Shown piece by piece: positions 1 through 32,000 of a stretch of 32,000 nucleotides of DNA. Below the pieces are notes generated by a model. It did not search any database, was not told the origin of the DNA, and saw only the letters and a list, made by a program, of their open reading frames with translations. The stretch comes from Telmatocola sphagniphila. Its GTDB lineage: Bacteria > Planctomycetota > Planctomycetia > Gemmatales > Gemmataceae. The position numbers and the translations under genes were made by a program. The DNA lies in the NCBI RefSeq assembly GCF_018398935.1, contig NZ_CP074694.1:4890001-4922000 (forward strand), in the 5' to 3' direction. Position 1 is the stretch's first letter. The number at the start of each line of letters is the position of its first letter.

Positions 1-1
1 G

Positions 2-964
2 CTCGGCCAGGAAGTGTTCGACTTTTCGCTGCTGCATCTGGCCCCCATTCCCAATCCGGTTCTGCATTACCCCAAGGCCGGCCTGTGGCAGAGGCCCGGC
101 GTACATCGCGCGGGGATCTGGTACTGGGAACTGGAAGTCATCCCGGAAGAGTGGCCGGCCCATGCCCGGGAATTGAACGAAATCTGGGCCCCGACCCGAT
201 TCATTCATCAGGCCATGAGCAAGGTCATGCCGGTGCCCGTCGTCCCGATGCTGCCCGGCGTGCCCGTACCGGTCGCTCCTCAGCTACCCCGACAGAACTT
301 CGGGCTCGATCCGAACAAATTCCTGTTCCTGTTCATGTTCGATATGAACAGCGTCATGGAACGGAAAAATCCCCTAGGTCTGATCGAGGCCTATCGCCGG
401 GCCTTCGGGAATAGTCGATCGACGCAACTGGCTATCAAGGTGTCGCGCGGCAAATCAGATCCCGAATCCTACGCCCGATTGACCGCAGCCGCGGCCACAG
501 TCGGCGGAGTGCTGATCGATCGGGTGATGACCCGCGAAGAATGCTACGGCCTGATGAACTGTTGCGACGCCTACGTTTCGTTGCATCGCTCGGAAGGTTT
601 CGGACTGACCATCGCCGAAGCGATGCTGCTGGGCAAGCCGGTGGTCGCCACGGCCTATTCGGGCAACCTCGATTTCAATACACCCGAAAATTCGAAACTG
701 ATTCCCTTCGACCTGATACCGATCACTCAGGCCAGCCCTGTTTATCCCAAAGGCGGTTACTGGGCCGAGCCTTCGATCAGCGCCGCCGCGGAAGCTATGA
801 AGTGGCTCTACGAAGATGCCGCCGGTCGGCAGGCGATAGCCCGTCGCGGCGAAGCGGATGCTCGAAAGATTCTCTCCCTCGAAGCCTATGGCCACCGCAT
901 CCAGTCTCATCTGCGGGAACTCAAAGAATTGGGATATGGCACCTCGCGATCGCAAGCGGCTTGA
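2..964 (+). CDS. Glycosyltransferase, GT1/GT4-like, C-terminal part (5' end lies outside the window)
   Basis: The frame is open from base 2 with no upstream stop, so the listed start at 14 is probably internal. The translation carries the GT-B C-terminal region HRSEGFGLTIAEAMLLGKPVVATAYSGNLDF, typical of retaining GT1/GT4 enzymes. Confidence 0.75.
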   Translation, partial: LGQEVFDFSLLHLAPIPNPVLHYPKAGLWQRPGVHRAGIWYWELEVIPEEWPAHARELNEIWAPTRFIHQAMSKVMPVPVVPMLPGVPVPVAPQLPRQNFGLDPNKFLFLFMFDMNSVMERKNPLGLIEAYRRAFGNSRSTQLAIKVSRGKSDPESYARLTAAAATVGGVLIDRVMTREECYGLMNCCDAYVSLHRSEGFGLTIAEAMLLGKPVVATAYSGNLDFNTPENSKLIPFDLIPITQASPVYPKGGYWAEPSISAAAEAMKWLYEDAAGRQAIARRGEADARKILSLEAYGHRIQSHLRELKELGYGTSRSQAA

Positions 965-1113
965 TCCCGCGAAATCTCGAAAATTCTATTATCGCCCCTT
1001 CAAATCAAATGTTTTGAAATCTCTGACTCTCACGAGCGTTCTTTATTCGTTGCGACAACGTCGAGTTTCGGCTAAACTTGACCCACATCGAAGGCTCTCG
1101 CGGGAATGGGTTT

Positions 1114-3219
1114 ATGGATTCGCCAGTAAATGCCCTGAAAAACTGGGCCAAGTGGACCTTTTCCTTTTCAAATAATCGGGAAGCCTGGCGCGAACGAATC
1201 TGCCTCTTCTCTCTGGTTCTGCTGAGCGTTCTTCTTTTCGCTTTTTACGGTGCTATTCCCGGTCCGCTGAAACTGATTCTGTCCCTGGTGATGGTGTTTC
1301 TGTTCGCCTACGCCGCCCGCAACGGGGCTCTTCGCCTCTTTGGACCAGTGCTGGCCTACGACATGCTGCGGATCGGCCGACGGCGACTCAACTTCACTTT
1401 GCGAACCTCCTATGCGTTGCTTCTGGGCTTCATGCTGGCCTGGATGTACTACTTCACCACCGCGCGTTTCGCTCACAGCGCGGACGGCCTGATCCCCCCC
1501 AAGGAACAAGCCTGGATCGGCGAGACCGTTTTTATTTCCTTCATGGTCATCCAATTCGTGCTGCTGGCACTGCTGACGCCGGGTTACGTGGCGGGGGCGA
1601 TTTCCGAGGAAAAAGAACGTAAAACCCTCGAGTTTTTACTCGCCACCGATCTCCGCAATCGGGAGATCATTTTCGGGAAGTTCGTCAGCCGCATCGCCAA
1701 TCTGCTGTTCTATCTTCTGGCCGGCCTGCCGGTCCTGAGCCTGATTCAACTCTTCGGCGGCATCGATCCGGAATTCCTGCTGCTGACATACGCCTTGACG
1801 CTGATGACTATTCTTAGCGAAGCCTCCGTCAGCATGGCCGCTTCGACGATGACCCGCCGCGCCCGGGATGCCATCGCTCTAAGTTACCTCTCAATCATTG
1901 CCTATCTGGCACTTACCGGGGTAGCGCAATTACTACGCGCGTTAAGTTGGGCCGGTACGCCTCTCGAGCTGGCGGGATTCAAACTCACTCTGGTCGATTT
2001 TCTGGACTTCATTTCTGCCGGGAACATCGGCTACGACGTCGCTCTTCTGAGCACTCGCATGATCGGGCCAGGTATTATCAGCTTCAACGATCTGGCTCGC
2101 GGTTACGTGATCTTCCACCTGTTCGTTATTGTTTTCTGCCTCGGCTACTCCGTGCTGCGGCTACGTTCGATCGCTCTGAACCAGCTGTTCGGCCGGATCG
2201 GAGGAGGCTCGAACCGGGCTCTCACTCGGCAGGAACGGCGGGCCTCGCGACGCCGGGCGGTCGGCAATTATCCGATGATCTGGAAAGAGACCTTCTACGA
2301 ACGGATGAAACTATCGATCGTGGGTCGAATTTTTATCCTTCTGCTGGGACTGGCATGCCTGCTGCCGCCGATTCTCCTGATTTTTGCGGAGTGGGACAAT
2401 CGCTATCAGAATTTCTTCGAATACATTGTCTCGCCCCGGATCTGGTCGGAATTGCCGCGGTTTTCCCACGAGTATGTGGGCATCATCGGCCCCATCGTCT
2501 GCAGTTTCTTCTTCCTGGGAATCGCCGTGCGGGCGGCGAACTGCATCCGCAATGAAAAAGATCAGCAGACGCTCGATGACTTGCTGACGACGTCTCTCAC
2601 TACCTGGGAAATCCTGTTCGGAAAGTGGTTCGGCTGCGTTTTCTCGATGCGTCTGGGCTGGTACTGGTTATTCGGGATCTGGATCTTCGGCTGGCTCTCT
2701 TTTGGAATTACTTTCCTGACCCTTTTGCTGCTGGCCGTCAGTACGGTAATCTACGCCAGCGCTTTCGCCTGGATTGGGATTTGTTGTTCGCTGACTTGCA
2801 GTACCTCGTTGCGGGCCACCATGTGGAGCATCTGCGGTTCGATTTTCTGCGGCGGCGGCTACCTGATCGTATTCGGTTTCTGTTGTGCGATGCCGCTGGA
2901 AACTGTCGTCGATATGAGAATGCAGGATCTGGAATGGCTGCTGCGTTTAGTTACCTCCTTCAGCCCGCCCTGGATTCTGCATTATTTCACTTTTCAGGAG
3001 TTCAGCGCCCAGGAAATGGAAGGGCCGATGCGGGCCGGGGAATCGTACTTCGGTTACGCGGGAGTTGGGGTGCTGGGTTGGGTAGCACTCTCTTTTCTGC
3101 TCAGCCGGTTTTGCCAATCCCGATTCCAGGAGATGACCAACCGCATACCTTATACTCCAGAGGTTCCACCGGCACCCCCGCCGTTGACCGCCAAACGGGA
3201 TGTTCTCGAAACGCCGTGA
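1114..3219 (+). CDS. Polytopic membrane protein made of two tandem ABC-2-type permease modules
   Basis: Long ORF with many hydrophobic segments. The ABC-2 permease signature occurs twice: ISEEKERKTLEFLLATDLRNREIIFGKF (nt 1600-1683) and IRNEKDQQTLDDLLTTSLTTWEILFGKW (nt 2545-2628). I chose the ATG at 1114 over the TTG at 1078, so the start is uncertain. Confidence 0.7.
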   Translation: MDSPVNALKNWAKWTFSFSNNREAWRERICLFSLVLLSVLLFAFYGAIPGPLKLILSLVMVFLFAYAARNGALRLFGPVLAYDMLRIGRRRLNFTLRTSYALLLGFMLAWMYYFTTARFAHSADGLIPPKEQAWIGETVFISFMVIQFVLLALLTPGYVAGAISEEKERKTLEFLLATDLRNREIIFGKFVSRIANLLFYLLAGLPVLSLIQLFGGIDPEFLLLTYALTLMTILSEASVSMAASTMTRRARDAIALSYLSIIAYLALTGVAQLLRALSWAGTPLELAGFKLTLVDFLDFISAGNIGYDVALLSTRMIGPGIISFNDLARGYVIFHLFVIVFCLGYSVLRLRSIALNQLFGRIGGGSNRALTRQERRASRRRAVGNYPMIWKETFYERMKLSIVGRIFILLLGLACLLPPILLIFAEWDNRYQNFFEYIVSPRIWSELPRFSHEYVGIIGPIVCSFFFLGIAVRAANCIRNEKDQQTLDDLLTTSLTTWEILFGKWFGCVFSMRLGWYWLFGIWIFGWLSFGITFLTLLLLAVSTVIYASAFAWIGICCSLTCSTSLRATMWSICGSIFCGGGYLIVFGFCCAMPLETVVDMRMQDLEWLLRLVTSFSPPWILHYFTFQEFSAQEMEGPMRAGESYFGYAGVGVLGWVALSFLLSRFCQSRFQEMTNRIPYTPEVPPAPPPLTAKRDVLETP

Positions 3220-3257
3220 GGTCGCCGGGTTTTCACACGAAGTTCGAAAGGATACGC

Positions 3258-4133
3258 ATGTCTCTCCGTTATATTCTTCTGGCTCTGACGGGCTGGACGC
3301 TGGTGTCGATGTCGGCCTTCGCCGCCGATCCCAAAATCAAACTGCTGATCATCGACGGTCAGAACAATCACAATTGGAAGGAATCGACGCCGCTGCTGAA
3401 GGAAATCTTCGAAAAAGCCGGCATTTTCGATGTCAGCATCGCGACGGCCCCGCCCGGAGATACCAAAGGTTTCGCCCCCAAGTTCAGCGATTACCAAGTA
3501 ATCGTCTCCAACTACAACGGCAAAGACTGGCCGGCAGAAACGCAGAAAGCCTTCGAGGAATACGTCCGCAACGGCGGCGGCTTCGTCTCGGTTCACGCCG
3601 CGGATAATTCCTTCGGCGACTGGCCCGAGTACAACACCATGATCGGCGTCGGTGGTTGGGGCGGACGCAAACCCACCGAAGGGGCCTACCTCCGGATCAA
3701 GGGAAGCAACTTCGTTCGAGACACCGACAAGGGAGACCGCGTCGGCAGCCACGGCGCACAGCACGAATTCCTGATGACGACGCGCGCCGCCGAGCATCCC
3801 ATTATGAAAGGCTTGCCGGAAAAATGGATGCACGGCAAAGACGAACTGTATGACCGGCTGCGAGGACCGGCCAAGAATGTGACGGTACTCGCCAGCGCTT
3901 TCTCGGAAAAATCCAAGGGCGGCAGCGGCGTGGACGAACCGCTTCTGATGGTGATCGATTACGGCAAAGGACGCGTCTTTCACACGGCATTAGGTCATGG
4001 AAAGGAAGCGATTCTTTGTGCGGGTTTCGCGACCACGTTGACGCGAGGGGCCGAATGGGTCGCTACCGGAAAAGTGACGCAGGAAGTTCCCACGAACTTC
4101 CCCACGGCTGAAAAATCAAGCAACTGGAAGTAA
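3258..4133 (+). CDS. ThuA-domain protein with N-terminal signal peptide
   Basis: The ATG at 3258 is followed by the signal-like MSLRYILLALTGWTLVSMSAFAA. The sequence then reads KIKLLIIDGQNNHNWKESTPLLKEIF...GGGFVSVHAADNSF...GRVFHTALGH, which resembles ThuA-like (class I glutamine amidotransferase-like fold) proteins. The 2625-3257 part of the track ORF overlaps the permease gene in another frame. Confidence 0.75.
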   Translation: MSLRYILLALTGWTLVSMSAFAADPKIKLLIIDGQNNHNWKESTPLLKEIFEKAGIFDVSIATAPPGDTKGFAPKFSDYQVIVSNYNGKDWPAETQKAFEEYVRNGGGFVSVHAADNSFGDWPEYNTMIGVGGWGGRKPTEGAYLRIKGSNFVRDTDKGDRVGSHGAQHEFLMTTRAAEHPIMKGLPEKWMHGKDELYDRLRGPAKNVTVLASAFSEKSKGGSGVDEPLLMVIDYGKGRVFHTALGHGKEAILCAGFATTLTRGAEWVATGKVTQEVPTNFPTAEKSSNWK

Positions 4134-4152
4134 ATCCAAACGACGGGATCGG

Positions 4153-4599
4153 TTAACTGACCCAAGTCCCGTCCACGATATTCCAATTCAGCAGTTCTTC
4201 AGGTTTAAACCAAAGAGAAATCTCCAGAGAGGCATTCTCGGCACTGTCGCTCCCGTGAATCAGATTGTTTTGCACGCTCAGGGCGAAATCCCCTCGAATC
4301 GTACCGGGGGGAGCTTTGGCCCCATCGGTCAGTCCCATCAGATTTCTGCAAACCTGCACGGCTTCACGTCCCTGCCAGACCATGGCCACTGTCGGGCCGG
4401 AGGTCAAAAATTCGAGCAGCGATTCATAGAACGGCTTACCCTTGTGCACGGCATAGTGCTTCTCGGCCAGAGCTCGATCCGCTTTGACAAACTTCAGGCC
4501 GATCAGTTGCAGGCCCTTCTGTTCAAAGCGAGCGGTGATCGAACCAATCAAACGGCGTTGAATGGCATCCGGCTTCAGTAGAATCAGCGTTTGCTGCAT
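4153..4599 (-). CDS. ndk: Nucleoside diphosphate kinase
   Basis: 148 aa with LILLKPDAIQRRLIGSITARFEQKGLQLIGLKF...GPTVAMVWQGREAV...GTIRGDFA...NLIHGSDS, the full-length NDK pattern including the active-site His context (NxxHGSD). Confidence 0.95.
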   Translation of the reverse strand: MQQTLILLKPDAIQRRLIGSITARFEQKGLQLIGLKFVKADRALAEKHYAVHKGKPFYESLLEFLTSGPTVAMVWQGREAVQVCRNLMGLTDGAKAPPGTIRGDFALSVQNNLIHGSDSAENASLEISLWFKPEELLNWNIVDGTWVS

Positions 4600-4841
4600 G
4601 GAGTGCTGCCCGTATCTTCGAGTTCAATAACAATTTAGGTTTAGTCAGTCTGTGGCGCCCCAAAGCGGACGTCCAGATGAGTTTTCCCATTTTTCACGGC
4701 TTCGCAAAAATATCGGATCGACTAGCGGGATTTCACCCGGTTTGATCCGAAATTCTCGAAACCTTCACATGACATATGAATTATGATTCATAATTTAAAA
4801 GTAAATGTTTTCCTAATTTACTTTTTATCGGAGCCAATCTC

Positions 4842-5879
4842 GTGCCTAAAACACGTAGAGGGTTTACCCTGATCGAACTTCTGGTGGTGATCGCGATCAT
4901 TGCCATTCTCATCGGCCTTCTTTTGCCTGCAGTTCAGAAGGTCCGCGAAGCCGCCTCACGCATCAAATGCGCCAACAATTTGAAGCAGCTGGGCCTCGCG
5001 GTGATGAATTATGAAAGTGCCTTCAGTTATCTTCCTCCCTCCAGTATCAACAGCCCGGGCATTCCCGCGCCTTCTCAGATGTCGCAATTTCTGAAGGTCG
5101 GCACGACGGGCACTTCCTCGGCGAACTATGCCCAGACATCGTTTCTGACGATCATCCTCCCGTTCATCGAGCAGGGCAACATCCTGCAGCAGAACGGCAT
5201 CAGCTACGATTTCCGTCAGGATTGGTATTCGGTCAACAATCAGGCGGCGGCCACCCACCGCATCCCGACCTTCGAATGCCCTTCGACTCCCACCACGCAC
5301 CTGATTGACCCCGCTCTGCAGGCATCCACATACGGCAACTTGGTTTACGCCACTTCCGACTACATGGCCGTCAACCGCAGCAACAATCGCCCCGCCATTT
5401 GGCAGGCGATGGGTTTGAACTATCCCGGCAGCGTGCCTGTGGTATCCAGCGATAAAGGCATCAAGGGGGTGATGATCACCAACGATTTCAGCACCATCAT
5501 GCAGATTACGGATGGCTTGAGCAACATGATCATGATTGGCGAAGCTGCTGGCCGTCCCGCTCAATACCTCAAGGGCAATAAGCTCGCGGTCACCCAGCCC
5601 ACCTACATGAACGGGCCTTGGGCTTATTCGGGCAATGACATTGCAGTCGACGGATCCACCGGCGGGCCGAACTATACGACCCTGACAAACGCGGCCGACG
5701 TCCCCTCTTCCTGCCAGATCAACTGCAACAATCAGGGGGAGCTTTATGCCTTCCACACGGGTGGCTGCAACGTGGTCATGGGAGATGCTTCCGTCCGCTT
5801 CCTGCGGGATTCGATTTCGCTGGCCAATTTGCTGAAAATGTGCGCTCGCGGAGACGGCTATCCTGTCGAAATTGATTAA
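4842..5879 (+). CDS. DUF1559 / H-X9-DG family protein with prepilin-type N-terminal cleavage/methylation motif
   Basis: GTG start preceded by GGAG. The N-terminus [55 protein letters not shown] is the classic type IV pilin-like leader plus DUF1559 head. The C-terminal motif [17 protein letters not shown] has DA here instead of DG. Confidence 0.9.
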
Positions 5880-5911
5880 TGTTCCATCTTAATATTAATT
5901 AAAATTCATTT

Positions 5912-5945
5912 AAAGCCGTGGTAGTACACCACGGCTTTGTTTTTT
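5912..5945 (+). terminator. Rho-independent terminator after the first DUF1559 gene
   Basis: An 11-bp perfect stem, aaagccgtggt (5912-5922) with accacggcttt (5928-5938), and a 5-nt loop agtac. It is followed by gtttttt. Confidence 0.8.
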
Positions 5946-6083
5946 GTAGATGTTTGAAAAAATTTCTATGTAAATTCTCATCTTCACAAATTTCTCTTTT
6001 GAATCCCCTTTTCGTTCTGATATTAATTTTCTCTGATCCTCTCTCACTAATTTGTCATCTGTTTTTTTCCTCGGAGAACGTCA

Positions 6084-7184
6084 ATGCGCTTGAATCGTAA
6101 AGGTTTTACGCTGATTGAGTTGCTGGTGGTGATAGCCATCATTGCAATCTTGATCGGTTTGCTGCTCCCCGCCGTACAAAAAGTACGCGATGCCGCAGCT
6201 CGGATGAAGTGCTCGAACAACTTGAAGCAATGTGCTCTCGCAGCCATGAACTACGAATCGGCTTATGGCCTGTTCCCCTGCATTAACGTCGACAAGACCG
6301 GTGCTACAGCTAACACAAATACTTCTCCGGGATACTACACCCCTTATTCGGATGGTGATGGTCCTGCCGGTGCGAAGACCTATTTCCCCATTGCTCCTCA
6401 ACAGGGCAAGTACATTTCGCTCTGGGAAAATCTCTTCCCCTACCTCGAACAAGGCAACCTTTTCAACAGCCTGACACTGAACAACACGAACGCGACCACC
6501 GGTACTCAGTACGCCAACCTGTCTCCGGTTTTAGGGGCCGCTCCTGGGCAAACATCGGTTCCCAGTTTAATTTGCCCTTCGGATGTGGGTATTGCTCAAC
6601 AACCTATCCAAGGTTATGTTCACACGGCTCAAGGTTCGACCGGACTTTACTTCGGGATCTGCAGCTACGGCGGTAACGGCGGTACGTATTCCGGCTATTA
6701 TGCCTCGACCAACTTTGACGGCGTGTTCAACGTGAATAGCACGACCAAAATTGCAAGCATCACGGACGGAACCAGCAACACCTTCATGTTCATGGAACGC
6801 TACCACCTCGACCCCGTTTTCGATTCGATCTGCGGCTCTAAAGGTGACCTGACGATCAAAACTTACGGCGGTTGGGCTTGGACGAACATCTACGCCACGG
6901 AAGACCAACTGCTCAGCTGCCCCTGGCAACGAGTTACCAATGCTCCATTCGATAGCACCTATCTGAGCAGCAAGATCATCAACTGGACCATTCCTGCCGG
7001 CACTTCCGCCAGCTACAACGTTTGCGACGAACGACTGGCCGTTCCCGGTAGCGGTCACACCGGCGGCGCCAACTTCGCTTTCTGCGATGGTTCGGTGCGA
7101 TTCATTCGCGACACCATCGCTCCTCAAATTCTGAACATCTACGCTGTGATTAACGACGGCTTGGTTAATCCATCTTTGGATTAA
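6084..7184 (+). CDS. DUF1559 / H-X9-DG family protein with prepilin-type N-terminal motif
   Basis: ATG preceded by GGAGA. N-terminus [55 protein letters not shown]-terminal [17 protein letters not shown] is a canonical H-X9-DG. Confidence 0.9.
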
Positions 7185-7220
7185 TTTTGAAGTTGTGACG
7201 ACTCCTTAGAATTTACTCTT

Positions 7221-7246
7221 GGCGGAATTAATAATTCCGCCTTTTT
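7221..7246 (+). terminator. Hairpin plus T-tract between the DUF1559 gene and the downstream lipoprotein gene
   Basis: ggcggaatta (7221-7230) pairs with taattccgcc (7232-7241), followed by ttttt. This is an intrinsic-terminator shape located 37 nt after the stop at 7184 and 28 nt before the ATG at 7274. Confidence 0.6.
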
Positions 7247-7273
7247 CATTGGATGACCCTGTTGGAGTAATAA

Positions 7274-7711
7274 ATGACCTCATTGAATTGCTATACTCTT
7301 CGCGGCGCGGTTGCAGTCCTGGCGATCGCCATTATCGGATGCGGCCCGGATGGTCCGATCGGAAAAGTGACACCCGTGGAAGGCGTAATTAAACTGGATG
7401 ATACGCCGCTCGTCGAAGTGACCATCCAATTCACACCTGTGGAGGGCGGCGGCAAGTTGATAGGCTCAACTGGTGTCACCGATGCCCAAGGTCATTTCGT
7501 GATGAAAACGGGCGACGGCCGCGACGGCGCTATCGTCGGAAAACAAAAAGTGACCGTGCGTTCCGAACGGGCCGATACACGCTCGGGCTATAAAGGTTCC
7601 CCCCGGTCCGTACCACCCAGATATAGCGCTACCGACGATAAAAACCCGCTGGGTACTATCGATGTGAGCGAAGGCAAGAAGACTTACGATTTCGATTTGA
7701 AGTCCAAATAG
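7274..7711 (+). CDS. Small lipoprotein, DUF1559-associated (possibly a transthyretin/carboxypeptidase-regulatory-like beta-sandwich)
   Basis: ATG preceded by GGAG. Signal plus lipobox AIAIIGCG. Paralog of the 12198-12599 product, with a shared V-x-G-x-V-x-LD start, a central GG motif and an identical C-terminal FDLKSK. Confidence 0.7.
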   Translation: MTSLNCYTLRGAVAVLAIAIIGCGPDGPIGKVTPVEGVIKLDDTPLVEVTIQFTPVEGGGKLIGSTGVTDAQGHFVMKTGDGRDGAIVGKQKVTVRSERADTRSGYKGSPRSVPPRYSATDDKNPLGTIDVSEGKKTYDFDLKSK

Positions 7712-7741
7712 CAAAATCTGCTTCTCGCCCGACTATCTCTT

Positions 7742-7766
7742 CAATGCCGACTATTTGTCGGCATTG
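7742..7766. terminator. Stem-loop between convergent genes, overlapping the last codons of the TPR gene
   Basis: 10-bp stem caatgccgac (7742-7751) with gtcggcattg (7757-7766), loop tattt, then ttta. It sits 31 nt after the lipoprotein stop and covers the stop of the minus-strand TPR gene. Confidence 0.5.
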
Positions 7767-8506
7767 TTTACGTTGAAAGCCAATAGCCGGGGGGCCGGAG
7801 AGCTGGCCCGATCAATTCGGATAATGGCCCCGGCCTCACTGACCTTTCGCAACTTTCCAGCAGACGGGAAACTGAGAATCGCCGGTTCCTCGGAGACCCT
7901 TTCCTGGGACTCCAAAGCCACATACATGCGGAACTGCCGTTGCAGATAATTGCGATCCTGCGGCCGCAGAGCAAAGCTACCCTTCTGCATCATCACCGCG
8001 CTCAGATCTTCTGAATTCAGATTCGCCAAACCCCGGGCGAGTTCATCCAGAACGTGCGGTTCGCTCGGCCGAAGGCTCAGACACTTTCGAAAGCAGCGTA
8101 CCGCTTCCTTGGGCCGATGGAGTTGCAGGGCGGCTCGTCCTAACGCGGACCAGAGCTTGGCCGCGGACGGATCCATCGCAATGGCCAGATTCAAATGGTT
8201 CCAGGCTCGTTTGGGTTGAGCTTCGCCGTCGGCCAGAATCGCCTGGCCCATGCGATAGTGCAGGTCGGGGCAGGTCGGTTCCAGTATCAGAGCGGCCGCC
8301 AGACAGCGACGGGCCGATTTCAATTCTTTTTGTTCGGTATGGATTTCCGCCAGCAGACGATAGCCAGCCACCCGACTGGCGGCCGATACTTCCGGCAGAG
8401 AAATGAAATGTTCCAGACACCGGCGGGCATCTCGAGTCTGGCCGGAATTCGCCAGACGCTCCGCGCGGTTCAATAGTTCGTCGGAGAACGAAAGAGATTC
8501 GTCCAT
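7751..8506 (-). CDS. TPR-repeat protein
   Basis: Repeated A/L-rich helical pairs, such as ARRCLEHFISLP, AGYRLLAEIHTEQKELKSARRCLAAALILEP, WNHLNLAIAMDP, WSALGRAALQLHRPKEAVRCFRKCLSLRP. I chose the ATG at 8506 because GGGAGG lies 8 nt upstream. The track start at 8527 is an alternative. Confidence 0.7.
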   Translation of the reverse strand: MDESLSFSDELLNRAERLANSGQTRDARRCLEHFISLPEVSAASRVAGYRLLAEIHTEQKELKSARRCLAAALILEPTCPDLHYRMGQAILADGEAQPKRAWNHLNLAIAMDPSAAKLWSALGRAALQLHRPKEAVRCFRKCLSLRPSEPHVLDELARGLANLNSEDLSAVMMQKGSFALRPQDRNYLQRQFRMYVALESQERVSEEPAILSFPSAGKLRKVSEAGAIIRIDRASSPAPRLLAFNVNNADK

Positions 8507-8831
8507 AGTTGCGGCCTCCCTGCACATACCGGCCCGCCAATCCTTGGCAGCCTTGAACCTATCCTATACCTCTCGTCAACCTTTCTACAAGATCATCGGA
8601 AATAAGTTCAAAAGAATGTGTCAAAAAGACAAAAAACGATTTTCGCAATTTGCCCAGCTTCACCGACCGTCACAAACCGGGCCCAGCTTTCCGAGGTCGC
8701 ATGCTGCAACCCTCCCAGCTTGTTGTCAGCATTTCAAACCCTAAGACTCCTAAGCTTTCCCTCAAGAAGTTCTTCCCGGATTGCCGAATTTTCCATAGGG
8801 GATGTACCGCTTCCAGGATGGAAGGTTGCCG

Positions 8832-9956
8832 ATGTTCGTTACGCATTTTGGGCTGCGCCGTCGACCTTTCCGGACCACGCCGGATACCGATAGCTATTAC
8901 CCGGCTACAACGCACGAAGTGGCACTCAACGATCTCGATCGGGCCATTCGCGAACAGGAACCGATCTGCCTGCTGCGCGGCCAGACGGGTATGGGCAAAA
9001 CTTTACTCGCTCGACGACTCCTGGAACAGCAAGAAGACGAAAAGCTGCGCCGATTGCTTATCGCCAATTCGGTATTCACCGGCCGCAAGGATCTCCTTCA
9101 GACGATTCTGTTCGAACTCGGCCTGCCTTACCAGAACCTGAGCGAACAGGAAGCCCGCCTGAGCGTGACCGACGATTGTCTGAAGCATTTTCAAAAAGGT
9201 GGTCGGACGTTGATGGTGATCGATGAAGCCCATCACCTCAATACCGAATGCCTCGAAGAACTTCGACTCCTCGGGAATCTCGCGGCCAATCGCGGCGTGG
9301 CCCTGCAGATTCTGCTCGTCGCTTTACCGAGCGTCTGGAAGCGGATCGATCAGAACGGCATGGAATCCCTGCTGCAGCGATTGTCGGTTCGACCGGAGCT
9401 GCAGCCTCTGGATGAATCGGAATCGGTCGATTACATCGTGCACCAACTTCGCTGGGCGGGTGCGAAGAATCCCGATGCGCTGTTCGATGGCGAAACTCTG
9501 AATCTTTTTGCTCGGCAGGCCAGCGGCATCCCTCGCCTCCTGAGCCAGATGGCCGGTACCGCCCTGGAACTGGCCGCCGAGAACGGTCTCGACCATGTCG
9601 ATTACGAAGCGGCCACCGAAGCACTGGCACTTCTGGGTCTGGACATTGAAGATCTGGCAAACCAGCCGGTGGCGCAGCCCGATACCTTGAAGCTCCATCA
9701 GGAACCGGAAGTCGCGGTTGAACCCGAAGCGCCGGCCGAAAAACCCATCGCGCCGCGCCGGCCGACCATCGTCGCCTTCGAAGAGACCGAAGACCCCGTG
9801 GAATCGGTGCCTTACCCGGCGGAGATGGGTGACTTACGCCACAATGGCAAGCGGGTAGTTTTTCCGCCCATCGTTATCACCGACACCTTTCCGCCCAAAT
9901 ACATCTACGACGGTGATGAATGGGTCAAGGACCCCGCCGCCCGTAGTGCCAGCTAA
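8832..9956 (+). CDS. ExeA/GspA-like AAA ATPase (AAA_22-type)
   Basis: The N-terminal FGLRRRPF...P...YY...H.EAL pattern is typical of ExeA-like proteins. Walker A GQTGMGKT and Walker B LMVIDEAHHL are intact. The C-terminal tail is acidic and Pro-rich. ATG at 8832 is preceded by GGAAGG. Confidence 0.8.
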   Translation: MFVTHFGLRRRPFRTTPDTDSYYPATTHEVALNDLDRAIREQEPICLLRGQTGMGKTLLARRLLEQQEDEKLRRLLIANSVFTGRKDLLQTILFELGLPYQNLSEQEARLSVTDDCLKHFQKGGRTLMVIDEAHHLNTECLEELRLLGNLAANRGVALQILLVALPSVWKRIDQNGMESLLQRLSVRPELQPLDESESVDYIVHQLRWAGAKNPDALFDGETLNLFARQASGIPRLLSQMAGTALELAAENGLDHVDYEAATEALALLGLDIEDLANQPVAQPDTLKLHQEPEVAVEPEAPAEKPIAPRRPTIVAFEETEDPVESVPYPAEMGDLRHNGKRVVFPPIVITDTFPPKYIYDGDEWVKDPAARSAS

Positions 9957-9979
9957 AGAACTTATCCCCCGAGTCGAAA

Positions 9980-11023
9980 ATGAGTCGAACCTTTTTCGCT
10001 ATCACCGATATGTCGCACGAACCAGCGACCGCTGAGGAGGCGATCGCTCCGATCGAGCCTATCAAGCTGCCCTTGCCCGCGAAAAGGGTTCCTCCGAAGG
10101 CGGTGGTGACTCCCGCTCCCAAGCCGATGCCTAAACCGAAACCGGAAGTCGTACCTCCAGTCGATCCCGATGATATGATCATCGACGATGGTTCGGTGCC
10201 GTTCATCGAAGTGGGCGGTCCACGCCCGGCTAGCTCGATACCGATCGTTCGCAAAATCGTCGCGCCCCAACCCCAACCTTCCCCCAGCGTGGTTGCGGAA
10301 CCGGCGGCCAAAACCTACGAATACTCCCATAAACCGGTCAAATTGCTGAATGTTTCGTTCCAGCCGATGCCCGATCCAAAACTCTACAGCCCGGGCGGCA
10401 CTCCGATCGCTTCCGATCTGGTCACTTTCCATCAGCCCGCTCACCCCGTGAGCATGCAGTATCGCCAACTGCAGAATCAAATCGCTTCGCAGCTTCCCAA
10501 AGTGGATCGCGCGATGATTCTGCTGACATCCGTGCGCGGCGGTTCCGGGGCTTCGACGGCGGCTTTGAACATCGCCATCAGTCGAACGTACGAACATAAA
10601 GGTCGCGTACTGCTACTCGATGCTAATCCCGGTCAGCCGACGTTGGCGAGCCGGATCGGCTGCGCCGACCAGCCAGGCCTGAGCGAGATTCTGATTTCGG
10701 AAACGCCGTTGGGGTTATCGATTCAGCCGACGGAGATGCCGAATTTGCATCTGCTGGCCTGGGGCCGGTCCGAAAAGCATCTCACCGATGCGCACTGGGC
10801 GAAACTTCCCACGATTGTCAGTCGCTTGATGCAGCGATTCGAATGGATCATTGTGGATGGGCCACATCGGCTGGAAAGCCTGAAGCGCTGGATTGCCTTA
10901 AGCGACGGGATCTACATGGTGGTCCGCCAAGACGAATGGGATAGCCCCCATGTAGACCAGGCCCACGATGCGATTCGCAACAGCGGCGGCAAGCTCCGCG
11001 GTTGCCTGATGACGGCTGCTTAA
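9980..11023 (+). CDS. BY-kinase / MinD-ParA-like P-loop domain protein with a degenerate Walker A (predicted pseudo-ATPase) and a Pro-rich N-terminal region
   Basis: The C-terminal ~200 aa align by eye to the CpsD/Wzc catalytic domain (HQPAHPVSMQYRQLQNQI..., ILLTSVRGGSGASTAALNIAIS, GRVLLLDANPGQP, WIIVDGP, DGIYMVVRQ). The P-loop reads RGGSGAST instead of KGGxGK[ST]/PGEGKST. The gene starts 23 nt after the ExeA-like gene. Confidence 0.65.
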   Translation: MSRTFFAITDMSHEPATAEEAIAPIEPIKLPLPAKRVPPKAVVTPAPKPMPKPKPEVVPPVDPDDMIIDDGSVPFIEVGGPRPASSIPIVRKIVAPQPQPSPSVVAEPAAKTYEYSHKPVKLLNVSFQPMPDPKLYSPGGTPIASDLVTFHQPAHPVSMQYRQLQNQIASQLPKVDRAMILLTSVRGGSGASTAALNIAISRTYEHKGRVLLLDANPGQPTLASRIGCADQPGLSEILISETPLGLSIQPTEMPNLHLLAWGRSEKHLTDAHWAKLPTIVSRLMQRFEWIIVDGPHRLESLKRWIALSDGIYMVVRQDEWDSPHVDQAHDAIRNSGGKLRGCLMTAA

Positions 11024-11163
11024 ATTTTAGTTGATAAATACTACAGAAATTTATTTTCGAACGTTGGAGCCGCCTCCTCTGACGAGTTTCAGGGCATTTT
11101 CCTTGGTTTTTCAGACAATACCAATAAATTCTATTTTAAATTTTGCGCGAAGTTAATATAAAA

Positions 11164-11194
11164 AATCCTTAAGCATTTCTGCTCCTTGAGGATT
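11164..11194 (+). promoter_or_regulatory. 5' leader hairpin that includes the Shine-Dalgarno of the third DUF1559 gene
   Basis: aatccttaag (11164-11173) pairs with cttgaggatt (11185-11194): 10 bp with one G-U and an 11-nt loop. The GAGGA at 11188-11192 is inside the 3' arm, and the ATG is at 11199. Confidence 0.4.
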
Positions 11195-11198
11195 ATTT

Positions 11199-12131
11199 AT
11201 GCGCTCTCCCCGCTCTCCGAAGGCATTTACGTTAATTGAGTTACTGGTGGTCATCGCGATAATCGCGATTCTCATTGGCTTGTTGCTCCCCGCCGTCCAA
11301 AAAGTACGGGAGGCAGCCGCCCGTATGAAATGCTCGAACAATCTGAAACAATACGGATTGGCGATGCATAATTTTCACGATGCTCAGGGCTCCCTGCCTC
11401 CGGCCTCGTTCACCACTCCGGTCCGGACGAGCTGGCTTCCCTACATTTGGCCGTATCTGGAAATGGGAAATGTGGCGGCCAAGTACGATTTCACGCAACC
11501 GTTTTACGCGTCGCCAAATACGATCGTCAGCACACTGAATGGACCGTATGCCGCCACCTCGCCGGTTTATTATTGCCCGAGCGATCGTGGGTCGGCCTGT
11601 TATGCCCAGGGGGATATCTATTGGCGGGCGCGAGGCAACTACGTGGTCAACTGGGGACCGATCCGCCAGCCGAGTCCTACCCCGGTGCCCTCTTTCAGCG
11701 CTCCGTTCGGCTACACCGATCACGTTAGCCGATCCCAGCCGCTGAAGACGAAATTCACCAGCATTACCGATGGACTATCCAACACGCTACTGATGTCCGA
11801 ACAGATCATTCATACCGTGGATAACCAAGCCGATTGGCGGGGGGACTTCCTGAATGATGATGAACAGACCGGTAAATTCATGACGATCAACTTGCCGAAT
11901 GGCGGGATCGATGAGGTGAAATCCTCGGCCTATTGCTTCAATCAGCCGGCACAGGGTCTGCCCTGTACCTCGTCCGCCAATGGTCAGGTGGCGGCTCGAA
12001 GTCGTCACACGGGTGGGGTGAATGTCGTGCTGTGCGATGGTTCTGTGCAGTTCATCCGGAATTCCATCGATCTGCAGGTATGGCAGGGCATGAGTACCAT
12101 GAACGGTGGCGAAATCGTATCTCCCAATTGA
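11199..12131 (+). CDS. DUF1559 / H-X9-DG family protein with prepilin-type N-terminal motif
   Basis: N-terminus [55 protein letters not shown]-terminal [17 protein letters not shown]. Confidence 0.9.
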
Positions 12132-12197
12132 TCCTTTCGATAAAAATTATCGCCCAATATTTCCTTCTCGAACCCAACTCCCCGGAAGTGCGCCGAT

Positions 12198-12599
12198 ATG
12201 AAGTTTTTGACAGGATATTCTTTCGCGTTTCTCGCTTTAGCGACTCTCGCGTGCGGTTGTTCGAACGAGCCTGGAACGCTGGAAGTCAAAGGAAAAGTGA
12301 CTCTCGACTCTCAGGCTATTCCGGAAGGTCGCATCCGATTCTCGCCGACGGACGGTGGTAAGGCTCCGGCCGAGGGTCTTATCAACTACGGAAGCTATTC
12401 GTTCCGCGTTCTGCCAGGAAAGTACAAGGTGGAAATTACCAGTCCGAAACCGAAGATCGACCCGAAAGTCAAAAAGGTCGGACCGGGAAATGATGAAGTC
12501 GTGGAGACGATCCCCACCAAGTACAATTACAATACGGAACTTGCGGTGGAAATCGGCTCCGGAAAGTTGGAGCACAATTTCGATTTAAAATCGAAGTAA
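12198..12599 (+). CDS. Small lipoprotein, DUF1559-associated (paralog of 7274-7711)
   Basis: Signal plus lipobox LATLACGCS. Contains VKGKVTLD, GRIRFSPTDGG, GKYKVEI and the C-terminal NFDLKSK shared with the 7274-7711 product. Confidence 0.7.
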   Translation: MKFLTGYSFAFLALATLACGCSNEPGTLEVKGKVTLDSQAIPEGRIRFSPTDGGKAPAEGLINYGSYSFRVLPGKYKVEITSPKPKIDPKVKKVGPGNDEVVETIPTKYNYNTELAVEIGSGKLEHNFDLKSK

Positions 12600-12616
12600 A
12601 TCAGATCGCTTGCAAA

Positions 12617-12645
12617 GCTCGACGAATATTCGTCATTCGTCGAGC
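12617..12645. terminator. Stem-loop between convergent genes
   Basis: 11-bp stem gctcgacgaat (12617-12627) with attcgtcgagc (12635-12645) and a 7-nt loop, followed by caatttt. It lies between the stop at 12599 (+) and the stop at 12652 (-). Confidence 0.6.
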
Positions 12646-12651
12646 CAATTT

Positions 12652-13623
12652 TCACTTCTTCTGCGATCCGTCCAAATCCTTCAAAGTCAGACTGATGTTA
12701 CATTTCTCCTCGGTATCGGCGAGGATCTTCTTCGCCAGTACCTGATTGACCGGCGCTAAAACACTGAAGTGACTGACTCGAGGCACCAGGAGGAACTGGA
12801 TCTGCGAATTCTTGCTGAGCTTCGACAGGACATTCAAGGCCGTTCCATTGCCCTGCACGGCTCCTTCGATCACAAAAGTGGGCTTTTGAATCCCGGCCAG
12901 CCAGAGGCTGGGCGCTCGCAAATCAAATTCCTTGGTATTGACCGGACTAACCGGGGGTGCAAACTCAGGCGGATAACCTCGGGTATCGGCCGCCGGTCCG
13001 AACGAGAAGACCGCCCGGAACTTGTCGGTATATTCGGAAACCAGCAGCACCAGCGTCCCTCCGGTGCTGTGGCCGCCGAGATAAATCCGATTTGGATCGA
13101 CGTATTCGATCTTCGCGAGATAATCGTAGGCGGCGACGACATCATCCACTTCGCCGTAAAACCCCTCTCGATAGCCAGGATTTTTGTTCCCGCCTCGCAG
13201 CGAAGGAAACATCATGACGATTCCGGCTTTGCGGTACTGTCCGGCCGTCTGATCATCATTCGCCGGTTGGGCTTTCCAGACATCGCCGATGGTGTTGCAA
13301 TCGCCGCCGGTGATCCAGATGATCGCCGGGTGCTTTTTACCATCCTTGGGATCGGGGGTCAGGTAGGCCGCCAGATTGCCGACCGCCGCGGGGTATTCAA
13401 TTTGCTGAAAATCCTTCGGCGGCGGCGCCTCAACGGGTTCATTCGACTTTTCCTGCCGCACTAATTGCGTTTTGAAGTCGCGCCGAGCCTCCGCCAACGA
13501 CTTCGGAGGCGCGGTATTGCCGGGGTTCGGGGCGGCGGCTGCGGGGTTTGGGCCCGGGTCTTTCGAGTTGCAGCCGGCCAGCAACGAAGCGGCCAACCCG
13601 ACGACCAACAGATATCGGGGCAT
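12652..13623 (-). CDS. Alpha/beta hydrolase lipoprotein (S9 peptidase / dienelactone hydrolase-like)
   Basis: Lipobox LLAGCN. Nucleophile elbow GGHSTGG. The HPAIIWITGG...MMFPSLRGG...YGEVDDVVAAYDYL pattern is typical of prolyl-oligopeptidase-type alpha/beta hydrolases. Confidence 0.75.
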   Translation of the reverse strand: MPRYLLVVGLAASLLAGCNSKDPGPNPAAAAPNPGNTAPPKSLAEARRDFKTQLVRQEKSNEPVEAPPPKDFQQIEYPAAVGNLAAYLTPDPKDGKKHPAIIWITGGDCNTIGDVWKAQPANDDQTAGQYRKAGIVMMFPSLRGGNKNPGYREGFYGEVDDVVAAYDYLAKIEYVDPNRIYLGGHSTGGTLVLLVSEYTDKFRAVFSFGPAADTRGYPPEFAPPVSPVNTKEFDLRAPSLWLAGIQKPTFVIEGAVQGNGTALNVLSKLSKNSQIQFLLVPRVSHFSVLAPVNQVLAKKILADTEEKCNISLTLKDLDGSQKK

Positions 13624-13686
13624 GGAGAGGTACTCTTTTTGAGGTAACAGTCTGGAAGTCGTAAATAGGGCGAATCCGAACCGATT

Positions 13687-14664
13687 CTACTCGCTCGGGT
13701 AGAGCGGTGTCGACAGATATCTTTCACCGAGGTCAGGCAGTACAACCACGATCATCTTGCCGGCATTCTCCGGCCGCTTCGCCACTTGCACCGCGGCGTG
13801 AGCCGCCGCCCCGCAACTGATGCCGCAGAGCATGCCTTCTTCTTTGGCCAGTCGCCGGGCCATCTCGAAAGATTCATCATCGGTCACCTGGAAGACTTCA
13901 TCCAGAATGCTGATGTTGAGGTTGCCGGGAATGAAACCGGCCCCGATCCCCTGAATCCGGTGGGGAGCCGGTTTCAATTCCTGACCGGCCATTTTCTGGG
14001 TGATGACCGGGCTGCTGACCGGTTCGACGGCGATGGCCTTGACGGAGGGCTTGCGAGCCTTCAGCACTTCCGCGCACCCGGTAATGGTGCCCCCGGTGCC
14101 GACGCCGCAGACCAGAATGTCGACCTTGCCGCCGGAGTCTTTCCAAATCTCTTCCGCAGTCGTTTTGCGGTGAATTTCCGGGTTGGCGGGATTCTTAAAC
14201 TGTTGGGGGATGAAGGCTTTCGGCTCGCCGCCCATTTCGTTGAAAAGTCGTTCGGCCTCGGCCACCGCACCGCTCATCCCTCGTTCGCGGGGCGTCAGTA
14301 CCAGTTCGGCTCCGAAGGCCTTCAGGAGCCGACGGCGTTCGAGCGACATGCTTTCGGGCATCGTTACCATTAATTTGTAGCCGCGAGCGGCACAGGTAAA
14401 GGCGAGACCGATCCCGGTGTTGCCCGAGGTCGGTTCGATAATGACCGTGCCCGGCTGGATCTTGCCGCGCTTCTCGGCATCGTCGATCATGGCTACACCG
14501 ATGCGGTCTTTGACGGACCATAGGGGATTGAAGTTTTCGAGCTTGGCGACCACCGTCGCCTTGGCATCCCCGACTACCCGCCGCAGCTTGATCAGCGGCG
14601 TATTTCCTACACATTGGGTAATATCATCGTAAATTCGCCCGCGGGAGAAGGTGGCATCAGCCAT
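13687..14664 (-). CDS. cysK: Cysteine synthase A (O-acetylserine sulfhydrylase)
   Basis: [20 protein letters not shown] (PLP lysine context), [29 protein letters not shown]: the complete CysK/CysM fold-type II PLP pattern. AAGGA lies upstream of the ATG. Confidence 0.93.
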
Positions 14665-14769
14665 GGAAAATCCTTTATGACTAGTCGAGCCTGCATATTT
14701 TCTAGTGGCTAAAGATTATCAAAAAAGTGATAAAAAGTGAACAGCAAATCAAATTCTGATTCTTGAATG

Positions 14770-15111
14770 TCAAGTCGGGGGCAATTCTTGGGGAGTTAGT
14801 GGTTGAGACGAATCGGTGATGTAGCGATCGTAGTTCTCGGTCGGTTCGACCGTCGGATCGTAATCGTGGAGGGTGTAACCCTGATCGAAGACTTGTTGTA
14901 GAGTACCGTTGTTCCAGAAGCTGGAATAGAGGTAAGCATCATCCGGGCGTGTTGAATTGGAAGAGAAGTCCCCGTCCGCGTATAGCCAATAGACACAGAT
15001 GGCGAAAAGCAATCCGCCGATCAGCCAGGCCCAGAAGGTGGTTTCGTCGACCATGATCCAAGCATGGCACAGGATGGGAAGGGAGGCAAGAAGGCCGTCA
15101 AGAACTAGCAT
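14770..15111 (-). CDS. Hypothetical small membrane protein (1-2 TM helices plus an acidic/aromatic tail), possible third gene of the ATPase-TOPRIM islet
   Basis: Hydrophobic segments MLVLDGLLASLPILCHAWI and TFWAWLIGGLLFAICVYWLY are followed by a polar tail. The start is ambiguous (TTG 15186, ATG 15111, ATG 15054). With 15111 it overlaps the upstream gene's stop by 14 nt. I see no recognisable family and no clear RBS. Confidence 0.35.
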   Translation of the reverse strand: MLVLDGLLASLPILCHAWIMVDETTFWAWLIGGLLFAICVYWLYADGDFSSNSTRPDDAYLYSSFWNNGTLQQVFDQGYTLHDYDPTVEPTENYDRYITDSSQPLTPQELPPT

Positions 15112-15769
15112 TAACGGGTAGAATAGGACTGACGATATGATAATTTCCCGCAACCGCCCTCGAAAGTTCGAGTAAAGCGTTCTCAAAGCGTTGGAAAGAC
15201 CGCATTCTTTGAGCAGCGCTCCAATCGGATATCTGGCGGGTCAATTCCACTTGCTGGCTGGCCTCGGAATAACCGCCATTCAAATTTTCCCGCAGCCACT
15301 TTTTGGCATCTCGTGGCGCATCTTCCGCATTCGGCGGGAGTTCAATACCCAACTTAAGTAGAGAAAATTGTGCGGCGGAGGCGATCAGAAAGGATTCATA
15401 TTCCTGAAGTAAAAATACGACTGCGAACGAAAATTTTTCTCCCGCGGCGGCTTGCTTCGCCCGCTCGGCTAATAAACGGGCTACCGTGACTTGACAGAAA
15501 GGAGCTTTTTCAAACTTTTTGTGATCCCCATCCAGAACGAGCAGTATTGCCCCCAAGTCGGTCTGTTTTGCAGCCGTCTTCAGATAGCGCAAGAATTTTT
15601 CGCCATTATTCGCGGCAAGATTTTCCAGGCCTCCCACTCGAAAAGCATTGCTGTCAACAAATAACGCGTGTCGATACTCTTCGGGCAAATTCGTTTGCCG
15701 ATTCCCAACAAGAGCGGGCATGGACGTAGCTTCGCTATATCCCTCGCAAAATATAACCAATCGTTTCAT
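15098..15769 (-). CDS. DUF4276-like protein (predicted TOPRIM-fold nuclease partner of the upstream ATPase)
   Basis: The ATG at 15769 is 4 nt after the ATPase stop at 15774. N-terminus MKRLVIFCEGYSE (conserved Glu), then LLVLDGDH (DxD) and QEYESFL, then a ...KKWL...GYSE...RSFQRFENAL tail. This matches my recollection of DUF4276 and the TOPRIM E...DxD logic. The track ORF start at 15865 would overlap the ATPase gene. Confidence 0.6.
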   Translation of the reverse strand: MKRLVIFCEGYSEATSMPALVGNRQTNLPEEYRHALFVDSNAFRVGGLENLAANNGEKFLRYLKTAAKQTDLGAILLVLDGDHKKFEKAPFCQVTVARLLAERAKQAAAGEKFSFAVVFLLQEYESFLIASAAQFSLLKLGIELPPNAEDAPRDAKKWLRENLNGGYSEASQQVELTRQISDWSAAQRMRSFQRFENALLELSRAVAGNYHIVSPILPVNASS

Positions 15770-15773
15770 GGGC

Positions 15774-16883
15774 TCAGGGGCTGTTTGTAGCCAAATCGGC
15801 AACTCGTGCGGCATCCACCGTAAGCAACTCGCCAGGAATAAGCAATTTTTCTTTAAGAGATTCAAACTGCTCGGGTGCTAGCTTTCCAATCCGGGTTTCC
15901 TGATTCACGATCTCGACAACTCGAATCTGTTCAGGCTCGAAATAATCCAAAAGTTGCGGACTATGAGTCGTTATGATGATTTGTCCTCGACCACGACCCA
16001 CATGGTTTTGGAATTCGTTGGCTAGCCCCTGCAGAGCGCTTGGATGAATCCCCATTTCGGGATGCTCGAAAATCAAAACATCTTTGGAGGGATTCTGATA
16101 GACCGCTAGCAAATGGGCTAAATAGCGGCGATATCCTTCGGATTCTTGAGCAACATCCTGGAAAATTTCATTTTCGTGATCACGGTAACCCACCACTAGT
16201 AGTGATCTTTTTTCACTTTGATCAATTTTCAAAGAAGTCGAATTGGGATTAATCAGCCGCATGGTGCCCTTTATTGAATCCCAAGCATATGGCTCGCTGG
16301 AATTTTCATAAATGGTACGAGCTGTATCCTGATAATTTACGCCACGATCAACGAATCCAGCCTCCGGAATCTGTCGCGAAGGCACATTCGTCTGCTCTAG
16401 GACGTTTCCCGGGAAATCATAACAGCCGATCTGTTGTGTCAGATACTTAAAAGCAAAAGTGCTCGCTCTAAGTTCAGTATGATTTCCAAGTTCTAAGCGA
16501 GGTTTGTTACTATTTTCAAAAATGAAATCGCCATTTTGTTGGAGTGCTTCGCTCAATATTGAAATCCCGCTTCCTTCAGATTTCAAAACCAAATAGTAGT
16601 TCTGTTCTCCTTTCAGTCGGGGGATAGTGTAACTTACGTCGATTGACTGCTCGAGAGGCTGAGTGCCGTTTTGCTTATTCTGAAAATTCCTACCCGGTCG
16701 ATTGGCCACATCCGAAATAAAAGAAAGGTTTCGCGACTGGAGAGTCTGTCGCAGCGCCCGAATCGCCTTCACGAAGTTGCTCTTCCCCGTGCCACTTCGG
16801 CCGATCAGGACCGTCAGCGGCTCGAGTTCCACAGTTACATCGTGCAGACTGCGAAAATTCTGAATCCGAATCTTGCGAATCAT
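15774..16883 (-). CDS. ABC/SMC-like ATPase of the AAA_21/AAA_15 (OLD / AriA / PtuA-like) type
   Basis: N-terminus MIRKIRIQNFRSLHDVTVELEPLTVLIGRSGTGKSNFVKAI (RecF/OLD-type head with Walker A). Signature-like ESEGYRRYLAHL. Walker B region DVLIFEHPEMGIHP. H-loop IIITTHSPQLL. The gene is visibly AT-rich relative to its neighbours. Confidence 0.8.
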   Translation of the reverse strand: MIRKIRIQNFRSLHDVTVELEPLTVLIGRSGTGKSNFVKAIRALRQTLQSRNLSFISDVANRPGRNFQNKQNGTQPLEQSIDVSYTIPRLKGEQNYYLVLKSEGSGISILSEALQQNGDFIFENSNKPRLELGNHTELRASTFAFKYLTQQIGCYDFPGNVLEQTNVPSRQIPEAGFVDRGVNYQDTARTIYENSSEPYAWDSIKGTMRLINPNSTSLKIDQSEKRSLLVVGYRDHENEIFQDVAQESEGYRRYLAHLLAVYQNPSKDVLIFEHPEMGIHPSALQGLANEFQNHVGRGRGQIIITTHSPQLLDYFEPEQIRVVEIVNQETRIGKLAPEQFESLKEKLLIPGELLTVDAARVADLATNSP

Positions 16884-17013
16884 GTAGCAAATCCCCTATT
16901 CCCTTATTTTGCCGTACTTTAAGCCCTCTGTCACTACCATTTCCCAACGGGACTAACTAAAGTCCTGCCTTTCACCATCGCCCTGCACCCGCCTGGGTCT
17001 TAAACTGACGGAT

Positions 17014-19125
17014 ATGGCCAAAGGAAATATCGTGATCGATCTGACTAAACTCCGAAACATCGGCATTATCGCGCACATCGATGCCGGTAAGACCACCACC
17101 TCGGAGCACCTGCTCTACTACGCCGGCGTAAAGCACAAGCTCGGCGCCGTCGATTCCGGCAATACGGAAACCGATTACGACCCCGAAGAGCAGGAACGGG
17201 GCATCACCATCTACAGCGCCTGCATTCCCTTCACCTGGAAAGGGTACACGATCAACTTGATCGATACCCCTGGCCACGTCGATTTCACGGCCGAGGTCGA
17301 GCGCAGCCTGCGCGTGCTGGACGGGGCCATCTGCGTGTTCGATGCCCAAAAAGGGGTAGAAGCGCAGTCGGAAACCGTCTGGCGGCAGGCCAACAAATAC
17401 GGCGTTCCCCGGCTGGTTTTCATCAACAAAATGGACGTGGTAGGGGCCAACTTCGAAAAAGCCGTCGGCGAAGTGCGCGAACGACTCGAAGGGAATCCCG
17501 TTCCCATTTCGATTCCCATGGGTGCGGGCAGCAGCAAGGATAGTCACGATCCATTCAAAGGGATCATCGATCTGCTGCAAATGAAAGCGCTCTATTTCGA
17601 AGCAGCGGAACTCGGTAAATCGATGCGCGAGGCGGAAATCCCCGCCGAGTATCTGGAAGACGCGAAGAAATACCGCGAACAGATGTTCGATGCCCTGACG
17701 GCCCACGACGAAAAAGACCTGATCACCTCCGCCGTGCTCGAAAGTCACGACGCCGATCTGAACAAAATCCGCGAGCTGATTAGGGAACTGACGATCAAAG
17801 GAACCATCCACCCTGTGATGTGCGGCTCGGGTCGCGAGCATATTGGCATTCAACCGCTTTTGGATGGTATCTGCTTCTATCTTCCCAGTCCGCTGGATCG
17901 GCCGCCGGTCGCCGGCACCAATCCCAAAAAGGATGGGAAAGAGGAAAAGCGGAAACCCGATCCCAAGGAACCTTTCGCGGGTCTGGTCTTCAAATTCATC
18001 GGCTCCGATCATGGCGGGTTATTCTTCATCCGCATCTATTCCGGAACGCTCAAACCCAATAGCCGGGTGCTCAATCCGGGTCGCGATTCCAAGGAAGTCA
18101 TCGGCAAAATCTTCCATGTGCACGCCGACCCGAAAGCGGAACGGGAAGATCTGCCCGAGGCCTACGCCGGGGATATTGTCGCCACCATTGGCCTGAAAGA
18201 AGCCGTCACTGGCGATACCCTCTGCGAAACGCAGCACCCGATTCTTCTGGAAAAAATCGTTTTTGCCGAGGCCGTGGTCAGCCAGTCGATCGAACCCGAC
18301 TCGAACGCCGATAAAGACAAGATGATCGAATGTCTGAAGATGCTGGAGCGTGAAGACCCAACTTTCATCTGTCAGCTGAACAAAGAGACCGGGCAGCTGA
18401 CCATGAGCGGCATGGGCACCCTGCACCTGGAAGTGAAGCGGCATCGCCTGGAACGGGATTTCCGTTTGAAAGTGCGCGTGCGGCCGCCGCGCGTCAGCTA
18501 TCGGGAGACAATTCGCAACAACAAGACGGTCACCGGGGAATGCGTGCGCCAGGCAGGCGCCTCGCAGCTGTTCGCTAAACTGACCGTCAGCTTCGAATCC
18601 CGAGTTGGAAAAGAACCGACCGGGATTACCAACAAACTCAAGCCGAACGATCTGCCCGCTCCATTGATGGCGGCCGCAGAACGGGGTTTGAAGAGTGCGC
18701 TCCAGTCGGGGGAACTCGGGTTTCCATTGCTGAACGTGCATGGCACGATCATCAGTGCTCAAATGGATCAGGAAACTTCCAATGAAGTCGCTTTCGAAGC
18801 AGCGGCGGCCGATGCCGTGGCCCGGGCTCTGAAGGATAACATCATCCTGATGGAGCCGATCATGAAGCTGAACGTAACGGTACCCGATGAGTTCATGGGC
18901 AACGTCATCGGCGACCTGATGAGCCGGCGCGCGGAAATCGATCGGCAGGATTCGAACGGGCGAATTTCCATTATCGATGCCCGGGTACCCCTGGCGAAGA
19001 TGTTCGACTATGCGGACAAGGTTCGCAGCCTGACGCAAGGCCGGGCGGGCAGCACCATGGAGCCGTTCAGCTATGCGGCCGCTCCAGACGAAGTGCTGCG
19101 CTCCTTCATCGATCCGGAATATTAG
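17014..19125 (+). CDS. fusA: Elongation factor G family GTPase (stand-alone, probably an EF-G paralog)
   Basis: G1 [9 protein letters not shown], G2 region EQERGITI, G3 DTPGHVDF, G4 NKMD. Full five-domain length (703 aa). It is not next to rpsL/rpsG/tuf, and the effector region is divergent ([29 protein letters not shown]). Confidence 0.9.
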   Translation: [703 protein letters not shown]

Positions 19126-19946
19126 ACCAGGCCTTCGTACATCTCCGGCCGACGCCAGTTGACGCGGTCGATTTCGTACTCGCCGACGCAGTGAACCACT
19201 TTTTTGCGGCGGGCAGCTTCCGGGTCGATATCGGCGATGATCATCGCCTCCCGATCGTGCTCGGCAAAGGCAAGAAACTCCCCGTTGAAATCGGTAATCG
19301 AACTGTAGCCGATGTAGTGGAAGCCGGTTTCGTTGCCGATGCGATTCACGGCCATGTAGTAAATGTGATTTTCGAACGCCCGCACCCGAGCCACCAGTGT
19401 GGCATTCTTGATCGCCTTATCGGCCCAATTCGTCGGCTGCAGCACCAAATCCGCGCCCTTCAAAGTCATCAAGCGGACCGATTCGGGAAAGCTGTTGTCG
19501 AAGCAGATGCCGATGCCGATCTTCAAGCCGCCCAGGTCGTAGACTTCAAACGGCCGGTCACCTTTATCCAGAAAGCGATCGATGCCGATACAGGGCATGT
19601 GAATTTTGCGGAAGCCCGCCACCAGTCCTTTCGGTCCGACGATGGCCGCCGCGTTGAACAATTTGTCACCCGCAGACTCGATGAGCCCAAACACAACAAA
19701 AGTGTCGGTTTCCTGGCAAACCTGGGTCATCGCTTGCGTAGCCGGGCCGGGCAGAGGCTCAGCCACTTCTTTCGCGGCGACCCGATCCGTCAAGCCATAG
19801 CCCGTCAAAGCACATTCGGGAAAGACGATCAGCCGGGCGCCTTGCGCGGCGGCCTGTCGAACCTGGGCAATCATGAAATCCAGATTCGCCTGCTTGGCCC
19901 CGAGTTGGCAATCGAACTGTACGCCCGCGATTCGCCAGATGGACAT
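19122..19946 (-). CDS. Carbon-nitrogen hydrolase (nitrilase superfamily)
   Basis: Glu-Lys-Cys triad contexts: VFPECALTGY, FRKIHM, GIGICFDNSFPE. I chose the ATG at 19946 (MSIWRIAGVQ) because GGAG lies 7 nt upstream. Its stop overlaps the EF-G stop (ttag at 19122-19125). Confidence 0.85.
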   Translation of the reverse strand: MSIWRIAGVQFDCQLGAKQANLDFMIAQVRQAAAQGARLIVFPECALTGYGLTDRVAAKEVAEPLPGPATQAMTQVCQETDTFVVFGLIESAGDKLFNAAAIVGPKGLVAGFRKIHMPCIGIDRFLDKGDRPFEVYDLGGLKIGIGICFDNSFPESVRLMTLKGADLVLQPTNWADKAIKNATLVARVRAFENHIYYMAVNRIGNETGFHYIGYSSITDFNGEFLAFAEHDREAMIIADIDPEAARRKKVVHCVGEYEIDRVNWRRPEMYEGLV

Positions 19947-20125
19947 GAAAGGCTCCAATATCAGAGAGTAATATCTCAACCGCTGCTATTGTCGATCCTT
20001 CAGACCGAATCTTCAATGGCTCTGTGTCGCTCGGGCGCTGGCATATTGAGGTCTTCCGCCTTATAATGCCGGTCTTCGGACTATGCCCGAACTGTTGAGT
20101 TTCGAAGAATTTATTGAGGTTTACG

Positions 20126-20701
20126 ATGGAATATGTTTATCCGGTGATCACCGGTTTGCTGGGTTTGGTAATTGGCGTCGTGGTTGCAGGCATCAAGAAA
20201 AAATCCCCTTTTGCCAATAAGCAGCAGGAAGAACTGGGTTTAAAAGTTGCCACCAAGGCCAGTAGCGATCTCGAATTCGCCCGGCGGCTCGATGCCTTAT
20301 TTTTGCCACCGCCGCCCCCAAAACCGAGCGGAGAACCGGTCAGGCTCCTCGGCTTATTGCAACGGGAAGCTCGATTGATCGATTTTCTCATGGAACCCAT
20401 TGGAGCCTACACGGACGATCAAATCGGAGCCTCGGTACGGGATATTCACGCCAAAGCAGGCGCAGTGATTCGCAAGCATCTGACACTGGATCCCGTTCTG
20501 CCGCAAACCGAAGGGGATAAAGTCACGGTGCCCAGCGGCTTCGATCCGAGTGCCATTCGGTTAGTGGGCAATGTAGGAGGAAAACCCCCCTTCACCGGCA
20601 CACTGCAGCACGCCGGCTGGAAGGTGAAGAAGATCGATCTGCCCAAACCGGCCGATGGAGTCGATGAATTCGTGTTGATGCCGGCCGAGGTGGAGATGTA
20701 A
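20126..20701 (+). CDS. DUF2760-like protein with N-terminal TM helix
   Basis: TM helix VYPVITGLLGLVIGVVVAGI, then LLGLLQREARLIDFLMEPIGAYTDDQIGASVRDIH...GFDPSAIRLVGNVGGKPPFTGTLQHAGWKV. This matches my memory of the DUF2760 core. ATG at 20126 (the TTG at 20114 is the track start). Confidence 0.55.
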   Translation: MEYVYPVITGLLGLVIGVVVAGIKKKSPFANKQQEELGLKVATKASSDLEFARRLDALFLPPPPPKPSGEPVRLLGLLQREARLIDFLMEPIGAYTDDQIGASVRDIHAKAGAVIRKHLTLDPVLPQTEGDKVTVPSGFDPSAIRLVGNVGGKPPFTGTLQHAGWKVKKIDLPKPADGVDEFVLMPAEVEM

Positions 20702-20708
20702 TAGATCC

Positions 20709-21815
20709 ATGCGGATTGAAGCAACCGATCGAAGAGCCTTTTCTCGTAAAGATTACATCGCCCTGGTAATCATCTGCCTGGTACTTGCCGGTCTGTTGCT
20801 TCCGAAGCTGCTGAGAATAAAAGATTACTCTGAACGAACTCAATCGAAGAACAATCTGAAATCAATTTTACTGGCGGTATGCAGTTACGAAGCCGCCTAC
20901 AGCAAACTCCCTCCTTTGATGGGGGGCGGTTCCACCAGTAATTCTCCCACTCAAGACTTTCACATTGCGGGCGGTTCGCTTCGAGAATCTAAAATCGTTG
21001 GTCCTCTGCACATTATGATTCTGCCGTACTTGGAAGATAGTCCGCTTTATGCGAGTATGGCTACTCACGACGCGAGCGGTTTGACCATCCCCTCCACCAT
21101 TTTCGATGGGAAGCCGGCCTTTCAATACGTCATTAAATCCTATGTCAACCCGTTGGATCCCAGCCAAAAGCTGGGACTGGATGAAAAAGGGCGTGGGGTC
21201 TGCAGCTATGCCGCCAACGCGCAACTGTTCGCCAGCACGAACAAATCGGGATTAATAACCGAAGAATTAACCGGCAACAGCAATCAGTTTGATCGCGGCT
21301 TAGCTCTCGATAAAATTCCGGATGGTAGTTCGCACACGATTGCCTTTTCGGAAAAATTCGGCAGCTGCGGCAACGGCGGAAGCCTCTGGTCCGCGGGGAT
21401 ATTGGAAAAGGACAAGATCTACAAAGAGGTCCCCGCCAACACCGCGAAAGACTACAGCTCCAAGATCTCTAATGAATCTAAAGACGACAGATACTACTGG
21501 CCCGTCTTTGGTCTAGGCGGAGGTGCCAGTTTACCTCCCGCAGTTTATGGTGCCAACCCGGCCTCCAATCCCGCTAGCCGCGTAATCTTTCAAGTACAGC
21601 CCGATTTTCAAATGCATCAAGGCTTCAATGATCAGATCAACAAGCAGGGATGTGATGCTTTCCGAGCGAATAGTACTGGTTCAAGTCAAATTATTGTCGG
21701 CATGGCGGACGGTTCCGTTCTTTCTCTTCGGATCGATATCGATCCTCAAATCTGGTTCTATGCGATCTATCCCGACGACGGGACGAATTGGCAACCGGAG
21801 AGTCTTGCACCTTGA
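20709..21815 (+). CDS. Degenerate DUF1559-like protein lacking the prepilin cleavage motif and the H of H-X9-DG
   Basis: It keeps the DUF1559 head logic (hydrophobic helix, LLLPKLLRIKDYSERTQSKNNLKSILLAVCSYEAAYSKLPP) and the tail GMADGSVLSL. It has no G-F-T-L-I-E leader and no His 10 residues before the DG. Confidence 0.65.
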   Translation: MRIEATDRRAFSRKDYIALVIICLVLAGLLLPKLLRIKDYSERTQSKNNLKSILLAVCSYEAAYSKLPPLMGGGSTSNSPTQDFHIAGGSLRESKIVGPLHIMILPYLEDSPLYASMATHDASGLTIPSTIFDGKPAFQYVIKSYVNPLDPSQKLGLDEKGRGVCSYAANAQLFASTNKSGLITEELTGNSNQFDRGLALDKIPDGSSHTIAFSEKFGSCGNGGSLWSAGILEKDKIYKEVPANTAKDYSSKISNESKDDRYYWPVFGLGGGASLPPAVYGANPASNPASRVIFQVQPDFQMHQGFNDQINKQGCDAFRANSTGSSQIIVGMADGSVLSLRIDIDPQIWFYAIYPDDGTNWQPESLAP

Positions 21816-21827
21816 TCCGGCTTGGAT

Positions 21828-21854
21828 TTCGATTTTTCGAAAAATCGAATTTTA
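21828..21854 (+). terminator. AT-rich perfect palindrome plus T-run after the DUF1559-like gene
   Basis: A 22-nt perfect palindrome ttcgatttttcgaaaaatcgaa (21828-21849) followed by tttta, 13 nt after the stop at 21815. Confidence 0.5.
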
Positions 21855-21944
21855 CCCTTGAGTCCTCCGGCGGGACTTGGGAATCTGAGATAAGCTTTCG
21901 TGGAAATCCATCATAGCATATCGCCCGCCAGGTAGTTAGGGACT

Positions 21945-22523
21945 ATGAGTTCAAAATTTCTTGTCGGCGCCATCGTCCTGGGAATCTGGGGAGCGGCGGC
22001 CATCCTCTGGGTGCTGAAATCGGATAAACCCGCGCCGAACGCTCTGGTGGCCACCCAACCAGAAGAAGTCGTAGCGACCCCGGAGCCGGTGGTTGTCGAG
22101 CCGATTCAAATCAAAGTCGTCAATTACAAAAAGGCCGAAAAAGCCAAGGGAAACGGTTCCAAGAAGACGGGAATCCGGCCCCCCAAAATTGTGAACTTCG
22201 ATATGAAGGTCATCAATACTTCGTTAGAACCGCAAACGATAAGCGTCATGACGGAAGGGTTCTTCGAGCAGTGGCAAACCAATAATCCCGAAGTGTGGAT
22301 TTTGAGCAGCCAGTTCTCGGCCGACAAAGCGTTGACCAAGACCCTGAAGCCCGGCGAAGCTTATGAGAAGGAGATCCAGCTGGTGGTACCCTACTACGAT
22401 CCGCAGAAGGACCGCAAAGAGATCGTCTTCAAGCTCGGCTTCACCTCGATCGGCGGCAGCAAAACCTACTGGAGTAACGACATTAAGTTTCCGCTGGAAG
22501 AACCCGTTAAACGTTCCAAGTAA
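21945..22523 (+). CDS. Hypothetical membrane-anchored protein
   Basis: An N-terminal TM helix FLVGAIVLGIWGAAAILWVL followed by a beta-rich-looking soluble domain. I recognise no family. The codon usage is consistent with the neighbours. Confidence 0.5.
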   Translation: MSSKFLVGAIVLGIWGAAAILWVLKSDKPAPNALVATQPEEVVATPEPVVVEPIQIKVVNYKKAEKAKGNGSKKTGIRPPKIVNFDMKVINTSLEPQTISVMTEGFFEQWQTNNPEVWILSSQFSADKALTKTLKPGEAYEKEIQLVVPYYDPQKDRKEIVFKLGFTSIGGSKTYWSNDIKFPLEEPVKRSK

Positions 22524-22560
22524 AATCGAGTTCGCCCTTACTTAAGCCCAGAAAATCCCA

Positions 22561-23172
22561 ATGACACTACTATTCGCTTCAATTCTCGCTTGCGGTCTGT
22601 TTACTTTCGACGAACCCGCCCGGGCGGAGGTCAAGGAACCCAAGATTCGGGACGAAATTCTCTCGCGCGCCAAGAAGGAGCAGGAACTCCGTTTCAAGCT
22701 CATTAAAGTAGGCGGCTTGAAGCCGAGCCCCGAGGAAATTAAATCCTTGCAGGAAGTGGATACCGATAACCGAACCTGGATGAAAAATCTGATCGAGAAG
22801 CAGGGCTGGCCGGGGAAAACTTTAGTAGGTGAGGAAGCCGCGCATATGGCCTGGTTGATGGTTCAGCACGCCGACCCCGATTTGCCGTTCCAGAAGAAAT
22901 GCCTGGAGTTATTGAAGGCCGCCGTGAAACAAGGGGAGGCAACCGGAGCCGATCTCGCCTATCTCACGGATCGAGTGCTGGCCGCGGAGGGAAAGAAACA
23001 GCTCTACGGCACTCAATTGCAGCAGAAAGAGGGCAAGTTCATCCCGAAGCCCGTGGAAGATGAAGCGAATCTGGATGCCCGCCGAAAAGAGCTCGGCCTG
23101 CAGCCGATGGCCGAGTATCTGGAAGTGGCCACGAAGATGTTCAAGTTGAATGACAAGCCGGCCAAGAAGTGA
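22561..23172 (+). CDS. Hypothetical secreted protein (helical; WPG...AAHMAWLMVQHAD motif)
   Basis: Signal-like MTLLFASILACGLFTFDEPARA. The rest is conserved-looking helical content. I cannot name the family with confidence. Confidence 0.5.
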   Translation: MTLLFASILACGLFTFDEPARAEVKEPKIRDEILSRAKKEQELRFKLIKVGGLKPSPEEIKSLQEVDTDNRTWMKNLIEKQGWPGKTLVGEEAAHMAWLMVQHADPDLPFQKKCLELLKAAVKQGEATGADLAYLTDRVLAAEGKKQLYGTQLQQKEGKFIPKPVEDEANLDARRKELGLQPMAEYLEVATKMFKLNDKPAKK

Positions 23173-23215
23173 TTGGCATGTTTCACTCCAATTCCGACGC
23201 AGCTTTAATGGCCCA

Positions 23216-23300
23216 TTAGCGACGCATCGTTAGATGCGTCCGCTTTACGTATCGTTGTTCGCGGCGACTGTGATTTAACGCATCTGCGATGCGTCGCTAA
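23216..23300. repeat. 85-nt composite inverted repeat (two nested hairpins) between convergent genes
   Basis: ttagcgacgcatc (23216-23228) is the exact reverse complement of gatgcgtcgctaa (23288-23300). Each arm also folds locally: gacgcatc-gtta-gatgcgtc (23221-23240) and acgcatc-tgc-gatgcgt (23278-23294). No T-tract follows either hairpin. Confidence 0.7.
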
Positions 23301-23310
23301 CGAATATCTC

Positions 23311-25437
23311 CTATTTCCCGCCCAGCGACCACAGAAAGTGCTGGCTGCGGACAATCAGGGCTCCATTGGAAATCGCCGGGGTGGCCATCACGAAATCGTC
23401 GAGCGGATTCACCGCCAGCAATTCAAATTCTTTGCCCGCTTTCACCACCCGAATCTCCCCCTGTTCCGAACAGAAATAAAGCCGGCCATCGGCCGCCACC
23501 GGGGAGGCGGTGTAACTGATGCCTCCCATCCGCTCCTTATACATTTCTTTACCGGTCGCCGCTTCATAGCACGCCAGCACACCCGAGTTGGAACAGGTGT
23601 AGAAATAATCCTTGTAGAGAATCGGCGTGGGCATGTACGGCCCGCCGCGCATCTTGCTCCAGATAATCGAGGCATTGGTTTCCTCTTTATCCTTCAATGA
23701 AATATCGCCGGCAGCGCCCGCTTTGATCGCGATAATCGGCTGGATCGGTCGATTGCCACTGCTGATATAAACCACATCTTTTCCGACCACCGGCGCCGGG
23801 ATGGTCGCCTCCGATTTCTTGGCCAGACGCCAGAGTTCCGCACCCGTTTTGGGATCGTAGGCCCGGGCAAACTGCGAAGCGTTGGTGACGATTTCGGTAC
23901 GCTGGGAATTCTTCCAGATCACGGGGGAACTCCAGGACGGGATTTCATCGCGCGGCGTCGACCAGACCTTGGAACCATCTTCCAGACTGAATCCCGCTAT
24001 GAACGAATCATGACTCAAATCGCATTGCAGAATGCATAAGTTGTCGTGGATTACCGGAGAATTGGCGAACCCCCATTCGTATTCCTGATCGAGGGAGAAA
24101 CTGGAATCGAGCGTACTGAGATCGCGCTTCCAGAGGAGTTTGCCCTCGAAGTTGTAACAGTACAAACCTTCGGAGCCGAAGCAGGCCACGATATGGTTAC
24201 CATCCACGGCCGGGGTGCAGTTAGCCTGACTACCCTTCAGATGGCGCTTGATCTTGGGAACCCCTTCGTAGGCCGTGCGGGTCCAGAGAATTTCGCCACT
24301 ATCCCGATCGAGACAGAGGACCTGCCAGGTATGTTTCGACACGTCGTTGACAGAAGCGACATCGCCATAATTTCCAACGCGAATCTTGGGATCGGTCTGA
24401 CCGCTACTGACGGCCGTGGTAACGAAGACCCGATTGCCCCAAACGACTGGGCAGGAATGTCCCAGGCCCGGTATTGGTGTCTTCCAACGAACGTTCTCCC
24501 CCTTCTTGACATCCCAGGTGATCGGTGGGCTTTGCGTATCGGCCAGCCCCGTGCCGCTGGGTCCACGGAAGGAGGGCCAATTGAGAGCCGTGCTCACTTT
24601 AGCGGAGCCAACGGCCGGCGCTGGAGTCGCTTTCACCGTGGGAGCCTTGAAGCGATAGAGGTCGTAGGCCGCCGTGAAGTTGCGCATGGTGACTTTGGTA
24701 ACTTCGCCATCCTTCAATTCAAAAGTGTAACTGGAGGTGGGCACGCCCAACGGCTGAAAAGTGTTATTTCCGATCGGTTTGAGATAGCCGTTGGAGGCCG
24801 TCAAACCGGCCTCTTTCGCGGCGAAACTGATCTTGAAGCCTGCTTCGCTTTCGTACGTGCCCGCCAATTTTTCAAAAGCTTTTCGATCCGCTTCGGAAGC
24901 CGCCGGTAACGGCTTGGCTCCCGCTTTGGTCAGAATTTCTTTCAGTTCCTTATCGGTTCCCGTCGAAGCGCTAAACAGGCAGGCATCGAGAGTTTCCTGG
25001 CTCGGTTTGGTTAGAGCAAGAATGGCTTCCAGCATTTTCAGATTGCCGAAAACCGAAGCCGTGCGAAAAGCCGCGTCTGTATCCTTGGCGCCCGATTTGA
25101 TGAGAAATTCGGCCGCTTTCAGATGTCGCCCGGAAACCGCGGAACTCAGTGGAGTCTGATACCAGATCAGATCCCGACTGTTGACATCGGCGCCGCGCTT
25201 GACCAGTAACTCGATAACTTCCTGATTGCCTTTCCCGGCGGCAATCCAAAGAGCAGAGACGCCGTACTCGTTAACGGCGTTGACATCAACCCCTTTATCG
25301 AGTGCTGCCTGAATTTCTTTGAGCTTGTTACTTCGGACAGCGGCCCAGAGAGCTTCGCGCTGCGGATCCGCCGCCGAAAGCGACATACAGATCCCTAATA
25401 AACTCAGTAGACTCAAAAGAGGAATTCGATGCTTCAT
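23311..25437 (-). CDS. Secreted ankyrin-repeat + PQQ-like (BamB-type) beta-propeller protein
   Basis: Signal peptide [23 protein letters not shown]. Ankyrin repeats ([41 protein letters not shown]...). The C-terminal ~430 aa carry repeated W/G beta-propeller blades (WPSFRG, LWTR, LLWKR, ELWRL) as in PQQ-like repeat proteins. Confidence 0.8.
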
Positions 25438-25579
25438 TGTCTGGGTTCCTGAATGGGCAAAACCAGAGCCGGTAGCTGGTAACTTATTCGGGTAATCGCT
25501 CGGCCCCGGCTTTCATTTGAATTGTAAAGAAACGAAATGCAAACGAATTCCTATTTTCAAATTGGGAGGGAAGGCGACC

Positions 25580-26161
25580 ATGGATTATGAATTCATCGCG
25601 ATCCCCGATGCGGAAATTCCTCGGGCTAGGGAGCCGATCTTTCAACATCTTGTCAACAGTTACGTGAGTGAAGCCAACAAAACCGTGAGCATGTGGCGCG
25701 CCGTGCCCGATGATCTACTCGAGTACAAACCGCACGAAAAAACCAACAGCATCCGCACTATTCTGGTGCATCAGCTACTTTCGGAACGGCGCTTTTTCAA
25801 TCAATTTGTCGGCACGCGGGAGCCTGCCGTGGAAGAACTGCTCCCGGCGGGAGAAAAGCCCCTCGTACAGGCCTATCTCGAAAAATATCTCTGGCTGGTC
25901 CGGAATCGACTGCCGCAGTTAGCGGCCGGAACTTCAGAGTGGTGGCTGGAGAATCGTCCTTTTTTTGGCGGCCTGGAGCGCGAAAGGATATGGATCTTCT
26001 GGCGGCGGGTTCTGCACACCTGCCATCATCGAACGCAGGTGCAAAGCTGGCTACGCCTCGCCGGTCAGCACGTCCCGGCGATATACGGCCCTTCAGGCGA
26101 TGTGAAATGGGCAGAGGCCGATCCGACTTATTCTCTGGAAGCGGCCAAAAGAGGGGGCTAA
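25580..26161 (+). CDS. DinB-superfamily protein
   Basis: Four-helix-bundle His pattern (ILVHQLLSERRFF ... VLHTCHHRTQVQSWLRL). ATG at 25580 is preceded by GGGAGGGAAGG. The track start at 25517 is less likely. Confidence 0.65.
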   Translation: MDYEFIAIPDAEIPRAREPIFQHLVNSYVSEANKTVSMWRAVPDDLLEYKPHEKTNSIRTILVHQLLSERRFFNQFVGTREPAVEELLPAGEKPLVQAYLEKYLWLVRNRLPQLAAGTSEWWLENRPFFGGLERERIWIFWRRVLHTCHHRTQVQSWLRLAGQHVPAIYGPSGDVKWAEADPTYSLEAAKRGG

Positions 26162-26176
26162 TCGGGTTGAGCGGAT

Positions 26177-26554
26177 TCAGTTTCCGGCCGACTCATCGAA
26201 TTTCGCCACCAGCTTATTTGGGGCCGTTAGTCGCCAGGCCTCGATCAGAAGATCCTTCAGATCCTCGCGATGAACTCCGGCGAGTTTTACCAGCATCCAG
26301 GGATAATCGCGATAGTGATCGGTGATGAAGAAAATGCCCGGCTGCGCAGTCATTTGCATTTCGCGTTCTTCGGGATCGATTTTCACCACCAGACAGTCTA
26401 AATCCTGGTGAAGGCGAACGAACAGCTTGCCTTTCACCTTGAAAGCGGGCGTGCCATAAGAAGTGCCTTCCTCAATCTCCGGAAGGCCAGTGACCAATTC
26501 CTGAACGTCCGACCAGGTGAGAATGGAATTCGATTTTTTGCGAGAGCGGGCCAT
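26177..26554 (-). CDS. MmcQ/YjbR-family protein
   Basis: TSYGTPAFKVKGKLFVRL and IFFITDHYRDYPWMLVKL resemble the YjbR fold family. I chose the start at 26554 (MARSRKK) because the longer ORF would run through the terminator hairpin at 26572-26597. Confidence 0.65.
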   Translation of the reverse strand: MARSRKKSNSILTWSDVQELVTGLPEIEEGTSYGTPAFKVKGKLFVRLHQDLDCLVVKIDPEEREMQMTAQPGIFFITDHYRDYPWMLVKLAGVHREDLKDLLIEAWRLTAPNKLVAKFDESAGN

Positions 26555-26571
26555 GGCGACATTCCGGGTAC

Positions 26572-26597
26572 AAAAAAACCCAGGCACTCGGCCTGGG
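26572..26597 (-). terminator. Rho-independent terminator of the coiled-coil gene pair
   Basis: 7-bp GC-rich stem cccaggc/gcctggg (26579-26585 with 26591-26597). On the minus strand it is followed by a U7 run (A-run 26572-26578 on plus), 21 nt after the stop at 26618. Confidence 0.8.
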
Positions 26598-26617
26598 TTT
26601 TCGGAAACGGATTTCTC

Positions 26618-27364
26618 TCAATCGCTCTTGCGCGACAGTTGACTCAGTTCCATCAGTCGGGCCTTCATGGCTTCCAGTCGCTTGCTGAACAGCGTGGTGT
26701 CGGCCAGCGAGTTCGCGTAGCTGGTACCCAGGTATTCGCGTTCGAGCCGGGCCGCGTTCAGGATATCTTCCTGTTCTTTATTCAGTTTTCGCAGACCGTT
26801 GCCATCGGCATCGTAGATCTTGTCATTTTCGATCTTCAGATCGGCAATCAGCTTGCTGATGTCTTCTTTGACCTTCTTGATCTGCTCGGTCGTACTGGCA
26901 ATCAAAGCGGCATAAGTGGCCAGACTCTGCAGGGGTTCATTACCCTTGTAGGCAATCGCCGGTCGGCCTGTCGGCTGGTCGATCTTCATCAGACCCGTCG
27001 AGGGATCTTCGACGAATTTCTGGAAGGGCAGGGCCACCGGTTGCCCCTTGTATTTACCAGTGCGGACCATTTCGATCTGGTCGCGGTAGAAATCGCGTCG
27101 CAGCGGTCGGGTCGCCTCCTGATCGCTGACCTGGCTTTGATTGATCACCCATAGCGAGTAGGCTTTGTTGTTGGCTTCGCCCAGCCCCTTGTACTGTTCC
27201 TGCATCTTCTCGATCTGGCCGACGACTTCCTTGTTCGCGCCCGCTTCGGCCGGAGTAAACCAGTCGATACGCTGGGTGTAGACCGCCACTGCCCACATCA
27301 GGAAGGCGATGGCCATGCCCGTGTTGAGAACGATCAGCCATTTTGCCGTTTTGGTCGTGTTCAT
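26618..27364 (-). CDS. Membrane-anchored coiled-coil protein (hypothetical)
   Basis: ATG at 27364 is preceded by GGAAGGGA. TM anchor WLIVLNTGMAIAFLMWAVAVY, then heptad-like, charged segments (TEQIKKVKEDISKLIADLKIENDK, RLEAMKARLMELSQL). I recognise no family. Confidence 0.6.
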   Translation of the reverse strand: MNTTKTAKWLIVLNTGMAIAFLMWAVAVYTQRIDWFTPAEAGANKEVVGQIEKMQEQYKGLGEANNKAYSLWVINQSQVSDQEATRPLRRDFYRDQIEMVRTGKYKGQPVALPFQKFVEDPSTGLMKIDQPTGRPAIAYKGNEPLQSLATYAALIASTTEQIKKVKEDISKLIADLKIENDKIYDADGNGLRKLNKEQEDILNAARLEREYLGTSYANSLADTTLFSKRLEAMKARLMELSQLSRKSD

Positions 27365-27448
27365 AGAGTTCCCTTCCGGGTATTTCGTCTCAACTTCCTG
27401 AATTTCTGCCCGCCGCAAGTATTATCGGCCGGGTTGCAAATCGAAGGA

Positions 27449-29038
27449 TTATTTCTTGAGTTCCTGTTCTTTCTTCCGCAGTTGCTGTTCCAGCCGGAAC
27501 ATGTCATCGCGGGAGGTATTCAACTGCTGCAGCAGACCGAAGAGTTCTTTTTCCCGTTCCGCAAGATCGGCCAGGAACTTCTTGGCACTGACTTTATTAT
27601 CTTCCAGGTTCCGTTCCAGATTTTCCCGTTCGCGGGTGCGATCATTCAGGTTCGCTTCCTGATTGTTCTTCTGATTCTGAACGCCGGATAGTTCCAGATT
27701 CAGACCGCTGAGCTGGTCGCCCAGCAAGGTCGCGGAACGACTTTGATCCGCATAGTTGGCTCGGAACACCGATTCTTCTTCGCGGAGGATACCCCGGAGT
27801 CGCTGGGCCATATCGGCCAGAGCGATCGCCTGGGTGTTGGCACTTTCGACATATCGCTTCATGCCGACGATAGCCATGACGCGTTGCTGCCAATCCCAAC
27901 GGGCGCTGAAGTCGGGTTTATCGGCATCGATGAAGATCAGGATGTGAGCAATCTGGGCGGCTTTCTCGGAAGGATCGAAGATCTTTTTGCCGGAGCCTTC
28001 TTTGGTCAGTGTCGCCGGGGCTTCAGCCTCGTCGAAGTAAACTTGCAGGACGGCTTTACCGGCCGCGATGAGGTTCTCCGCGGTCGCCGACTTGTCGGAC
28101 ATCAGAACTTCAGCGAGAGCATTCAGAGCGTTTCGTTCCGATTCAGATCGGGCGGAAGCGACCACGATATCCCGAAGCGACTTACGGGCATTCTCGGCCT
28201 GGGCCGCATCATTGAGAGGAGCGGCCAGAAGTTCGATCACCCGATTCAGAGTCGTCTTGATATCTTCGTTATTGATCAGGTCGTTCAATTTCTTGCGAGC
28301 GTTCTCCAGTCCAGCGCGGTCCACCGTGTCGGTCCCGGCGGCTTTCTCGACATCCAGTACGGCATTGCGGATGCTTCGTTCCGCTTCGGCTCGGGCGTCG
28401 GCGGAGTCGCCCGAGATACCCAGAGGAGCGGTCGATTTCAGAAGATCGAGGATGGCCCGGCGAGCAGTGACGGCTCCCCCTTTATCGCCAATAGCCGCCA
28501 ATGCTTTCAGCGCGTCGACCTGGCTGGGCGTCCGGGCGAGCAGGCCGATTTCAATTCGAGCCCCTTCCACGCGAGCCGGATTGAGGATATCTCGTAACAG
28601 AGCGAAGGCCCCGTCGCGGTGAGCGCCGGTTTGAGCCAGGTTGAGGAGGTATTTTAAAATTAAGTTGAGTTTGGCGGGGTTGCCGTCGGCTCCGTCGATC
28701 TGGCTGAAAATCTTCTGCTGGAGCCGTTTCAATTCCGCCGTCTGGCTGTTGACGGGTTCACCGCCGAATTCGGAACCACCACTGGGTATAGCTTTCTGGA
28801 GGGTCGATTTACGGATGGTATTCAACCGAACCTGATCGTTGACCTGATAGTCAAAAGGAACATCTTCGGAGCCGGTACCACTCTCGCCTTCTAACGGCAG
28901 CCCTTTTAAGGCAATGGTGTGCCGGAATACCGAGTAGGTCCATTCCTGCCGTTTGCCCCAGACACTGCTGGCCAGGTAAATGAAGGCACCGGCCGCCAGG
29001 AGATTCAGAACGAGCAGAATTTTACTTAAAAGTCCCAT
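27449..29038 (-). CDS. Membrane-anchored coiled-coil protein (hypothetical)
   Basis: ATG at 29038 is preceded by GGAGGA. TM anchor ILLVLNLLAAGAFIYLASSVW is similar in layout to the downstream gene's anchor. There is a long helical middle region. The C-terminal ~100 aa are strongly coiled-coil (NLERNLEDNKVSAKKFLADLAEREKELFGLLQQL...LEQQLRKKEQELKK). Confidence 0.6.
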   Translation of the reverse strand: MGLLSKILLVLNLLAAGAFIYLASSVWGKRQEWTYSVFRHTIALKGLPLEGESGTGSEDVPFDYQVNDQVRLNTIRKSTLQKAIPSGGSEFGGEPVNSQTAELKRLQQKIFSQIDGADGNPAKLNLILKYLLNLAQTGAHRDGAFALLRDILNPARVEGARIEIGLLARTPSQVDALKALAAIGDKGGAVTARRAILDLLKSTAPLGISGDSADARAEAERSIRNAVLDVEKAAGTDTVDRAGLENARKKLNDLINNEDIKTTLNRVIELLAAPLNDAAQAENARKSLRDIVVASARSESERNALNALAEVLMSDKSATAENLIAAGKAVLQVYFDEAEAPATLTKEGSGKKIFDPSEKAAQIAHILIFIDADKPDFSARWDWQQRVMAIVGMKRYVESANTQAIALADMAQRLRGILREEESVFRANYADQSRSATLLGDQLSGLNLELSGVQNQKNNQEANLNDRTRERENLERNLEDNKVSAKKFLADLAEREKELFGLLQQLNTSRDDMFRLEQQLRKKEQELKK

Positions 29039-29541
29039 GCTGCGATCCTCCAACGGTCGCTGAGGAGACACGGGGCGGGCACTCGGATGGCAATATCCGT
29101 CCCACCATCAAAATAGGAATAAAACCTACTGATTACGGGACTCATCCCGGAGTCACCGTACAGCGGCCTGCTATTCCTCCCTAGATTTTGTCCCATCTTG
29201 CCTCTTTTGCCAATAAAATCTTCCCAGCAACTCTAATAAGCCGGGGGAAGCGGGTGAACCACACCGGTCGAATTGATTTTTCGGCCCGAAGGTAAAAAGT
29301 GTCGCATATTACCTTAATTCCCCGATGCGATGTTGTCGGGAAAATTAATGGGGAAGTTGAAACGAAAGTTTTCGTTTGTCAAAAAGCGCTGCTAGAATAG
29401 CGCTGCAATAATTACAAAGGAACGGAAAATCCTTTAGAGCGTGATCGCGAAATCTCTCCCGGTATTGCCGATTTCGGCCGTCCTTTACGATTTCGGTTCC
29501 GTGATGTTCCTTACCCCCGCAGCCTCCTAGGAGAGCACGTT

Positions 29542-30918
29542 ATGCCGGAAGTTACTACCCGGCCACTACAGGGCATCGGCAACTACGACTTACTGAACAA
29601 GATTGCCGAAGGCGGCATGGGTGCCGTGTACAAAGGTCGACATCGCGAAAGCGGTCAGATCGTGGCTATTAAAATCATACCGCCTGCCACTGCCAAAAAT
29701 CCAGTGCTTCTGCAGCGATTTAAGACAGAATATGAAGCCGCCAAGCAACTTGATCATCCAAATATCGTAAAAGCGATAGAATATGATGCCAGCGGCCCCA
29801 ACCCATTCCTTGTCATGGAATTTGTGGATGGCGAATCGCTCGGTAATCTCATCGAACGCGAAGGTCCCATCCCCGAGGATCTGGCCGTTCGCATCATCGC
29901 CCAGGTCTGCCAGGGTCTACACCGCGCTCACAAACAGAAACTGATTCATCGCGACGTCAAACCCGATAACGTGATGCTGACGTCCGATTACACCGCCAAA
30001 TTGACCGACCTGGGTCTGGTGAAGGAAGTCGATGGCGATTTGAACCTGACCAAGACCGGCCGCGGTCTGGGCACGCCCCACTTCATGGCACCGGAACAGT
30101 TCCGTAATGCCAAGCACGCCGACGTCCGCTGCGACATTTATTCGATCGGCGCGACACTTTACATGATGGTCACTGGGGAAGTTCCATTCGGTAAAGTCGG
30201 GCCGCTCGACTGCTGGATGAAGAAAATTCGCAACGATTTCACGCCGCCCCGGGAATTGAAGCCCGATCTGTCCGACCGGGTCGACTGGGCCATTCGCCGG
30301 GCCATGAGTGGCGATCCCGATCAGCGACCGGCCACCTGCCGGGAATTCGTCGAGGATCTGACCGGGCTGACCATTCGCGCCAAAGCGCCGCAACAAGCCG
30401 TCAACCCGAATGCCCAGACGATCGAAACGCCGACCACGAGCAATCTTCCCTGGTATCTTGTTTACAAGGACGATACCGGCGAAACCCATACGGTTAAAGG
30501 CACTACTGACGGGATTCGCAAGGCATTGAAAGAAGGTTTGCTGGGGGATGCCGTGAATATTCGTGCCTGCCAGAGCAAGCAGGGGCCGTTCAAGTATCTG
30601 AAGGATCACCCGGAGTTTCGCGATCTGGTGATCTCTCCGGCTCCGATGGAACAGCAGAAAAAGAACGTCGATCCTAATGCAGCCGTCGGAACCGCGCAAA
30701 TGGAAATTGTGCCGCGCGATAACATGTACGAATCGGATGCGGAACGCGTCAGCATGAAGCGGATGCCTCAGCCGATGTTGTATCCGGGCAATAATACCCT
30801 TCCGCCGCAGATCCCTTTGACGACTCCCAAAAAGTTCGACTGGGCTTTCTGGGGCATTATCGGCGCGGTAGTCATTGCCACCCTCACTACGCTAGTGGTA
30901 TTCTGGCCGAAGAAGTGA
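29542..30918 (+). CDS. Hanks-type Ser/Thr protein kinase with a GYF-like middle domain and a C-terminal TM anchor
   Basis: GxGxxG-like AEGGMGAVYKG, VAIK, HRDVKPDN, DLG (in place of DFG), FMAPEQ, and the DxWSxG equivalent DIYSIGATLY. Then WYLVYKDDTGETHTVKGTTDGIRKALKEGLLGDAVNIRACQSKQGPFKYL (GYF_2-like by eye). The final WAFWGIIGAVVIATLTTLVVFW is a TM helix. Confidence 0.85.
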   Translation: MPEVTTRPLQGIGNYDLLNKIAEGGMGAVYKGRHRESGQIVAIKIIPPATAKNPVLLQRFKTEYEAAKQLDHPNIVKAIEYDASGPNPFLVMEFVDGESLGNLIEREGPIPEDLAVRIIAQVCQGLHRAHKQKLIHRDVKPDNVMLTSDYTAKLTDLGLVKEVDGDLNLTKTGRGLGTPHFMAPEQFRNAKHADVRCDIYSIGATLYMMVTGEVPFGKVGPLDCWMKKIRNDFTPPRELKPDLSDRVDWAIRRAMSGDPDQRPATCREFVEDLTGLTIRAKAPQQAVNPNAQTIETPTTSNLPWYLVYKDDTGETHTVKGTTDGIRKALKEGLLGDAVNIRACQSKQGPFKYLKDHPEFRDLVISPAPMEQQKKNVDPNAAVGTAQMEIVPRDNMYESDAERVSMKRMPQPMLYPGNNTLPPQIPLTTPKKFDWAFWGIIGAVVIATLTTLVVFWPKK

Positions 30919-30919
30919 G

Positions 30920-31861
30920 TTAATTTCGGCTTCGCCAGTCGTTCAAAATGTCCTTCAACGTGCTATCCAGGGAATGCACCGGCGCCCAGCCGGTGGATTT
31001 CTTCAATTTCTCGACCTGAGTCCGGCTCACCAGCGTTTCCGACTGCCGGTTGCTTTCCGCTTTCTGACGAATTTCGATCTGCGCGGACGACAATTTGATG
31101 AGGCGATCAAGAATCTCGGCCATCGAATAGGTCATCCCGGTTGCGCAGTTGTAAGCTTCACCCGGCTGGCCTCGTTCCATCAGCCGCACGAAGGCATACA
31201 CCATATCGCGAACATCGGTGAGATCGCGCTGACCCGATAAATTCCCTGTCTCCAGAACCGGCGTTTGTTTACCGGACTCTATAGCCGCGATCTGGCGGGC
31301 AAAATTCGCAACGGCGTACTCGGCATTCTGTCCTGGGCCGATCTGATTGAACGGCCGCGCTCGAATGACTTCGAGACCGCACTCCTTCCAAATCTGATAA
31401 CCCAGAAGATCCGCCGCGGCTTTGCTCACGGCGTACGGACTGGCTGGCCGGAAAGAGGTTTTTTCGTCGAAGACTTCCCCCGGAGTTTCCGGGTCGCCGT
31501 AGATCAGCCCCGAGGAGGTGATGAGGATGCGCGTTTTTTGTCCCCAGTAACGCACCGCCGAGAAGAGCGTCTGAGTCACCTGCAAGTTGCCTTCCCAGGC
31601 CAGTTCCGGCTCGGTGAAGGAGCGGCCGTTGTGGGCATAACCGGCCAGATGAAAAATCCACTGCGGCTCGATGGAGCGCAACAGGCCGACCATCTCCTTG
31701 AGATTCAGCGGATCGGCCAGGTGCATGGTGAGTCCAGCCCGGGCAGAAAGCTTATCTCGGCTCCGGGAAGTCCCATGAATTTGATAGCTACCCTGCTTCA
31801 ACAGCAGTTCGACGAGATGGCTGCCGACAAAACCGGTGACGCCCGTAATCAGAACGCGCAT
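30920..31861 (-). CDS. rmd: NAD-dependent epimerase/dehydratase family, GDP-4-keto-6-deoxy-D-mannose reductase (Rmd)-like
   Basis: Rossmann motif ITGVTGFVGSHL and catalytic YAVSKAAAD (YxxxK). ARPFNQIGPGQ and TGW.P...L...L.DW resemble Rmd/GMD-type SDRs. It lies directly downstream of an apparent gmd 3' end. Confidence 0.6.
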   Translation of the reverse strand: MRVLITGVTGFVGSHLVELLLKQGSYQIHGTSRSRDKLSARAGLTMHLADPLNLKEMVGLLRSIEPQWIFHLAGYAHNGRSFTEPELAWEGNLQVTQTLFSAVRYWGQKTRILITSSGLIYGDPETPGEVFDEKTSFRPASPYAVSKAAADLLGYQIWKECGLEVIRARPFNQIGPGQNAEYAVANFARQIAAIESGKQTPVLETGNLSGQRDLTDVRDMVYAFVRLMERGQPGEAYNCATGMTYSMAEILDRLIKLSSAQIEIRQKAESNRQSETLVSRTQVEKLKKSTGWAPVHSLDSTLKDILNDWRSRN

Positions 31862-31920
31862 AATTTATCTGCTATCGGGAAGGTTCTTGCCACGCTGCAC
31901 CACCGGCTTGCTAAATCCGT

Positions 31921-32000
31921 TCAAGCTGCCTTCGCGTATCCGGCATGGGCATTCCCCCGCAGCTTGGCGAGGTCGGAGAGCACCATCCGGCGGACCAATT
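31921..32000 (-). CDS. gmd: 3' end of a probable GDP-mannose 4,6-dehydratase gene (only 26 codons visible)
   Basis: The minus-strand frame reads ...LVRRMVLSDLAKLRGNAHAGYAKAA* with the stop at 31921-31923. The LV+xMVxxDL tail is characteristic of GMD C-termini. It lies 59 nt upstream of the rmd-like gene. Confidence 0.4.
   Translation of the reverse strand, partial: LVRRMVLSDLAKLRGNAHAGYAKAA

Follow-up and report, generated by a model that had tools for sequence, protein, structure and literature searches.

HEC-01 is a candidate type in PADLOC that was published in 2024 and gave no defence when tested in E. coli (Payne et al., bioRxiv 10.1101/2024.01.29.577857). The same study described that HEC-01B and OLD have a metal site in common. 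In 2026, a HEC-01 representative was reported, with little detail, to protect E. coli B from one or more of the phages T4, T5, and T7 (PMC12881386). DUF4276, the domain of the second HEC-01 protein, has been published as a member of Toprim.

A similar pair is present in the methylation-associated defence system (MADS) of P. aeruginosa, where Mad3 is an AAA_15/21 ATPase and Mad4 is its DUF4276 partner. MADS consists of eight genes, and MAD6 to MAD8 are mandatory. Deletion of either mad3 or mad4 lowers the defence, and both are needed for full defence. MADS3-4 has been classed among the ABC-ATPase + Toprim systems. In PARIS, the ATPase works as a scaffold that lets the nuclease go on a trigger. 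DUF4276 is also observed as the effector domain of NsnC in Menshen.

Here, a 32-kb stretch of DNA from the planctomycete Telmatocola sphagniphila (hereafter the window) was analyzed. The earlier note proposed an uncharacterised immune module composed of an ATPase, a Toprim-like protein, and a small membrane protein. The ATPase and the DUF4276 protein probably constitute a horizontally acquired, two-gene, HEC-01-type immune module with a split OLD/PARIS-like organization, and the two-TM ORF would be either unrelated or no gene. We put the probability of this reading at roughly 0.72.

The ATPase and DUF4276 genes of Telmatocola

The features of the locus are listed in Table 1. The previously given coordinates and lengths (369 aa, 223 aa, the 4-nt gap, and the overlapping third ORF) were reproduced. 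All the quoted motifs (IQNFRSL, GRSGTGKSN with K34, SEGYRR, TTHSP, FCEGYSE, and LVLDGD) were found. The placement between cysK and EF-G also holds, as the pair has a PALP/cysK-type gene (7e-80) on one side and an EF-G-family gene with five domains on the other. Other genes around the pair in the window encode a CN hydrolase, a peptidase S9, and DUF1559 proteins.

Table 1. Features of the ATPase-DUF4276 locus in the window
Feature	Position in the window	Strand	Basis
HEC-01A-type ABC ATPase, 369 aa	15774..16883	-	Pfam, PADLOC, AF2/Foldseek, homologues
HEC-01B-type DUF4276/Toprim-like putative nuclease, 223 aa from ATG	15098..15769	-	PADLOC, Pfam, invariant columns, AF2
Spacer GCCC, 4 nt, from the ATPase TGA to the DUF4276 ATG	15770..15773	-	Sequence
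Divergent intergenic region, 130 bp, separating the starts of the ATPase and EF-G-family genes	16884..17013	.	
Orphan ORF (TTG start, 138 aa; ATG start at 15111, 113 aa)	14770..15186	-	Judged outside the module

The ATPase matches AAA_21 (2.1e-27) and AAA_15 (4.7e-25) in Pfam. In PADLOC, HEC-01A models occupy eight of the nine best-scoring positions, and PDLC04178 aligns residues 2-358 with positions 9-379 of 399 (1.6e-41). Weaker PADLOC matches are AbiLi (1.5e-27), AriA (3e-27), and NsnB (1.8e-21), as well as Old, GajA, and mad3. At the sequence level, TsOLD is matched at 7.7e-9 and AriA only at 8e-3. The AF2 model (pLDDT 88) has an ABC fold with a beta-rich Insert 1, and its Foldseek matches in PDB include PtuA (1e-14), TsOLD (9e-14), and SMC/Rad50 heads. 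The earlier reading of this protein as an ABC-type ATPase is supported. The long ATG start (16883) is backed by the homologue alignment, and the NCBI record begins 17 residues later.

There are 841 homologues of the ATPase at E ≤ 1e-10, and the identity falls from 100% to ~50% at the next homologue. Walker A (GRSGTGKS, K34), the signature-like SEGYRR (residues 248-253; SEGxRR in the family), and the H-loop TTHSP (H307) are conserved across 120 homologues. The C-terminal tail PGELLTVDxAR (350-360) is invariant. In Walker B, VLIFE-H, E273 is kept, and His274 occupies the position of the catalytic Glu. This His is present in 112 of 115 close homologues (~97%). It could mean that the protein is ATPase-dead and has a different role.

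The partner protein aligns with the PADLOC HEC-01B model PDLC04196 (1.3e-22) at residues 1-202, against positions 1-191 of 197. Pfam DUF4276 (PF14103) is matched at residues 57-199 with 28.0 bits (E = 3.2e-6), below the gathering threshold of 30.2. Among 35 aligned homologues, 34 match DUF4276 (best 2.9e-16) and 5 faintly match Pfam OLD-like_TOPRIM. The NCBI name of the partner is DUF4276 family protein. By transitive homology, the partner is a member of DUF4276, whose profile is matched by 1806 cluster representatives at 50% identity.

The AF2 model of the partner (pLDDT 93) shows the b1-a1-b2-a2-b3-a3-b4 order of the three-layer Toprim fold (E2-8, H11-25, E36-38, H48-67, E72-79, H93-105, and E113-119). 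E9 after strand 1 is nearly invariant, with Asp in one of 35 sequences. D80-G81-D82 after strand 3 is an invariant DxD, and E123/E125 following strand 4 are also invariant. PRDAK (152-156) and R194 lie in the helical C-terminal part. The top Foldseek match in PDB is the C-terminal/Toprim region of BpOLD (6nk8_A; E = 3.6e-3, TM 0.27-0.30), and no PDB match reached E ≤ 1e-3. In the viral set (BFVD), the best fold match is an RloB-like protein (E = 2.4e-3, TM 0.47-0.49). Generic flavodoxin-like folds score about as well as the Toprim matches, and the sequence profile of the family matched no solved Toprim among PDB chains. The fold order, the Glu and DxD residues, and the literature suggest that the partner is Toprim-like, and our own fold searches are weakly supportive. 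Of the former assignment to DUF4276 with a Toprim site, the family and the order of Glu and DxD stand, with the Pfam score of the protein itself below threshold; the fold similarity to BpOLD and to the RloB-like protein is weak, and AriB was not matched in PADLOC. The public 207-aa DUF4276 record is N-terminally shorter and does not include the Toprim Glu. Clones made from this record would therefore encode a dead nuclease.

Base composition and homologous loci

The hand-counted GC contents were reproduced exactly: 35.0% for 16441-16560, 41.7% for 15361-15420, and 52.5% for the EF-G start. The GC3 values are 0.451 for the ATPase gene (z = -3.8) and 0.469 for the DUF4276 gene (z = -3.5), against 0.651 ± 0.052 for the 27 other ORFs of the window. 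They are the lowest GC3 values among the 29 long ORFs compared, and the lowest-GC 1786-bp stretch in the whole 32 kb coincides with the pair. The ATPase and DUF4276 genes are thus compositionally foreign and were probably acquired horizontally. The proposal of a foreign block fails for the third ORF, whose GC3 is native-like (0.633, z = -0.3).

The borders of the cassette were examined for hallmarks of mobile elements. No terminator-like sites were found there, promoter-like sites are no more common than in shuffled sequences, and the only border repeats are 12-22-nt matches at the chance level. The sole sigma-70-like match for the minus strand (16934-16906) lies in the 130-bp intergenic region and is a consensus match of a kind equally frequent in shuffled sequences. 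There are no tRNA genes in the 32-kb window. When 14400-17300 was scanned with Rfam, the sole match, to sucA, was below threshold (E = 0.14).

At seven other planctomycete loci, the ATPase and DUF4276 genes are likewise strictly conserved in tight linkage, and they occur widely among Gemmataceae-like genomes. Of five homologous junctions read, four show an ATGA stop/start overlap and one (L085) has a 9-nt gap. Such near-abutting or overlapping junctions indicate a tightly coupled operon. Each of the seven loci has different housekeeping neighbours, indicating that the cassette moves as a unit. None of the eight loci is in a recognisable defence island, and the neighbours are housekeeping genes. 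The DUF4276 protein had no tblastn match in the plasmid and phage collections. In three homologous loci, the GC content of the pair is at most ~5 points below that of the flanks, and therefore the pair may have resided there for a long time.

The surroundings of cysK were surveyed for an empty insertion site by tblastn with the neighbour genes of the window at 80 cysK loci of species-representative genomes. Neither the EF-G gene, the S9 peptidase, nor the CN hydrolase was present within 10 kb of cysK at the Gemmataceae or other planctomycete loci surveyed. Three Chloroflexota loci carry an EF-G homologue near cysK, which was taken as coincidence. The cysK/EF-G synteny is not conserved at this phylogenetic distance.

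Relationship to described systems and alternative explanations

The HEC-01A and HEC-01B models each match their protein over its full length. As in HEC-01, the two genes are adjacent on the same strand with the ATPase first, here 4 nt apart, and the products are an ABC fold with a beta-rich Insert 1 and a Toprim-like partner with a conserved metal site. Judged by these models, the locus is a member of the catalogued HEC-01 type. The split-OLD/PARIS-like combination of ATPase and nuclease that had been proposed is supported, and the PADLOC search that had been suggested detected both components. The description of the module as uncharacterised does not stand, because HEC-01 has been described and tested (bioRxiv 10.1101/2024.01.29.577857; PMC12881386). 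The Telmatocola copy differs from the HEC-01 described in that it is outside any Hma system, alone between housekeeping genes, is divergent, with ~50% identity to its nearest relatives, and belongs to a planctomycete clade whose Walker B is E-H instead of E-E or D-E.

Membership in PARIS, MADS, AbiL, Menshen, Gabija, and OLD was rejected in each case on a defining feature. As in PARIS, an ABC ATPase and a putative Toprim nuclease are encoded separately in a two-gene operon, and the AriA model matches the ATPase. However, the partner is DUF4276 instead of DUF4435, with no AriB/DUF4435 match in PADLOC or Pfam. AriA has 464 aa and the Telmatocola ATPase 369 aa, the AriA match of the latter (3e-27) is weaker than its HEC-01A match (1.6e-41), and AriA is not among the 50 fold matches listed for it. 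The Mad3-Mad4 pair has the same combination of domains, but MAD6, MAD7, and MAD8 were not found near the Telmatocola pair, the ATPase scores 78 bits against the NCBIfam MAD3 cut-off of 420, and the four PADLOC matches of the partner at E ≤ 1 include no mad4 model. Class 1/2 OLD and GajA of Gabija share the ATPase family, as seen in the TsOLD matches, and OLD also provides the best, although weak, PDB fold match of the partner. They are fused ABC ATPase-Toprim proteins, whereas there are two ORFs with a stop codon between them here, and no GajB/UvrD-type helicase gene adjoins the pair. AbiL pairs the AbiLi ATPase with the AbiLii/RloB Toprim protein; AbiLi matches the ATPase and an RloB-like protein is the best viral fold match, but the partner has no sequence match to RloB/AbiLii. 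NsnB of Menshen matches the ATPase, but the genes for NsnA and NsnC are absent at the locus.

The earlier note included the two-TM protein in the module, and a three-component system would combine an ATPase sensor, a Toprim nuclease, and a membrane effector encoded by the ORF at 14770-15186. This ORF runs for 138 codons without a stop on the strand of the pair, overlaps the end of the DUF4276 gene, and has two hydrophobic, probably helical, stretches (around residues 15-46 and 50-70). It shows a weak coding-type periodicity in its own frame (GC3 > GC1 > GC2), and an automatic gene caller predicted it on another assembly, apparently of the same organism (100% identity). This match comes only from a Logan assembly; NCBI has records for the two neighbouring genes but none for the ORF. 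Among 5.8 billion proteins, the ORF has no homologue except itself, and it has no match in Pfam, PADLOC, or NCBIfam and no tblastn match at those of the homologous loci that were searched. No third gene is present downstream of the pair at the seven homologous loci, several of which have no room for one. Since its GC3 of 0.63 is native compared with 0.45-0.47 for the pair, the ORF did not arrive with the cassette. The membrane component was rejected because the ORF is without homologues and is unlike the pair in composition, together with its absence from the seven loci and from the defence models. A three-component system is extremely unlikely, and we judge the ORF to be an unrelated lineage-specific orphan or no gene at all.

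A selfish addiction cassette, in which the nuclease is a toxin restrained by the ATPase and is kept by post-segregational killing rather than by protection against phages, is an unlikely alternative. In Pfam, AAA_21 is described as a putative AbiEii toxin belonging to a type IV toxin-antitoxin system. The cassettes stand alone, scattered outside defence islands between housekeeping genes, one study saw no defence from HEC-01 (bioRxiv 10.1101/2024.01.29.577857), and mad5 can be deleted only when mad2 or mad3 is also deleted, implying toxicity dependent on them. On the other hand, one HEC-01 representative was protective (PMC12881386), and the closest proteins by model (AriA, AbiLi, Old, GajA, PtuA, and Mad3) all belong to phage-defence systems. 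Toxin-antitoxin behaviour and abortive-infection defence can also coexist. It is very improbable that the genes are a long-standing planctomycete pair of a RecF/OLD-like ATPase and a Toprim nuclease with an accessory housekeeping role in DNA repair or replication. The wide distribution in Gemmataceae-like genomes, the housekeeping neighbours, the composition close to the flanks in other genomes, and the weak N-terminal matches to RecF, RecN, SMC, and Rad50 are consistent with such a role. However, the best matches are defence models and not repair equivalogs (for RecF, 26 bits where the cut-off is 172), the composition is strongly anomalous in Telmatocola, and the pair sits elsewhere in every genome; such position-changing cassettes are unlike core repair genes.

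Possible mechanism and implications

For the HEC-01-type module, the mechanism of PARIS is the most plausible template by analogy. The ATPase may dimerise on ATP through Walker A, the signature, and the H-loop. It would act as a sensor and regulator that keeps the Toprim partner inactive, possibly through the invariant C-terminal tail. A phage cue would shift the state of the ATPase and license the nuclease. The putative metal site of Glu, DxD, and Glu would then cut nucleic acid, either DNA as in OLD and Gabija or tRNA as in AriB of PARIS. The cutting would stop the infection, possibly at a cost to the cell.

As His replaces the catalytic Glu of Walker B, ATP may be bound or sensed in the planctomycete clade instead of being turned over quickly. 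A stronger version is doubtful: the ATPase of this clade would be a non-hydrolysing or histidine-catalysed nucleotide sensor gating the DUF4276 nuclease, to which Telmatocola might add the two-TM protein. If true, such a sensor would be closer to the ATP-level sensing of GajA than to the ATP-driven trigger recognition of AriA.

The PADLOC HEC-01 models already match both proteins, and thus the locus alters the current picture in no way beyond the following points. With it, the widespread ATPase + DUF4276 module gains a planctomycete example. The conserved Glu-to-His substitution in Walker B is a natural variant for asking whether HEC-01-type systems need ATP hydrolysis.

The two-gene module and its surroundings

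By sequence, the locus is a two-gene module (ABC ATPase plus Toprim-like protein) of a catalogued candidate defence type, with a putative function here. Such a module was proposed in the earlier note, and both proteins are matched by the models of HEC-01, a PADLOC candidate anti-phage system composed of an ABC ATPase (HEC-01A) and a Toprim/DUF4276 protein (HEC-01B). All three ORFs described on the minus strand of 14770-16883 were found, with all the quoted motifs in them. A spacer of 4 nt (GCCC) separates the ATPase TGA from the DUF4276 ATG, and the third ORF overlaps the 3' end of the DUF4276 gene. The genes on either side of the block are one of PALP/cysK type (7e-80) and one of the EF-G family with five domains. 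A search of its borders for tRNA genes, flanking repeats, and terminators revealed no tRNA gene, meaningful repeat, or terminator. The AT-rich stretch that separates the third ORF stop from the cysK start presumably represents the promoter region of cysK. The operon of the pair would run into it, and no terminator-like site was detected.

Features of the locus and other sites in the window
Feature	Position	Strand	Size or score
ATPase gene	15774-16883	-	369 aa
ATPase segment absent from NCBI record	16833-16883	-	
ATPase C-terminal tail	15774-15836	-	residues 350-369
DUF4276 gene	15098-15769	-	223 aa
DUF4276 segment absent from NCBI record	15722-15769	-	
Third ORF	14770-15186	-	138 aa from TTG; 113 aa from ATG at 15111
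Rfam sucA-motif match, sub-threshold	14858-14938	+	24.5 bits, E 0.14
AT-rich stretch	14665-14769		105 bp, 32% GC
DUF1559 (SBP_bac_10) protein	11199-12131		
DUF1559 (SBP_bac_10) protein	20709-21815		

The window's outliers in base composition are the ATPase and DUF4276 genes. GC3 is 0.451 (z -3.8) in the former and 0.469 (z -3.5) in the latter, against 0.651 +/- 0.052 for the 27 other long ORFs, and the lowest-GC 1786-bp stretch in the 32 kb falls exactly on these two genes. The hand counts of GC in the earlier note were reproduced exactly (35.0% for 16441-16560, 41.7% for 15361-15420, and 52.5% for the EF-G start). The third ORF is native-like, with GC3 of 0.633 (z -0.3). Further 500-bp GC dips (0.46-0.48) are observed at 4501-5000, 11001-11500, and 29001-29500. 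Each of these is short and lies wholly or partly in intergenic DNA, while the dip of the pair is genic and 1.8 kb long.

The 100% matches of both proteins are NCBI records of Telmatocola sphagniphila, a planctomycete of the Gemmataceae whose genome is 6.59 Mb; the records bear the names "ATP-binding protein" and "DUF4276 family protein". Identity falls to 48-51% at the next-best homologues of both proteins, and those with a source name are from planctomycetes (Gemmataceae, Zavarzinella, and Isosphaera). DUF1559 is a typical expanded family in planctomycetes, and the two DUF1559 proteins, one of which carries a methylation motif at its N-terminus, fit with such a source organism. The NCBI records are N-terminally shorter (352 aa for the ATPase and 207 aa for the DUF4276 protein). 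For both genes, homologue alignments favour the longer ATG start. The 207-aa record lacks beta-strand b1 together with E9, the Toprim Glu.

Relationship to known ATPase-Toprim systems

The ATPase matches AAA_21 (2.1e-27) and AAA_15 (4.7e-25) in Pfam and, end to end, HEC-01A (1.6e-41). Weaker PADLOC matches are to the AriA, AbiLi, NsnB, Old, GajA, and mad3 models; against NCBIfam MAD3 the score is 78 bits, with the cut-off at 420 bits. The structure model (pLDDT 88) resembles PtuA (1e-14), Thermus OLD (9e-14), and the SMC and Rad50 heads. This modelled resemblance places the protein in the OLD/PtuA branch of ABC ATPases; it has a beta-rich insert and lacks a coiled coil.

The partner scores 28 bits against Pfam DUF4276, slightly below the 30.2-bit threshold, but 34 of its 35 aligned homologues match this family (best 2.9e-16), and five show faint OLD-like_TOPRIM matches. 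It matches HEC-01B end to end (1.3e-22). The family is large, as its profile recovers 1806 representatives of 50%-identity clusters at E<=1e-3. The model (pLDDT 93) shows the order b1-a1-b2-a2-b3-a3-b4 and then a C-terminal part made of helices. Glu9 lies directly after b1 (Asp in one of the 35 sequences), and D80-G-D82 after b3 is invariant. This fold order and placement of Glu and DxD correspond to the Toprim arrangement described in the Menshen paper. QEYES with E123 and E125 after b4, PRDAK (152-156; P152, R153, A155, and K156), and R194 are also invariant, the last two being within the helical part; E123/E125, PRDAK, and R194 are candidate second-metal and substrate-binding residues. Fold searches back the Toprim assignment only weakly. 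The top PDB match is to the C-terminal region of Burkholderia OLD that includes its Toprim domain (E 3.6e-3, TM 0.27-0.30), with generic flavodoxin-like folds close behind, and the best viral match is an RloB-like protein (E 2.4e-3, TM 0.47-0.49). The family sequence profile found no solved Toprim.

In PADLOC, the two proteins are matched end to end by the two components of one candidate system, HEC-01. The AriA model of PARIS and the mad3 model of MADS match the ATPase more weakly than HEC-01A, and neither AriB nor mad4 is among the PADLOC matches of the partner. Payne et al. defined HEC-01 as an ABC ATPase together with a Toprim protein, the two lying within Hma systems; HEC-01B has a metal site common to OLD, and HEC-01 gave no protection in E. 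coli against the phages tested (bioRxiv 10.1101/2024.01.29.577857). In a 2026 study (PMC12881386), a cold-seep HEC-01 representative is reported to have protected E. coli B from one or more of the phages T4, T5, and T7. MADS3-4, annotated with DUF4276, was grouped among ABC-ATPase+Toprim systems in the PARIS paper, and deletion of mad3 or mad4 reduced defence in the MADS study. DUF4276 and RloB are new Toprim members in the Menshen paper. In light of this literature, the earlier note was right on the kind of module, but it is outdated in taking the DUF4276 variant to be uncatalogued and untested.

Distribution of the pair and the third ORF

Seven homologous loci were compared, one of them on a JGI contig without DNA. 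The two genes adjoin in the same orientation in all seven. Of the five junctions read, four have the stop/start overlap ATGA and the other (L085) has a gap of 9 nt. The neighbours are housekeeping genes, different at each locus. No recognisable defence island surrounds the pair at these loci or the present one, and single-sequence tblastn found no copy in plasmid or phage collections. Among the cysK loci compared, no relative keeps cysK adjoining EF-G. In three Chloroflexota contigs (L065, L077, and L079), an EF-G homologue (~32% identical to that of the window) is located 0.4-1.3 kb upstream of cysK, which is treated as coincidence; no planctomycete locus examined has one near cysK. Among the cysK matches of highest identity, several (71-79%) come from MAG contigs with the label Alcaligenaceae or Candidatus Kuenenia (L005, L012, L019, and L026); those labelled Alcaligenaceae in particular may be mis-binned planctomycete contigs.

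The proposed membrane third component did not hold. No third small gene accompanies the pair in the seven homologous loci, where the next gene is in several cases 30-200 nt downstream or on the opposite strand. The third ORF has no match in Pfam, PADLOC, or NCBIfam, and no tblastn counterpart in 84 loci, including four of the homologous ones. Among 5.8 billion proteins it has a single match, a 113-aa call with 100% identity in a different assembly that seems to be of the same organism; the match comes only from a Logan assembly and has no NCBI record, while the two neighbouring genes have NCBI records. Native composition and absence everywhere else argue against its being part of the imported cassette. 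With two hydrophobic segments and weak coding-like GC periodicity, it could be a real lineage-specific orphan. The sucA-motif match on its opposite strand, below the gathering score of 40, is most likely chance.

Putative mechanism

If PARIS, OLD, and Gabija are taken as analogues, the ATPase would be an ATP-dependent sensor and regulator, and the DUF4276 protein a metal-dependent nuclease effector released or activated upon infection, with DNA or tRNA as candidate substrates. Two details bear on this mechanism. One is His274 in the Walker B motif (residues 269-276, VLIFE-H-PE), at the position usually occupied by the catalytic Glu of ABC ATPases and aligned to IEEPE in Thermus OLD. E-H is present in 112 of the 115 closest homologues and E-E in three; E-E is kept in a more divergent subclade (L085). 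This substitution may point to slow or altered ATP turnover. The other is the C-terminal tail PGELLTVDxAR, invariant across 41 homologues and poorly ordered in the monomer model (pLDDT <50 from residue 356). This combination is as expected for a docking peptide, and the tail possibly serves in docking to the nuclease partner or in oligomerisation.
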